This document shows positions 1 through 64,000 of a stretch of DNA of 64,000 nt, in pieces (position 1 is the stretch's first letter; the number at the start of each line of letters is the position of its first letter). Position numbers and translations under genes: made by a program. The notes beneath the pieces were generated by a model. It did not search any database. It was not told where the DNA came from and worked only from the letters and a program-made list of their open reading frames with translations. The stretch is taken from assembly GCA_963802945.1 (NCBI GenBank), contig CAWDKY010000025.1:96001-160000 (forward strand), read 5' to 3'. The stretch comes from an uncultured delta proteobacterium (GTDB lineage: Bacteria > Desulfobacterota > RBG-13-43-22).

Positions 1-555
1 GTTTCCATAAGGAAGCTACCGGGTTATTTAATGGGAAGGACCTTTGAAGTCAGACTCGATGCGGTGAAATTGCCTCCGGCGGCCCTGATCGGGGAAGCGG
101 ATAAAGGATATGCCCCCTTATTCAAGGCCATCCAGAAATCCATCCCTGTCCTTTGTGCCTACAAAGTCGGCGGCTGCCAAGCCGTTTTTGAACTGGCGGT
201 CGAACACAGCCGGGTCAGGGTCCAGTTCGGCCAGTCCATCGGCCGCTTCCAGCGGGTCCAGGATATGATCATCGACATCATTAACCAGGTCGATGCCGCC
301 CGTTGGACGACCTATGAAGCCCTCTGGAAACTGGATACGCAAGGGCTGATTCCGGAAAGCATTCATCTGGCCAAGGCCGTAACCAGTGAGGCCTATTGGC
401 AGTCATGCAACCAGGCGCATCGGGCTATAAGCGGCATCGGCTATTCCACGGAGCATCCCCTGAGCCTTCACACCAGGGCTTCTCGTTATCTATACAATTT
501 TCTGGGCGAGCCGGCTTATCACAAACAGCAGTTGGCAAAACTTTTATTGTCATGA
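1..555 (+). CDS. Acyl-CoA dehydrogenase, C-terminal part (5' end probably upstream of the window)
   Basis: RVQFGQSIGRFQRVQ FAD/CoA motif; GIGYSTEHPL. C-terminus lacks the usual YEGT motif (NFLGEPAYHK). Confidence 0.85.
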   Translation, partial: VSIRKLPGYLMGRTFEVRLDAVKLPPAALIGEADKGYAPLFKAIQKSIPVLCAYKVGGCQAVFELAVEHSRVRVQFGQSIGRFQRVQDMIIDIINQVDAARWTTYEALWKLDTQGLIPESIHLAKAVTSEAYWQSCNQAHRAISGIGYSTEHPLSLHTRASRYLYNFLGEPAYHKQQLAKLLLS

Positions 556-673
556 GCCATTGGACGGTTAACCGGCCTTTGGCGCGAGTGTCACATATTC
601 AATAGTTGATTAAATTTGCAGTCATCGTAAGTGGGGAGCAAGACCTGTTTTCCTGTGCTATGGGGGAAAAGCC

Positions 674-1546
674 GTGAAAGAGAACCAATCAAGTCGGACG
701 GCACTGAGCGTGGCCAGGCGCAGGGCCGTCCATCAGATTCTGGATGATCCAAAGGTATTCCATGATCCCCTGGCCTTGCGCATCGTGGGCCTGGGAGGGC
801 TGTGGAAAACTCTAATGCGGTCGAATAGTCTAATACGGAAACTATTTTTCGATCAGTCATTGTTATTATTAGGTCGACGAGCCTTCATGGTCGCACGCAG
901 TCGATATGCTGAAGATGAACTCCACAAGGCCGTTCAACGGGGCGTCTGCCAATATGTTATTTTAGGTGCTGGGTTGGATACCTTCGCTTATCGGAACTCA
1001 TACCCTGTGGATGTGCTCCGGGTCTTCGAAGTGGACCATCCGGCTACTCAGGCTTACAAGCGAAGGCGCCTTAAGGAAACCGGCATCCCGATCCCCAAGA
1101 CGCTGACTTTCTCGGCCATCAACTTTGAGACCCAAAGCCTTGAGGATGGATTGCGACAAGCGGGCTTCGATATCGGCCAAGGCACTTTCTTCTCCTGGCT
1201 CGGAGTGACTCAGTATTTAACGAAGGAGACGATTGCCGCCACTTTAAAATTCGTGGCTTCTCTGCCATCCGGCAGCGGAATCGTTTTTGATTACCATATT
1301 TCCCCGTCCTTGCTGAATCCGGCCCAGCGTCTGGCCCGTGAAAGTTTGGGCCAGCGGGTAAACTTGGTTGATGAGCCTTTTCAGACTTGCCTCGATCCCT
1401 CTTGGCTCAAGGGCAGCTTGATGGCCATGGGTTTCGGAACGGTCGAGGATGTAGTGTCGGAGGATCTGAATGCCCTATATTTTCGAAACCGGTTGGATAA
1501 CCTGAGAGTCAGCAGCCCCTCTCACATCATGAATGCGCGGGTCTGA
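674..1546 (+). CDS. Class I SAM-dependent methyltransferase, LCM/TIGR00027-like
   Basis: SRTALSVARRRA, DPLA, QYVILGAGLDTFAYR, FEVDHPATQ and WLGVTQYL motifs; GTG start. Confidence 0.85.
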   Translation: MKENQSSRTALSVARRRAVHQILDDPKVFHDPLALRIVGLGGLWKTLMRSNSLIRKLFFDQSLLLLGRRAFMVARSRYAEDELHKAVQRGVCQYVILGAGLDTFAYRNSYPVDVLRVFEVDHPATQAYKRRRLKETGIPIPKTLTFSAINFETQSLEDGLRQAGFDIGQGTFFSWLGVTQYLTKETIAATLKFVASLPSGSGIVFDYHISPSLLNPAQRLARESLGQRVNLVDEPFQTCLDPSWLKGSLMAMGFGTVEDVVSEDLNALYFRNRLDNLRVSSPSHIMNARV

Positions 1547-1740
1547 ACAACAGGATTTTTTTGGAATTATCATAAGTCCCACGATTGGCTCAAGCGTTGG
1601 AGGAGAGTCGGGAAAAAAAGGAATGACCGTATCAAGAACAGAGCAGGCCTGGTCAAGCCCAGAATGACACCGAAGGATGAATGTGGATATCCGCTGCTTG
1701 TGGCGGGAAGAATAAATAGATCTAAAAGGAGGAGTATTTA

Positions 1741-2304
1741 ATGGAAACTCATTACAGAAATAGGTTGATTTTCGGGGCTATGTTACTGTCGCTCATAACC
1801 GTGGCCGACATTATTCTCCATGAATTTCACCTTCCTTCTTGGCCGATGTTTATGATCCTGATGTTTTTCTTCTTGGCCCATACGGAAAAAGATGTGGCGC
1901 CGAATATTATCATCGGCGCGCTTTTGGGTATCGCCTGCTTTGACATCGCTCGGCCCATCATCGTGCCCCTTGTTCCCTTCACCGGTTTGTTCGGAGCAAG
2001 GTTGTTGTACCTTTTAGGCATGGTCGGCTCCATTATCCTGTTCAGGGAATTTGTACCGATAGCCTTCAACGACTATGCCTTCGCCTTTCTCCTTCTTTCG
2101 GGGATGGCTTCCAGAGAAAGACCGGAGACGGCCAGTAATCCCATTACTTGGATGGTTGTTACCTTGGTGGCAGGAACCATTATTATCCTGGCTATCCTGG
2201 GTATAAGACAAATCATTGTGGTCATTGAGACCCGCCGGGCGCGAAAAGAAGCCAGAGCGGCAGCCAGGGCACGGAAGGTAGCGGCACTGCGCTCGCAAGG
2301 TTAA
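1741..2304 (+). CDS. Integral membrane protein (DUF1097-like)
   Basis: About six hydrophobic segments, WPMF motif; strong RBS aaggaggag. Confidence 0.6.
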   Translation: METHYRNRLIFGAMLLSLITVADIILHEFHLPSWPMFMILMFFFLAHTEKDVAPNIIIGALLGIACFDIARPIIVPLVPFTGLFGARLLYLLGMVGSIILFREFVPIAFNDYAFAFLLLSGMASRERPETASNPITWMVVTLVAGTIIILAILGIRQIIVVIETRRARKEARAAARARKVAALRSQG

Positions 2305-2357
2305 ACAAAGGAATTTTAAATAATTGTGAGAGCGCAGAAATAAAAAGGAGAATTGAA

Positions 2358-2963
2358 ATGAAAAGAAATCCCGTAATGTTTTATGTGGCGATCCTATTTT
2401 TAATGATTATAGCGGCGGCGTTCATTTATAATAACTTTTCTCACATTTATCCCAGAACTTCTGCTTCTTCTGGGACGCCTTCCGAATTCAAATATCCTAG
2501 CTCACCTTCGTCAGGAGAGTCCTCCAGATTCAAATATCCCGGCCCCCCGGCCTTTAGCGTCGATATTCCGAAAGACTTCCAAAGAGGAACTCCAAAAGCC
2601 AAAGAAGGACAAATCCTTACCGGGAAAACAGCTTCCGGAGTCGTTGTAACCTTATCCGTCTTTAATATCCCAAAAGACATTTCAATGGAGGATAACGGAC
2701 CAAAGACCTTCCGTCCCCGTCTGGCCGGAGTTAAAAATCTTAAAATCGATGATATCAAAATGATTAGCAATGAGAAATTTGAACTGGATGACGGTACCCC
2801 AGCCTGGAAGTGCGAGATGAAATGGCCTTCCCGGGGCTCGACTATTATCACAACTTATTTGATAACCGCAGATAAAGATGGGAAGCGAGTCACAATAGCG
2901 GGCCACTCGTGGTCCAAACAAGCCGAGGCTTTAGGAATTCTTCAAAGTCTGAGTTTTAAATAA
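2358..2963 (+). CDS. Membrane-anchored exported hypothetical protein
   Basis: N-terminal TM helix; RBS aaggag; internal 14-aa tandem duplication (xFKYPxxP). Confidence 0.65.
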   Translation: MKRNPVMFYVAILFLMIIAAAFIYNNFSHIYPRTSASSGTPSEFKYPSSPSSGESSRFKYPGPPAFSVDIPKDFQRGTPKAKEGQILTGKTASGVVVTLSVFNIPKDISMEDNGPKTFRPRLAGVKNLKIDDIKMISNEKFELDDGTPAWKCEMKWPSRGSTIITTYLITADKDGKRVTIAGHSWSKQAEALGILQSLSFK

Positions 2964-2982
2964 ATAGTGAAAGGGATTTGTT

Positions 2983-4116
2983 ATGAGAGAGGTTGTTGTT
3001 ATTGGGGCCGGATTGCATCGATATGGGGTTTTTCCGGATAAATCGATTTCCGACCTTGGCACAGAGGCCATTAGAAACGCCCTTCAAGATGCCCGAATGG
3101 AATGGAAGGATATTGAGGCCGCTTATTGCGGCACAATTCAACCGGGAATATCCACCGGACACCGGGTATGTAATAAAATGGGTTTGACCGGTCTGGGGAT
3201 TACTAATGTGGAAAATGCCTCAGCCAGCGGCTCTTCGGCCTTCAGAGAGGCTTACCTTTCGGTGGCTTCGGGGGAAAATGATATCGTCCTGGCCTTTGGG
3301 GTCGATAAACTCAACCCACCTCCGCCGGTTCTGGCAGGGACGAAAGAGAAAAAAGAAAAGCAGGCGATGTCGGAATCCAAACCCAAAAGACAATTACCCG
3401 TTCAACATTTCGCCGCCATGGCCCGTCATTATATGAAGGAATACGGCCTAACTCTGGAGCAATTAGGTCAGATCTCGGTCAAAAGCCATTACAATGCCAG
3501 TCTGAATCCCTACGCTCAGTTTCAAAAGACCGTCACCTTGGAAGAGGTCATGAGCTCCCGCATGGTTGCCGATCCCTTGACCGTGCTTCAATGCTGTCCT
3601 AGGGATGAAGGGGCGGCTGCGGTCATTGTCTGTGCCAAGGAGGTTGCTAAAAGATATACGGACAAAATGTGCCCGACTGTTGCCGCCTCTGTTCTCAAAA
3701 GTACATCCCCTGGCGGGGATTTCTTGGTTAATCTTACCAAGACATCGGCACAGGCCGCCTATGACAGGGCCGGGATAGGGCCGGAAGATCTGGATCTCAT
3801 CGAATTGCACGATGCCTTTACCATCGAGGAGATCATCTACTCCGAGGCACTCGGTCTATGTCCCAGGGGACAAGGGGCCAAGCTAGTTGAGGAAGGGGTA
3901 ACTTCTCTTAGCGGCCAACACCCGATTAACACCAGCGGGGGCCTTATCTCCATGGGGCATCCCATCGGGCCGACCGGTGCTGGTCAGATAGCCGAAATAC
4001 TATGGCAAATGAGGCGAGAATGCGGCCGGCGCCAGATTCCCAAACCTGTCAATTGGGCCCTGGCCCACATGGTCGGAGCAGGGGGGGTGTGCCTTATTCA
4101 TCTTTTCAAGAAATAG
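2983..4116 (+). CDS. SCP2-type thiolase-family protein with Ser at the nucleophile position
   Basis: NVENASASGS (normally NAC), IELHDAFT, SGGLISMGHPIGPTG. Confidence 0.85.
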   Translation: MREVVVIGAGLHRYGVFPDKSISDLGTEAIRNALQDARMEWKDIEAAYCGTIQPGISTGHRVCNKMGLTGLGITNVENASASGSSAFREAYLSVASGENDIVLAFGVDKLNPPPPVLAGTKEKKEKQAMSESKPKRQLPVQHFAAMARHYMKEYGLTLEQLGQISVKSHYNASLNPYAQFQKTVTLEEVMSSRMVADPLTVLQCCPRDEGAAAVIVCAKEVAKRYTDKMCPTVAASVLKSTSPGGDFLVNLTKTSAQAAYDRAGIGPEDLDLIELHDAFTIEEIIYSEALGLCPRGQGAKLVEEGVTSLSGQHPINTSGGLISMGHPIGPTGAGQIAEILWQMRRECGRRQIPKPVNWALAHMVGAGGVCLIHLFKK

Positions 4117-4179
4117 CCCCGCTATCATAGTCGGATTTTATTCAACTTTTGAAGATATGAACTTATTAGAGCAGACGGA

Positions 4180-6648
4180 ATGAAAACTAAGAAAAAAGAC
4201 GAAGGTCTCCTCAATCCATATCGAGTCCTGGACTTGGCCGATGAAAAGGGGCTTTTGTGCGGCAAAATATTGGGAGACCTCGGCGCCGACGTGGTCAAGG
4301 TCGAAAAACCAGGGGGAGACCCGGCCCGTCATATCGGCCCTTTTTATCATGATGAGGTTGACCCTGAAAAAAGTCTTTTTTGGTTTGCCTATAATACCAA
4401 TAAGAGGGGTATTACTTTGGATATTGAATCGGCCGCGGGTCAAGAGACCTTCAAAAAACTGGTTGAGACATCTGATTTTATTATTGAGTCCTTTCCGCCT
4501 GGATACCTGGATAAACTCGGTCTGGGATATTCGACCTTGGAGAAAATTAATCCGGGTGTCATCCTGGTTTCCATTACTCCCTTCGGGCAGACCGGCCCCT
4601 ACAAGGACTTTAAGGGGCCGGATATTGTGACCTGGGCCATGAGCGGCCAGATGATTTCTCTCGGTGATCCGGACCGTCCTCCCATCCGAATAAGTCATCA
4701 TTCCCAGTCTTATTTGCAGGCCGGCGCCGCCGGCGCCGTTGGAGCGCTGATGGCCCTGATTCACCGCCGGGCTTCCGGTGAAGGCCAGCAAGTGGATGTC
4801 TCTATACAGGTCTCAACCGTTCAACTCATGAGGACGTCTTTTTGGGATATGCGGAAAATTCGATTACCCCGGGGTTTCAGGATGGGCATTAAACCGCCCC
4901 GGATATGGGCCTGTGCGGATGGCTATGTCCTCTGGGTTTTATTCAGTGGTGCGGTAGCCAGGCGATTGAACGAGCCGATGGTCAAATGGATGGAGATCGA
5001 AGGTGAGGCCGATGCCTATTTATCGGAATTTAACTGGGATGAATTCAGTCTCCGTGACACAACACAGCAAGTAGTTGACGCCCTTTGTCAACCTATCCGC
5101 CGATTTTTTTTGAAACGCACCAAATCCGAACTCCTGCATGGTGCGGTAAAGTATAGGGTCGTCCTTTATCCGGTTTTCACCATGGCCGACATTTTAGGGA
5201 GCGTTCAACTGTCAGCCAGAAATTTCTGGGTCAAGCTGGAGCATCCTGAATTAGGTACCTATCTGACTTACCCGGGACCTTTCACCCAGGCGCAAGCCTG
5301 TTCCCCAAAGCTTAGGCATAGGGCCCCTCTGGTCGGCGAGCATAATAAAGAGATTGAGCTTGAGCTGGAAGGGCTTTCCGGGGGAAAGCCGATTTTTAAA
5401 AATCAGAATAAGGGGGAAAGGGGAGATTTAACCAGGAAGCCCATGGAAGGCATAAGGATTGCAGACTTCACCAGTTATGCCGCGGCCCCCTTAGCCACCA
5501 AGATTTTTGCCGATTTCGGTGCGGAAGTCATTAAAGTGGAAGGAGAAACCAGACCTGATCCCTGGCGGACTTTCGGCCCTTTTAAAGACGGTATTCCGGG
5601 AATCAACCGCAATGGAAGTTTCAACCAGATCAATACCGGCAAGCGCAGCCTCGCCATCAATCTCACTAAGCCTAAAGGTGTGGATATCGCCAAAGGCATC
5701 GTTGCCTGTGCAGATATAGTTATTGAAAATTTCGCCGGTGGCGTCATGAACCGAATGGGGCTGGGTTACGACGAACTCAAGAAGGTAAAGCCCGATATCA
5801 TCATGATCAGTTCCTGCATGCAAGGTCAGACCGGTCCCCACGCCTCCCATCCCGGATTGGGCCCTCATCTGACCGCCCTGGCGGGTTTTTGCCATATTTC
5901 CGGCTGGCCTGATCGGGGACCGGTGGAACTTGGTGTTTATACTGATCTGATTTGCCCTTATTTTAACGCCCTTTTGGCTCTGGCGGCCTTAGATTATCGA
6001 CGCCGGACCGGAAGAGGACAATATTTCGATAGTTCTCAATATGAAAACGCCTTGCAGTATATGGCTCCTCTAATACTGGATTATACGGTTAACGACCGAA
6101 TAGCCAATCGAATAGGGAATTCTCATGCTTCTGCCGCCCCGCATGGCGTCTATCGATGCCGCAGCGAAACCAATATAGTGAGATGGTGTTCCATTGCAGT
6201 ATTCACCGAAGAGGAATGGAAGAATTTTGGAAAAGTCCTTGGCAATCCTCCCTGGATCTATGATTCGAAGTTTGCCACTTTTAAGGGGAGAAAAGAAAAC
6301 GAGGAGGAGTTGAATCAACGAATAGAAGAATGGACGGTCCGCTACCCGCCGGAGAAAGTGATGGAGTTGATGCAGGCCCAGGGAGTGCCGGCGGGCCTGG
6401 TGGAAAACGGCCGGGACCAATTGGAGAATGATCCTCAATTAAAACATCGTCAGGCCTTTTGGGAGGTTGAGCATCCGGAAATTGGAAAATACCATGCTCC
6501 GGCACCGCCATTCCTGTTGTCAAAGTCCGCCTACGAAATTCGAAGAGCGCCCTTGCTGGGCGAGGACAACGAGTACGTCCTGAAGCAAGTTTTAGGCATG
6601 ACTGATGAAGTTATAGCCGAATTGGTCATCGAAGGGGTCATTGAGTAA
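4180..6648 (+). CDS. Class III CoA-transferase (CaiB/BaiF), two fused domains
   Basis: Two copies of RVLDL/RIADF...GAdVIKVE...NxxKRSxxL...APLxGEhN. Confidence 0.9.
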   Translation: MKTKKKDEGLLNPYRVLDLADEKGLLCGKILGDLGADVVKVEKPGGDPARHIGPFYHDEVDPEKSLFWFAYNTNKRGITLDIESAAGQETFKKLVETSDFIIESFPPGYLDKLGLGYSTLEKINPGVILVSITPFGQTGPYKDFKGPDIVTWAMSGQMISLGDPDRPPIRISHHSQSYLQAGAAGAVGALMALIHRRASGEGQQVDVSIQVSTVQLMRTSFWDMRKIRLPRGFRMGIKPPRIWACADGYVLWVLFSGAVARRLNEPMVKWMEIEGEADAYLSEFNWDEFSLRDTTQQVVDALCQPIRRFFLKRTKSELLHGAVKYRVVLYPVFTMADILGSVQLSARNFWVKLEHPELGTYLTYPGPFTQAQACSPKLRHRAPLVGEHNKEIELELEGLSGGKPIFKNQNKGERGDLTRKPMEGIRIADFTSYAAAPLATKIFADFGAEVIKVEGETRPDPWRTFGPFKDGIPGINRNGSFNQINTGKRSLAINLTKPKGVDIAKGIVACADIVIENFAGGVMNRMGLGYDELKKVKPDIIMISSCMQGQTGPHASHPGLGPHLTALAGFCHISGWPDRGPVELGVYTDLICPYFNALLALAALDYRRRTGRGQYFDSSQYENALQYMAPLILDYTVNDRIANRIGNSHASAAPHGVYRCRSETNIVRWCSIAVFTEEEWKNFGKVLGNPPWIYDSKFATFKGRKENEEELNQRIEEWTVRYPPEKVMELMQAQGVPAGLVENGRDQLENDPQLKHRQAFWEVEHPEIGKYHAPAPPFLLSKSAYEIRRAPLLGEDNEYVLKQVLGMTDEVIAELVIEGVIE

Positions 6649-6804
6649 CCGTTTAAGGCCGGATTAAAAAAAATTCGGGAAAACGTTTAGTCATGTTTTC
6701 AGGTCTTGATCGAAAATACCTCCCTGATTAACGGGGAGAGTTCATCAGGACTTTTCGGAAAATATTTCTACCAGCCATAAAACCGAATGAGAAAAGGGGA
6801 GCGC

Positions 6805-7959
6805 ATGGACTTCGAACTTTCAGCAGAGCAAAGAATGCTTAAGGAATCAGCCGCAAGGCTTATGGAGCGAGAGATAAAGCCGTATCTCGACCAGATTCCC
6901 CGCGGGCGGACGCTGGCTAAGCATGAAATTAAAGCACTTTTAAAAAAACTCAGCCCATTACAATATGTAGGCGCTCTTTTGCCGGAAGAATATGGAGGCG
7001 GCGGTCTTGATTTTTTTTCTTATGGGCTTTTGATGGAAGAATTGGACTATCGCATCTACAGCCTGGTCATGGCTACGGCCAATGCGGCGGAAGTTGTCTG
7101 CCATCGTGCCTCTGAGCCGCTTAAGGATAAATTGATTCCCTCTTTGCTTTCCGGTGAGATGATAGCCTGTCTGGCCGTTACCGAACCGGAGGCTGGGTCC
7201 GACATGGCTTCCTTGGAAACCAAAGCCGTTCGGAATGGGGGATTTTTTATTATAGACGGGGAAAAGAAATGGATCACTAATGGATCCTTGGCCGATGTAG
7301 CCCTGGTGCTGGCCAGAGAATTTTCCAATGAAAAGACCAAGGGTATATCTCAATTTGTGGTTGTCAGGGATGATTCTCCTTATGAAATCAGGCCGGTTAA
7401 TTCAATCGCCGACGGTCCTGTGCCTATTATGGGTGATCTGGTCTTTGAGAATTGTCATATCCCGATCGAGAACCGGATTGGTGGTCCCGGTGAAGGATTG
7501 CCAGATACTTTTTTAACGCTCCAGGCCAGACGATGCCTGGGTGCCCTGCATGGCGTCAACATCGCCCAAAAGGCTGTCGATGCTGCCATCCGTTATGCCA
7601 AAGAGCGGGTTCAATTCGGAAAGCCTATCGGGCAATTTCAACTTATTCAGTCCATGATCGCCGATATGATCGCCATGACGGATTCGGCACGGCTTCTGGT
7701 TTATCGGGCTATGGATCTGATCGGAAAAGGGAAACGCTGCCCCAAGGAGACCTCCCTGGCTGGGTTTTACGCCACGGGTACGGCGGTAAAGGTCACATCC
7801 ATGGCCATTCAGATCCATGGTGCTTATGGTCTTTCCACTGAGTATCCGGTTGAGCATCTATTTAAGACAGCGAAAACGTTAACGGTCTCTGAGGGAACCC
7901 AACAGATCCAAAAACTGGTTGTGGCTGGTGAAACCCTTGAGTTGAATGCCCTGGTGTAG
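6805..7959 (+). CDS. Acyl-CoA dehydrogenase
   Basis: MDFELSAEQ start, TEPEAGSD, KKWITNG, RVQFGKPIGQFQ, SEGTQQIQK. Confidence 0.92.
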   Translation: MDFELSAEQRMLKESAARLMEREIKPYLDQIPRGRTLAKHEIKALLKKLSPLQYVGALLPEEYGGGGLDFFSYGLLMEELDYRIYSLVMATANAAEVVCHRASEPLKDKLIPSLLSGEMIACLAVTEPEAGSDMASLETKAVRNGGFFIIDGEKKWITNGSLADVALVLAREFSNEKTKGISQFVVVRDDSPYEIRPVNSIADGPVPIMGDLVFENCHIPIENRIGGPGEGLPDTFLTLQARRCLGALHGVNIAQKAVDAAIRYAKERVQFGKPIGQFQLIQSMIADMIAMTDSARLLVYRAMDLIGKGKRCPKETSLAGFYATGTAVKVTSMAIQIHGAYGLSTEYPVEHLFKTAKTLTVSEGTQQIQKLVVAGETLELNALV

Positions 7960-8296
7960 GTTAGGTTATTAAGGGTCTCATAATTGTCTTGACATGAAAC
8001 GTTTTACTTCACCTTAGATTAAGGACCGGGAAGGTTTTATTTTTGGGGTTGTCCACCCTGAACCTGGAAGCTTCTTTGCCGGGCAAATTATTTAACTAAA
8101 TCAAGAGCAGGCCTTCACCGGTGCTCGAAACAGGCTACGGTGTATGCCCTGCCTCGAATCAAACTTTACTGGACTGGCCGGGATAGGGCGATAAATTACC
8201 CTTTGGACAATCCCCAAAAATAAAACCTCCCCGGTCCTTTTTGTCAATATTATTTTGAGACCCTTAATAATAGGCTGTAGGGAGGAGCTTAAGATC

Positions 8297-10150
8297 ATGT
8301 TCGAAAGAAAAAAGGTTCTAAGCATTTTATCAGGCCTGGCTTTTGTTTTTTTTCTGACCGGGGTGCTTCCTGGTATTGAAACAGCCGGACCGGCGGAAAA
8401 ATCCATTACCGGGAAGGAATGGGCGGAAATGACCGGAATGGAATGGGGGCCGAAATATTATCCTGCCAAACCGGTGCGGGGGGGTATTGCTAATTTCGCC
8501 AGTCCCTTGTACATCGGGCTGATGAACCCTAACCACTGGCCGGTAAACGACTGGGTAGCTATTGGGGCTATATATGACAAACTCATTGTGACTGACGGGA
8601 ATTACAGGCCCACGGTGCCTTGGCTGGCCGAGTCCTGGAAATATTTGGATAAAGTGACGGTGGTTATGAAGCTTCGTCAAGGCGTTCAGTTTCATGACGG
8701 ATCGTTATTCAATGCCGAAGGTCTCAAGTATCAAATGGATTGGATCATGGATGCCAAAAATGGGGCTTGGACCCGGTCCTGGCTGGAACCGGTCTCCTCA
8801 ATCGAAGTAGTGGATACCTACACGGTCAAATGGCATTTCAAGAGACCCTGGGGCGGATTCCTGGGGGTTATGGCCAGTGTTCCGGGAGATGTCATCTCAG
8901 CCAAGGCCCTGAAAGCCGACATGGCCTTGAGGGAGTCTAAACAATTGGCCAGCCAGTTGGAAAGAGAGAAGAAAAATGTGGAGCAGGCGAAGAAGGAAGT
9001 CGCCACAACTTCTGGTGAAGCAGCCGAAAAAGCCAAGGCCAAGCTGGAAATGGCCAGGAAAAAGTTGACCCCCCTGGAAGAAGAATATAAAAAGGCGGCC
9101 GCTCTGGCTGCAGGGACCAAAGAGTTGGATAACAATCCAGTAGGGTCGGGACCCTATATTTTTGAGGAAGGGAACCCGGGAAATTACCTAAAGCTAAAAA
9201 GGAATCCCAACTGGTGGTTTGCCAAGTTCATCGGTCTGGATATGCCTTACTATGACGGGATCAAAATCAATATTATCCCTGATCCCTCGGTTAGACTGGC
9301 CAACCTCAGGGCCGGGAAAATAGATTCCTTGGTTGTCGATCCTTCCCAGGCCTCTATGTTCAAGAATGAACGCAACCTACAGGTTTTTAAAAATACCGTC
9401 AATTGGGTCGTAAGCATGAGCTTTAATCTGAAAGACGGGCCGTGCAAGGACATTCGGGTCCGCAAGGCCATCTCCCAGGCCATCGATCGAAAGGCCTTGA
9501 TTGCCGGAGTGGATTTCGGAATGGGCCGCCCGGCCAGTTGTATGTATCCTGGCGATCACTGGTGCCATAATCCCAGGCTTAAACCGGTCAGCTATGACCC
9601 AGCCCTGGCCAAGAAGCTTCTGGCCCAGGCCGGTTATAAAAACGGGTTGACCATAAGAGGGTATATGGCCAACCTGACCCTATCCATGTCCATGTCCGAG
9701 GCCATCAAAGCCATGCTGGCCAAGGTGGGTATTACCTGGAAGGTGGAGTTCCTTGATCCGGCAGCCATTTCCGAAAAGCTGAGAAAGGTCGATTATGATT
9801 TTACCGCCGGTGGTTGGGGCTGGATTACTGATCCGGATCTGATAGCCACCGGTCTTTACCATCCCGATGGAGGTTTTAATTTCGGAAGGAGTAACAATCC
9901 AAAGGCTATCGCCCTGATCGAAGCCGGCCGCAAAGAGGTTGACTTTGACAAGAGGACTAAGATTTATTGGGAGTTGGAAAAGGTCCTTTATGACAACTAC
10001 GAGGATGTCTGGTTATGGTGGCCCAGATATGTGTCGGCTACCCGTAAAAACATCCAAGGAATCAACAATGATATGGGTAATAGATTCAAAGCAATGTTTG
10101 CTGTTTCACACCACCCTTGGTTTAAGGATGGAAAGGAAAATCGTTATTAA
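8297..10150 (+). CDS. ABC transporter family 5 (DppA/NikA-like) substrate-binding protein with a coiled-coil insertion
   Basis: PWLAESW, LRQGVQFHDG, PVGSGPY, DIRVRKAISQAIDR; signal peptide; RBS ggaggag. Confidence 0.88.
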   Translation: MFERKKVLSILSGLAFVFFLTGVLPGIETAGPAEKSITGKEWAEMTGMEWGPKYYPAKPVRGGIANFASPLYIGLMNPNHWPVNDWVAIGAIYDKLIVTDGNYRPTVPWLAESWKYLDKVTVVMKLRQGVQFHDGSLFNAEGLKYQMDWIMDAKNGAWTRSWLEPVSSIEVVDTYTVKWHFKRPWGGFLGVMASVPGDVISAKALKADMALRESKQLASQLEREKKNVEQAKKEVATTSGEAAEKAKAKLEMARKKLTPLEEEYKKAAALAAGTKELDNNPVGSGPYIFEEGNPGNYLKLKRNPNWWFAKFIGLDMPYYDGIKINIIPDPSVRLANLRAGKIDSLVVDPSQASMFKNERNLQVFKNTVNWVVSMSFNLKDGPCKDIRVRKAISQAIDRKALIAGVDFGMGRPASCMYPGDHWCHNPRLKPVSYDPALAKKLLAQAGYKNGLTIRGYMANLTLSMSMSEAIKAMLAKVGITWKVEFLDPAAISEKLRKVDYDFTAGGWGWITDPDLIATGLYHPDGGFNFGRSNNPKAIALIEAGRKEVDFDKRTKIYWELEKVLYDNYEDVWLWWPRYVSATRKNIQGINNDMGNRFKAMFAVSHHPWFKDGKENRY

Positions 10151-10177
10151 ATACTAAATTAACCAAGGAGGAAGGAT

Positions 10178-10993
10178 ATGGAATTAGGTCTTAAAGATAA
10201 GGTGGCCCTTATCACCGGAGGGGGACGGGGTATAGGCCGCCAAATTGCGCTGACCTTGGCCGAAGAGGGGGTAAAAGTAGCCGTAATTGACTTCTATGAA
10301 AAACGGGCCCAGGGTGTGGCAGATGAAATAAAAAAGGCCGGGGGAGCAGCCGTGGTGGTACGGGCGGATGTAACCGATTTGGAGCAGACAAAAACAATGG
10401 CCCAAAAGGTGGCAGATGAATGGGGAAGAATTGATATTCTCTGTAATAATGCAGGCAATAGAGGAATCGTTGACCCCTCAAAGAAAGAGAGGATCGGGGG
10501 TAAGTTCGAAGAGATGAATCCCATCCATTGGTCACAATATATGGGAGTAAATTTTTTTGGGGTTTTGAACTGCACCAAGGCCGTGCTGGACTATATGATC
10601 AAACAGAACTATGGCAAGATTATTAATACGATTTCCGATTCCGGGCGAATAGGAGAGTCAGGGAGGTCAGTTTACTCCGGTGCCAAGGCCGGTGTCGTGG
10701 GATTCACCAAAGCCCTGGCCAAGGAAATCGGAAAATATTGCATTAATGTCAACTGTGTCTCCCCCGGCGCCACCTATACGGAGGCCACTCTCGGCCGATT
10801 TGAAGACAGGACCGAAGCAAGAAAAGAGAGGGAAAAAAAATACTATGGGGTATATCCCATGGCCCGTGGGCTTCAGCGGTTGGGATTACCCGCCGACATA
10901 GCCAATATGGTGGTATTTTTATCTTCCGATCGAACCGAGTGGATCACCGGCCAGGTCATCAGTATCAGCGGAGGATATTCTATGGTTGATTAG
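10178..10993 (+). CDS. Short-chain dehydrogenase/reductase (BadH/FabG-like)
   Basis: TGGGRGIG, NNAG, YSGAK catalytic motif, ITGQVISISGG. Confidence 0.9.
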   Translation: MELGLKDKVALITGGGRGIGRQIALTLAEEGVKVAVIDFYEKRAQGVADEIKKAGGAAVVVRADVTDLEQTKTMAQKVADEWGRIDILCNNAGNRGIVDPSKKERIGGKFEEMNPIHWSQYMGVNFFGVLNCTKAVLDYMIKQNYGKIINTISDSGRIGESGRSVYSGAKAGVVGFTKALAKEIGKYCINVNCVSPGATYTEATLGRFEDRTEARKEREKKYYGVYPMARGLQRLGLPADIANMVVFLSSDRTEWITGQVISISGGYSMVD

Positions 10994-11000
10994 TTGGAAA

Positions 11001-11032
11001 AGAGTTCGGAGTTAAGAGTTACAAGTTCGGAG
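11001..11032. repeat. Short heptamer tandem repeat (xGAGTTx)
   Basis: agagttc-ggagtta-agagtta-caagttc-ggag in the intergenic gap. Confidence 0.5.
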
Positions 11033-11107
11033 AAAAATATATTCATACTACCTGAGCCATCAAGGGGAGTGAAGGTTTATTATGATATGGCCATCAAGGA
11101 GGCACAA

Positions 11108-11887
11108 ATGGCTTATGAAACCATTATATTGGAAAAGGAAGGCAGTGTCCGGATCATCACCCTTAATCGTCCGGACCGCCTCAATGCCCTGAATACTCAG
11201 ATTCTTTCGGAATTAGCCCAGGCCATCGGCGAGATAGAAAAAGATCAGGAGTGTCTGAGTGTTGTTATCACCGGAGCAGGCCGAGGTTTCTGCGCCGGGG
11301 CCGATATCAAGGAGAGGGCCAAACCCGGCGGCAGGCCATCCGGTGGACGGGGAAGTACACGTTTCTCATTATTTAATAGATTGGAAGAGCTTGGAAAACC
11401 GGTTATTGCCGCCATTAACGGTCCCTGTAACGGAGGCGGGCTGGAATTGGCACTTTGCTGCGATTTTCGCATTGCCTCCCAAGCGGCCAGTTTTGGGTTC
11501 GGCGAGGTCAAGCTTGGAGTCATTCCGGCTGCGGGCGGCACGGCCAGGCTTCCCAGACTCATCGGCCCGGCCAAGGCCAAGGAATTTCTCTATTTCGGTA
11601 ATGTTGTCCCGGCTGAAGAAGCGCATAGGCTGGGTATTATTAACCGTGTCGTGGCCCCGGATGATTTGATGTCCGAAGCCAGGCGATGGGCTTCCGAACT
11701 GGCCGAAAGGCCCCCTCTTTCATTGAGAATGCTCAAGAATTGCGTGAATACGGGTATGCAGATGAACCTGCAGGAGGCCATCGATTATGAATCCAAATGC
11801 ATGGCCATCCTGGCCAGAACGGAAGACCGCATTGAGGGGATGCGTGCCTTCGTTGAAAAGAGAAAACCTGTGTTTAAAGGCAGGTAA
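11108..11887 (+). CDS. Enoyl-CoA hydratase/isomerase (crotonase)
   Basis: LNRPDRLNAL, FCAGADI, GGGLELA, GEVKLG (both catalytic Glu), EKRKPVFKG; RBS aaggagg before ATG 11108. Confidence 0.92.
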   Translation: MAYETIILEKEGSVRIITLNRPDRLNALNTQILSELAQAIGEIEKDQECLSVVITGAGRGFCAGADIKERAKPGGRPSGGRGSTRFSLFNRLEELGKPVIAAINGPCNGGGLELALCCDFRIASQAASFGFGEVKLGVIPAAGGTARLPRLIGPAKAKEFLYFGNVVPAEEAHRLGIINRVVAPDDLMSEARRWASELAERPPLSLRMLKNCVNTGMQMNLQEAIDYESKCMAILARTEDRIEGMRAFVEKRKPVFKGR

Positions 11888-11905
11888 TCAAGCCAGGGCT
11901 TAATT

Positions 11906-11990
11906 TGGAGCACTGGAGTATTGGAGTGCTGGAATACTATAAATTTGGAGTACTAGGGTTTTCACCATTACTCCATCACTCCAGTATTTC
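11906..11990. repeat. Octamer tandem-repeat hairpin (TGGAGTAy...TACTCCA)
   Basis: tggagcac-tggagtat-tggagtgc-tggaatac followed by inverted ccattactccatcactcca. Confidence 0.65.
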
Positions 11991-12010
11991 GTATCAAAGG
12001 AGACTAGTTC

Positions 12011-13186
12011 ATGGAGTTTGATCCCACAGATGAGCAAAAAAAATTGCAACTGGAATTCAGGGCGTTTTTGGAAAGAGAGATTGCCCCAGTTGTTGACGAA
12101 CGCGAGCAATACGGGCCCTTCAGCCGGGAGGAAGTCGTCGGCTACATTAAAAAGCTGAGGGGTTATGGGTTTTACACCGGACGCCTAGGTAAGCGATACG
12201 GAGGAGTGGATGTCGATCCGATTGTCAGAATGCTTTATTCGGAGGAGCTAAACCGTGTCTGGGTCAGTTTAGCGGCCACTATCGGAATTGCCTCCGCTTC
12301 GATTCCTGCGGTGCTCGGCGCCCCGGAAGAAATAAGGCAAAGGTTGCTACCCAGGCTGATGGAAGGCGACCTCATCGGCTGTGCGGCTATCACCGAACCG
12401 AACGCCGGATCAAATGCCGCGGCCATCTTGACCAAGGCCGAACTTCATGGGGACCATTATGTCTTGAACGGCACCAAGACCTGGATTTCCAACGCGACCA
12501 TATCCGATTTTTGTGTCGCCCTTTGCATTACAGAAAAGGACAAGGGACCTCTGGGAATCTCTCGTATCTTTATTGAAAGGGATGTTTCGCCGTATGAGAC
12601 CAGGGAATTGCATAAGATGGGCCAGTATTGTTTCCCAACCGGAGAGATATCATTTGTGAATTGCCGGGTACCTAAAATAAACCTGATGACCCCAGGCGGC
12701 CGTTCCAGCGGCCGTTCCGGTTATCAAAGGCAAATGGCCGGCTTCGAGCGCGCACGAACCGGAGTGACCATTACGGCCACCGGTTTATGTCAGGCCGCTG
12801 TGGATGCCTCGATAAAGTACGCCCGGGAAAGAAAGCAATTCGGACGTCCCATCGGCAGTTTTCAACTGGTCCAACAGATGATCGCCGATATGATTACTGA
12901 AACAATGGCTGTACGTTTATTGGCTTATCGGTCCAATTATCTCATTAGAAAAGGGGTGAGAGCCCGGATTGAGTCCTCTGTGGCCAAGGCTTATGGATCT
13001 GAAACCGCAGTGCGGGTGACCTCCAGAGCGGTGGAGATTCATGGTGCAGCAGGCCTGGTGGAGACACATCCTGTGGCCAGATTCTATCGGGATGCCCGTA
13101 CGCTGACCATTCCGGACGGGACCACCCAGATTCAAAAGTTGATCATCGGACGAGAATCTCTCGGAATAAGAGCCTTTGACGGATAA
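12011..13186 (+). CDS. Acyl-CoA dehydrogenase with Asp at the catalytic position
   Basis: TEPNAGS, KTWISN, RKQFGRPIGSFQ, IPDGTTQIQK. Confidence 0.92.
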   Translation: MEFDPTDEQKKLQLEFRAFLEREIAPVVDEREQYGPFSREEVVGYIKKLRGYGFYTGRLGKRYGGVDVDPIVRMLYSEELNRVWVSLAATIGIASASIPAVLGAPEEIRQRLLPRLMEGDLIGCAAITEPNAGSNAAAILTKAELHGDHYVLNGTKTWISNATISDFCVALCITEKDKGPLGISRIFIERDVSPYETRELHKMGQYCFPTGEISFVNCRVPKINLMTPGGRSSGRSGYQRQMAGFERARTGVTITATGLCQAAVDASIKYARERKQFGRPIGSFQLVQQMIADMITETMAVRLLAYRSNYLIRKGVRARIESSVAKAYGSETAVRVTSRAVEIHGAAGLVETHPVARFYRDARTLTIPDGTTQIQKLIIGRESLGIRAFDG

Positions 13187-13352
13187 ACAAAAAATACTTG
13201 CGCCCAGTTCAATGTCTTGATAACCATATCCGTTTAGTATTGGAGATTTCTTGGCCTGGAATGAGGTTCTTTATTTATTAAGCTTAACATATTCTTTAAA
13301 CCATGACCCCGGATTTTAGGGAAGATCATGGAATAGCTTTGGGAGGATAAAA

Positions 13353-14180
13353 ATGAGCACAAAAATTGAAGAAGGTATGATGAAGGCACATGACGGCACA
13401 AACATTTTTCTGACCCGAAATCCCACAGACCGCCCCAAGGCGGCGATTATCATTGTCCATGGAATTTGTGAACACTTGGGACGCTATAACTATACCACTT
13501 CCCGTTTTAACGAATGGGGCTATTCGGTTTATCGATTTGATCTCCGAGGGCATGGACGTTCCGGCGGTCAAAGGGGATATGTGGAGAGCTATGAACTTTT
13601 TATCGAGGATACTGACCTGATCGTTAGTGCGGCCAAGCAGGAAAACCCAGGTCTTCCGATATTCCTGCTCGGTCATAGTATGGGAGGATTTATTTCCGTG
13701 GCCTATGGAATAAAACACCAGGACCGTCTTTCTGGGCTTATTCATTCCGGGTCGGCCGTCATGATCCTGCCGATGGTTAAAGATCTGGGAGAGGGCTTCG
13801 ATTACAACGCCATGGCTTTATCCCCTATCCCGAATGCCTTATCCAACTTGATCAGCCATGATCCGGAGGTGGTAAAGGCTTATGACGATGATCCTCTGGT
13901 GCTCAAAGAGTTTACGATAAAGCTTATGGGAGAAGTTTTTATCAGTGGGGTGAATTGGGTTCTGAAAAATATGGGTAGCTACCGTTATCCATGTTTAATC
14001 CTTCACGGTGGCGATGATCAGATTGTCCCATGTGAGGCTTCACAAAATCTATATGATCACATTGCCTCGACGGACAAGCAGATTAAGATCTACGATGGCC
14101 TCTATCATGAGATCTTGAATGAACCAGAAAAGGAGACCGTTCTGGCCGATATCCGTCAATGGATTAAAGCTCGGATCTGA
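13353..14180 (+). CDS. Alpha/beta hydrolase, lysophospholipase/monoacylglycerol lipase-like
   Basis: HGICEH, DLRGHGRSGG, GHSMGG nucleophile, HGGDDQIV, YHEILNE. Confidence 0.9.
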   Translation: MSTKIEEGMMKAHDGTNIFLTRNPTDRPKAAIIIVHGICEHLGRYNYTTSRFNEWGYSVYRFDLRGHGRSGGQRGYVESYELFIEDTDLIVSAAKQENPGLPIFLLGHSMGGFISVAYGIKHQDRLSGLIHSGSAVMILPMVKDLGEGFDYNAMALSPIPNALSNLISHDPEVVKAYDDDPLVLKEFTIKLMGEVFISGVNWVLKNMGSYRYPCLILHGGDDQIVPCEASQNLYDHIASTDKQIKIYDGLYHEILNEPEKETVLADIRQWIKARI

Positions 14181-14197
14181 TTGGTTAACACAAAAAA

Positions 14198-14456
14198 GGG
14201 ATCAAGGATTTAAGGATTCCAGGGTTCTAGTATAGTGTCTCAATAATAGGTTTATAATAGTCCAAATTTGTCATTCCTGCCCCGCATCAAGTGCGGGATA
14301 GACTCCAGCAGGAATCCAGGGTAAAAATACTGGATTCCGGATCAAGTCCGGAATGACAATCTTGTAAAATGAATATTGTTACAGTAAACTAATTAATTAA
14401 CTTCAATGCCTTTCACTCCGTACCGCGGTCCTTTGCCTCTGGAATCCTTGAATTCT
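14198..14456. repeat. Octamer-repeat inverted arms (GGATTCAA-type) enclosing a nested palindromic element
   Basis: Left arm ggatcaaggatttaaggattccag; right arm ctggaatccttgaattc; between convergent genes. Confidence 0.6.
14268..14359. repeat. REP-like palindromic element (TTGTCATTCC...GGAATGACAA)
   Basis: Perfect 10-bp terminal inverted repeat; internal stems cccgca-tcaag-tgcggg, aatccag/ctggatt and ccgga-tcaag-tccgg. Confidence 0.75.
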
Positions 14457-14464
14457 GTTTTTGA

Positions 14465-15730
14465 CTATTTCCTTTCAATGATCATACAGATGCCTTGACC
14501 GCCGCCGCCGCAGATGGTTTCCAGGCCATATCGGCTGTCCCTTCTGGTCATTTCATTAATCAGAGTGGTCAAACGCATGGTCCCTGTGGCCCCGATGGGG
14601 TGCCCCAGGGAAATACCCGAACCATTCACGTTTACCTTGGCATCCATGGCTTCGTCATTGAGGCCGGATAGCTTGGCATCGGCCAGGGCCTGAACGGCAA
14701 AGGCCTCTTGAACCTCGATAAGATCAATCTGATCAATGGTGGCATTGATTTTTTGAAGGGCCTTTTGAACCGAGGCCGGCACGGCCGGATAGGTCAGGGT
14801 CGGATCGGTGGCGGCTATGGCGCAGGAACGATAATAGACCAGGGGTTTGGCCCCGATGGCCTTGGCCTTCTTTTCCGAGGCCAGGACGACCACGGCGGCA
14901 CCGTCATTCTCGGAAGAGGAATTTCCGGCCGTGCAAACACCATCCTGATATACCGGTCGGAGTTTAGCCAGTCTTTCCAAGGTCGTGTCTCTCCTCGGCC
15001 CCTCGTCGGTGTTGAAAAACAGGGGCTGCCCGTCTTTCCCTTTGCCGAGAGGAATGGTCACGATCTCCTGGGAGAATTTTCCCGCATCCTGGGCGGCAAT
15101 GGCCCTTTGATGGCTGCGAAAGGCCCAGCGGTCGGCCGCTTCGCGGGTGATGTTTTCTTTTTTTGCCGCGGCCTCGGCCCAGGTCATCATAGAGCTCAAC
15201 TCGCCGTAACGGGCAATAGGTTGGGACATGACCCTGGCCCGCTGAATGCGGTCATAAAAAGGGATGCCCCACATAGCCAGGGCCCCATGGCCTCTGGGCA
15301 TGAAGCCGTATTTTTCATGGCTCTTTCCTCCCAAGCCCCATTTGATATCTCCGGGGATGTAAAGTTCGGCCTGGCTCATACTGTCCATCCCGCCGGCGAT
15401 GACCAGATCCGCATCACCAGCCTGGATCTTCAAGGCCCCATAATAGATGGATTCCAAACCAGAACAGCATCTCCGGTCCAAAACTACACCGGGGACTGAA
15501 TCGGGCCAACCGGCATCAAGAACGGCCATGCGGGCCCCGTTGGCACATTCACCGTTCTGATAAGCCGTTCCCATGATCACATCTTCAATCAGGGCAGGAT
15601 CGATATTGGCCCGTTTGACCGCTTCTTTAAGGACCAGACTCCCCAGGCGGTAAACCGGGATGTCTTTTAAGGCACCGCCGTAACTCCCGATGGGAGTACG
15701 GGCACAACTGAGAATGACGACATTTTCCAT
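14465..15730 (-). CDS. Acetyl-CoA C-acyltransferase (thiolase)
   Basis: ARTPIG, RRCCSG nucleophile, QEAFA, GHPIGATG, TICGGGGQG. Confidence 0.92.
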   Translation of the reverse strand: MENVVILSCARTPIGSYGGALKDIPVYRLGSLVLKEAVKRANIDPALIEDVIMGTAYQNGECANGARMAVLDAGWPDSVPGVVLDRRCCSGLESIYYGALKIQAGDADLVIAGGMDSMSQAELYIPGDIKWGLGGKSHEKYGFMPRGHGALAMWGIPFYDRIQRARVMSQPIARYGELSSMMTWAEAAAKKENITREAADRWAFRSHQRAIAAQDAGKFSQEIVTIPLGKGKDGQPLFFNTDEGPRRDTTLERLAKLRPVYQDGVCTAGNSSSENDGAAVVVLASEKKAKAIGAKPLVYYRSCAIAATDPTLTYPAVPASVQKALQKINATIDQIDLIEVQEAFAVQALADAKLSGLNDEAMDAKVNVNGSGISLGHPIGATGTMRLTTLINEMTRRDSRYGLETICGGGGQGICMIIERK

Positions 15731-15759
15731 TTTGTTTCACCTCGTTTAATATTAAAATA

Positions 15760-15840
15760 GGGTTCGAGGATTCAAGGATTCGAGGGTTCAAGTGTTTTAC
15801 TTTCCATGCCTTCCCATTGAATCCTTGGACCCTTGAATTC
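15760..15840. repeat. Octamer tandem-repeat hairpin (GGATTCAA/TTGAATCC)
   Basis: ggttcgaggattcaaggattcgagggttcaag...ttgaatccttggacccttgaattc; same family as the arms at 14.2-14.45 kb. Confidence 0.7.
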
Positions 15841-15849
15841 TTCTCTTCT

Positions 15850-16738
15850 TTAGAAATTCATGTCTGTTCTAGGCTTCTTTTCACCGGAGGTATAATCATA
15901 CCATCCCTTTCCGGTCTTTTTCCCTAGGTCTCCGCTTTGAACCAGTTTTTCCAAAATGAGGAAGGGGCGGAACTTGGGATCTTTATATCCTTCATAAAGG
16001 GTCCTAAAAACATTGAGACCAATATCCAAACCCACGGCATCATTGAGTTCGAAATGGTCCCATCGGATGATTGAGCCCGAGCTTTACGGCCTTGTCAATA
16101 TCCTCAAGGCTGGCGACCCCTTCCAGCAAGCAGTTATACACCTCGGCCCTGAAAGCGGCATTGACCCGGTTGACCAGAAATCCCGGGACATCCTTCACAC
16201 GAACCGTTTCTTTTTTCATCTTGGCGGCTACGGCTTCGGTTATTTTTATGGTCTCTTCTGAAGTTTTCAAAGCACAGATTACCTCGACCAGACGCATAAC
16301 CGGAACCGGGCTGAAAAAGTGCATACCGATGAATCGGTCAGGACGCCGAGTAGCTGTGGCCAGGGATGTGATTGGGATCGAAGAGGTATTCGAGGCAAAA
16401 ACGGTCTCCTCCCGGCAAAGATTGTCTATTTTCTGAAAAACGGCTTGCTTGACTTCAAGATTTTCAAAGACCGCTTCAATGATAAAATCCGCATCCTTGG
16501 CGTCTTCCAGCCGAATCGATTTTTTTATGTGTCCCAAGGTTTCATCTTTTTGCGCCGCGGTTATTCTTTCTTTTTTCACCTGATTGTCCAGGTTTTTTTG
16601 AATGGCCATGAATCCTTTTTCCACTAAGGCCTCGGCCATATCGTTCAGAATGACATCAAACCCGTTCTGGGCGGCCACCTGGGCAATACCGCCCCCCATC
16701 AGACCCGCTCCAACGACCATAATCTTTTTCGGTTCCAT
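15850..16738 (-). CDS. hbd: 3-hydroxybutyryl-CoA dehydrogenase (frameshift near 16053, probable sequencing error)
   Basis: GAGLMGGGIAQ, SNTSS, GMHFFSP, PGFLVNR, HPMGPF; continues in another frame as GLDIG...GKKTGKGWYDY. Confidence 0.85.
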
Positions 16739-16872
16739 AATTAGAAATACCTCCTTTATCCGTTTTTTATTGGTTTCTTGTGATATCATTATGGGATAGA
16801 AATAAGAGCTAAAAAAAGTTTTTGATGAAAAGAATATAGAATAAACTCAGAAGTGGGGTCAAGGAGAAAAAA

Positions 16873-18330
16873 TTATAGTGGCGGGCGGCGGAGATGATGG
16901 TCTGTGGCCTGTTCAAAGGCAAAAGCGGCCTGAAGGATCTTTTCCTCTTCAAAGTGGTTTCCCAGAATTTGCAGGCCGATGGGCAGCCCCTGGCTACTGA
17001 ATCCGCAGGGCAAAGAAAGGCCGGGGATACCGGCCAGGTTGGCCGAGATAGTGAAGATATCGGTCAGATACATCTGCAAAGGATCGGAGGATTTTTCCCC
17101 AAGACGGAAGGCCGGGGAGGGGGCCACAGGAGTGATAATCAGATCACAGGTCTGAAAGGCCTGTTTAAAATCTCCGTGAATCAAGGTGCGGACCTGAGAG
17201 GCCTTCTTATAGTAAGCATCATAATACCCGGCTGAAAGGACATAGGTCCCCAGCATGATTCGCCGAATGACTTCCGCCCCAAATCCATGAGTCCGGGTCT
17301 TTTTATACATTTCCATCAGACTATGTTCCTTGGGTTCTCGAAAGCCGTACTTGATCCCATCATAGCGGGCCAGGTTGGAACTGGCCTCGGCCATGGCAAT
17401 AATATAATAGACGGCAATGGCGAATTCCGTATGGGGCAAAGTAATTTCCCGACAGGTTGCCCCAAGCGCGGTTAAAGTGGAAATGGCCTTATGAATGCTT
17501 TGGTCCACTTCAGGGTCCATTCCGGCCACAAAATATTCTTTGGGAATCCCTAGGGTCAAGCCGTCTAAACGTTTCTGCAAGTTCTTGCTATAATCCGGAA
17601 CAGCCTGAGGGACGGAAGTGGAATCTTTCGGGTCATGGCCGCAAATCGCATTCATCAACCAAGCGCAATCAGAAACGGTTTTGCCTATCGGTCCGATTTG
17701 ATCCAACGAAGAGGCATAGGCCACCAATCCAAAACGAGATACCCGACCGTAGGTGGGTTTCATTCCCACGACCCCGCAATGAGAGGCCGGTTGACGTATG
17801 GACCCACCGGTATCCGACCCGATAGCCGCCAGACATTCATCCGCGGCCACGGCCGCTGCCGATCCGCCGCTGGAGCCTCCAGGGATATAACCCAGATTCC
17901 AGGGATTATGAGTCCTTTTTATGGACGAATTTTCTGTGGAAGAGCCCATGGCAAATTCATCCATATTGGTTTTGCCGATTAAAACAATTCCTTCGGACTT
18001 AAGCCTAGTCATAACCGTGGCATCATAGGGAGGGATATAGTTTTTCAGGATTCTAGAGGCACAGGTAGTCTTGATTCCCTTGGTAGAAATCAAATCCTTG
18101 ACAGCCATTGGGATGCCGGTCAATGGGCCGATCTTACCTTTGGAAATAGTTTCATCGGCCTGGCGGGCCTGTTGCAGAGCCGATTCTGGGATCAGGGTTA
18201 TATAGGCCTCGACCTTGGGTTCCACCTGTTCGATTCGAGACAAAACCGACTGAGTCAATTCCAGGGAACTGATCTCTTTGTTTATTAATTTTTCGTGGGC
18301 CTGGGTTATGGTTAATTCAAAGAGTTCCAT
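16873..18330 (-). CDS. gatA: Asp-tRNA(Asn)/Glu-tRNA(Gln) amidotransferase subunit A
   Basis: [55 protein letters not shown]. Confidence 0.97.
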
Positions 18331-18413
18331 GGTTTTTTTGCTTACCTAATATCCCTATTATGAGCTCTCATGACCGCTTGGGGCGGGCGTCGCGAAGCGT
18401 GAGTATTGAACTT

Positions 18414-18463
18414 AGAATCAAGAAGTTAAAAGTTGTTATTCTGGATTCTGACTCCTGGATTCT
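18414..18463. repeat. Heptamer repeat hairpin (TTCTGGA-type) between gatC and gatA
   Basis: agaatcaagaag...ttctggattctgactcctggattctg. Confidence 0.5.
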
Positions 18464-18486
18464 GTATACTTGTTTTTATCTTCAAA

Positions 18487-18771
18487 CTAAATAACCTTGG
18501 GCACCACAAAAGATCCTCCTCCCTGCTCGGGGGCCAGGGCCAGAACATCCTCTTGATCCAGTGAAGGAATGATCTTGTCGTTCCGAAAGGCATTGGACAG
18601 GTGCAAGGCATGGGTCGTGGGTTCAATGCCGGTAGTATCGAGTTCAGATAATTTTTCCATATAAAGCAAAATATTATTGAGTTGAGGGGTAATGGTTTCT
18701 ATCTCTTTTGCCCCTAACTGCAGCCGGGCCAGATGAGCAATATGCTCTACCTCTGATTTCGAAAGTTTCAT
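18487..18771 (-). CDS. gatC: Amidotransferase subunit C
   Basis: EVEHIAHLARL...LSELDTTGIEPT...FVVPKVI; directly upstream of gatA. Confidence 0.95.
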   Translation of the reverse strand: MKLSKSEVEHIAHLARLQLGAKEIETITPQLNNILLYMEKLSELDTTGIEPTTHALHLSNAFRNDKIIPSLDQEDVLALAPEQGGGSFVVPKVI

Positions 18772-18776
18772 TGGAA

Positions 18777-19811
18777 TTAAACCCTTTCCCAGAAATTTTT
18801 TTGAATAGCCCAAACTTTTTCAACGATCGGCAAATCAGGGCGAGTGTCGGAAAGTTGTTCCCTGGAAGAAAGAATAGTTTCTCCCAGGAGTTCTTTGAGG
18901 ACGGCTAAAACAGAAAAATGCAAACCTTCCGGATGATAACCTCCCTCTAAGGCCAATAATAAACGGCCTTCACAAACTTCCCGAGCTAATTGCATGAGGA
19001 TTCGAGTCATACGGGCAAATCCTTTAGGAGTGACAAGCTGTGCACCTAATGGATCTTCGTAATAAGTATCAAACCCGGCAGAGGTCAAGATCAGATCGGG
19101 CTTGAATTGCCGGGCAACGGGTTGAAGAATTCTTTCGAAGATCTGGGCAAAATCTTCATCCTGGTAGCCGCTGGAAAGGGGGCAATTTACCGTAAACCCT
19201 TGGGCCGTTTTTCCTCCCACCTCACCCAGCCCCCCTGTACCGGGATAATAAGGATACTGATGGGTCGAGAAATACAGGACCCGGTTGTTATCCCAGAAAG
19301 AGTGCTGAGTTCCGTTACCGTGATGGAGGTCCCAATCAACGATCAAAATTCGTTCCAATCCGTGTTGACGCCTGGCATATTCAGCAGCCAGGGCCACGTT
19401 GTTGAAGAGGCAAAAACCCATGGCCCGATTGGCTTCGGCGTGATGACCCGGAGGCCGGATGAGGGCAAAACCGTTATCGATATGCCCGACCAGTAAGGCA
19501 TCGACCAGGGCAAAGAGACCTCCGACGGCCATCAGGGCGGCTTCATAAGATTTGGCGGAAGTCTGGGTGTCAGGATCCAAAGAGGTGTAAGACTTGCTGG
19601 CCGTTGAGGCGATCTGCTGGATATAATCCGGCGTATGAATATAGGCCACTTCCGCCTGGGTTGCCGGGCGGGGCGGAACAGAGATAAGCTGACCTGAAAA
19701 ATTATCTTCCACCATCTGATAAAGCACTTCGAGTCGCTGGGGACTTTCCACATGGGGAACCCCCCTGATATGTTCCAAATAAATAGGGTCCTGGATGAGA
19801 GCGGTATTCAA
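18777..19811 (-). CDS. Zn-dependent histone deacetylase-family (AcuC/AphA-like) deacylase
   Basis: HVESPQRL, RPPGHHA, GFCLFNNVA, DWDLHHGNGTQ, SAGFD, LEGGY. Confidence 0.93.
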   Translation of the reverse strand: MNTALIQDPIYLEHIRGVPHVESPQRLEVLYQMVEDNFSGQLISVPPRPATQAEVAYIHTPDYIQQIASTASKSYTSLDPDTQTSAKSYEAALMAVGGLFALVDALLVGHIDNGFALIRPPGHHAEANRAMGFCLFNNVALAAEYARRQHGLERILIVDWDLHHGNGTQHSFWDNNRVLYFSTHQYPYYPGTGGLGEVGGKTAQGFTVNCPLSSGYQDEDFAQIFERILQPVARQFKPDLILTSAGFDTYYEDPLGAQLVTPKGFARMTRILMQLAREVCEGRLLLALEGGYHPEGLHFSVLAVLKELLGETILSSREQLSDTRPDLPIVEKVWAIQKNFWERV

Positions 19812-20333
19812 TGATAGGCCTCCAAATTAAATTAAGATGAAGTTAACAACAGGTCAGGGGCGTTGTCAAGAATGAAATGGGAGATCGGGAAACGCCTTCA
19901 GCTTGTTCCAAGGGAAAAAGCTGCTGAGGCCAATTCATGCACCGCATCGTCAAATCCATCCCACCCGAGCTGAAAGACCTGAAAATGAGCGGCGAGGCTG
20001 AGCCCTGCATTTAAATGTGTGCCCTAACGGCTTCCCGTGGCCCTATGTGGACCAGGGAGAATTGCGGGGGAGATGGTGCGTTAGATTGCTGCGGTCGGAA
20101 AGATGAGATCGGAAGAATTGCTACCCAACAGAAAGGCCGAGCAAAAGCCTTTTTGGGTTGTGCATAATAAGTTCTATGTTTTTCTCCTTGACTCTCAATT
20201 ATTCATTTTATAATCTTTCCAGCCAAAAGGAAATGACAAATTTTTCTGCCCTGGAAGAAATCTAAAAAAGGATGAAGTTCGACGATCAATGATCAAGGAA
20301 CACCAAATATTTTATTATTTTTGAAAGGTAAAA

Positions 20334-22055
20334 ATGGAAAAGAAGACCTATCCCGAATACAGCACTAACTACCCCCTGCTCCTCACTACCTTTATGAAAA
20401 GGCCGGTTAACCTCTATCCTCACAGAATAGGTGTGGTTTACCGAAATCCGAAGAACGCCCAATATTTTCGGTTTACTTGGCGCGAGTGGTATGAACGCAC
20501 CTGCCGCCTGGCCAATGCACTGCATTCCCTCGGCATGAAACCAGGCAAGCCCGGCCAACCAGGCATCCGGGTGGCCACCATGGCCCTCAATCATCATTAT
20601 CATCTGGAGCTTTATTATGCCGTTTCCTGCCTGGGGACAGTGTTGCATCCGATTAACATCAGGCTTTCCCTGGATCATATTGTCCATACCATTCTCCATG
20701 CCGAGGACAAGATCCTTTTTTTCGATGACGAATTTCTTCCTGTGGTGGAAACGATTTATGACCGGATCAAGGAAACCGTCGAAAAATTCGTTTATATATC
20801 CGACGAATCCGGGCTGCCGAAAACAAAGATTGAGCCTTTGTTCGACTATGAGGAACTGCTCAAGAATAAATCCTCCGAATTCGAATGGCCCGAACTTCAT
20901 GAGGATACGCCGGCTACCTTGTGCTACACCACAGGTACCACCGGTCTGCCTAAAGGGGTCCTATTCACCCATAGAACCCTTTACCTGATAAACATTCATA
21001 AACTGGCCAGGGATTTTCTCAACAACGATCCGGCCATGGTCTATTTAGGTGAAAGGGAAGTGGTCCTGTTGAATACGCCCTTGTATCATATCCACGGGTG
21101 GGGGTATCCGTACCAGTTTCTCTTCGCGGCCAATAGACTGGTCTTACCTGGAAAATTTACCGCTGATGGTTTTTGCGAATTGGTCCAAACCGAAAAGGTG
21201 ACTATGTCCAATCTGGTCCCTACCAGTCTGGCCATGCTGATTGAATATGAAGATTTGAAGAAATATGATCTGAGCAGCTTGAGGAATATTCAGGTAGGGG
21301 GTGCGGCCCTACCCCTGGGTCTTAAAGCCAAGGCCGAGGAATTGATTCCCGGGTTTGTCGCCACCTCTGCCTACGGCATGACTGAAACCGCACCATCGGT
21401 GGTGGCCACTTTCATTACACAGGACATGATAGACAAATCCAAAGAAGAGCTGGATGCGATCCGGGTCAAAACAGGCCTTCCTTTGCCGGGGCTGGAGGTT
21501 GAGGTGGTGGATGATCAGGGCCGGCCGGTACCCCGCGATGATTCGACTATTGGTCAGATCGTCATCCGGGGACCCTGGGTCATGGAGCAGTATTACAAAG
21601 ATCCGGTAAATACGGCCAAGGTCTGGCCCGACGGTTGGTTTCATACCGGCGACGTGGCCAAGATCGATTCAGAAGGGTATTTGACCATTGCCGACAGGGT
21701 GTCCGATATGATCCGCAGCGGGGCCGAGATGGTTCCGACCGTGCTGCTGGAAAACGTCGCCGCTTCCGCCGATTTCATTCTTGAGGCCACCTTCGTCGGG
21801 GTACCGGATGAAAAATGGGGACAGAGGCCCATGGCCATCGTCACCCTGGTCTCCGGGGCTAATAAAACCGAGGAGGATGTGATGGAATATCTCGAAACAG
21901 AAGGGGTGGCCAAGGGCAAGATCACCAAATGGATGCTACCGGCTTATATCCTCATCACCAACGACATACCCAAAACCAGCGTCGGAAAATTCAATAAGCT
22001 TTACATCAAGGAGCACATGGACCAATTCTTGTCCGGAGCAAAAAAAATGAGATAA
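20334..22055 (+). CDS. Long/medium-chain fatty-acid--CoA ligase (AMP-forming)
   Basis: YTTGTTGLPKG, YGMTET, FHTGD, PKTSVGK. Confidence 0.93.
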   Translation: MEKKTYPEYSTNYPLLLTTFMKRPVNLYPHRIGVVYRNPKNAQYFRFTWREWYERTCRLANALHSLGMKPGKPGQPGIRVATMALNHHYHLELYYAVSCLGTVLHPINIRLSLDHIVHTILHAEDKILFFDDEFLPVVETIYDRIKETVEKFVYISDESGLPKTKIEPLFDYEELLKNKSSEFEWPELHEDTPATLCYTTGTTGLPKGVLFTHRTLYLINIHKLARDFLNNDPAMVYLGEREVVLLNTPLYHIHGWGYPYQFLFAANRLVLPGKFTADGFCELVQTEKVTMSNLVPTSLAMLIEYEDLKKYDLSSLRNIQVGGAALPLGLKAKAEELIPGFVATSAYGMTETAPSVVATFITQDMIDKSKEELDAIRVKTGLPLPGLEVEVVDDQGRPVPRDDSTIGQIVIRGPWVMEQYYKDPVNTAKVWPDGWFHTGDVAKIDSEGYLTIADRVSDMIRSGAEMVPTVLLENVAASADFILEATFVGVPDEKWGQRPMAIVTLVSGANKTEEDVMEYLETEGVAKGKITKWMLPAYILITNDIPKTSVGKFNKLYIKEHMDQFLSGAKKMR

Positions 22056-22102
22056 GGGTTGACCTAGCCCAATATTTTATTGACATGTCTTTGCCTTACC
22101 GT

Positions 22103-22453
22103 TTAATTATGCTGGGTTTCCAAGGTGGCTTTTTCAAGTACGGTTTTGACATAGGCATTCAGGGTCATCCCTTTATGGGAAGCATTGATGACCAACCGTT
22201 CATGAAGATTGGGATTCAGTCGGATATTGAAAGACCCTTTGAACGGTTTTTCGGGTTCTTTCCCTTGTTCCGAGCACATAGTCAGGTAATCATCAACGGC
22301 GTTTTGAAAATCCTTTTCAATTTCTTTGACGATTGCACCTTCAAATCCGATCAATGCGGATGAAAGACCAAGGACTCGCCCATGAAAGATCTTCTCTTCT
22401 GCGTCAAAAATGACACTGCCATTATATCCCTTATATTTTAAAATGTTTTTCAT
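22103..22453 (-). CDS. hicB: HicB-family antitoxin with C-terminal RHH; no hicA adjacent
   Basis: MKNILKYKGYNGSV...AVDDYL..C...GKEPEKPFKGSFNIR; RBS aggag before ATG 22453. Confidence 0.85.
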   Translation of the reverse strand: MKNILKYKGYNGSVIFDAEEKIFHGRVLGLSSALIGFEGAIVKEIEKDFQNAVDDYLTMCSEQGKEPEKPFKGSFNIRLNPNLHERLVINASHKGMTLNAYVKTVLEKATLETQHN

Positions 22454-22562
22454 GGATTGACTCCTATTTTTACTTTTGCTCACTAATAAGCTCCCCCAAG
22501 TTTTTAATGATTTGAAACAGATGGAAAGGTAAACAAACTGACTCGATTTACCGGCTAAAAAT

Positions 22563-22990
22563 TTATAAGAGGGGATTACGAACCTTAAGAAAAACGAATT
22601 TCCGAAAATCCATGTCCGAGGTATATATAGTTTGAACTCCGTGTTGTAGTAATAAAGCAGCCAAGTGGGCATCAGGTACAAGATTTCCCCTTACAGGAAG
22701 CCGGGAATTCACATTTTTATAGATGGCTAAGAATCCTTCCTGCTCGGTTACAATACGTACCCGGGGTAATAATAATAGTTTTTCGATATTGCCTCATCAG
22801 GAGACAAAGGATGAGCAAAAATACTGGGATGGGTGGATATTCTCAAATAAGCCATTAGGGTTGCCCAGGCGATACAAAAAAGTTCCGGATCTTTCACACG
22901 GCTTTCAAGAAATTCAATCGATGGGAGATAATACGGATTTTGTTGGTCCGAGGCATAGAGCAGAATATTGACATCCACCGAATAGCTCAA
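22563..22990 (-). CDS. vapC: VapC PIN-domain toxin (frameshift near 22780)
   Basis: N-terminal DVNILLYA; C-terminal part read by hand in another frame: RGNLVPDAHLAALLLQHGVQTIYTSDMDFRKF, stop at 22563. Confidence 0.82.
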
Positions 22991-23226
22991 GGCTCGCTCC
23001 TATCCAAAATCCGATAAATGGTGTCTTTGTCGGAAAGGTCTACCCGGGCCTTCATGGGCCGTGAGGTCCATTTCAATGAAGGGGTTTTGATGGCCGCTTT
23101 TCTGGAGCCCAAGGCCTCCGCCAGAAGCCGGGAGATGATTTGGCCTAAGGATCGTCCTTCTTTTTTTTGGAGGTCCTTAATTTCTTTTAAAATAGGAGTT
23201 TCTATATCAACAGTTGTTCGTGTCAT
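22987..23226 (-). CDS. vapB: VapB-like ribbon-helix-helix antitoxin
   Basis: MTRTTVDIE RHH start, SLGQIISRLLAEAL; overlaps the vapC start by 4 nt. Confidence 0.8.
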   Translation of the reverse strand: MTRTTVDIETPILKEIKDLQKKEGRSLGQIISRLLAEALGSRKAAIKTPSLKWTSRPMKARVDLSDKDTIYRILDRSEP

Positions 23227-23235
23227 GATGATTAG

Positions 23236-23264
23236 ATGATATCTATTATTGCATCAGATGTCAA
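23236..23264 (-). promoter_or_regulatory. Sigma-70 promoter of vapBC
   Basis: Minus strand TTGACA-17 bp-TATCAT, ending 9 nt before the ATG; palindrome CATCTGATG overlaps the -35. Confidence 0.65.
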
Positions 23265-23308
23265 GAAATATTTGTGGGATTGCGGATAAATCTGATTTTG
23301 AATTTAAC

Positions 23309-23354
23309 GGTAGGTTGTATTATGTAGGGTGGATGAAACGAAGTGCAACCTACC
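23309..23354. repeat. REP-like hairpin
   Basis: ggtaggttg/caacctacc 9-bp stem enclosing GTAGGGTGG. Confidence 0.45.
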
Positions 23355-23933
23355 ATAGCACCTGGAATCATTTTGGGGCCAAAAACGAGTCTGTAGGGGT
23401 TGAAAATGCTTATTTCTGGGACATCCAGACCCTATTCAAAATAGAAAACAAAAGTTGATGTACTTTTTTCTTGACATGTCCTTAATGTTTACGATAAGGG
23501 AATGTTATTCTTCATAGTTAGGTAGTTAGTCTTTCGGCTGTATAGGTTCTTGGTTTAAAACCCACAACCCGTACCAAGCAACATTACAAAGAAGGTCTCA
23601 TGAGCTTTTCATTGATGGCCCATTTGTTGCGGAGCCCGCTATCCAGCCCGCCAGCCAGTTTATTTCTTCTTAAAGATAGACAATTTTCTAATCTCAAAAT
23701 CCGTTCATGTTTTAAATACAGCCAAAGGTTAGAGTTCTCTCTTGTCCATTATCCTTTTTATTCAAAAGGAACGGATCGCCCACTCTTTTTCAAAGGGACC
23801 CAGATAGAGAAAGGGGAATAACGGATTGTGCCGGGTGATGTAGTTCATATCCAGGAAGTAAAAATTAATTTCTGTTTAATAATAACTAATTGCTATCCCT
23901 AGTTTATTTAAATTCTACCAAAGGAGAGAGACC

Positions 23934-24872
23934 ATGATTTTAAAACGGAAAAGTATTTTCTTTGTAGCCATTATCATAATTTTTTCCCTGGGAGGCTGTT
24001 CAGCCCTTAATTCAGAATCAAGAAAAGACGATTTTTTTTCCAAGCCGGAAAGAACAGTGGAAGATTTTGAAAAGGCGGGAAAATGGTGGGGCGCCCGTGA
24101 TTTGAGCATGGGTCTCATGGCCAACCAGTTAGACGAACCGCTAGTACAAGCCCTCATGGATTCTGATAAACTCAGCTTCTTTTGGGTTCATTCCGATTTA
24201 AAGGTGGCTTTTGTGAAGGGATACCGGTTTGGTTATCAAGAAAGGACGGCGGACCTGGTCTTAGGCCCCAATATCACTGAAGCAGCCGCTCGCATAGGCG
24301 GCGTCATGGCCAAACAGTTTGTAGGAGTCATAAACGCTTTTGAAGCAGGTTGGGCCGAGACGCTCAACCGGGCTATTCAGGTTTTCATTACCTTAATATC
24401 CGAGGGATCTCAAGCCGACCGAGAGAAGTTTATTCAACAATTTGTCAATGAATATTCTGTTAAATATAGGGATACGCAGGAAAAGCTAAAAAGAGGCGGG
24501 TTCATAACTCAGCAATCGGAAGGTGGCACCTTGTTGTATATAGACGCGAGCAAGACACTCTCGGTTCTTGACATACCTAAGCCTGAGACCATTAAAACCG
24601 AGATTTACCATCAAACCTTTAAAGTCATGGGGGATGAATGGGGAAGGCGTTTCAGCCATAATCTGATTAAAAGGGATGAGCTTATAGATCTGTTAAGAAG
24701 AAGTCGGACAGCGCTTAATGAAGTTTCCCCCCATCTGCAAGGCAATCTGATCATCATCCAAGACTCCTTTATAAACGCATACGGAACGGATGCCAATTAT
24801 GTATTTAACGGATTGATTAAGGATGCAGGATTCACGGAACACCCTGCGCCAATTCCTCCTAAAAGGAGATAG
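23934..24872 (+). CDS. Lipoprotein of unknown function
   Basis: Lipobox SLGGC after a basic/hydrophobic signal; RBS aaggag; 312-aa open frame. Confidence 0.75.
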   Translation: MILKRKSIFFVAIIIIFSLGGCSALNSESRKDDFFSKPERTVEDFEKAGKWWGARDLSMGLMANQLDEPLVQALMDSDKLSFFWVHSDLKVAFVKGYRFGYQERTADLVLGPNITEAAARIGGVMAKQFVGVINAFEAGWAETLNRAIQVFITLISEGSQADREKFIQQFVNEYSVKYRDTQEKLKRGGFITQQSEGGTLLYIDASKTLSVLDIPKPETIKTEIYHQTFKVMGDEWGRRFSHNLIKRDELIDLLRRSRTALNEVSPHLQGNLIIIQDSFINAYGTDANYVFNGLIKDAGFTEHPAPIPPKRR

Positions 24873-24876
24873 GGTC

Positions 24877-24993
24877 ATGGCACAAGAAAAAATCAAGTGT
24901 GGAAAATGTGGAACTGATAATTGGGTTGATCCATTTAAGACTACCTCATGTAAGAAATGTGGGGCACCAATTAAAGGTACAAAAGCGAAATAA
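24877..24993 (+). CDS. 38-aa zinc-ribbon microprotein (not in the ORF track)
   Basis: MAQEKIKCGKCGTDNWVDPFKTTSCKKCGAPIKGTKAK; two CxxCG knuckles; RBS aaggag within the upstream gene end. Confidence 0.75.
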   Translation: MAQEKIKCGKCGTDNWVDPFKTTSCKKCGAPIKGTKAK

Positions 24994-25336
24994 AAATTCT
25001 TAAAAGGGTGGAAGTCAACTGCCCACAGAACTGTATACTTAAAGGCTTCTGGGAACAACCGTTGCAGTGCATTATGAGCAGGTTCTGCCTTTCTACGAAT
25101 CTCAGGATCTTAAGGTGAAGTATATACTCAGGCCGAGAATATTGTGGGTGATCTATGGTTCACCACTATAGATTTTTTCCGAAATCCGAGGACAGCATAC
25201 TAATTTTAAAGTAGAGATGGGATTTCCTTTAAGTAACGACTGAAAAAAGATAGGTCGACCTTAATTGGATTTAAGATTAATATGACTGACATCGGTCGAT
25301 GTGAAATTACGCACCTGAAAAACTTTGGAGGTAAAC

Positions 25337-25498
25337 ATGATTAAAGTGGTTCTTATTTCATTTGTAATTCTTTTCGTTGCTTTTTTTGTCTTAAGAGGCG
25401 TTATGTTGTGGTATTGGAAAATTAATGAAATAGTCTCAAAACTTGACCTCATGTTATCTGAATTAAAGAAACTTTCAGACAGAAACTTGATCAAATAA
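25337..25498 (+). CDS. 53-aa single-TM membrane microprotein (not in the ORF track)
   Basis: MIKVVLISFVILFVAFFVLRGVMLWYWKINEIVSKLDLMLSELKKLSDRNLIK; RBS ggagg; 20 nt before the next gene. Confidence 0.7.
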   Translation: MIKVVLISFVILFVAFFVLRGVMLWYWKINEIVSKLDLMLSELKKLSDRNLIK

Positions 25499-25518
25499 CA
25501 ATAGAGAGAGGTTGCATC

Positions 25519-26634
25519 ATGGGCGTGGGAATCAAACCGGAGGCATTAAAAAAAATATTGATACCTGCTGGTATTACATTAGGGGTTATCCTTATCATCG
25601 GGTTATTAATTTACATGCTTGCAATACCCTTTAACATCCTCATTATTGGAAAATTATATAGCAATATTGTGGCAAGAATCGTAAATCTGACGGGTATAAA
25701 CCAATGGCTTGTAAAGGGTATTGTAATAATAGCCCTTATACCGCTTATTTGGGTAATCCCACATCTCTATTGGGGTAAATATAAGAAAAGTGCAAGGGCT
25801 ATTGCTCTTCTATATTTTGGTGTCTTTTTTCTGTCCTTATTTTTTCTAAGCAAAGACATAAACTTTGCCCATTCGGGTTCAGATCAAATCAAGAAATGGT
25901 ATGCGCTTACACCCGAAGGAGTAAAATTTTATGATTCGGCTGGGGTTGACACTGACTATGGTATTACCTTAAGACCCGTGACGCCGGAAGTTATTAGGAA
26001 TTTAAAATTACTTCAGAAGGGCGATTTTAAGCCTATTAACCCTGCCAATGCGCAATTTTTCAATCCTATTACTGGAGCAGCACAAGTCTGGTTCTATAAA
26101 TATCCTGATGGAAATTATGAATTTTATGATAAGCCGGGTTATCATCCGATTACCGGGGAACCTCTACAGGCTGCAACCAAGAATGTATATTTGGAATGGA
26201 AGGAAAAACAGCATGCTCGCCTACAAAGACGTGCCATTGATAGTTGGGAGGTCAGTATAGATAAACGCTCTTGGCGGCCGGTGTCACTCCCGGATACAAA
26301 CTGGGGTTGTAACTATTGTACAAGATACTACCGTTCTAACTTTGATGGAAAGCCAAATAAAATAAAATTTCGTTGGGCTTCAGATAATAAAGCTCGCTTG
26401 ATCGTTAATGATGCTATAGCTTTTGATGAATTCTGGAGACCATATTATTGTACAGATGCGCCATGCTGCTTGAAGTGTTGCGATAACTATAATAATTGTA
26501 TGAGTAGTCTATCAGTATGGCGCGAGTTGGACACGTCACTATTTTCTGACAAGCAGAATGTGATTATCTGGGAGGTTTATCAGGAGGAGGGTGGCTCAGG
26601 GTTCTATGTGGAGATGGTTCAAGGAGAGAAATAA
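25519..26634 (+). CDS. Membrane protein: 3 TM helices, a duplicated extracytoplasmic module and a Cys-rich beta-sandwich C-terminus
   Basis: Hydrophobic N-terminus; WY..G..FYD..G repeated twice; ASDNKARLIVND...NVIIWEV..GGSGF; 8 Cys in the last ~120 aa. Confidence 0.75.
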   Translation: MGVGIKPEALKKILIPAGITLGVILIIGLLIYMLAIPFNILIIGKLYSNIVARIVNLTGINQWLVKGIVIIALIPLIWVIPHLYWGKYKKSARAIALLYFGVFFLSLFFLSKDINFAHSGSDQIKKWYALTPEGVKFYDSAGVDTDYGITLRPVTPEVIRNLKLLQKGDFKPINPANAQFFNPITGAAQVWFYKYPDGNYEFYDKPGYHPITGEPLQAATKNVYLEWKEKQHARLQRRAIDSWEVSIDKRSWRPVSLPDTNWGCNYCTRYYRSNFDGKPNKIKFRWASDNKARLIVNDAIAFDEFWRPYYCTDAPCCLKCCDNYNNCMSSLSVWRELDTSLFSDKQNVIIWEVYQEEGGSGFYVEMVQGEK

Positions 26635-26656
26635 TTAGATATTATGCTAGATTGTC

Positions 26657-26772
26657 TGAGGTGGTCCCAAAAAACTGGACAATATGATAAGCTCTGAGTT
26701 AACCTAAAAGAAGAAGGCGGCTTTGGCTAAAAAGGAGCGATGACACCTCAATTTCAAGGCCGAGGTAGTCCA
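26657..26772 (+). mobile_element. Probable IS3-family left-end remnant
   Basis: TGAGGTGGTCCCAAAAAACTGGACA resembles an IS3 IRL; decayed frame NFKAEVV resembles the OrfA N-terminus. Confidence 0.4.
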
Positions 26773-27097
26773 ACCATTTCTTCCACATTTCCGTAATCAT
26801 TATTTTTTAGATTCCAGCCCCCAAACAAGACTTGTAGTGAAAGAGGACGTTGTCCTCTTGATTCAGAAAACTATTTACAAGAATAGGTGCATAGATGTTT
26901 TTTTTTAAAAGAGCCCTTCCCAGACCCTTCTTTCCTGTCCAAAGGGATACTCACTGCGTTTGGTTTTACTGCCCAACACCATCATCCTTTTTTTTCAGAT
27001 CGTAAGGAACCTATTTGGGAATACTTTTATGAGTGGGATCCCCGGTCCGAGCAAATGAAGTCCAGGTATCCATAATTTTCTCTTTGCTGCTTTGATG

Positions 27098-27126
27098 TTG
27101 ACAATTTGGAAACAGCTTAATATATT
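27098..27126 (+). promoter_or_regulatory. Sigma-70 promoter upstream of the MFS gene
   Basis: TTGACA-17 bp-TATATT. Confidence 0.55.
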
Positions 27127-27367
27127 TTAAACATTCCACAGACCAAGGGCAATCAAGGTCGGAGGAATCGGATTGCGGCTCTTCAATGGATTAAACCAAA
27201 CCCGATACAATTCTTTGTAAATCCGCAGCGTTTAACTACATCCGATAAAAACAACTTGATAAACAAGATTAATCGGGATCGATTTTATTCCGATTATTTT
27301 TGTATTTGCCGATTTAAAGTGATCAGGCTGGAAGTGCTTTATCGTCATCTGAAAGGAACGGGTTGTT

Positions 27368-28687
27368 TTGACCAAGGAAAAGGAATCGTCAGGAATGTTC
27401 TTCGGCTGGTGGACGGTTTTAGCCAGTGGATTTTTGTGTCTCTGGGGTTTCGGATATAACGCTTACGGAATTTCCGCCTTATTCAAACCCATAGCTTCGG
27501 AATTAGGCTTCAACAGGGCTAATACCTCGATTGCCGCCGGTATCGGAAGATTTCAGGGGGGATTTGAGGCCCCTATCGCCGGCTGGATCACGGACCGGTT
27601 CGGTCCCAAGTGGATTGTCTTTATCGGAATACTTATAGCCGCTATCAGTCTGCTGTTGATGGCTTTTATCCATTCCCTTTGGTCCTTTCTTCTGGTCTGG
27701 GGCCTGTTGTTTGGTACAGGCATCAACACCGCCTTGGCCATTCCACTCGATACGGCCATCACTAACTGGTTTGTTAAAAAAAGGGGTGTGGCCCTCAGTA
27801 TCAAGTGGGTGTTTTCCGGAATCTCCGGAGCAATCATTCTGCCTATGATCGCCTGGCTCATCCCCCTTGTAGGATGGCGGACTACCTGCGTCATAGGCGG
27901 GGTGGTGATGTGCGTAGTCGGTTTGCCCCTGGTTTTGTTTTTCTTGAAGTCCAACCGTCCCGAATACTATGGACTCCTCCCCGATGGCGCCAAGATCAGA
28001 GAAGAAATTAAAGATCAGAACTTCATGATCAATAAGGGAATAGAATATGCCGCTGAGGTCCAGGAAGTGGAGTTTACCCTAAGGCAGGCCATGAAAACAC
28101 CCGCCTTCTGGTGGTTAATAGTCGTTCAAGCCATCTATGGTTTGGTGGCGCCGGCCATTAACATTCATTGCATCCCTTTTTTAACCGACAGGGGCATCAG
28201 TCCGTTTACAGCGGCGATCTTGATGGCCCTGATGATCGCTGTCAGCATTCCAGCCAGATATGTTGGAGGATTATTATCCGATCGTGTACAAATAGGACAA
28301 ATGCGACATGTTATTGCCGGGTCCTATGTCATGCAGGCGGTGGGTATGGGCGTTTATATGCTGCATCAAACAGAAGCCATGATTTATGTCTGGTTTATTC
28401 TTTACGGATTCGGCATGGGTGCAGCCCTAACCCTTAATACCTCCATCAGGGCACGTTACTACGGGCGTAAGGCCTTCGGCACCATCCAGGGAATTTCCTC
28501 GCTGTTCCTGACACCGGTGGGAGTGGCTGCCCCTATTTATGCCGGCTGGGTCTATGACTCCACCGGCGCCTATACCAGCGCTTTTTGGTTATTTACCATA
28601 CTGTTGGTGATTTCATCGGTCATTTTGCCCTTCGTTCGACCTCCGAAGGCGCCTGCTGTCATATCCGATATCCTCTCCATCGCTTGA
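27368..28687 (+). CDS. MFS transporter (OFA/monocarboxylate-like)
   Basis: About 12 TM segments; GWITDRFGPK motif A; WFVKKRG; GWVYDSTGAY; TTG start. Confidence 0.9.
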   Translation: MTKEKESSGMFFGWWTVLASGFLCLWGFGYNAYGISALFKPIASELGFNRANTSIAAGIGRFQGGFEAPIAGWITDRFGPKWIVFIGILIAAISLLLMAFIHSLWSFLLVWGLLFGTGINTALAIPLDTAITNWFVKKRGVALSIKWVFSGISGAIILPMIAWLIPLVGWRTTCVIGGVVMCVVGLPLVLFFLKSNRPEYYGLLPDGAKIREEIKDQNFMINKGIEYAAEVQEVEFTLRQAMKTPAFWWLIVVQAIYGLVAPAINIHCIPFLTDRGISPFTAAILMALMIAVSIPARYVGGLLSDRVQIGQMRHVIAGSYVMQAVGMGVYMLHQTEAMIYVWFILYGFGMGAALTLNTSIRARYYGRKAFGTIQGISSLFLTPVGVAAPIYAGWVYDSTGAYTSAFWLFTILLVISSVILPFVRPPKAPAVISDILSIA

Positions 28688-28842
28688 TTTTAACTGGTTC
28701 TCATCAGAAAAGGATTTCTTTCGGATGAGTGATCTCAGTTGATTGCATTCAACTTAAAGGGGAATCATCTAAAAGACTATGGGTTGACTGATGGATGACG
28801 GCTGTTGGCTTTTTCCGGAAAATTTCGATTTCCAGATGGATA

Positions 28843-30036
28843 CTAAATAATTTTAGATTCCCTCAGTTGTCGGATTTTTTCCTCGCTGAATCCCAGCCGG
28901 GACGAGAGGATATCATCGGTATCAGCTCCCAATTCCGGTGCCCCTTTATCGATTTTGCAGGGTGTCCTGGAAAATTTTATAGGCGTGCCCGCAATCTTGT
29001 GTCTCCCGGCCTGGGGGTGATCCACTTCGACAATCATTTCTCTGAAATTGACCTGAGGATCCTCTACAACCTCTTCTATCGTATTGATCGGGGCATACAT
29101 CACCTCATGGGCTTCAAAAAGATCCACCCATTCCTGATAGGTCCGGGTCCGCATCAACGCTGTCATTTCCGGATTAAATTGCTGGTAGTTTTTAAGACGA
29201 AGGCCTTTTGTCTTATATCGTTCATCGTTAATCCACTCTTTTTTTCCGGCCGCCTGGCAGAAATTCTCCCAGAGTTTTTCAGAATTGGCGACAACAATGA
29301 TCGGTTTATCCAGGGTTTCGTAGGCTTGAAATGGTGTGGATAAGGGATGACGTGATCCCAGAGGTCTTGAAATTTCCCCGGTACCGAGGTATCTGGCAAT
29401 AGCATTTTCACATAGCGCCACCTGGCTGTCCAACATGGACACATCCACCCATTGCCCCTCTCCACTCTTTTCCCGTTCAATCAAGGCCGCCAGGATACCT
29501 GTGGCGGCAAATATGCCTGCCGCCATGTCGCCGATGGAATAGCCCACACGAACATGGGGCGAACCGGGTTTTTCTGGTCCTGTAATACTAACGACACCCC
29601 CCATGCCCTGGGCAATCATATCATAAGCCGGTTTGTGGGAATAAGGTCCTGTTTGGCCGAATCCGGAGATGGAGGCATAGACCAGATTAGGATTTATTTT
29701 TCGAATGGTCTCATAATCCAAACCTAATCGTTTCATAACCCCGGGACGGAAGTTTTCCGTGACCACGTCAACCTGTTTGACCAGATCAAAAACGATCTTT
29801 TTGGCTTTTTCTTTTTTCAGATCCAGGGTGACACTTTTTTTTCCGCGGTTGACGCTTAAAAAATAAGTGCCAATGCCATTGATTTTATGGGAGCTATATC
29901 GGGTTTGGTCTCCCTCGCCAATGCTTTCAATTTTTATGATCTCAGCCCCCATGTCTCCGAGGATCATGGTACAAAAGGGGCCTGATAAAGCCGTGCAAAA
30001 ACTCAATACGTTTATTCCTTCTAAAGGTCCGGCCAT
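28843..30036 (-). CDS. Class III CoA-transferase
   Basis: GPLEGINVL, NRGKKSVTLDLK, ENFRPG, SIGDMAAG (catalytic Asp), APELG. Confidence 0.93.
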   Translation of the reverse strand: MAGPLEGINVLSFCTALSGPFCTMILGDMGAEIIKIESIGEGDQTRYSSHKINGIGTYFLSVNRGKKSVTLDLKKEKAKKIVFDLVKQVDVVTENFRPGVMKRLGLDYETIRKINPNLVYASISGFGQTGPYSHKPAYDMIAQGMGGVVSITGPEKPGSPHVRVGYSIGDMAAGIFAATGILAALIEREKSGEGQWVDVSMLDSQVALCENAIARYLGTGEISRPLGSRHPLSTPFQAYETLDKPIIVVANSEKLWENFCQAAGKKEWINDERYKTKGLRLKNYQQFNPEMTALMRTRTYQEWVDLFEAHEVMYAPINTIEEVVEDPQVNFREMIVEVDHPQAGRHKIAGTPIKFSRTPCKIDKGAPELGADTDDILSSRLGFSEEKIRQLRESKII

Positions 30037-30106
30037 ACTTCGTCTCTCCTTTTCTCTATTCCTGAAAATTTTTCTCTAAGTGTTATCTTCTCGAGGTCAC
30101 CAGCTC

Positions 30107-30161
30107 ATGCTGGGCGATACTAGATGCTTGATATAAATCCAGTATCCAGTATCCAGTATCG
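30107..30161. repeat. Heptamer repeat hairpin (GATACTG/CAGTATC)
   Basis: gatactagatgcttgat...atccagtatccagtatccagtatc. Confidence 0.6.
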
Positions 30162-30167
30162 GACTGT

Positions 30168-30962
30168 TCAGGCTCCTTTAAAAACCGGCCTCCTTTTTTC
30201 TGCAAAGGCTCGTTTGGCCTCTTCATGGTCATCGCTGACGGCAGCCTGTATTCTCAGCGAGTGGAAGGTTTCAATATCTCCGGCCGAAGAAACGGGGTTT
30301 TCGGCAAGCCGGCTGAGTATATATTTAGAGCCGCACAGCGAGAGCGGAGCGCATTTGGTTATTTCATCGGCCATTCCATAGGTGTAGGCCTCCAATTGAT
30401 CGTGATCCACCAAATGGTTTACCAGGCCCATAGTCAGACATTCCTGACTATCATAGGTACGGCCGGTTAGAAATATTTCCAGAGCCGTACTGTATCCCAG
30501 CACATTTAAAAAGCGCCTGAATCCCCGGTAGCTTGAAATCAAACCCATTCTAGATGTAGGGATTCCCATTTTAACGTTTTTTGAAGCGATTCGAATATCA
30601 CAAGCCATGGCCAGGACGCATCCTGCTCCCAGCGTGTAGCCATAAAGCATAGCGATAACGGGAAATGGGAACATCTGGATGGCTTCAGAAGCCATTTGGG
30701 AGTCCCCTTGGTCTTTCCTGGCCTCAACCGAATCTCCTCTTCTGGGCATGGCCGTAATATCCGCACCCGCGGAAAAGGCCTCCTCTCCGGTCCCCCGGAG
30801 TATCACCACTCGGATGTTTTTATCCTGAGATAGTTCTTTAAAGGTTTGGGTGATCGTAAAAAGACAGTCGGGGTTGAGGGCATTGTGTTTCTCCGGATTG
30901 TTGATGATCAGGGTACATACGGGTCCCTCTTTGACGACAATTAAATTTTTCTTCTCCTCCAT
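30168..30962 (-). CDS. Enoyl-CoA hydratase/isomerase family
   Basis: NPEKHNAL, FSAGADI, ACDIRIA, AFAEKRRPVFKG; the usual catalytic Glu residues are not evident (GAGCVL, GIPTSRMG). Confidence 0.88.
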   Translation of the reverse strand: MEEKKNLIVVKEGPVCTLIINNPEKHNALNPDCLFTITQTFKELSQDKNIRVVILRGTGEEAFSAGADITAMPRRGDSVEARKDQGDSQMASEAIQMFPFPVIAMLYGYTLGAGCVLAMACDIRIASKNVKMGIPTSRMGLISSYRGFRRFLNVLGYSTALEIFLTGRTYDSQECLTMGLVNHLVDHDQLEAYTYGMADEITKCAPLSLCGSKYILSRLAENPVSSAGDIETFHSLRIQAAVSDDHEEAKRAFAEKRRPVFKGA

Positions 30963-31116
30963 GGGCTTTCCTTTTTATGACTTTTTTATAAATTGACTTG
31001 GCGAGAAAAATGATTTCAAATATAAAAAAAGGATAGGTTATATTTAGATTTATATTTTTAAGTCTGATGTGATGTCAAGTAAAAATAAAGTGGATATGAA
31101 GGAGGAAACGGCGGCT

Positions 31117-32310
31117 ATGCAACCTTTGTCGGGAATACGGATTCTGGATTTGTCGCGTATGGTGGCCGGCGCCTATTGTTCCCTGATCCTAGGCGATCTG
31201 GGGGCCGAGGTGATTAAAATCGAACAACCTAAGATAGGAGACGATACCCGCCAATGGGGGCCACCCTACATTAACGGGGAGAGCGCTTATTTTCTTTGCA
31301 TCAACCGGAACAAACAAAGCCTGACTCTTGATTTTCGGAAGGATAAGGCCAAGGAAATTTTTCTCAGTCTCGTCCGGCAATCCGACGTGGTGATCGAGAA
31401 TTTTCGTGCCGGGTTCATGGAGAAATACGGATTAGGTTATCAGGAGCTCAAGAAAATAAAACCGGATCTGATTTACTGTTCGATCACCGGCTACGGAAGA
31501 TCCGGACCCTATAAAGACCGGCCGGCAACCGACACGGCCATCCAGGCCATGGGAGGTCTCTTCGGCCTGGTCGGCGAGGCTAAGGGGAAACCCTATCGGG
31601 TCCCATTACCCATGATAGATATGGCCTCAGGCCTCTATGCCCACGGGGCTATTTTAGCTTGCCTGATCAGGCGTGGTCAAGACAAGCAGTCCCATTTCAT
31701 CGAGGTCTCTCTGATGGACAATATGCTTTCCCTTCTGCTGAACTTTGGGAGCAACTACCTCTTGACCGGTCAGGTTGAAGAGCGCCAAGGCAATGCCAGT
31801 CCCAGCATCGTTCCCTCAAACGTATTTGAGACCAAAGATCGCCATGTGTTTTTAACTGCCAGCAACGACACCCGATTTAGAAAACTCTGCCAAACCATCG
31901 GTCTGGGGCATTTGGCTGACGATTCGCGATTCACTACAACAGGAGCCCGAATGGAAAACCGTCTGGAATTAGAGAAACTGATCCAGGAAAGGCTGAAAGA
32001 GAAGACGGTTGGTGAATGGATGGAGTTAATGTATGAAAATGGAGAAGGGATCCCCTTCGCTCCTATCAGAACCCTGGACGAGGTCTTCCAGGACCCCCAG
32101 GTCATGGCCCGGGGTATCGTCCAGGAAATCCAACATTCGTTGATCGGGACACTGCGGATGATCGGGCCGACCGTTTTATACGACCAGATTCGGGGCCGCG
32201 TCCAAATGCCGCCCCCCAGGTTGGGTGAACACAATCGGGAAATACTGAAAAAATTTCTGGGGTATGATGAAGAACAGATCGGACGACTGGAAAAGGATGG
32301 GGTGATTTGA
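31117..32310 (+). CDS. Class III CoA-transferase
   Basis: PLSGIRILDLSR, GDDTRQWGPP, NRNKQSL, PMIDMASG, PPRLGEHN; RBS aaggagg. Confidence 0.93.
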   Translation: MQPLSGIRILDLSRMVAGAYCSLILGDLGAEVIKIEQPKIGDDTRQWGPPYINGESAYFLCINRNKQSLTLDFRKDKAKEIFLSLVRQSDVVIENFRAGFMEKYGLGYQELKKIKPDLIYCSITGYGRSGPYKDRPATDTAIQAMGGLFGLVGEAKGKPYRVPLPMIDMASGLYAHGAILACLIRRGQDKQSHFIEVSLMDNMLSLLLNFGSNYLLTGQVEERQGNASPSIVPSNVFETKDRHVFLTASNDTRFRKLCQTIGLGHLADDSRFTTTGARMENRLELEKLIQERLKEKTVGEWMELMYENGEGIPFAPIRTLDEVFQDPQVMARGIVQEIQHSLIGTLRMIGPTVLYDQIRGRVQMPPPRLGEHNREILKKFLGYDEEQIGRLEKDGVI

Positions 32311-32449
32311 ACATAATAGGGAAGCGACTAAACTCATGAAAGAGGACATCGACATCCACATCCAGGTCAGTTTTTATTCACTCTTACGATTTATAAATTA
32401 TATTTTGGGCAGCAGGCCCTAACGATTTGACCCTACTACCCCTTTTGAT

Positions 32450-32472
32450 GGCAGGGATTGGATGTCCCTGCC
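32450..32472. terminator. Hairpin between convergent units, possible terminator
   Basis: ggcaggga-ttggatg-tccctgcc 8-bp stem. Confidence 0.4.
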
Positions 32473-32533
32473 TCTTGATTCTTTCGGGTTCCCAAATAAT
32501 TTTTGGATCATAAATAATTGGTTAGAATAAGCT

Positions 32534-32583
32534 GGGGATACTTCCCGGATTAAATCAGTATCAATGAAATAAGGAAGTGCCTC
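32534..32583. repeat. Left copy of the imperfect direct repeat/hairpin bracketing the defence block
   Basis: ggggatacttcccggattaaatc matches 37499-37521 at 18/23; inverted arm ggaagtgcctc. Confidence 0.5.
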
Positions 32584-32631
32584 TGGGTTTTCCTCCCTTT
32601 GTCCTTTTTCAAGGGCTGACCCCGTTGCCTC

Positions 32632-33324
32632 TCACGAAAGTCCAGCCTCTCGGGCACTTCTTGTGCTGAAATCAAGACGCTGATTAACTTCAGATGAAGG
32701 TATGACTTCCGAGGTAATGTCGAGGAGACTGCCAATAAAGAGTTTTCTAGGCGTGTCGGAACCAGGCTCTACAACAATTCGAAACTCATTTTGATAAGCG
32801 AATATTGAACGCTTGCGGAAGCGCCCAGTTTCACCTGAGTACTCCTCAGCATCGTAGTATTCAACCAGCCCGGCTGTGGGGTTAAGGCCAGCATCCTTAG
32901 CAGCACCAAAAACGCGATTTAAGAACTCGGTAGGGTTCAAGACAAGCGCGCATGAATCCCCAAACTGAAAATTCTTAGGGTTAACCAATTCCCCATCAAC
33001 TGGTTTTGTCACGGCAAACATGCAATACACATTGCATGATGCAGTCCTCTGTAGCCCGATTCGAACCGGTCCGGCCAATTCCAATGGGTTTACGGTGAAT
33101 TTACCGAGACCTATCTTACTCCCGTCAAGTATGATTTCGGCATGCTTGGGCTGGATAATGGTTGTCGTTCCCTCAAAGCAGTCGCCTCTTGCCGTATCCG
33201 ATTCGAGTTTGGCAAACTCGGCCAACGACTTCATATATAGCAGCCCCTCCCTACAAAACGCCTGAATGTGCTTTTTTTCCCCAAACTTCAAGAGGGCATA
33301 AATTATTTGTTTGGCTTCTAACAT
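32632..33324 (-). CDS. Hypothetical protein, DUF2971-like (possible ADP-ribosyltransferase-like fold)
   Basis: LLKFG..G.LYM, RGD.FEG, VYCM, VEYYD, FRKRSIFAYQNEFR, IGSLLDI; RBS gaggtg. Confidence 0.6.
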   Translation of the reverse strand: MLEAKQIIYALLKFGEKKHIQAFCREGLLYMKSLAEFAKLESDTARGDCFEGTTTIIQPKHAEIILDGSKIGLGKFTVNPLELAGPVRIGLQRTASCNVYCMFAVTKPVDGELVNPKNFQFGDSCALVLNPTEFLNRVFGAAKDAGLNPTAGLVEYYDAEEYSGETGRFRKRSIFAYQNEFRIVVEPGSDTPRKLFIGSLLDITSEVIPSSEVNQRLDFSTRSAREAGLS

Positions 33325-33500
33325 TGATCACCTCTCTGCGGAAATCTCTCGAATGCGGCCGGATAGATCTGTGCCTCGTTGAAGCTCACTTGCGAATCGT
33401 TCTGGGTTCGGCACAACTGATTTGTTCGGCGAGTTTTTCGTGATTCCCATCTCGGCTTCCGCTAGGGCACCATCTGCCCGACTGTTGGGCGGTGTCATCG

Positions 33501-36377
33501 TCAGGATTCACCTTCAACGAGTTTGATTTCTTCTTCCGTAAGGCCGTACAGTTCGTACACCATACGGTCGATCTCCGCGTCGGTCGCCGTGAAGGCATTC
33601 TGCAATGCGGCTTTTTCGGGTTCTGATGTGGCCCCGCGCAGTTTTGGCGTCAGCGCCAGCATCTTCTCCACCAGCAGTACCAGCTTGTCGTGCCGCGCTT
33701 TGTCGGACGGCTTTTTTGAATCAATCTTGGGAAAAGGAAGCTCCCGAGTTTGTTTGATAATCGTTTTTGGAAAGTCGTCGCGACGAGCAACCATGTTAAC
33801 CTGGCAAAAGAACCATGAGATGAGCCGACTATTGAGGATGGCCAGAATACACTTTATATTAGGAAATGTGTTTCGTGGAATCAGGTTTTGAACTGATTGG
33901 TTAGTTAAAAATTCTGCCTCGGAATACACAGCTTGCAGCCGGAATTTTCGGCCGAGTAATTGTCGCAACAGAATCCGCTGTCCGCTGAAGAACTTGATTG
34001 GTTTTCTGGCCTCGATGTCAGGCGGATAACCTTCATACGCTTCCGGCCCAAGGTCCAACTCATAGCGCAGCATCTCACCATTGAATGCGCGCTTCGGCAT
34101 TCGGCAATCCTTTGCAGGACGAGGATTGTAGGTTTCGATGCCTCGCATCACTTCAACCGCCGAGTCCAACATGGCTGGACTTCCCCTGAGCTTCTTCACC
34201 AAAGCCGCCTGCTCTTTGGAAGACAACACCAAGAATTCTTTGTCGGGCGATCCAATCCAGTCAGCGTAGTTGCCTACCTTTCTGAACAAATCAAAATCCT
34301 TCGGGCCTTCGACCTTCCGCCGGATTGGAAAGACGACCAAGTCAACTGTCGTGTCTTCCAAGTCTGTCCATCGTTTATTAGAAACTAAGCGCTGCGCCGT
34401 TACAATGATAGTGTCAATGTATGCTCCATCGAATACATCGTAAGGAAGCGAAACGAATGACGTTGGACGAAACTGTTCAGCAAATCGTTCGCGAAGCTTT
34501 TTTGATGAAGGCGTTGAAACCCAACCTGACGGAATAATCATACCGAAGTGTCCTTGGGGATTCAGCAAATCACCAGTCTGTTCTACGAACATGATGAACG
34601 AGTCGATTGAGTTTGTGACGGCGCGGAATCTATTTCGAATGTATGCTTCCCACTCTTTATCGAAGTCTGCACCATACGGTGGATTGCCGATGATGGCATC
34701 GAAGCCTCCGGTTTTCATGGCGTCGGGGAACTGCGCGTGCCAGTCGAAGGCTCGGACGCGGACGAGGTCTTCGGGAATCATGGAGAAGTCGGAGGCGATA
34801 AGGGAGTTTCCGCATTTGATGTTTTGGGATAGATTCGGCAATGCACGTTCGTGGAAGAGGTTCATCTGACGGGAGAGGGTAGTGTCGTTTTCGCCTTCGA
34901 GGGCCTTCAGCAGCAACGAGAGCTTGGTGGTTTCGACGGCCTGCCGGTCGATGTCAACGCCGTAGATGTGAGTGGTGAGGATGCGTTTGCGTTCGGCGAT
35001 GGTGAGACGGGTTTCACCTTTGGCGTTCTCATAAACGGCTTTGGCGTGTTTTTTGGAGAAGTTGTCCTGATACCATTTCAGGTAATGGTCGAGCAGTAAC
35101 TGATAGGCGCCGAGGAGGAAGGAGCCGCTCCCGCATGCCATGTCGAGCACGCGGAAGGAGGGCGTGGTTTTGCCGCCAGCAAGATCGGCGGGGCTTTTGC
35201 CTTCAATCTGTTTGCCGATGGTGTTGAGGACGATGTAGTTCACGATATAGGCGGGGGTGTAGTACACGCCGCCGGCCTTGCGCACTTCGGGCTTTTCCTC
35301 TACTTTGGCCTGATGCCCGGCAGTCAGGCGGATGACTTTGCCGAGGAAGCGTTCGTACACCGTGCCGAGGATTTCCACGGGTAGGACGCCGAAGTTGTAC
35401 GGACTGCCATGCTCAAAGTAGAGGCTTTGGAGAATGGGCTTGAGGGCATTATCGTCCACGGCTAGACGCGGCGTTAGCGTGTCCGGCGCATCAGAGACGC
35501 CGGGTTCTTTCTGGAAGTGGAACAGGCCAGAGTTGTATTTCTGATCGGCCTTACGGCACAATCCGTTAATAAAACGGTCGTAAATGGCCGGTTGCACGCA
35601 GAGTTTGAGTAGTTGCCCGTAAGACTCCAGTCCGCGATCCTCGGCCATCCGCAGAAAGATGATCCGGTCAATAATCCGCTGAACGGCGTTGTTGAGGTCC
35701 TCTACCGACAAATCGCTGTTGCGTAGGGCGAGGTTTCGTGCCAGTACATCGCGCCAGCCTTCGATATCCTTCAGAAACTCGCTGTCAACCTCGGAGGTGC
35801 CTCGCTTACGTTTGGAGGCAGCATACTGGTCGAAGTTCCCAGACCAGACGGCCTCGCGCGAGAAAACGTTCCAAATCTCCCGCCAACAGTCAGGATACTC
35901 GTTGAACAGGAAATACTGGATACGGGCATGGCTGGCCTTATCTCCGGGTCGCGGGCGAGAGGTACAATCGTACACGCCTAGTTCCCCGAAGTCGGTCAGG
36001 ATAGACAGGGCAAGCTTGGCGCTGAAGCCGTAACGGCGAAGTTGATAGGCCGGTGCGGGATCGGTGCTGATATTGACGCCGCACTTCTTGGCTTCGACGT
36101 AGAACTTCGGCAATGTGCCGACCCGGAAGGTGTAGTCGGGGGCCTTCTGTTGACCTTCCACATCCAGACTGTCTTCGGGGACGACTTCGCGATATTGGGG
36201 TGCTACCATGGTGTCGTTGCGCACGTCCCAGCCAAGGGCCTCGAAAAAAGGATCTATGAGTGATTGGCGGACGTGGGCTTCCTTGACTCCAGGAGCGAGG
36301 TAGGACTGCTGGTTAGTGGCGAAGTATTGACACAGCTTTGCAACTTCATCTTTGCCTTGATCGAATGTCTTACTCAT
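33501..36377 (-). CDS. Type IIG restriction-modification enzyme (fused endonuclease, N6-adenine methyltransferase and TRD; Eco57I/TaqI-C-like)
   Basis: APDY...YVEAKK (PD-ExK), GVYYTP, VLDMACGSGSFL (motif I), IIGNPPY (motif IV), ILNSRL, VYELYGLTEEEIKLVE. Confidence 0.92.
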   Translation of the reverse strand: MSKTFDQGKDEVAKLCQYFATNQQSYLAPGVKEAHVRQSLIDPFFEALGWDVRNDTMVAPQYREVVPEDSLDVEGQQKAPDYTFRVGTLPKFYVEAKKCGVNISTDPAPAYQLRRYGFSAKLALSILTDFGELGVYDCTSRPRPGDKASHARIQYFLFNEYPDCWREIWNVFSREAVWSGNFDQYAASKRKRGTSEVDSEFLKDIEGWRDVLARNLALRNSDLSVEDLNNAVQRIIDRIIFLRMAEDRGLESYGQLLKLCVQPAIYDRFINGLCRKADQKYNSGLFHFQKEPGVSDAPDTLTPRLAVDDNALKPILQSLYFEHGSPYNFGVLPVEILGTVYERFLGKVIRLTAGHQAKVEEKPEVRKAGGVYYTPAYIVNYIVLNTIGKQIEGKSPADLAGGKTTPSFRVLDMACGSGSFLLGAYQLLLDHYLKWYQDNFSKKHAKAVYENAKGETRLTIAERKRILTTHIYGVDIDRQAVETTKLSLLLKALEGENDTTLSRQMNLFHERALPNLSQNIKCGNSLIASDFSMIPEDLVRVRAFDWHAQFPDAMKTGGFDAIIGNPPYGADFDKEWEAYIRNRFRAVTNSIDSFIMFVEQTGDLLNPQGHFGMIIPSGWVSTPSSKKLRERFAEQFRPTSFVSLPYDVFDGAYIDTIIVTAQRLVSNKRWTDLEDTTVDLVVFPIRRKVEGPKDFDLFRKVGNYADWIGSPDKEFLVLSSKEQAALVKKLRGSPAMLDSAVEVMRGIETYNPRPAKDCRMPKRAFNGEMLRYELDLGPEAYEGYPPDIEARKPIKFFSGQRILLRQLLGRKFRLQAVYSEAEFLTNQSVQNLIPRNTFPNIKCILAILNSRLISWFFCQVNMVARRDDFPKTIIKQTRELPFPKIDSKKPSDKARHDKLVLLVEKMLALTPKLRGATSEPEKAALQNAFTATDAEIDRMVYELYGLTEEEIKLVEGES

Positions 36378-36419
36378 AAGTGCCCAATCCTTATCCCCGG
36401 TTACCCGCAACAATCAGAC

Positions 36420-36476
36420 GCCCAACATATAAATCAGCCGACACAGAAGGAAGGAGGCTGGATTTTTTTGTTAGCC
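36420..36476 (-). mobile_element. Integron attC site (57 bp)
   Basis: Minus strand: R'' GGCTAAC - 5 nt - L'' AATCCAGC - VTS - L' GCTGATT - 5 nt - R' GTTGGGC. One extra base in L''. Upstream gene's TAA lies inside R''. Confidence 0.85.
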
Positions 36477-37250
36477 ATCGGTTACTACTTCCGGCAAACC
36501 GAGTTTTCTGCGGTACTCGTTGAAGGCCGCGCGTTGATTTGGATCTCTGTGCTTCCAGTAGAACTGGAATTCGTACGGCTTTGCTTCCGGCATCCGAAGA
36601 TCCTCGGACCGTGCGGCCATGTCGTCGAACAGCAACTCTACATCGGGCTTGATGGGCTGACCACCTCGCGTCACCGTAGGGTCGTAATCCGGGTACAGGG
36701 TCATGTAGTTGGTTCCCATGCCAATGGCGTTAATGAGATCATGGGCAGCCGTCGCGAGTTCCCGAAGATCTACGAACGTGACCCGGGAATTATTGCTGTT
36801 GGACGGCTGGCTGGTGATGGCTTCCCTGTCGAGGTGCGCAAAAATACTATGGCGTAGGCGACTGATCCTCCCTTCGATTTGGTTGATTCGGCGATCTACG
36901 TCACTGGAGCGCAGCTTGGCAGCAATCGAGTTTCGCGCAACGTCATCGCGGGCATTCGACATTACCTCGTTCCGAAGTTGACGTAGCGTGAGAGAGTCAC
37001 CATTCGTATCAAGCAGAATCCGCCACAGTCCCACGACTACTGCCGTTTCGAGCGATCCACGAACGAGCTTCCAAAACGGCCCCGGATGCTCAACGAAAAG
37101 GTCGAAGGGGAACCGCGCCACATGCTCAAGCACGAACAACGTAGAACGAATTCTTGCCAACTGGTTGTGCAGAACACCGATCTGCGCCTTGTAGGTCGGT
37201 ATCCAAGACTCGACGAGTAATTCCTCTGGTCTAAGGTCCATGGTTTTCAC
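36471..37250 (-). CDS. HEPN-domain (AbiU2-like) putative RNase in an integron cassette
   Basis: Helical protein with RLRHSIFAH (Rx4-6H) and an upstream LWRILLD...SLTL motif; start GTG 37250 or ATG 37241. Confidence 0.7.
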   Translation of the reverse strand: MKTMDLRPEELLVESWIPTYKAQIGVLHNQLARIRSTLFVLEHVARFPFDLFVEHPGPFWKLVRGSLETAVVVGLWRILLDTNGDSLTLRQLRNEVMSNARDDVARNSIAAKLRSSDVDRRINQIEGRISRLRHSIFAHLDREAITSQPSNSNNSRVTFVDLRELATAAHDLINAIGMGTNYMTLYPDYDPTVTRGGQPIKPDVELLFDDMAARSEDLRMPEAKPYEFQFYWKHRDPNQRAAFNEYRRKLGLPEVVTDG

Positions 37251-37254
37251 GTAT

Positions 37255-37290
37255 GGCTAACAATTAATATACGAACTTCGTTTTTTCCTA
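37255..37290 (-). mobile_element. attI-like core site at the head of the cassette array
   Basis: ...aacgaagttcgtatattaattGTTAGCC; core is the exact complement of the cassette's R'' GGCTAAC; no attC-type inverted repeat upstream. Confidence 0.55.
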
Positions 37291-37303
37291 CTTTATACTC
37301 TTC

Positions 37304-37344
37304 ATTATAACACCCCATTATATTTAAGAAAAGGTAAAAGTCAC
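37304..37344 (-). promoter_or_regulatory. Pc-like promoter(s) reading into the cassette array
   Basis: Minus strand GTGACT-16 bp-TATAAT, plus a second extended -10 TGTTATAAT at 37312-37304. Confidence 0.55.
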
Positions 37345-37498
37345 ATAATAATAAATAAATAGCTATGTTCACGACTTCGTATTTTTTGTTGATAAGAAGC
37401 AAAAACGATATTCGTAATAAATGGAAAGTTTCCCCATTACTATAAAAGGTAATTTGGGGGTGAATTAAAACACGAGGCTGTGTCAAGAAGGAGAAACC

Positions 37499-37548
37499 GG
37501 GGACACTTCTATGATTAGATCTATTTTTAAAACGGGGGAGGCGTCTTT
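37499..37548. repeat. Right copy of the imperfect direct repeat/hairpin bracketing the defence block
   Basis: ggggacacttctatgattagatc; decayed inverted arm ggaggcgtcttt. Confidence 0.5.
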
Positions 37549-37557
37549 AGATTTCTT

Positions 37558-38004
37558 TTAATCTGATCCGTTTCGACTATTTTTACTGTGAACATCGTCT
37601 TTTGAGCTCGATGGCTTGTAATGAGCAAGCCAGAAAAAGGCAAAAGATATTAAAGTGGTAATAAAAGCTATGGTGAAGGCCAGTGATTTCCCGTGCCATA
37701 AACCGTCCAACCAAAGCCTGAATTCAGTAACAAGTACATTGGCCTTTCCGCCATAAAGTTCTAAATCCCGTGAATATTTTTTTGAATCTTCAGGCCTAAT
37801 TGGATAAACAGATCCATTTCCTTCTTCGTAACCCAAAACGTAGTTCGGATTATTATCCGCTGTTTGATAAATCCAAGTGGCGCTAATCAAACCAACCAGG
37901 AGGATAACGATGCTGAGGGCATTGAAATAAACATGCGGATCTTTAATATTCCATATCATATCGTGCCTATTTAAAATCATGTCTTTCTTTGGCTGGACGA
38001 TCAT
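37558..38004 (-). CDS. Small two-TM membrane protein downstream of mdtC (start uncertain)
   Basis: Two hydrophobic segments flanking SKKYSRDLELYGGKANVL...LWHGKSLA. Confidence 0.6.
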   Translation of the reverse strand: MIVQPKKDMILNRHDMIWNIKDPHVYFNALSIVILLVGLISATWIYQTADNNPNYVLGYEEGNGSVYPIRPEDSKKYSRDLELYGGKANVLVTEFRLWLDGLWHGKSLAFTIAFITTLISFAFFWLAHYKPSSSKDDVHSKNSRNGSD

Positions 38005-38005
38005 A

Positions 38006-38104
38006 GATACTGGTTTCTTGATTCTGGATACTAGATGCTGGATTGGCTTTATCTAGAATCGAGTATCGCTTTTCGTTTTTATCCAGCTTCAAGTATCCAG
38101 CATC
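38006..38104. repeat. Heptamer repeat hairpin (GATACTG/CAGTATC family)
   Basis: gatactg...ggatactagatgctggat...atccagcttcaagtatccagcatc; same family as 30.1 kb. Confidence 0.6.
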
Positions 38105-38154
38105 ATTTCAAAAGATTGAGACCACACCATCGTAATCGGGTGTTCTGAATTTTA

Positions 38155-41100
38155 TTACTGCCCTTTGTTCCCCGTTGACCTCAACCCTTTCAGCCAAAGC
38201 CTGAACCGGTCAAGATACAGGTACATGACCGGTGTGGTATAGAGGGTAAGTAGTCTGACTGATGACCAGTCCGCCGACGATGGAGATACCCAGGGGGCGA
38301 CGAATCTCTGAGCCGACGCCCCGTCCTAGGGCCAGGGGAACGGCACCGAGCAGAGCCGCCATGGTGGTCATCATAATCGGTCTAAACCGCAACAGACAGG
38401 CTTGGTAGATGGCCTCAACCGGACTTACCCCCCCTTTGCGTTCGGCTTCTACAGCGAAGTCAACCATCATGATGCCGTTTTTTTTGACGATCCCGATAAG
38501 CAGGATGATCCCGATAAAGGAAATGACCGTCAGTTCGGATCGGAAGATCAGGAGGGCCAGGAGCGCCCCTACACCGGCTGAGGGTAAGGTGGACAGGATG
38601 GTGAGGGGGTGGATGGTGCTTTCATAAAGGATGCCGAGTACGATATAGACCGTTATCAGTGCGGCCAGGATCAGAAGGGGTTGGTTGGCTAAAGAGGCCT
38701 GGAAAGCCTGGGCCGTTCCTTGAAAACTGCCATGGATGCCAGCCGGGAGCACCATCTGGTGTGTGGCCGCCTGTACTTCTTCCACGGCCTCACCGAGCGA
38801 TTTTCCCGGCCGTAAATTGAAAGAAGTGGTGACCGAAGGAAACTGGCCCTGGTGATTCACGGCCAACGAGGTGTTATTCCGCTCAAACCGGCTAAAGGCG
38901 CTAAGCGGCACCATGGCTCCGTTGGTGGCGCGGACATAGATATCTCGCAGTGTCTCGGGGTTTTCCCAGAAGGCCGGCTCGACCTCCATCACGACGTGGT
39001 ATTGATTTAGGAAGGTATAGGAGATCGACACCTGCCGCTGGCCGAAGGCGTCATAAAGGACGTCATCGATCATCTGGGGCGTAATGCCGAAGCGCGAGGC
39101 CGTATCACGGTCGATGACCAAAGTGGCTTCCCGCCCTTTATCCTGCTGGTCACTGCTCACATCAACCAAGGCTGGCAAGGTTCGGAGCCGCTGTAAGATA
39201 CGCGGGGCCGAGGTAACCAAGTCCTTCAAGTTGTCTCCCTGGAGGGTATACTGATACATGGCATTACTTGACCTTCCCCCAATGCGCAGGTCCTGCACCG
39301 GTTGAAGATAGGTCGGGGCCCCCGGTACTTGGTTCAGCTTTTTGCGCAGCCGGGCCATCACCTCGCTGACACTGGCTTTCCGCTTGCCAAAGGGTTTTAA
39401 GGAAATAAACATGCTCGCCTTGTTGGCGGCAGTGCCCCCTCCTCCTCCGCCTCCGGTAAAACCTGAGGCAAAGACTACCTCCGGGTCACTTTTTATGATC
39501 TCCAGGACTTTGGTCAGCTTGGCCTTCATGGCCTGAAAAGATATATCCTGCTCGGCCTGAATGGTTCCGGCAATCCGTCCGGTATCCTGCTCCGGGAAAA
39601 AGCCCTTGGGGATAAAGACAAACAAGACCCCATTGGTCACCACAGTGACCAGCAACACGAGGAGCATCAACCGGGAGTGGCTAAGGGCCCAACGCAGGGT
39701 TATTTCATAGCGACGGTGCATCCAGTTAAAGGCCCCTTCGCTGGCTGCATAGATCCGTCCATGGGCGCCGGTCTTCCCCGGTCTTAAGAACACAGCGCAC
39801 ATCATGGGTGTCGTGGTCAGCGATATGACCAATGAAACCATAATAGCCGCGGATAGCGTGACGGCGAACTCTCGAAACAGACGGCCTACCATACCGCCCA
39901 TGAGTAGGATGGGTAGGAACACGGCCACCAGAGAAGTACTCATGGAAAGAACAGTGAAGCCGATCTCCTGGGCCCCCAGAAAGGATGCCTCAAGGGAGGA
40001 CATCCCCCCCTCAACATGGCGGGTGATGTTTTCGAGTACCACGATGGCGTCATCCACGACAAATCCGGTGGCAATGGTCAGGGCCATCAAAGAAAGATTA
40101 TCCAGGTTGTAGCCGAACAGATACATCACCCCGAAGGTACCCACTAATGAAACCGCCACCGCGACAGCGGGGATGATGGTCGAACGGATGGTTCGCAGAA
40201 AGCCGAAGACGACCAGGATCACGAGGAAAAAAGAGACGATCAGCGATCGTTCAACGTCTCTCAAGGAACCGCGAATCGAAGGAGTTCGGTCCATAACGAT
40301 GAAAAACTCCACCCCTCCGGGCATGGCGGCTTGAAGCTGAGGCAGAAGGTCCTTAACACGATCTACCGTCTCGATGATGTTGGCCCCTGGTTGTCTAAAA
40401 ATAACCACCACCACCGACGGTTTTCCATTGACCATTCCGGCAGCGCGCAGATCCTCGAGCGAATCTTCTACCTTGGCTATATCAGGGAGATGCACGGCCG
40501 CGCCGCTTCGGTAAGTGATGATTAAGGGCAGGTACTGGCTGGCGGTCCGCATTTGATCGTTGGTCTGGATCTCCCAGGTCCTGTTTTCACCGTTCAGTTG
40601 CCCCTTAGGCCGGTTTACATTGGTCTGGCTAAGAACACTTCGGACATCATCCAGACTGATCCCGTATTTGTTGGCCGCATGGGGATTAACATCCACACGC
40701 ACGGCCGGTAAGGAACTGCCGCCGACAAAAACCTGGCCAACCCCTTCGACCTGAGACAGTTTTTGTTGCATAATACTTGAGGCTGCGTCATACATCTGGG
40801 CCGGAGTTAAAACGTCGGAGGTAAGGGCAACGAGCAGCACAGGCGCATCGGCCGGATTGACCTTTCGGTAGATCGGAAGGCTTGGAAGATTGGCCGGCAG
40901 AAAACCCCTGGCGGCGTCGATGGCTGCCTGTACGTCCCGGGCCGCTCCATTGATATTACGGTCCAGATCAAACTGCAGGACGATGGAGGTGGAGCCGCGG
41001 AAGCAGGTCGAAGTCATTTCCGTGACCCCGGCGATGTGCCCGAACTGCCGCTCCAGCGGCGCGGCCACGGATGTGGCCATGGTTTCGGGATCCGCCCCGG

Positions 41101-41253
41101 CAAATTCGCCGATACATAGATCGTTGGAAAATCGATCTGAGGCAGGGGTGATACGGGCAGCAGGCGAAAGGCGATTAGGCCGGTCAGCCCCAGACCTATG
41201 GTCAAAAGGGTAGTGGCTACCGGTCGGGTGATAAAGTGGGCGGAAAGATTCAT
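38155..41253 (-). CDS. mdtC: RND efflux transporter MdtC (frameshifts near 41100 and 38250)
   Basis: [66 protein letters not shown]; third gene of an A-B-C operon. Confidence 0.85.
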
Positions 41254-44200
41254 GGCAATTTCAAGGAAGGGTCTTCATGTCTTGATCTTTTTGCAGGACG
41301 ATTCTTTATCCGTTTAGCCAACCGATCAAAACCCAGATAAATGACCGGGGTCGTATAGAGGGTTAGAATCTGGCTGATGATCAATCCCCCGACGATGGAT
41401 ATACCCAGTGGGTGTCGCAACTCCGAACCGACTCCGCCGCCTAAGGCCAGAGGCAGGGCCCCGAGCAGGGCGGCCAGGGTGGTCATCATGATCGGCCGAA
41501 ATCGCAGGAGAGAGGCCTGATAAATGGCTTCCACCGCATCCTTACCTTCTTTACGCTCGGCATCGAGGGCGAAATCGACCATCATGATCCCGTTTTTCTT
41601 GACGATACCGATCAGCAGAACGATACCGATCAGGGCAATGACACTGAATTCCGTACCGAACATCAAAAGGGCCAGGATTGCCCCCACACCGGCTGAGGGC
41701 AAGGTGGACAGGATGGTGAGGGGGTGGATGTAGCTTTCATAGAGTATGCCCAGGACGATATAGACGGTGATCAGAGCGGCCAGGATCAGCCAAGGCTCAT
41801 TGGCCAAAGAGACTTTAAAGGCCTGGGCCGTTCCTTGAAAGCTGCCCTGGATGCTGGCCGGAAGTCCCAGTTGCTGAGCGGTCGTTTCCACGGCCTCGAC
41901 GGCCTTTCCCAAAGAGGCCCCCCGTTCCAGGTTGAAAGAGACGGTCACTGAGGGAAATTGTCCCTGACGGCTGATAAGCAGCGGTCCTGTGGTCTCTGAG
42001 ATCCGGCTGATGGAACTGAGCGGTACCTGACTCCCACTGCTGCCCCGGAGATAGATATCACCCAGTTTGTCGGGATTTTTTTGAAACTCGGGCTTGACCC
42101 CCAGAATCACCCGATACTGGTTCAACTGGGTAAAGATGGTCGAGACGATCCGCTGACCATAGGCGTTGTAAAGGGTGTCGTCGATGAGCTGAGGCATGAT
42201 GCCGAAGCGGGAAGCCGTGCTGCGGTCGATATCTATGGCCAGACGAAGCCCTTTGTCCTGTTGATCGCTGCTCACCTCCTTCAGCTCGGGTCGTTTGCTC
42301 AGGGCCTCAACCAGCTTGGGGGCCCAGGTGTACAACTCGTTGGCATCAGGGTCCTCCATGGTATACTGAAACTGGGTGCGACTGACCCGGGCATCCACCG
42401 TCAGATCCTGCACGGGCTGCATAAAGAGCTTTGACCCCTTCCACTTTGTCCACTTCCCCTTGAAGGCGGTGGATCACCTCGCTGGCACTGATCTTTCGTT
42501 CCTCCAAGGGTTTGAGGTTGATCAGAATACGTCCGCTGTTGAGTGTGGCATTGGTCCCATCTATACCGATGAAGGAAGACAGACTCATCACCGCCGGGTC
42601 ACGGAGGATGACCTGGGTTAAGGCCTGCTGACGCCTGGACATAGCCGGAAAAGAGACCGACTGGGGCGCCTCGGAGATACCCAGAATGACCCCTGTATCT
42701 TGAACCGGGAAAAAACCTTTAGGTACAATCAGGAACAAGACCACGGTGAGGACCAGCGTTCCTACGGCCACAAGCAGAGTGGCCTGCTGACGCAAGAGGA
42801 CCCATCGCAAGGTCCGGCCGTAAAAGGCGATAATACGATCGAACATCACTCCGGACGTCCGGTAAAATCTTCCTTGTTTCTCTTTAGGGGTATGTTTAAG
42901 TATCTTGGCACACATCATGGGGGTTAGGGTCAGCGAAACGACGGCAGAAATGAGGATGGTTACTCCCAGGGTAATGGCAAATTCCCGGAACAATCGGCCC
43001 ACGACATCACCCATAAATAAGAGAGGAATAAGAACGGCGATGAGGGAAACGGTTAAAGACAAAATGGTGAACCCGATCTGTTTTGATCCTTTGAGGGCTG
43101 CTTGGAGAGGAGATTCCCCTTCTTCGATGTACCGGGCAATATTCTCTATCATGACAATAGCGTCATCCACCACAAAGCCGGTTGAAATGGTCAGGGCCAT
43201 CAGGGAAAGATTGTTCAGACTAAATCCCAAAAGATACATAACCCCAAAGGTCCCTACCAGAGAAAGCGGGACGGCTACGCTGGGGATGGTCGTGGCCGAA
43301 AAATTGCGCAGGAAAAGAAAGATGACCAGAATGACCAGGGCCACGGCCAGCATCAATTCGAACTGGACATCTCTGACCGAGGCTCGAATGGTCGTCGTCC
43401 GGTCGGTCAGTATGGAAACTTTTATGGCTGGAGGGAGAGAGCTCTGGAGATTGGGCATGAGTCTCTTGATTCGATTAACGACTTCGATGACATTGGCCCC
43501 CGGCTGTCGTTGGATATTGAGAATCACGGCCGAACTGTTGTTCATCCAGGCCGCCTGTTGTATATTTTCCGCATCATCGATGGCCTCGGCCACGTCGGAT
43601 ATCCTGATCGGGGCCCCGTTTCGATAACCAACAATCAATGGCCTATACTGATTACTGGAAAAAAGCTGATCATTAGCCCCAATAATGTAAGCTTGGCGAG
43701 GGCCGTCAAAGGTGCCCTTGGCTTGATTGACGTTGGCGTTGGCAATGGAGGACTGCAGGTCTCCCAAAGTCAATCCGTAACTGGCCAGGGTCGTGGGGTT
43801 GGCCAGAATCCGGACGGCCGGTCTTTGCCCGCCGCTGATGCTTACCAGGCCCACACCGGGCAATTGGGAGATCTTTTGGGCAAACCGGGTGTCAGCCAGG
43901 TCTTCAATGTCTGGAAGAGGCAAGGTCTTGGAAGTCAGGGCCAGGGTGAGAATCGGTGCATCAGCCGGATTTACCTTGCTATACACCGGCGGATTGGGAA
44001 GATCCTTAGGGAGAAAGTCAAAGGCCGCATTGATGGAAGCCTGGACCTGTTGTTCGGCTACATCCAGACTGAGTTCTAAGGTGAATTGAAGGGTGATGAC
44101 CGAACTGCCGCTTGAACTGGTAGAGGTCATTTGAGTCAGGCCGGGCATCTGGCCGAATTGGCGTTCTAAGGGGGCGGTCACCGATGAGGCCATCACGTCG

Positions 44201-44367
44201 GGACTGGCCCCGGGATAGAAGGTTCGAACCTGGATGGTGGGGTAATCCACCTGGGGCAGTGCGGAGACCGGTAACTGACGGTAGGCCACGGCCCCGGCCA
44301 GAAAAATAGCCACCATCAACAGGGTCGTGGCTACCGGCCGTGTGATGAAGGGTTGAGAAATGTTCAT
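41250..44367 (-). CDS. mdtB: RND efflux transporter MdtB (frameshift near 42425)
   Basis: [44 protein letters not shown]...SRTQFQY. Confidence 0.88.
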
Positions 44368-45584
44368 CAGCCGCTCCGTCCTCCACGGCCGTTCCCTGGC
44401 CCCTTCAATTCCACTTTTGCACCTTCCCTGAGTCTTTCGGCGCCATCCACTACAACCAGGGCCCCCGCAGGCAACCCTTGATCGATAGAGGCTTCTCCGC
44501 CTTGAATTTCACCTACGGTGATGGGACGGAGCTCAACCGTTTGATCGGCTTTGACGGAATAGACATAAGTACCCTGTGAGCCTCGTTGGATGGCCGCTGC
44601 CGGGATGATAATGGCCTTGTGTTTTATATCAACCAGCAAGCTGGCATTGACAAACTGATTGGGGAACAGTTGCTGGTCCTTATTTTCAAACATAGCCTTG
44701 AGCTTAAAGGTCCCGGTGTTGGGATCGATTTGGTTATCGACGGTCAGAAGAAATCCGCTGGCCAATTTTTTGCTCTGCTCCCGATCATAGACATCCACTT
44801 GCGGCCGCTGTCCGGCCTTAAGCTGGGGCAGCACCCGAGCCAGGCTATCTTCGGGAAGGGAAAAGATGACGGTGATGGGTTGAAGTTGGGTGATGACCAA
44901 TAGGCCGTTCGGGTCAGTGGCGTGGACGATATTACCCGGATCGACAAGACGTAACCCGATTCTTCCGCTGACCGGGGCGGTGATCTTGCTGTAAATCAGT
45001 TGTAGCTTGGCGTTATCAATCAGACCTTGATCGGTCTTGATAGTACCTTCATACTGGCGAACCAGGGCTTCCTGAGTATCCAGCATCTGTTTCTGAATAA
45101 GATCTTGTTTCCATAAGGTACGGTAGCGTTCCAGATCGTCCCGGGCGTTTTTAAGGATCGCCTGGTCTCGGGCCATTTGCCCCTCAGCCTGGGTCAATTG
45201 AACCTCAAAAGGCCGGGGATCGATTCGGGCCAGTAGTTGACCGCTGGCGACGATTTGACCTTCCCGGAAAAGGACCTCCATGAGTTGCCCGTCAACACGG
45301 CTCTTGATGGTGACGGTATTGATAGGGGTTACGGAACCCAGACCATTGAGAAAAACCTTCATGTCGCCCTCTTTGGCCGCTACGGCCATCACTGGTATGG
45401 CCCGGACAGGGGGAGAAGTTTCTTTTTTAGCGATCCCTGGTTGTTTGTTTTCGGACTTACCCCAATAAGTAAAGGTCCAGGCTCCGGCAAGAACGACTAC
45501 CACCAGAGTGATCCACCAAAACCTGAGTAAAAAACCACGACGGCGTTTTGGTAACTCACTTATACCTTTATTTTTTTCGTCCAT
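44367..45584 (-). CDS. mdtA: RND periplasmic adaptor MdtA
   Basis: [57 protein letters not shown]. Confidence 0.9.
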
Positions 45585-45670
45585 AAGATCCTTTCCAAAA
45601 AAAATACCAATTTTTTTGTGCCCTTTGCAGTCTGAATGGGTTATTGCCAAGAAATCCGGCGCAGTATTAT

Positions 45671-45699
45671 AAAGTAGCAGACGCAAGCCTGGCCGTCAA
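45671..45699 (-). promoter_or_regulatory. Candidate sigma-70 promoter of mdtABC
   Basis: Minus strand TTGACG-17 bp-TACTTT with TG at the extended -10 position. Confidence 0.45.
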
Positions 45700-45792
45700 G
45701 TGTGTTCCGGCTGCGGCAACAAAGAAGGGCGAGCCTTGGTAGGAACAGCGGCCAGCAGCCCGTCTCAATTGCTGGCAACGACTCGGGCTCGT

Positions 45793-46146
45793 TTATGTTA
45801 TTTTGCTGCTTAGACTTAAAGACTGATCGATCTCTTTGCTGGTGGCAAATGTTGCCCTCTCGCGCAAGCCGCTCCCTTGAGAGCAGTCAAAGATCTGAGA
45901 AATAGACCCGCCGCCTTCCATTGTACCACTCCCGAAGGTCGTTGAGTTGTCAGGGTCGTAATTCAAATCGCCGGATTGGTTCTCAACAATAATATTATAT
46001 TTTCGATTTATCAAAGAAGGTTGATTTGTCGGTTCCAGAATAAATCTCAGCCTTCTCGGTAAGCACGAAATCATTAATTCTATTATTAAAACGAGGAGGT
46101 CCCATACCCCACTCTTCCTTTTCGTTTGAAAATATAAAATCTTCAT
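45793..46146 (-). CDS. Hypothetical protein
   Basis: RBS gaggtg; co-oriented with neighbours; no recognisable motif. Confidence 0.35.
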   Translation of the reverse strand: MKILYFQTKRKSGVWDLLVLIIELMISCLPRRLRFILEPTNQPSLINRKYNIIVENQSGDLNYDPDNSTTFGSGTMEGGGSISQIFDCSQGSGLRERATFATSKEIDQSLSLSSKIT

Positions 46147-46208
46147 AAATCACCTCTTCGTCTTCCAGAAGATGATTGCTGTTTTCCTAAGCAAAGATCG
46201 GTGCTATT

Positions 46209-46409
46209 TTATTTCTTGATAGCGGGTTGTGGAGTCAGTATGGCCATATTTTGAGGTTCCGATAAAATCAAATCAAATTGATCATTTTTGAGCATGGTCA
46301 GTGCGACTTCCAAAGAAAGGGTTGATTGAATAAGGGCTCCTTCCCTAATCAAAATATATACCACCCTGTACTCTTCATCTATGTGCAGTATTTTGATTGG
46401 CTTTTCCAT
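46209..46409 (-). CDS. 66-aa half-receiver (CheY-like) protein
   Basis: IKILHIDEE...EVALTMLKNDQFDLILSE resembles receiver beta1-beta3; Glu at the phospho-Asp position; RBS aagggg. Confidence 0.55.
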   Translation of the reverse strand: MEKPIKILHIDEEYRVVYILIREGALIQSTLSLEVALTMLKNDQFDLILSEPQNMAILTPQPAIKK

Positions 46410-46484
46410 ATTCTTTCCCCTTTAGGTTAAGGGCCATAGTGGAGAAAACCCCATTGGTCCTGACCGTTCTTCGGGAAGGCCCAT

Positions 46485-46973
46485 TCAAGGTCGGAAGCCC
46501 CGGGCAATGCCCAAATTGAGTTCTGTATCTAACCGTAGGCCAAAGACAGGCAATTTTTCCGCCTGGTCCGGGGTTAGGAATCTTTGAGCTAAAACCCTAT
46601 AATCAGTGGCCTTGAATTGCAGCTCGGTGTATAGCTCCATAATTTCCCTTTTTTTGGTATTAATCCTATTCTTGTCCGGTTTAGGATCTATCCAGAGAGT
46701 TCTAAGTTCTGTAAGTTTTCTCGGAATCTCGCTTCGGAGAAAGACTGTTTCCGTTAAGAAGGTATCCCTTAAACTCTTTAACTGGGCCTCCTTTTCCGGC
46801 GAGAGATTTAATATTTTATTTTCACTAGGTTTACTATCCTGACTAAAACTGCTACGGTCTCGGGAGCCCGGACCAAAGGCATGTAGTGAACTTGCCATTA
46901 GAACCAAGGATACAATAATCATTATGAAGGCCGGGCCTAAACCTATCATCTGGATATTAATTTTGTCTTTCAT
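46485..46973 (-). CDS. Spy/CpxP/ZraP-family periplasmic protein
   Basis: Signal peptide; LNLSPEKEAQL...FLTPDQ (LTxxQ motifs); RBS caggag. Confidence 0.75.
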   Translation of the reverse strand: MKDKINIQMIGLGPAFIMIIVSLVLMASSLHAFGPGSRDRSSFSQDSKPSENKILNLSPEKEAQLKSLRDTFLTETVFLRSEIPRKLTELRTLWIDPKPDKNRINTKKREIMELYTELQFKATDYRVLAQRFLTPDQAEKLPVFGLRLDTELNLGIARGFRP

Positions 46974-47207
46974 TTTATTAACTCCTGTTTTTTAATTTTA
47001 AGCGAACCTTACTGCCCTGGTTTTTAGTTAACAGTCCCTTTATAGGGATAGTTTCGTAAACATTCTTAAAATTGTCCTCATGCTTTTGCCTGAGTGAAGA
47101 AATGCGGAAGGTACGTCTCATTAGAAGAGACACATCAAACGTATTAGTCAATTAGACAGAGAGGGGCTCATAAAGTTAAACTTTTTATTAACCATTCAGT
47201 GAACAAA

Positions 47208-47960
47208 ACGACTTACGATAATTATTAAACCGGAAGAAAATTGTTTTTATTTTTAACTTAACAATATTTCCCCTGTCTAAAAAAACAAACCATACAAATT
47301 AGTCGGCCCTTTTAAAGAAAACCTTGGGGCCTAAAAGAAAAATCGAAAGGGGGTAGGCTATAAGCACAAGAAGATTATACGGTTTTTGGATTTCGAGACA
47401 TGGGAAGCCATTAACGTTAACTTTTTTAAAAAAAACCACGAAGGGAAGAAAAAATGATCAGACCAACTAAAATTTTAGTGTTTTTGTTCGCTTTACTTTT
47501 AATAATGAGCGGCAGCGTTTATGCCATGAACCCAGGAGATGGTGGTGCAAAAGAAGGAGTTAAGGCCCATCACCCTAACCTGTTGAATCTCACCCCGCAA
47601 CAAAAAACCAAGCTTCAGGCCTTGTGGAAGAATTTCCGGAAGGAAACGGTTTTTCTACGCAATGACATTAAGGTTAAACGGCTGGAACTTGAAACCTTGT
47701 GGACTGTCCCTAGCCCGGATAAAGACAAGATCATAGCCAAACAAAATGAACTTAACGATCTGAAAACCAAATTACAAATGAAAGCCATTGATTTTCGGCT
47801 GAAAGCCAGGAGTTATCTCACCCCGGAGCAGGCTGCCCAGGTTGGAATGTGGGGGCCGGAGATATGGCACCGGGCGCATATGGCCAGGAGAATGCAGGCA
47901 GGCCATCAGAAAGACCATGGCCATTTTCTAAATCAACCCTAAATTCGTTCCTAACCATTA
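47208..47960 (+). repeat. Direct repeat copy 1 (upstream region plus Spy/CpxP gene)
   Basis: Long identical blocks shared with 55291-56089, e.g. cggaagaaaattgtttttatttttaacttaacaatattt and ttggatttcgagacatgggaagcc. Confidence 0.85.
47454..47942 (+). CDS. Spy/CpxP/ZraP-family periplasmic protein, paralog 1
   Basis: Signal peptide; LNLTPQQ and YLTPEQ; His/Met-rich tail. Confidence 0.8.
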   Translation: MIRPTKILVFLFALLLIMSGSVYAMNPGDGGAKEGVKAHHPNLLNLTPQQKTKLQALWKNFRKETVFLRNDIKVKRLELETLWTVPSPDKDKIIAKQNELNDLKTKLQMKAIDFRLKARSYLTPEQAAQVGMWGPEIWHRAHMARRMQAGHQKDHGHFLNQP

Positions 47961-47962
47961 AA

Positions 47963-47987
47963 GAGAGGGGTCGTAATGGCCCCTCTC
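47963..47987 (+). terminator. Hairpin after the Spy/CpxP gene
   Basis: gagagggg-tcgtaatgg-cccctctc. Confidence 0.45.
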
Positions 47988-48306
47988 CGAGAAAAAAGAA
48001 AAAGAAGAATTGTTTCTGTTTTCATATTGTTAAATTATATGCATTCTTTAACGAAGATGAAGCCCGGAAAACTGTAGCTGATAATTAAACATGAAGAGTA
48101 ACGTTATAAAAATAATGGCTTTGGCTATGGGGAAATTAAGTCTCATTATTATTTTTCTACTTGCCTGGCTTTTTATTTTACGCTTTGCTTTTAATTTGAC
48201 CTCTATGATAAAATTTTAATCAACATGTGGAACAATGAAGGAAGCCGTATACTTTGTTTTTGAAAATAGGAATTATACAGTTTTATGTTGAAGGAGGAGG
48301 TAGCTG

Positions 48307-48903
48307 ATGATACTGAAACAGAATATGAATAAACCGGTTAGGGTCGGCCTTTGGCTCTTACTTTTTTTGACCGTTTCCGGGTTGGTTGCCTGTTATCCTA
48401 TGCCGGAACGGGTGGCTTCCCAACCCATGACCGAAAACACGGGAGGGATTCCTCGACCTTCACCTAACGAGGTCTATTTTTATCCCTTAAAGGGGCAGAC
48501 CATCGAACAACAATCGCGGGATCATTATGAATGTTATGACTGGGCCATTAAGCAGACCGGTTTTGATCCGGGTCTTTCGACTCTCCCGCCGGAGCAACGG
48601 GTCAAGGTGGTCCCCTTACCGCCACCCGGCCATGATACGGCCGTTTATGCGATAGCCGGAGCCGTGCTGGGTGCTATTCTGGGTGGGCCAAGACACGCAG
48701 CCGGCGGGGCCTTGATAGGCGCAGCCGGGGGAGCAATCGCAGGAGCGGCCTCGGATTCAGCCAGACAGGAAGTGGCCCAGCAACAGGAAGAGGCTTATGT
48801 CCAGCGAAATCAGGCAGGCTACGCGCAATTCGAACAAAAGGAGCTTGATTTCCGGCGGGCCATGGGTGCCTGCCTCGAAGGCCGGGGCTATAGTGTAAAA
48901 TAA
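48307..48903 (+). CDS. Glycine-zipper lipoprotein
   Basis: Lipobox LVAC; GAVLGAILGG..GGALIGAAGGAIAGA; YECYDWA..QTGFDP; RAMGACLEGRGYSVK; RBS aaggaggagg. Confidence 0.8.
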   Translation: MILKQNMNKPVRVGLWLLLFLTVSGLVACYPMPERVASQPMTENTGGIPRPSPNEVYFYPLKGQTIEQQSRDHYECYDWAIKQTGFDPGLSTLPPEQRVKVVPLPPPGHDTAVYAIAGAVLGAILGGPRHAAGGALIGAAGGAIAGAASDSARQEVAQQQEEAYVQRNQAGYAQFEQKELDFRRAMGACLEGRGYSVK

Positions 48904-48933
48904 AAAAAACTAAACGGACCTATATTTTTATTT

Positions 48934-49672
48934 ATGGAGGGCATTACCATGTCATATCTTTGCAACACAAAAAATAAATTTTTTATTTCAACAATATTAT
49001 TGGGGATCATCTTGACCGGGCTTTGCCAGGTGGCCGGGGCGGCTGAACGTGAATTTCGTCATCGTGAATTTATGGATTCCCGTTATCATCATGACCATTC
49101 TTATCCGGCTCGCGGTGGGTATGTTAATGTCCTGCCATCAGGACACCGGATGGTGGTTTTTGGCCGGGCAAGATACTACTTTTTTGATGGGGTCTGGTAT
49201 CGTCCTATGGGGGGGCGTTTCCTCATCGTGGCCCCTCCAATCGGACTGGCCGTCACCTTTTTACCTCCCTATTACACGACCATCATGGTAGGGGGAGTGC
49301 CCTATTACTATGCCAATGAGGTCTATTACACGGCTGCCCCCGGCGGCTATGTTGTTGTTGCGCCCCCGATGGGTGATGTAATCCCGGTACCGCCTCCGCT
49401 GGCAGTGTCTCCGCAGGCCCTCCCCCCCGGTACCGCCTGCCGGAGGGCAAACGTCGGGTGAACAGTTATTCATCTATCCCCGCCAAGGCCAGAATGAAAA
49501 GAAACAGGCCGATGATCGATATGAGTGCCACCGCTGGGCCGTAGGCCAGACAGGGTATGACCCGACCAAACCGCCCGTCAATATGCCTGAAGGACAGACA
49601 CTCCAGAAATATGCGGACTATAAACGGGCTATGGGTGCCTGCCTTGATGCCCGAGGGTATTCCGTCAAATAG
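48934..49672 (+). CDS. Exported DUF6515-like Tyr/Pro-rich protein (frameshift in the C-run near 49425)
   Basis: YYFFDGVWYRP..F.IVAPPIG, YYYANEVYY..GYVVVAPP; continues as FIYPRQGQ..YECHRWA.GQTGYDP...MGACLDARGYSVK. Confidence 0.7.
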
Positions 49673-49805
49673 CGGTCATGAAAATTTTCTATTTTTCCGC
49701 GAAAAGGAAATGGTGGATATTCGATTTTCTAATCCTTCTGATAGAATTGATTTTTTCGTGCCTGCCCAAACAGCTGAAGCTTATTTTTGAACCGAAGGGT
49801 TTACT

Positions 49806-51177
49806 ATGCGACGAAAAATTGGAATAACGATCCTGATTGTTTTCGGGCTGGCCGTAATCAGTGGTCTTGGTTTTTGGTGGTTCTGGTCCAAAGGGAACAA
49901 GGGGCCGGGGTTCCGTACAGCAGCAGTGAAACGGGGCGATATCGTAGCCACGATCAGCGCCACGGGCACGGTTGAACCGGAAGAAGTCGTGGATGTGGGG
50001 GCCCAGATCAGTGGAAAAATCGAGGCCTTCGGCAAGGATAAAAACGGAAAGGTCATTAACTACGCTTCAATGGTGAAGGCCGGTATGGTCTTAGTCAGAA
50101 TTGAGGATTCTCTTTATGCAGCCGCCGTAAAAACGGCCCAGGCCCAGTTACAGCAAGCCGACGCCAATGTGATTAATGCCAAGGCCAATGTACTTCAGAT
50201 GAAGGCCAAGTTACTGGAGGCCCAGGCGGACTGGAATCGGGCGCAGAAGCTTGGTCCTTCAGACGCCTTATCCCAGACCCTTTATGACCAATACCAGGCC
50301 GGGTATGAGGTCGCCAAGGCCAATTTGGCCTCGGCCGTGGCCGCAGTCGAGCAAGCCGAGGCGGCAGTAGAGCAAGCCAAGGCCGGCCTTAACACAGCCC
50401 AGATCAATTTCGGTTACTGTACCATCAAAACCCCGGTCGATGGTGTAATTATCGACCGTCGGGTTGACATCGGACAAACCGTGGTGGCCAGTCTGAGTAC
50501 ACCCAGTCTCTTCCTTATTGCCAAGGATCTCAAACATATTCAGGTCTGGGTGGCGGTTAATGAGGCAGATATCGGCAGCATTTCTAAGGGTCAGTGGGTG
50601 ACCTTCACGGTGGACGCCCTTCCTAATCAGGTATTTCAAGGCCAGGTGGGCAGAATTCGCCTCAATGCGACCATGTCTCAGAATGTTGTTACTTACACCG
50701 TCGAGGTCAATACCAACAACGATGACAGTAAGCTCCTACCTTACCTAACGGCTAACGCCAAGTTCATAGTCGGCCGTCGCCAGGGCGTGTTGCTGGTCCC
50801 CAATGCGGCCCTGCGATGGTCACCACGGCCCAACCAGATTGCACCGAACCTCCGGCAAAGATCAGGCGCCGGGGCCTCGAAACGAAAAGGTGAAGCCGGT
50901 TTCGTCCGCACGGATCAGCCGGCGACAAATGGCCTCCTTTGGGTTCCGTCAAGGGAACTTTGTTCGCTCGATCCGCGTCACCACCGGCTTGACGGATGGC
51001 ATGTTTACAGAGGTCGAAGGCCGCGATTTAGCCGAGGGTCTGTCTGTGGTCGTCGGTGAACAAACCGAGGAAACCAGAAGCAAGCCGGTCACCGAGACCA
51101 GTCCGTTTACACCCCAGATAGGTCGTGGATTTCGTCAAGGCCAAGGGGGCCCGGCTGGGTCCGGTGGAAATCGCTGA
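49806..51177 (+). CDS. MacA-type periplasmic adaptor (frameshift near 50950)
   Basis: ISATGTVEP..VDVGAQISG, PVDGVIIDRRVDIGQTVVASL, VNEADIG, LLVPNAALRW; C-terminus VTTGLTDG in the next frame. Confidence 0.85.
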
Positions 51178-51199
51178 GTCCGTATAAAAGTTGTCTGCT

Positions 51200-51877
51200 A
51201 TGGACTTGATAGAACTCCGAGACATACAAAAGATTTACCACCTTGGGGAAGTGGAACTGCCGGTTCTCAAGGGCATATCCCTGAACGTCGCCAGAGGCGA
51301 ACTCGTGGCCTTGATGGGCGCCAGCGGCTCCGGCAAGAGCACTTTGATGAACATCATCGGCTGTTTGGACCGTCCGACTTCCGGAGAGTATTGGATCGAT
51401 GGCCATCAGGTTTCCTGGACAACCGCCAAGGAACGGGCCAGACTGCGGCGCAGGATGATCGGTTTCGTTTTCCAGAACTTCAACCTGCTGGCTCGAACCA
51501 CAGCCTTGGAGAACGTTTTGATGCCGCTGACTTACACCAGAGAGGATTTGACTAAGTCTCAAATAAACCAGCGGGCCATTGAATTGCTGCAAAAAGTCGG
51601 ATTGGAGGATCGCATCCATCATCAATCATCTCAACTATCGGGTGGAGAACAACAGCGCGTGGCCATTGCCCGGGCCTTGATTAACCATCCGCAGGTCCTC
51701 CTGGCCGACGAGCCAACCGGTAACCTCGATTCAAGAACCAGCAAGGATATCCTCCAGATGTTTCAGCAACTCAACAGCTCGGAAGGCCTGACCATCGTTC
51801 TGGTCACCCATGATCCCGAAGTGGCCCAACATACCCAGCGAATCATCTCCATTAAGGACGGCCTCATCAGGACATGA
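51200..51877 (+). CDS. MacB/LolD-type ABC ATP-binding protein
   Basis: [50 protein letters not shown]. Confidence 0.93.
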
Positions 51878-53244
51878 AATCATTCCGCACCCTGAAAACG
51901 GCTTTTGGAGCCCTTCGGCGCAATGTTATGCGGGCCGTGCTCACCACGCTGGGCATTATCATCGGCGTAGCCGCGGTGATCACCATGATGGAGATCGGTA
52001 ACGGTGCTTCCATCGCCATCCAACACACCATGGCCAGTATGGGCGCCAATACCCTGGTGATCTTTCCCGCCGCCGCTTCCATTGCCGGCGTCAACCTGGG
52101 GGTCGGCACCATGATGACCCTGACGCCAGAGGATGCCAATACCATCTCTAAAGAATGCCCGGCCGTAAGCTACGTGGCCCCGATCGTACGGGCCCGCACC
52201 CAGCTGGTCTACGGTAATCGCAATTATGTCCCGACTTATATCTACGGCACTGCGCCGTCTTTTCTACAGGTCCGCGAATGGACCGATCTGGACGAGGGTG
52301 AAGCCTTTACCGAACATGAGGTTCGAAATGCCAGCAAGGTGTGCCTGATCGGACAGACTATTGTGAATGAGCTTTTCGGAGGCCAGTCGCCTGTCGGCAA
52401 GGAGGTCCGCATCCGCAACGTCGCCTTCAAGGTTGTCGGCGTCTTGCAGAAGAAAGGGGCCAATGTCATGGGCATGGACCAGGATGATATTCTGTTGGCG
52501 CCGTGGACGACCATCAAATATCGGGTGGTCGCTTCCTCGTTGTCCGCCGCCAATCAAAGCAGCGCGACCACCACCACCAGCACGGTTAATACCCTTGACC
52601 AGATTTACCCCAACATCCAGCAAAATCTTTATCCAGTCCCATCCGATACCGAAGTAGCCGACTATCCGACAACGAATCGATTCACTACTATCGACCAGAT
52701 TTTGCTCTCGGCGCGATCCGGAGCCCAGGTTCCTTCGGCCATCCAACAGATTACCGACCTGTTGCGGGAACGGCACCATCTTCGTGCTACCAATCCTAAT
52801 GATTTCAATATACGCGACATGACCGAGGTCACCAAGGCCTTGAGCTCAACATCAGAGTTGATGACCAAACTGCTGCTGTGTGTGGCCATGATCTCCTTGG
52901 TGGTGGGCGGCGTGGGGATTATGAACATCATGCTCGTTTCCGTGACCGAACGGACCAGGGAGATTGGACTTCGTATGGCCGTTGGCGCCGAGCCAAACGG
53001 TATCTTACGGCAATTTTTGGCCGAAGCCGTCGTGCTCTGTCTGCTCGGGGGCTTCGTGGGTATCCTCTTGGGGCGTGGTAGTTCCTTCCTGGTTAATACG
53101 GTACTCCATTGGCCCACGGCCACTTCGGTCGGAGCTATCGTAGCCGCAGTAGTTGTCTCGGCCAGTGTAGGTATTATTTTCGGTTTCTATCCGGCCTGGA
53201 AGGCCTCGAGACTTGATCCTATCGAGGCCCTACGATATGAGTGA
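51874..53244 (+). CDS. MacB/FtsX-type ABC permease
   Basis: LTTLGIIIGVAAVI, GGVGIMNIMLVSVTERTREIGLRMAVGA, YPAWKASRLDPIEALRYE. Confidence 0.93.
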   Translation: MKSFRTLKTAFGALRRNVMRAVLTTLGIIIGVAAVITMMEIGNGASIAIQHTMASMGANTLVIFPAAASIAGVNLGVGTMMTLTPEDANTISKECPAVSYVAPIVRARTQLVYGNRNYVPTYIYGTAPSFLQVREWTDLDEGEAFTEHEVRNASKVCLIGQTIVNELFGGQSPVGKEVRIRNVAFKVVGVLQKKGANVMGMDQDDILLAPWTTIKYRVVASSLSAANQSSATTTTSTVNTLDQIYPNIQQNLYPVPSDTEVADYPTTNRFTTIDQILLSARSGAQVPSAIQQITDLLRERHHLRATNPNDFNIRDMTEVTKALSSTSELMTKLLLCVAMISLVVGGVGIMNIMLVSVTERTREIGLRMAVGAEPNGILRQFLAEAVVLCLLGGFVGILLGRGSSFLVNTVLHWPTATSVGAIVAAVVVSASVGIIFGFYPAWKASRLDPIEALRYE

Positions 53245-54685
53245 GGAAAAGATGGTGAAAGGGAAAAGATACCGACTCTCGCTCCCGGTCGTGACGGGCT
53301 CTCTTTTATTAGCTCTGTGTTTGTTAAACGGATGCCTGGTCGGCCCGAATTATCATCCGCCGCCGCCGACTGTTCCCAGCGTCTGGCTGGGTGTCACCGA
53401 GGCACCAACCAGTGAACCATCCGTGACCACTGCCCAGCAAGCCGCCCTGACCCGATGGTGGCAACAGTTCGACGACCCGATGTTGGCCGCCCTGGTCGAA
53501 GAAGCGTTGGGAAAAAATCTTGACTTGCAGATCGCTGAGACGCGCTTGCGCCAAGCCCGGGCTGCCCGGGGTGTGGTCGTCGGAGGATTGTGGCCGGCGG
53601 TTACCGCCTCCGGCGGGTATCAGCGAAGGAACGTCCCCGGCGTCACCCAAGGTGACCAAGATCTCTATCAGGCCGGTTTGGACGCCGTCTGGGAACTCGA
53701 CCTCTTCGGCGGCCTGCGCCGCAACATTGAATCGGCCAACGCCACAATCCAGGCCGCGATTGAAAATATCCGTGACGCGCAGGTCAGCCTCATCGCCGAA
53801 GTGGCCCTCAATTACATCCAACTCCGCGGTTACCAGCAGGAAATCGTCATCGCCCAGAACAATCTGAAGGCCCAACAACAGACTGCCGAGATCACTCATA
53901 AACAATTAAAGGTGGGCTTCGCCAGTGCCCTCGACGCGGCCAATGCCGATGCCAATGTTGCCACGACCGAATCTCAAATCCCGGTCTTTGAAACATCGGC
54001 CCGGCAATCCATCTACGCCTTAAGCGTGCTCTTGGCTCGGACACCGGGAGATTTGGTGAAGCAACTATCACCGACGGGCAACCTGCCCAAGGTTCCGGCC
54101 CGAGTTCCCGCCGGCCTGCCTTCGGACCTCCTTCGCCGTCGGCCCGACGTTCGTTCCTCTGAGGCCCAGCTCCATGCCGCCACTGCTCAGATCGGTGTGG
54201 CTGTCTCGGCTTTCTTTCCCCAATTTTCGCTCACCGGTACAATAAACTGGCAGAGCAACCTGTTAAGCACCTGGTGGGTTAATGCCAGCAAATCGTTCTC
54301 CGTCGGTCCAGGGGTGACCTGGCCCATTTTTCAGGGCGGTGCGATTGCCTCGAATGTGCGTTTGCAAGAGGCGCTGCGTGACCAGGCCTACATCACTTAC
54401 CAGAAAACGGTCCTGGCCGCCTTTCAGGATGTGGAGAATGCCTTGATAGCCTTCGCCAAAGAACAACAACACCGCCAGGCACTCAACGACGCCGTCGTCG
54501 CCAACCGCAAGGCCGTGGGCTTGTCCTTACAGCTTTACACCGAGGGTATGGCCGATTTTCTAAACGTGCTCAATGCCCAGCGTAGCCTTTACATCTCCGA
54601 AGACGCCTTGGTCCAGAGCGAGCGCAACATCGCCACCGACCTCATCGCCCTTTATAAAGCCTTGGGCGGCGGCTGGGAAGAATGA
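53237..54685 (+). CDS. NodT/OprM-family outer-membrane efflux lipoprotein
   Basis: LNGCLVGPNY lipobox, WWQQFDDP, WELDLFG, PSDLLRRRPD, LYKALGGGW. Confidence 0.93.
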   Translation: MSEEKMVKGKRYRLSLPVVTGSLLLALCLLNGCLVGPNYHPPPPTVPSVWLGVTEAPTSEPSVTTAQQAALTRWWQQFDDPMLAALVEEALGKNLDLQIAETRLRQARAARGVVVGGLWPAVTASGGYQRRNVPGVTQGDQDLYQAGLDAVWELDLFGGLRRNIESANATIQAAIENIRDAQVSLIAEVALNYIQLRGYQQEIVIAQNNLKAQQQTAEITHKQLKVGFASALDAANADANVATTESQIPVFETSARQSIYALSVLLARTPGDLVKQLSPTGNLPKVPARVPAGLPSDLLRRRPDVRSSEAQLHAATAQIGVAVSAFFPQFSLTGTINWQSNLLSTWWVNASKSFSVGPGVTWPIFQGGAIASNVRLQEALRDQAYITYQKTVLAAFQDVENALIAFAKEQQHRQALNDAVVANRKAVGLSLQLYTEGMADFLNVLNAQRSLYISEDALVQSERNIATDLIALYKALGGGWEE

Positions 54686-54804
54686 TTTAATATAAGAATC
54701 TAAAAAATGAAAATGGTCTTTGGGTGAATTTGGACCGTGCGCCTCTTTTTTTTGACTTGCTATATGAATATATGAGAGAATTTCTGAGAAGGGAAGTGAA
54801 ATTG

Positions 54805-54894
54805 ATGAAGGAAATAATCGGAGAGATGGCCGGAAGAATTTGGAAGACTCTGGTTGATAAGTTTCAAAATCATAGATACCGTGATTCACCCTAA
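54805..54894 (+). pseudogene. Possible DUF2582 winged-helix N-terminal fragment
   Basis: MKEIIGEMAGRIWKTL resembles the IGxxAGxIW start of that family; stops after 29 aa. Confidence 0.3.
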
Positions 54895-55290
54895 GACGCC
54901 AATGACTATTGACTCGATTATGACTTGTGGGTAGCTGAAGGTAGATTCAAAGTATTCAGTCACCTAACAGGTCGAGATAGCTAAAAGAAATCCTAAGCCT
55001 TCAAAAACAAGAATACCTTTTTGTCCATAAATCTTAGATAGCCCAGCCTGAGAGCCTTTTATTATACTCATGCCGATAACTTTATTATGGTTATTATCCA
55101 TAAATTATCAGATCACTAAGGGTCCACAAAGTTAAATTATTTTTGCAGAATCGTTGGGTTTTAATTTGATTTTGCCCCAGAAAGTCAAACCACTAAAAAC
55201 CAAATGGATCACCGGAACAAACAAAGCCTTCAGATACCTATTAGCCTTTAAGGTTTCCGGCTTTGCCCTAAATCGCATTGAAATTTCAAC

Positions 55291-56089
55291 ACGAACTTAG
55301 TAATTTTATTAACTCGGAAGAAAATTGTTTTTATTTTTAACTTAACAATATTTTACTTTGTCTAAAAAAACAAACCACATGAATTAGGTCGGCCTTTTTA
55401 AGAAAGACCCTGGGGTCTCCAAAGAAAAATCGAAAGGGGGTAGGCTGTAACCAGAGGAAGATTATACGGATTTTGGATTTCGAGACATGGGAAGCCGTTA
55501 ACGTTAACCTTTTTTAAAAAAATTACGAAAGGAAGAAAAAATGATCAGACCAACTAAAATTTTAGTGTTTTTGTTCGCTTTACTTTTAATGAGCGGCAGT
55601 GTTTATGCCGTGAGGGGGCCAGTTGGTCCGGTAACGAGTGGCAGCGGTTGTGCCATGGGCTCAGGAGATGGTGGCGCCAAAGAAGGATTTAAGGCCCATC
55701 ACCTTAACCTATTGAATCTCACCCCGGAACAAAAAAACAAGCTCCAGGCCTTGCGGAAGAATTTCCGGAAGGAAACGGTTTTTCTACGCAATGACCTTAA
55801 GGTTAAACGGCTGGAGCTTAAAACCTTGTGGACTGTCCCTAACCCGGACAAAGACAAGATCATAGCCAAACAAAATGAACTTAACGATTTGAAAACCAAA
55901 TTACAAATGAAGGTCATCGATTTTCGGCTAGAAGCCAGGAGTTATCTCACCCCGGAGCAGGCCGCCCAGGTTGGGATGTGGGGTCCGAAGATTGGGCACC
56001 GGCGGCATATGGCCGGGAGGATGCGGGCAGGCCATCAGAAAGACCATGGCCATTTTCTAAATTAACCCCCAATTTGTTCTTAACCCTTA
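55291..56089 (+). repeat. Direct repeat copy 2 (upstream region plus Spy/CpxP gene)
   Basis: Homologous to 47208-47960, with substitutions and an in-frame insertion. Confidence 0.85.
55541..56065 (+). CDS. Spy/CpxP/ZraP-family periplasmic protein, paralog 2
   Basis: Near-identical to 47454-47942, with an extra VRGPVGPVTSGSGCA segment. Confidence 0.8.
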   Translation: MIRPTKILVFLFALLLMSGSVYAVRGPVGPVTSGSGCAMGSGDGGAKEGFKAHHLNLLNLTPEQKNKLQALRKNFRKETVFLRNDLKVKRLELKTLWTVPNPDKDKIIAKQNELNDLKTKLQMKVIDFRLEARSYLTPEQAAQVGMWGPKIGHRRHMAGRMRAGHQKDHGHFLN

Positions 56090-56276
56090 TATAAAAATAT
56101 GGGGTAGAAGGCATCATCCTGTGTTTCGGGGAGAGGATTAGGGTTCCTAAGCGACAGAGCATCTTTTAATTGAAAGGGAGCTCTTATAAAAGAGTTCCCA
56201 TAAAACAACTTGATTAAAAGGACCTTGGCCATTTTTTAAGAGAGAAGTCATTTCCGCCTCTCCCCAGGAGGAGAAA

Positions 56277-56555
56277 ATGGTCACTATTTTACATACCGAA
56301 TGGTCCAGAGGATGGGACGGCCAGGAGATAAGGATCATCCAGGATTCTCTCGAATTCGTGAAAAAAGGGTATCGGGTGATGATTCTTTGTCAGCCCGGAA
56401 ACAGGATTTATAGGACCGCTGAAGAGAAGGGCATTCCGGTAATCCCTTTAACCATGCGATCAGGGTTGGACCCTTGGGCCAACGGGATGTGCCTTCGGAT
56501 CCTGAAAAGGAATTCGGTTGACTTAGTTCAAACCCAAAGTTCAGTCGACCGTTGA
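56277..56555 (+). pseudogene. Glycosyltransferase family 4 N-terminal fragment
   Basis: ILHTEWSRGWDGQEIRI...VDLVQTQSSVD matches a GT4 N-terminus; no C-terminal domain follows; RBS aggagg. Confidence 0.6.
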
Positions 56556-56793
56556 TGTTGTTCCATAAACGTAAATGGGTTAGAGCCCGTCCTTCATGGT
56601 CCTTTTGCTTCAAATAAATTCCTTGCAAACACGGCCAAAGCCATCCATAATGTTTTTAAAGATGAAGATAATTTTATCGGCATGGTCTTTAGATAAAAAG
56701 GGAAAACCGAGGTTTGAGGGTGGTAAACTTAATTATAGAATAACTTTTGGGCAACTGGTGTTTACGACGAAATTTTAATGTTAAGGAGGATGT

Positions 56794-57417
56794 ATGAAAG
56801 GATTTTCAAGGTGGATTGGGATTATCATTGTTTTGTGTTGTACATTGGGCCTTTCTTTTCCAGCACAAGCTGAGGATCAAAGACCGATGTATTTAGTCTT
56901 AAAAGGCGGCATGTATTCACCGCAAACATCCAATCTTAATGACTTTAATGCAGGCGTCAACGGGGAGATCGCTTTCGGGTATTCTTTTGACAAGAACTGG
57001 GCGATAGAGGCCGGTCCAGGGTATTTTGAAACCAGTGCGAGCAAAGGGGCTAAGTTCGGTGCTGACTCAACCCAAACGTCTGTACATCTTAGAGTGGTTC
57101 CGCTTACCGTTGCCATTAAGGGATCAATTCCTGTGAATAAATTTGAGTTCTATGGAATCGGCGGTATAGGGGCCTACGTTTTGGAGGTTGACTTTGATTC
57201 GTCGGAAGATTCTGATCATGGGCGGCACGATTCCAACGGAGAGTCAGAGACTCTATTTGGTGGCTTTCTTGGCCTAGGTGCCAGATTTAATGTAACATCT
57301 AAAATGTTTTTGGGCTTAGAAGGCAAATATCTCTGGACTACGAAGTCCACTTTCAATGATGCAGAGACCGACCTTACCGGTATCCAGGCGACTTTTAATA
57401 TAGGATTCAGATTCTAA
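56794..57417 (+). CDS. Small outer-membrane beta-barrel (OmpA/OmpW-like)
   Basis: Signal peptide, alternating beta-strands, YGIGGIG, C-terminal IGFRF; RBS aaggagg. Confidence 0.85.
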   Translation: MKGFSRWIGIIIVLCCTLGLSFPAQAEDQRPMYLVLKGGMYSPQTSNLNDFNAGVNGEIAFGYSFDKNWAIEAGPGYFETSASKGAKFGADSTQTSVHLRVVPLTVAIKGSIPVNKFEFYGIGGIGAYVLEVDFDSSEDSDHGRHDSNGESETLFGGFLGLGARFNVTSKMFLGLEGKYLWTTKSTFNDAETDLTGIQATFNIGFRF

Positions 57418-57438
57418 ACAACCTTGGTCAGACATTTT

Positions 57439-57464
57439 GCAGAGAGGACATGAGTCCTCTCTGC
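57439..57464 (+). terminator. Intrinsic terminator
   Basis: gcagagaggac-atga-gtcctctctgc 11-bp stem, followed by a pyrimidine/T-rich tract. Confidence 0.65.
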
Positions 57465-57980
57465 CTATCCTCTACTTCTTTTTTCTGCACAATGAAATAT
57501 GAAGGGTGTTTGTTGTGAGCCCCCCATTAATAGGCTTTTTTCAAGAAGAAAAACTTCTTCATCTGCGATAATTAGCTTATTTTATAACGCTGTTCTAGGT
57601 GTCCACAAATACTATACCAGTTTCTACACCATTCATAGGTCCGACGTAGTTGTTCGTACTAGTCGAGCCCGCTTTACTGCTCGCATCCCTATTCCAGAGC
57701 GCTTGTGCTGGGTTGTAAGACTTCGGGGATCCAAAGGTCACGGATAGACTGAAGGTACTTCAGCAGAAGAGTTTTCATTTAGATACAACAATCATCTCCT
57801 CTTCATAACTCCTTTCACAATGAGGATTCTTGGACTCTCCCAGGTATAATTTTGCGGCCAAAAAATAAAAACGGTGGTGTGGTCTAGGAGTGCCGGAATT
57901 GGACGAAAAGTTATAATCCTTCATTTGCATTGAAATATCCATTGATAAATGATAATCTATCCACAATTCATTTTTCCCTT

Positions 57981-59320
57981 ATGAAATCTTTACGCTCCCT
58001 TTCCTTACAAGTATTCAAAGCAGCCTTGTTCAAGGCCGATGCTTATCAAGCAGTTAAAGAGCGGCTTTTTCTTCTATATCCTTTTCTGTTAGTGAAAGAA
58101 AATTCATCCATTCTTCAGAAATTCGATTTACGTTTGTTTAAAAGAGTTATTGTTTTGGGTGCAGGAAAGGCCGCCGTCCCGATGGCCGCCGCCTGCGAAG
58201 CCATTTTGAAGGACAGACTACAGGATGGGTTGATCATCACCAAATACGGATATGCAGGCAAGTTAACGAAGATCCGGGTCATAGAAGCCGGACATCCCCT
58301 GCCGGATCAGGCAGGTTATAAGGGCACCCGGCAGATCGTTTCTTTGCTTGAGGCCGCACGATCAGATGACCTGATTCTGTTTTTGACCTCGGGAGGCTGT
58401 TCCGCCTTGTTTACTGCACCGGCGGCATCCATTCCTCTGAGGGAAAAACAAAGAACCACCCAGCTGTTGCTTAAAGCCGGGGCAACGATCCAGGAAATGA
58501 ATACCGTGCGTAAGCACCTTTCTTTGGTCAAAGGAGGACGTTCAGCCGCGCTTGGCCTTTCCGGCAACAGTAATCAATCTGGTCCTATCCGACGTCATAG
58601 GCAACCATCTGGACATCATCGGTTCCGGACCGTTTGTCCCTGATCCCTCATCTTTTCAGGATGTCTGGAATATTCTGGAAAAATATAATCTGGTCAAAAA
58701 GATGCCGTCTTTTGTCGTTGCTTATTTGTCCAAAGGCACCCGGGGTCGGATCGAGGAAACCCCAAAAGTCGGTTCACCCTGTTTTACTAAGGTATTTTGT
58801 TCTATAGTTGCCTCAAAATTGTATGGCCCTTAAAGCCGCAGCCAACGCAGCCCGGGGTCTTGGATTCAAGACCTTTATTTTGAGTGCCCAGATTCAGGGG
58901 GAAGCCCGGGAACTGGCTAAATTTTATGGGGCTATGGCCAGAGAAATTTTTCAATCCAACAACCCCTCAAAAAAACCGGTTTGCCTGCTGGCTGGGGGTG
59001 AACCGACCGTGACCGTTACAGGAAGAGGGAGGGGGGGGCGCAACACCGAACTGGCCCTGGCCATGGCCTTGGAAATCAAAGGGCTACCTAGAACCCTCTT
59101 TTTAAGTGCCGGGACAGACGGGACCGACGGTCCTACCGATGCCGCTGGAGCGATCGTTTCCGGCTCCACTTACCTTAGGGCTTTAAAAAAGGGGATTTCG
59201 CCTGAAGCCCATTTAGCTCAAAACGATTCATATACCTTCTTTAAGAAGGCCGGAGGTTTGCTCATGACCGGTCCCACCAGGACCAATGTCATGGATCTAC
59301 ATATCCTGCTGGTTCAATAA
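57981..59320 (+). CDS. Glycerate 2-kinase, MOFRL/TtuD family (frameshifts near 58545 and 58815)
   Basis: GAGKAA, EAGHPLPD, SGGCSAL, RKHLSLVKGG, SDVIG..SGP, GGEPTV..GRGGRN, GTDGTDG, TGPTRTNVMDL across three frames. Confidence 0.85.
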
Positions 59321-59344
59321 ATTTAAACACGGCCTAAAGGAAGT

Positions 59345-60409
59345 TTGATGCAGAAAAAAGGAGAGGCCTCATGCAACAACAAATTACCGAACGGATGTGA
59401 ACTACTCGATGATAACGGACTATTGACTAATCCCGGATATGCCACTAAGGCCTTCTGGCGATATGACCGAAAAAAAATAAAGGCTGGTTGGTATCGGATT
59501 AAGGAATGGGATTATTATGCGGTTCTGTCGATGGAAGACGGATTTGGCATAACCTTTACTATGGCCGATTTGGGTTATATCGGGACAGCGGCCGTCTGTT
59601 GGCTTGATTTTAAGGAAAAAACCTACAATCAGCTCGGGACGATGTCGAGTTTACCCAAAGGGAAAATGGGATTTCCTTCGACTCCCGATAAAGGAGAAGT
59701 GGCCTTCGCAGATAAAAAGATCAAGCTCAAATATATCGTATCCGGTTCAGAGAGGATTATTCAGGTCGATGCGCCCGGCTATATTAATCAAAAAGGGGAC
59801 AAGGGATTGAAGGGAGAGTTGGTATTATATCAGGCTCCTGATATGGACAGCATGGTTATCGCCACCTCCTGGAAGGAAAATCGAAGGGCATTTTATTACA
59901 ATCAAAAAACCAATTGTATGCCGGCCAAGGGAAGCATTACCTTGGGTGACCGGATTTACGAGTTTAATCCGAAATCATGTTTCGGGGTGCTGGATTGGGG
60001 ACGAGGATATTGGACCTATAAAAACAGGTGGTATTGGGGATCGGCCTCGGGTTTGCTTAATGGTCACCCCTTCGGTTGGAATATCGGCTACGGTTTCAGC
60101 GATCGTTCACCGGCCACAGAAAATATGCTTTTTTATAAAAATAAAGCCCACAAACTGGAAGAGGTGACTTTTCATATCCATACCGACGATTACCTGGCAC
60201 CTTGGAAATTTACCAGCAGTGACGGTCGATTTGAGATGGATTTCAGCCCCATCCTCGACCGACAAACTAAAACGGAACTTGTGTTTTTAAAATCAATTCA
60301 ACACCAGGTCTTCGGGACCTTTAGCGGAAAAGTGGTGCTGGGCGACGGGACCGGGCTTCAGATCGATAACTTCCTCGGGTTTGCTGAGGATGTGCTTAAC
60401 TGGTGGTAA
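59345..60409 (+). CDS. DUF2804 family protein (true start probably ATG 59371 with an early frameshift)
   Basis: RIKEWDYY, FYYNQKTNCMPA, LDWGRGYW, WYWGS, GWNIGYGF, PWKFTS, QHQVFG. Confidence 0.8.
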   Translation: MMQKKGEASCNNKLPNGCELLDDNGLLTNPGYATKAFWRYDRKKIKAGWYRIKEWDYYAVLSMEDGFGITFTMADLGYIGTAAVCWLDFKEKTYNQLGTMSSLPKGKMGFPSTPDKGEVAFADKKIKLKYIVSGSERIIQVDAPGYINQKGDKGLKGELVLYQAPDMDSMVIATSWKENRRAFYYNQKTNCMPAKGSITLGDRIYEFNPKSCFGVLDWGRGYWTYKNRWYWGSASGLLNGHPFGWNIGYGFSDRSPATENMLFYKNKAHKLEEVTFHIHTDDYLAPWKFTSSDGRFEMDFSPILDRQTKTELVFLKSIQHQVFGTFSGKVVLGDGTGLQIDNFLGFAEDVLNWW

Positions 60410-60508
60410 TACCTTTTCTTGACTGATTTTATTATTTTTGGTTTACATTTTATCTGGCCTCGTCTATTTATAATTTTAAAGTTTTTAGAAGGGTGTTAGA
60501 AAGACCAA

Positions 60509-61299
60509 ATGATCGGCATTTTTGATTCGGGTATCGGTGGGTTGACGGTTGTAGGCGAGGTTTTGGAAAAACTTCCTCAGTATCGGATCGTCTATTTCGG
60601 CGATACGGCCCGTACCCCTTATGGGACCAAAAGCCAAAAAACTATTATTGAATATGCCATAGAGGATACGGAATTTCTTTTATCTAAAGGGGCCAAAGTC
60701 ATTATCGTAGCCTGCAACTCCGCTTCATCGGTTGCCTTTGAAACCCTGAAGGAACGATTTAAAATCCCTCATATTTGAGGTGATTCGGCCGGCGGTTGAA
60801 AAGACCCTTCGATCAACTCAGAAACAAAGGATCGGTGTTATCGGGACTCGGGCTACGATTGGAAGCGGAATTTATGAGCGGTTGCTGAAAGAGGCCCGGC
60901 CTGAGATCCAGGTATTCTCTCGGGCCTGTCCTTTATTGGTGCCGCTGGTGGAAGAAGGATGGTTGAAAAGACCGGAGACCAAACGGATCGTCAGGAAATA
61001 CTTGTCACCGCTTGAAAATGAAACAAGTAGATACGCTGGTCTTGGGATGTACCCATTATCCTTTGCTCAAAGCCGTTATTCAGGCCAAAATGGGCAAAAG
61101 GGTTCAGGTGATTGACTCTTCACAGGAAGTGGCTTTGTGGGTGAAAGATTACCTGGAAAGGAATCCGGAAATTACCGGAAGTTTAACTCCCACTACCGGC
61201 CAGGATGGGCATCGTTTTTTTGTCTCTGACCTGACACCGAATTTTGAACATATCGCCAATCAGTTTTTAGGAAGGCCTATTAAATTAGAACTGGCCTGA
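60509..61299 (+). CDS. murI: Glutamate racemase (frameshifts near 60775 and 61012)
   Basis: IGIFDSGIGGLTV, GDTARTPYG, VACNSAS, IGVIGT, ACPLLVPLVEEG, LVLGCTHYPLL. Confidence 0.9.
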
Positions 61300-61351
61300 A
61301 TTCTCTACAGTCGGTGGCGATTAGAACTCCTCGAACCCCTGAACTCTAATT

Positions 61352-61759
61352 TTAAAAGCGGATCTCCATGGCCTTGTAAGAGCAAACCGGCAGACAGGCC
61401 TCACAGATGATGCACCGCTCCCCGTGAAAAGAGACTTTCATTTCTTCCCGGTCCACTGATAAGGCATCAGTAGGACAGTGTGGTATACAGGCCGTGCAGT
61501 GGGAACAACGCTCCTTAATGTGATGAACTTCCTGGGCCAGAGGTTCCACCTGGATGCCTATCTTTTTAAGATAATCCAATCCTGCCGCCACAGATTCCCG
61601 GCTGCCGTTTAACTCGATCACCAGTCTTCCTTCTGCCTTTGGCCGAACCGTGGCTCTCAGGATATTGATCCGGCAATCGTAGTTTTTGATCAGGTTATAG
61701 GTGATCGGTTCTTCTATCAGAGTTGGGGGAAAGGTCAGGATGAATTTCTTCTTGGTCAT
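61352..61759 (-). CDS. NIL-domain/2x[4Fe-4S] ferredoxin (MA1822-like)
   Basis: EPITYNLIKNYDCRINILRA NIL domain; CSHCTACIPHCP and CIICEACLPVC. Confidence 0.88.
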   Translation of the reverse strand: MTKKKFILTFPPTLIEEPITYNLIKNYDCRINILRATVRPKAEGRLVIELNGSRESVAAGLDYLKKIGIQVEPLAQEVHHIKERCSHCTACIPHCPTDALSVDREEMKVSFHGERCIICEACLPVCSYKAMEIRF

Positions 61760-61779
61760 GACAATCTCCTTCAATATTT

Positions 61780-61893
61780 AGGTGCAAGGTTCAAGGTACA
61801 TGGTAAAAGGTCCAAAACAAAATTTAAAAATAACGATAATTCAAATCGAATTTTAAGTTTTGACCTTAAACCTTAGACCTCAAACCTTGAACC
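61780..61893. repeat. Heptamer repeat hairpin (AAGGTTC/GAACCTT family)
   Basis: aggtgcaaggttcaaggtacatggt...accttaaaccttagacctcaaaccttgaacc. Confidence 0.6.
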
Positions 61894-61898
61894 GGTTT

Positions 61899-63059
61899 TT
61901 ATGCTCCCGGCAATGGGGCCACCGGTTCGGTCAGCAGAAATTTACCTTTAAGCAGCCAGCGCTTCAAGGTTTCGGCCACTTCTCTGGCCTTATGGTAACT
62001 GGAAAGCCCGCCGGTAGGAATATCTTTCCCCTTAAAAGTAATTTTGCCCGACTTTAATTCAGCATAATTGACTTCACCCAGGATTTTTCCTGTTCCTTGG
62101 GGATAGTCATAACTGTAATCAACCACTGGAGCCCAGATATCTTTATCTTCAACCGAGGTGAAGATCACCATCTCTTCATCCAGGATCGGGATGGGGACCC
62201 CGATACTGACAGCCAGGGTGGGACCATATCCGGTTATCGAAACCCCTCGCAGCCATTGGGCACTCATCTGTTTCAGGTCCCCAATGACAGCCAAGGTCCC
62301 GGCCCCTGATTTAGGCACTTTATTTTTTCCTCTGGGGGCTGTTGGGTTATGCTGGGTCCCCGGCCAGCAGACATAGCCTATCCCCCCTCCCAGAAAGATC
62401 CTTGTGCCCAGCCCGATGGTCCGATACATGGGATCGTTCATTAACGGGGAAAGCTGACCGGCACTGCAATAGTTGGCGTTGCCCATTCTGGGGCGCAGGA
62501 CGCCCATATAGGTATAAATAACTCTGTCAGAAATATTCACTCCCACATTATAATTTTGATATCCGTTACGGGGATTAAAGAGCACGGCGTCATTGAAGTC
62601 CTTGAGGGATAATTTTATTTCTCTTTTTTTGTTCGGATAACAATCGGTCCCGTAAGCAGTCGCCGTCAAGGTCACCATTTTCCCGGCGACCAGTTCTTCA
62701 ATGACATGAGCCCCGCCGTATAAAAACTGGCCGGGATAAACGGCATTTCTAGGATCGTCATCAGGCATGGCCGTAGCCCCGAGAAGGATATCGGCGGCTG
62801 CAAAGCCGGTATAAGCAGGAACATTGTTCAAATAGGCCTTACCACCCCCCATTTTCATCTTAGGAGTGGGTTGTTTAATATTGAAATAGGCTCCCGAAGA
62901 ACACATGGGGCTGAAGGTACCGGTGGTGACCACATCGACTTCCTGGGCCACCTTTTTTATTCCTTTTTTTTTGGTTAGCTCGATGATTTCTTCAGCGGTC
63001 ACCACAACCGCTTTCCCTTTTTTTATTTTTTCGTTGATTTCGGCAATAGTTTTACTCAT
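61899..63059 (-). CDS. DUF39 homocysteine biosynthesis protein (aspartate-semialdehyde sulfurtransferase, MA1821-like)
   Basis: KTIAEINEKI, VDVVTTGTFSPMCSSG, GTDCYP, NPRNGYQNY, IYTYMG; paired with the NIL-ferredoxin. Confidence 0.9.
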   Translation of the reverse strand: MSKTIAEINEKIKKGKAVVVTAEEIIELTKKKGIKKVAQEVDVVTTGTFSPMCSSGAYFNIKQPTPKMKMGGGKAYLNNVPAYTGFAAADILLGATAMPDDDPRNAVYPGQFLYGGAHVIEELVAGKMVTLTATAYGTDCYPNKKREIKLSLKDFNDAVLFNPRNGYQNYNVGVNISDRVIYTYMGVLRPRMGNANYCSAGQLSPLMNDPMYRTIGLGTRIFLGGGIGYVCWPGTQHNPTAPRGKNKVPKSGAGTLAVIGDLKQMSAQWLRGVSITGYGPTLAVSIGVPIPILDEEMVIFTSVEDKDIWAPVVDYSYDYPQGTGKILGEVNYAELKSGKITFKGKDIPTGGLSSYHKAREVAETLKRWLLKGKFLLTEPVAPLPGA

Positions 63060-63159
63060 GGTCAAACCCCTCGGCACTAAATTAACCTCATTATTCTTAT
63101 CCCGTTATGTAGTATAATATATTCCGCTTTTATGGAAAGATGTCAAGAGAAGAAATTGT

Positions 63160-63723
63160 TTATTTGGGGGGTGGCGAAAGATAGGTCTTGATGAGTCTTT
63201 GCGTATCCTCCGGGTTGAGCTCTACTACCCGCCAGATGCCTTCCTGCTTCCGCAGCCCCATCCGCAACTGATCCTTGTCCTTTTTTAAGGTCACCAGGGC
63301 ATAATTTTGTTTTACCTTAAAATCGGCCAGGGCCAAGAGAGCAAACACAGAGGGCAAGGTAGAATTTTTCGGATCTTCCAAGTATTTTTGTAATTGTTGA
63401 ACAGCCAGCTTGCTCAAGCCTTTATTGGTTTCCGGTGTTAAATGGATTTTTATTTCCCCCAGGGAGCTGGCGATTTGGCCTATAGAGCTGGAAGCAGTCA
63501 GCGAAGAAAGCAAGGTAGAGATAGACCCTGAAACCTGTTGATTCAGGATGGATTCGACGTCGATATACGTCAGGAAGGTGTTCAGATCCCTATTTTTTAA
63601 GCCGGCCCCGATTTGATACAGGGCGTAATATGGGGTCCCTTGGACCCATCGCCATAAAAGTCCGGCCCCAAAGGCCAGACAGATAATCAATATGGCAACG
63701 ACTATGGTTCGATTCGTTTTCAT
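63160..63723 (-). CDS. DUF2939-like membrane-anchored protein
   Basis: TM helix then TPYYALYQI...D...F.TYID; C-terminal WRVVEL. Confidence 0.65.
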   Translation of the reverse strand: MKTNRTIVVAILIICLAFGAGLLWRWVQGTPYYALYQIGAGLKNRDLNTFLTYIDVESILNQQVSGSISTLLSSLTASSSIGQIASSLGEIKIHLTPETNKGLSKLAVQQLQKYLEDPKNSTLPSVFALLALADFKVKQNYALVTLKKDKDQLRMGLRKQEGIWRVVELNPEDTQRLIKTYLSPPPK

Positions 63724-63730
63724 CGACCGG

Positions 63731-64000
63731 TCACTCCGTTTCCAACCCATGCTTCAACATCCTATACCGCAAGGAACGAAGATTGATTTTTAGAAGCGCC
63801 GCCGCCCGTTGTTTATTTCCCTGGGTTTTTTGCAGGGCCTGAAGGACCAGATTTTTTTCCAGGGAGTCCAAGGTTTGATCCAGATCTAATCCTTCTGAAG
63901 GGAGATTCATAGCGGGAATGGTTTTTGTTGAGGAGGTCAGCCCTTTATACTGAGCCAGGACCAGGCTTTCAGGAAGGATAATGGTCGATCGTTCCATGGC
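63731..64000 (-). CDS. Sigma-54-dependent regulator (NtrC/PilR-like), C-terminal Fis-HTH (partial)
   Basis: LEKNLVLQALQKTQGNKQRAAALLKINLRSLRYRMLK. Confidence 0.85.
   Translation of the reverse strand, partial: AMERSTIILPESLVLAQYKGLTSSTKTIPAMNLPSEGLDLDQTLDSLEKNLVLQALQKTQGNKQRAAALLKINLRSLRYRMLKHGLETE

Follow-up and report, generated by a model that had tools for sequence, protein, structure and literature searches.

A probable integrase-less integron-type island carrying predicted defence genes behind a multi-copy promoter/leader module

The common picture of an integron has a single integrase, a single docking site and a single array, and arrays that lack an integrase are usually read as debris or stray insertions. 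In the IntegronFinder report, attC sites without an integron-integrase are termed CALINs (PMC4889954), and insertion outside att sites by a trans-acting integrase has been shown experimentally under the terms SALIN and genomic 'attG', with genomic insertion sites reported as GWT (bioRxiv 10.1101/2022.09.11.507474). Phage-defence cassettes have also been published ('Mobile Integrons Encode Phage Defense Systems', bioRxiv 10.1101/2024.07.02.601719), and sedentary chromosomal integrons have been described as 'biobanks' (cited in PMC12614218). An integrase-less array of defence cassettes, which is how a preliminary description presented the locus reported here, belongs to kinds already published.

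We analysed this locus within a 64-kb stretch of DNA (the window) on contig C25 of genome G000, and compared it with genomes G005 and G007 of the same genus and G034 of a different family. Like CALINs and SALINs, the locus combines attC cassette(s) with no integrase nearby in a small array without transposon flanks; it differs from them in that its cassettes lie behind a conserved multi-copy module that came in with them, and in that one attC is intact. A CALIN has two or more attC and the locus is a single-attC element under IntegronFinder's definition, so that 'array' and CALIN had to be given up as labels: one attC scores, that of the restriction-modification (RM) gene is truncated after R'', spacer and 2 nt, and gene 3 has none. 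The deduced host target, G↓AG by comparison of the G005 junction, also differs from the GWT that the SALIN report gives. As in the phage-defence integrons, predicted defence genes form cassettes that an upstream promoter would read; the cassettes of that report lie in complete integrons with IntI, whereas the locus has no integrase. We judge it likely that 32475-37535, read on the minus strand, represents an integron-type island that lacks an integrase and was acquired horizontally (Table 1).

Borders and gene content of the island

The ~5-kb island is absent from the sister species G005, whose contig C19 holds an exact empty site: matches to 30902-32474 (91%) directly abut matches to 37536-38300 (87%), and the intervening stretch is therefore an insertion. 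Its neighbours are, as first proposed, a CoA-transferase gene (family III) on one side and an efflux operon (MFP+RND, mdtABC-like) on the other, the latter preceded by a gene for a 148-aa membrane protein. The junctions showed neither a target duplication nor terminal inverted repeats; the CCGTTTT with which the head begins places a GTT at the upstream junction, and at the other end the island sits at the foot of a host hairpin that G005 also has. Read along the minus strand, on which all three ORFs lie (as first described), the island comprises a ~280-bp non-coding head whose final ~175 bp, the module, may serve as Pc plus attI; cassette 1 (37258-36421), whose intact attC should leave it excisable in principle; cassette 2 (from 36425), with an attC cut after R'' and spacer; and a closing 1-kb tail with gene 3.

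Table 1. Features of the island and its immediate surroundings (window positions).
Feature	Position	Strand	Remarks
Whole inserted island	32475..37535	-	5,061 bp; G005:C19 empty-site comparison and junction sequences read
Unique non-coding head, upstream of module	37432..37535	-	single copy in genome by BLAST; begins CCGTTTT
Multi-copy promoter/leader module, attI-like platform (putative)	37259..37431	-	ends in ...ATTAATTGTT
Core GTTAGCC, crossover point and start of cassette 1	37255..37261	-	R'' GGCTAAC (36476-36470) is its exact reverse complement
AbiU2-family HEPN gene	36471..37250	-	259 aa from GTG 37250; ATG at 37241
Intact attC of cassette 1, 57 nt	36420..36476	-	covariance models R1 and R2
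Type IIG restriction-modification gene	33501..36413	-	likely start ATG 36377, 958 aa
attC 2 relic	33477..33490	-	R'' GCCCAAC, spacer AGTCG, GG
Gene 3, conserved hypothetical protein	32632..33324	-	230 aa; 85 homologues, all unnamed
Non-coding tail of island	32475..32631	-	no attC by R1 or R2
Host hairpin, terminator-like, outside island	32450..32472	+	island sits at its foot

The GTTAGCC core directly precedes the HEPN ORF, as the preliminary description had stated. The encoded protein matches Pfam PF18734 (HEPN_AbiU2; E 4.6e-11, 43 bits against a gathering cut-off of 26.8) and carries the HEPN R-x4-6-H motif as RHSIFAH (R-x5-H, residues 134-140), a stretch that aligns with a second AbiU2 cassette protein in the same genome, while no close relative was found in species-representative genomes. 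The stop codon TAA falls inside R'' and the attC terminates in GTTGGGC (36426-36420). Two covariance models, R1 and R2, align the site end to end with the geometry R''(7)-5-L''(8, one bulged C)...L'(7)-5-R'(7), and both put the bulge on the 5' arm (L''/L' arms AATC[C]AGCC / GGCTGATT, with 5-nt spacers). Both models were home-made for the attC family of the genus and go back to seeds picked in part by a pattern derived from the candidate site itself; R2 was built from 45 attC-like sites of related genomes only, without sequence from the window's genome, and pairing in its L helix reaches 93%, 8 of the 9 pairs showing compensatory changes. The attC ranks first in the 64 kb by R1 (28.9 bits, E 2.1e-5 for the window) as well as by R2 (34.3 bits, E 2.2e-6), which prefers the minus strand over the plus strand (20.2 bits) and gives its next-best match at another window site an E of 0.34; with these home-made models the genome-wide E of the attC is 0.0014, and no Rfam entry matched it. 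Homologous attC sharing the bulged L'' adjoin real intI genes. The position, geometry, extra L'' base and placement of the stop codon had thus been described correctly, but not the 'canonical' nature of R'': the consensus boxes of attC are RYYYAAC (R'') and GTTRRRY (R'), and GGCTAAC has G instead of Y at position 2. Between the two boxes AAC/GTT and 5 of 7 positions pair. The sequencing runs searched contained only 6-8% of the sampled words and yielded no reads from the organism itself.

The GTTGGGC core in turn precedes the RM ORF, again as described, and is the exact complement of the GCCCAAC located 10 nt past the RM stop. The RM protein matches PADLOC REase_MTase_IIG (PDLC03604, E 2.5e-177) and, in Pfam, HSDR_N (44-78), Eco57I (482-661), N6_Mtase and TaqI_C (777-893), and by these profile matches the chain layout fits Type IIG, with an N-terminal nuclease region, a gamma-class N6-methylase and a C-terminal specificity domain. 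At 2.9 kb the cassette is large against the usual cassette size. A 91-92% identical homologue on contig C87 of G034 has a full attC past its stop (30.6 bits); homology to this contig and to one metagenome contig breaks at 33477, both running on into a full attC, and homology of a peat-metagenome contig to the RM cassette breaks exactly at 36426. With the RM attC cut off after R'' and spacer, the 3' border of cassette 2 is fixed. Exact core/R'' pairs, attC models and homology breakpoints together bear out the cassette origin of the HEPN and RM genes. Both proteins match their families (AbiU2 HEPN; Type IIG, Eco57I/MmeI-like) above curated cut-offs, from which an anti-phage role is predicted, and the two enzymes may act against phages here.

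Such a prediction covers two of the three genes, not all of them as had been claimed, gene 3 being without defence evidence. Its initial label, 'DUF2971-like', was dropped: the protein has no match in Pfam, DUF2971 (PF11185) included, at E up to 10, nor one in PADLOC or NCBIfam, and 29 members of its family gave no Pfam match at E up to 1. Its AF2 model has a pLDDT of 88.9 and no PDB match at E <= 0.001. Neither R1 nor R2 detects an attC for gene 3 and homology to relatives stops at the limits of the coding region; the gene was joined by a non-canonical event and is at best a candidate cassette. The tail contains TTCTAAC (32526-32520), the complement of GTTAGAA at the start of gene 3, a 7-mer pairing that is weak evidence in an AT-rich region with several candidate cores.

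A multi-copy promoter/leader module upstream of cassette 1

The core that opens cassette 1 also closes a promoter/attI-like module present in multiple copies, a feature missed in the first reading. Copies elsewhere in G000 are 75-83% identical (BLAST), the terminal 22-mer occurs in 10 copies, and the module is found in 10 of 13 genus relatives. It consists of an extended -10 promoter, three ACGAA-N-TTCGT-like repeats, an A-run and the terminus ...ATTAATTG↓TT, and its conservation ends at GTT, where cassettes begin. The best sigma-70-like site of the region is GTGACT-16-TATAAT (37344-37317), TGTTATAAT at 37312-37304 being kept in most aligned copies, and the island genes would be transcribed from this promoter.

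To a large extent the module copies obey the same border rule as the island: 16 of 24 copies have the complement of their own core no more than 2.5 kb downstream, versus 56 of 534 (10.5%) when the cores of other copies are used as a control (binomial P 7e-11), and at a further copy (C34) the R'' matches at 6 of 7 positions. Moreover, orthologous module loci in G000 and G005 carry different cassettes, and one cassette is 96% identical across two different arrays. The GTT border, the core/R'' complementarity and the cassette turnover thus indicate, at the level of sequence, that the module acts as an orphan attI-like platform.

At C72 a module copy follows immediately on a complete attC (R1 54.4 bits), showing that a module can sit inside an array. 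This location, the absence of the whole module-plus-cassette unit from G005 (so that the module travels with the island) and the Y2 transposase genes of the genome would suit a mobile promoter element, either an ORF-less promoter cassette whose recombination site is atypical or the outward-reading end of another transposable element, for instance an IS91-type one, that cassettes merely adjoin. We consider such an element unlikely, as the GTT border in all copies tallied together with the R'' rule is the signature of IntI-type exchange at that GTT; the IS91 target is GTTC, and C follows GTT in only 6 of 24 copies. In addition, no module copy has any of the three Y2_Tnp matches within 90 kb, a genome-wide BLAST search with the module gave no match at Y2 elements, and the module is not recognized as an attC by R1 or by R2.

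Integrase supply and origin of the island

A complete integron has intI adjoining attI and an array; at the island there is no intI. The preliminary description reported no tyrosine recombinase in the 64 kb, and the whole contig is in fact free of the domain (PF00589, 4 matches genome-wide, none on C25). No IntI in the assembly passes the TIGR02249 cut-off (best 79.6 bits versus 265). Passing genes occur in 6 of 13 same-genus genomes and are absent from the assemblies of G000 and G005, the two richest in modules, a distribution that agrees with the earlier notion of an IntI acting in trans or lost; as G000 is a 72-contig assembly with 6.72% contamination, its IntI may simply be unassembled. 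With IntI genes occurring in relatives, we infer that recombination at the island was the work of an IntI supplied in trans.

An attI site adjoins intI and is bound by IntI. Among the module matches listed from the 21 genomes searched, none places intI beside a module, and the sole one on an intI contig (G004:C14) is 45 kb from intI. A genuine integron on contig C174 of G007 consists of intI, a promoter (TTGTCA-17-TATAAT), a leader, an attI ending in ...AACTTGTTAGCG and cassettes that obey the core/R'' rule. It resembles the island in having a promoter, an A-run leader, a ...TTGTT crossover and a cassette whose R'' complements the core, and its attC sites share their structural family with that of the island; unlike the island's module, it has intI beside it, and its attI region, the proven attI of the genus, shows no significant sequence similarity to the module.

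Under the usual account of CALINs (PMC4889954), the island would be the remnant of a complete integron whose intI was deleted in situ, rather than a unit inserted as such or built in trans, and the truncation of attC 2 does show decay. We find this quite improbable: the G005 empty site is clean and retains no trace of intI, module or cassettes; host DNA and module are separated by only 104 bp; and the 10 module copies per genome have no integrase relic by TIGR02249 or PF00589. Poorer still is the prospect of an ordinary defence island unrelated to integrons, with a weak terminator hairpin for the 57-nt site and coincidence behind the 7-mer matches. The hairpin alone is indeed weak (DNA dG -7.0 kcal/mol for the top and -5.8 kcal/mol for the bottom strand), its stem ending at the L box to leave a loop of 15-16 nt, a geometric attC scan of the genome is not discriminating (130 matches versus 240 in the reversed control), and permissive rules yield long 'chains' of complementary cores by chance, but the first rank and strand preference of the attC under the covariance models, the bulged homologues beside real intI genes, the coincidence of RM homology breakpoints with predicted cassette borders and the P value of the R'' rule bring this reading close to refutation.

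The integron-type island that we favour is one of about ten in the genome that start with the same module and obey the cassette-border rule. Tentatively, and with rather less confidence than for the island itself, we suggest that the genus may run a 'distributed integron', in which scattered attI-like modules are served by one trans-acting, often absent, IntI. Dozens of promoter-bearing modules from two or more sequence families, 10 of them like the one in the window and about 18-20 like those found beside intI in relatives, would then be spread chromosome-wide without an adjoining integrase. If a trans integrase serves them, many chromosomal loci could take part in capturing and expressing cassettes, and defence genes such as those for the AbiU2 nuclease and for the Type IIG enzyme, which has a 91-92% identical counterpart in a bacterium of another family, could be shuffled between them. 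A module might also move as a unit with its cassettes to another intergenic site, as in the window, and modules of the window's type would still swap cassettes, as suggested by the different cassettes at orthologous loci and the cassette shared by different arrays.

Genes of the island and the attC of its first cassette

The region carries three co-oriented open reading frames, all on the minus strand, behind a short repeated sequence referred to here as the module (see table). The core and complement motifs reported in the preliminary description lie where it had placed them, and what was observed in the sequence is genuine and goes far past what chance would give. The AbiU2 protein encoded by ORF 1 has no close relatives in species-representative genomes. 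ORF 2, encoding a Type IIG restriction-modification (RM) enzyme, measures 970 aa from a TTG or 958 aa from the ATG at 36377, the latter, with AAGGA upstream of it, being the likelier start.

Features of the island and its flanks
Feature	Coordinates	Strand	Details
Island	32475-37535	-	module, cassette 1, cassette 2, gene 3
Module	37431-37259	-	ends at GTT
Core GTTAGCC	37261-37255	-	end of the module
ORF 1, AbiU2-family HEPN	37250-36471	-	259 aa; Pfam HEPN_AbiU2, E 4.6e-11, 43 bits (cut-off 26.8)
Candidate attC	36476-36420	-	57 nt
Motif GGCTAAC	36476-36470	-	contains the TAA stop codon
Core GTTGGGC	36426-36420	-	
ORF 2, Type IIG RM enzyme	36413-33501	-	PADLOC REase_MTase_IIG, E 2.5e-177; Pfam HSDR_N, Eco57I, N6_Mtase, TaqI_C
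Motif GCCCAAC	33490-33484	-	10 nt past the RM stop
ORF 3 (gene 3)	33324-32632	-	230 aa; no family match
Host-flank repeat	32362-32434		60-73 nt
Palindromic repeat	38006-38124		about 100 nt, near-perfect
mdtABC-like operon	38210-45686		

Rfam gave no attC match in 31000-39000, the hairpin of the 57-nt site is weak (DNA dG -7.0 and -5.8 kcal/mol), and a bare-geometry attC scan proved unspecific (130 matches versus 240 in the reversed-genome control). Since these tests were weak or unhelpful, we built covariance models from genuine attC-like sites in related genomes; a loose search for the L'' motif was also discarded (707 matches, mostly random). Of 21 genomes in the class, 6 have an IntI gene above the TIGR02249 cut-off, and all of these belong to the window's genus (G001, G002, G004, G007, G009 and G010); the IntI genes are adjoined by sites of 48-96 nt that have R''/R' boxes and a bulge in L''. 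A first model, R1, was seeded with six sites, the window's own being excluded, and gives the candidate the top score of the 64 kb (28.9 bits, E 2.1e-5), a result to be read in the knowledge that four of the six seeds had been chosen with a pattern derived from the candidate; for this reason R1 was used only for collecting and aligning sites. The second model, R2, was built solely from 45 sites of relatives (42 distinct) aligned with R1. The L helix of this family is 93% paired, compensatory changes are present in 8 of 9 pairs, and none of 500 shuffles reaches the observed covariation, albeit with an alignment that is itself fitted to the model. With R2 the candidate reaches 34.3 bits (E 2.2e-6) when read on the gene strand, compared with 20.2 bits on the opposite one; the best match at any other site in the 64 kb has an E of 0.34. 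Whether an attC covariance model would score this site had been singled out beforehand as critical, and both home-made models do so. Proposed second and third attC sites (33490-33316 and 32526-32470) were found by neither folding nor R1 or R2, and a site ending in GTTAGGG (32422) was ruled out as lying within host DNA common to G005, a genome of the same genus.

GCCCAAC, the exact complement of GTTGGGC, had been predicted behind the RM gene before the stretch was read. Neither model finds an attC after the RM stop. An RM gene 91-92% identical is present in G034, a genome from a different family of the same phylum; behind its stop lies a complete attC (30.6 bits with R2), and the window and G034 match through R'', the spacer and a GG before diverging at 33477. 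A peat-metagenome contig diverges at the same base and goes on like G034, and a second contig from the same run ceases to be homologous precisely at the 5' border of the cassette (36426), where a different attC-like arm takes over. It follows that the RM gene travels as a cassette and that in the window this cassette no longer has its attC beyond the start of L''. Cassette origin, as claimed earlier, is thus borne out by the scored 57-nt site and by RM homology breaking at cassette borders, while the claim of an array of attC sites has to be given up.

Identity to the RM gene of G034 (C27, L098, and C87, L099; 91-92% at nucleotide level) is lost over the part encoding the specificity domain (query 2815-3775), a sign that target recognition may have been swapped; the upstream cassette border is absent from the C27 copy. 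Public sequencing runs contain only 6-8% of the stretch's sampled words, and the contigs from them represent relatives of the RM gene and not the organism itself.

The label DUF2971-like, given previously to gene 3, found no support: the protein has no match in Pfam (E up to 10), PADLOC or NCBIfam (E up to 0.01), and DUF2971 is not matched by any of 29 proteins of its family either. Its predicted structure is confident (pLDDT 88.9) and has no counterpart among solved folds. Homology to relatives is limited to the coding region; four homologues in Acidobacteriaceae MAGs stand in unrelated neighbourhoods, a DNA methylase adjoining one of the four and an attC none of them, and the TTCTAAC/GTTAGAA complement is a weak match. 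We count gene 3 neither as a cassette nor as a defence gene, and the description of the island as purely anti-phage was wrong.

The module as a putative cassette platform

The most interesting part of the finding is the module, of which the preliminary description saw just a 7-mer. Copies 75-83% identical occur elsewhere in the window's genome (G000), where the terminal 22-mer is found 10 times; 10 of the 13 genus relatives and one genome of one sister genus have the 21-mer of the module, compared with 0-2 matches per genome for a reversed control. Conservation stops at GTT, and the module carries the region's best promoter-like site and a conserved TGnTATAAT. The upstream "core" forms the end of this module.

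The test that we consider decisive for the module as a putative platform is the R'' rule, by which a cassette's R'' complements the module core. Among copies ending in GTT (others were excluded, and kin copies are not independent), 16 of 24 have the complement of their own core no more than 2.5 kb downstream, versus 56 of 534 (10.5%) for the cores of other copies (P 7e-11). Most of these matches open an attC scored by R2, and a further copy (C34) has an R'' matching at 6 of 7 positions. Free chain-walking of complementary cores was rejected because it yields long chains by chance, and only the first step, set by the module core, was used. Behind other copies lie HNH nucleases, HicAB, an XhoI-type RM pair and a second AbiU2, as well as non-defence genes (enoyl-CoA hydratase, cupin and CMD protein among others).

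The largest module-headed array seen in G000 (C27:137000-142760, L020, minus strand) has at least seven attC behind the module and includes an HNH nuclease and a HicA/HicB pair. At two loci of the related genome G010 (C13, L087, and C31, L090) the module core GTTCCGG is followed only 9 nt on by CCGGAAC, its complement, together with an attC-like site, a unit that appears to be a near-empty "cassette" with little beyond an attC.

The module has the same layout as the proven attI region of the genus, whereas their sequences have no significant similarity, and among the genomes searched it never stands beside intI. On one contig (C72) it sits after a complete attC; as an attC itself it is scored by neither R1 nor R2. 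Its last bases may resemble a Xer dif core. An IS91-type end is not supported, with no Y2 transposase within 90 kb of any copy and no similarity to such elements, and LexA control was rejected, since the palindrome CCATAC-N4-GTATGG upstream of lexA (G000:C28:129100-129182), a candidate SOS box of the lineage, is unlike the module repeats.

The integrase was correctly reported as missing: G000 encodes four tyrosine-recombinase domains, none on the window's contig, and the best of them reaches 79.6 bits with the IntI model, whose cut-off is 265. Because the assembly comprises 72 contigs with 6.72% contamination and arrays break assemblies, absence of IntI from G000 is weak evidence. Orphan copies of the attI/promoter type found adjoining intI in relatives also occur in G000, numbering about 18-20 (AAAACTTTAGAATAACTTGTT, promoter TTGTCA-17-TATAAT; for example C41:21442, C37:35334 and C33:37490), and for these type-A copies the R'' rule is not significant (5 of 18 versus 15%, P 0.13).

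Integron defence cassettes and CALIN/SALIN elements are already in print; the portions of this literature consulted include no paper on multi-copy, integrase-less attI/promoter platforms, which is not evidence of absence as the searches were not aimed at those.

Insertion, turnover and flanking sequences

In G005, bases matching window 30902-32474 run straight into those matching 37536-38300, an empty site that joins both flanks and so delimits the island to 5,061 bp. The place of insertion is between convergent genes, where a hairpin of the host DNA has its foot, and neither target duplication nor inverted ends are present. If the crossover is placed at the upstream-junction GTT, the host target reads ...CCCCCG|AGGCAGG, from which the G005 target differs by two C within the C-run. 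The island is compatible with integrase-made insertion at a non-att genomic site, which has been demonstrated experimentally (bioRxiv 10.1101/2022.09.11.507474), although the target reported in that work is GWT, in contrast to G|AG here.

Cassette content differs between species at orthologous module loci. Contig C28 of G000 corresponds to C14 of G005 (flanks 87-95% identical), one of the two carrying 2.1 kb of cassettes, the other 6.2 kb and no fewer than five attC, and the cassette that comes first in G005 shares 96% identity with one from a different G000 array (C14). The C15 module locus has the same turnover pattern.

The host-flank repeat, downstream of the CoA-transferase gene, has copies on C17, C30, C33 and C53 (77-89% identity). 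On the other side, the palindromic repeat between a 148-aa gene and an RND gene is REP/MITE-like, with many copies in G000 and the genus, and draws spurious microRNA matches in Rfam. In the mdtABC-like operon two ORFs, of 673 aa (44367-42346) and 390 aa (42422-41250), make up a single split RND gene, and the next gene (41080-38210) matches its profile from position 57 on and is aberrant at the C-terminus; the operon looks damaged, by frameshifts or assembly errors.
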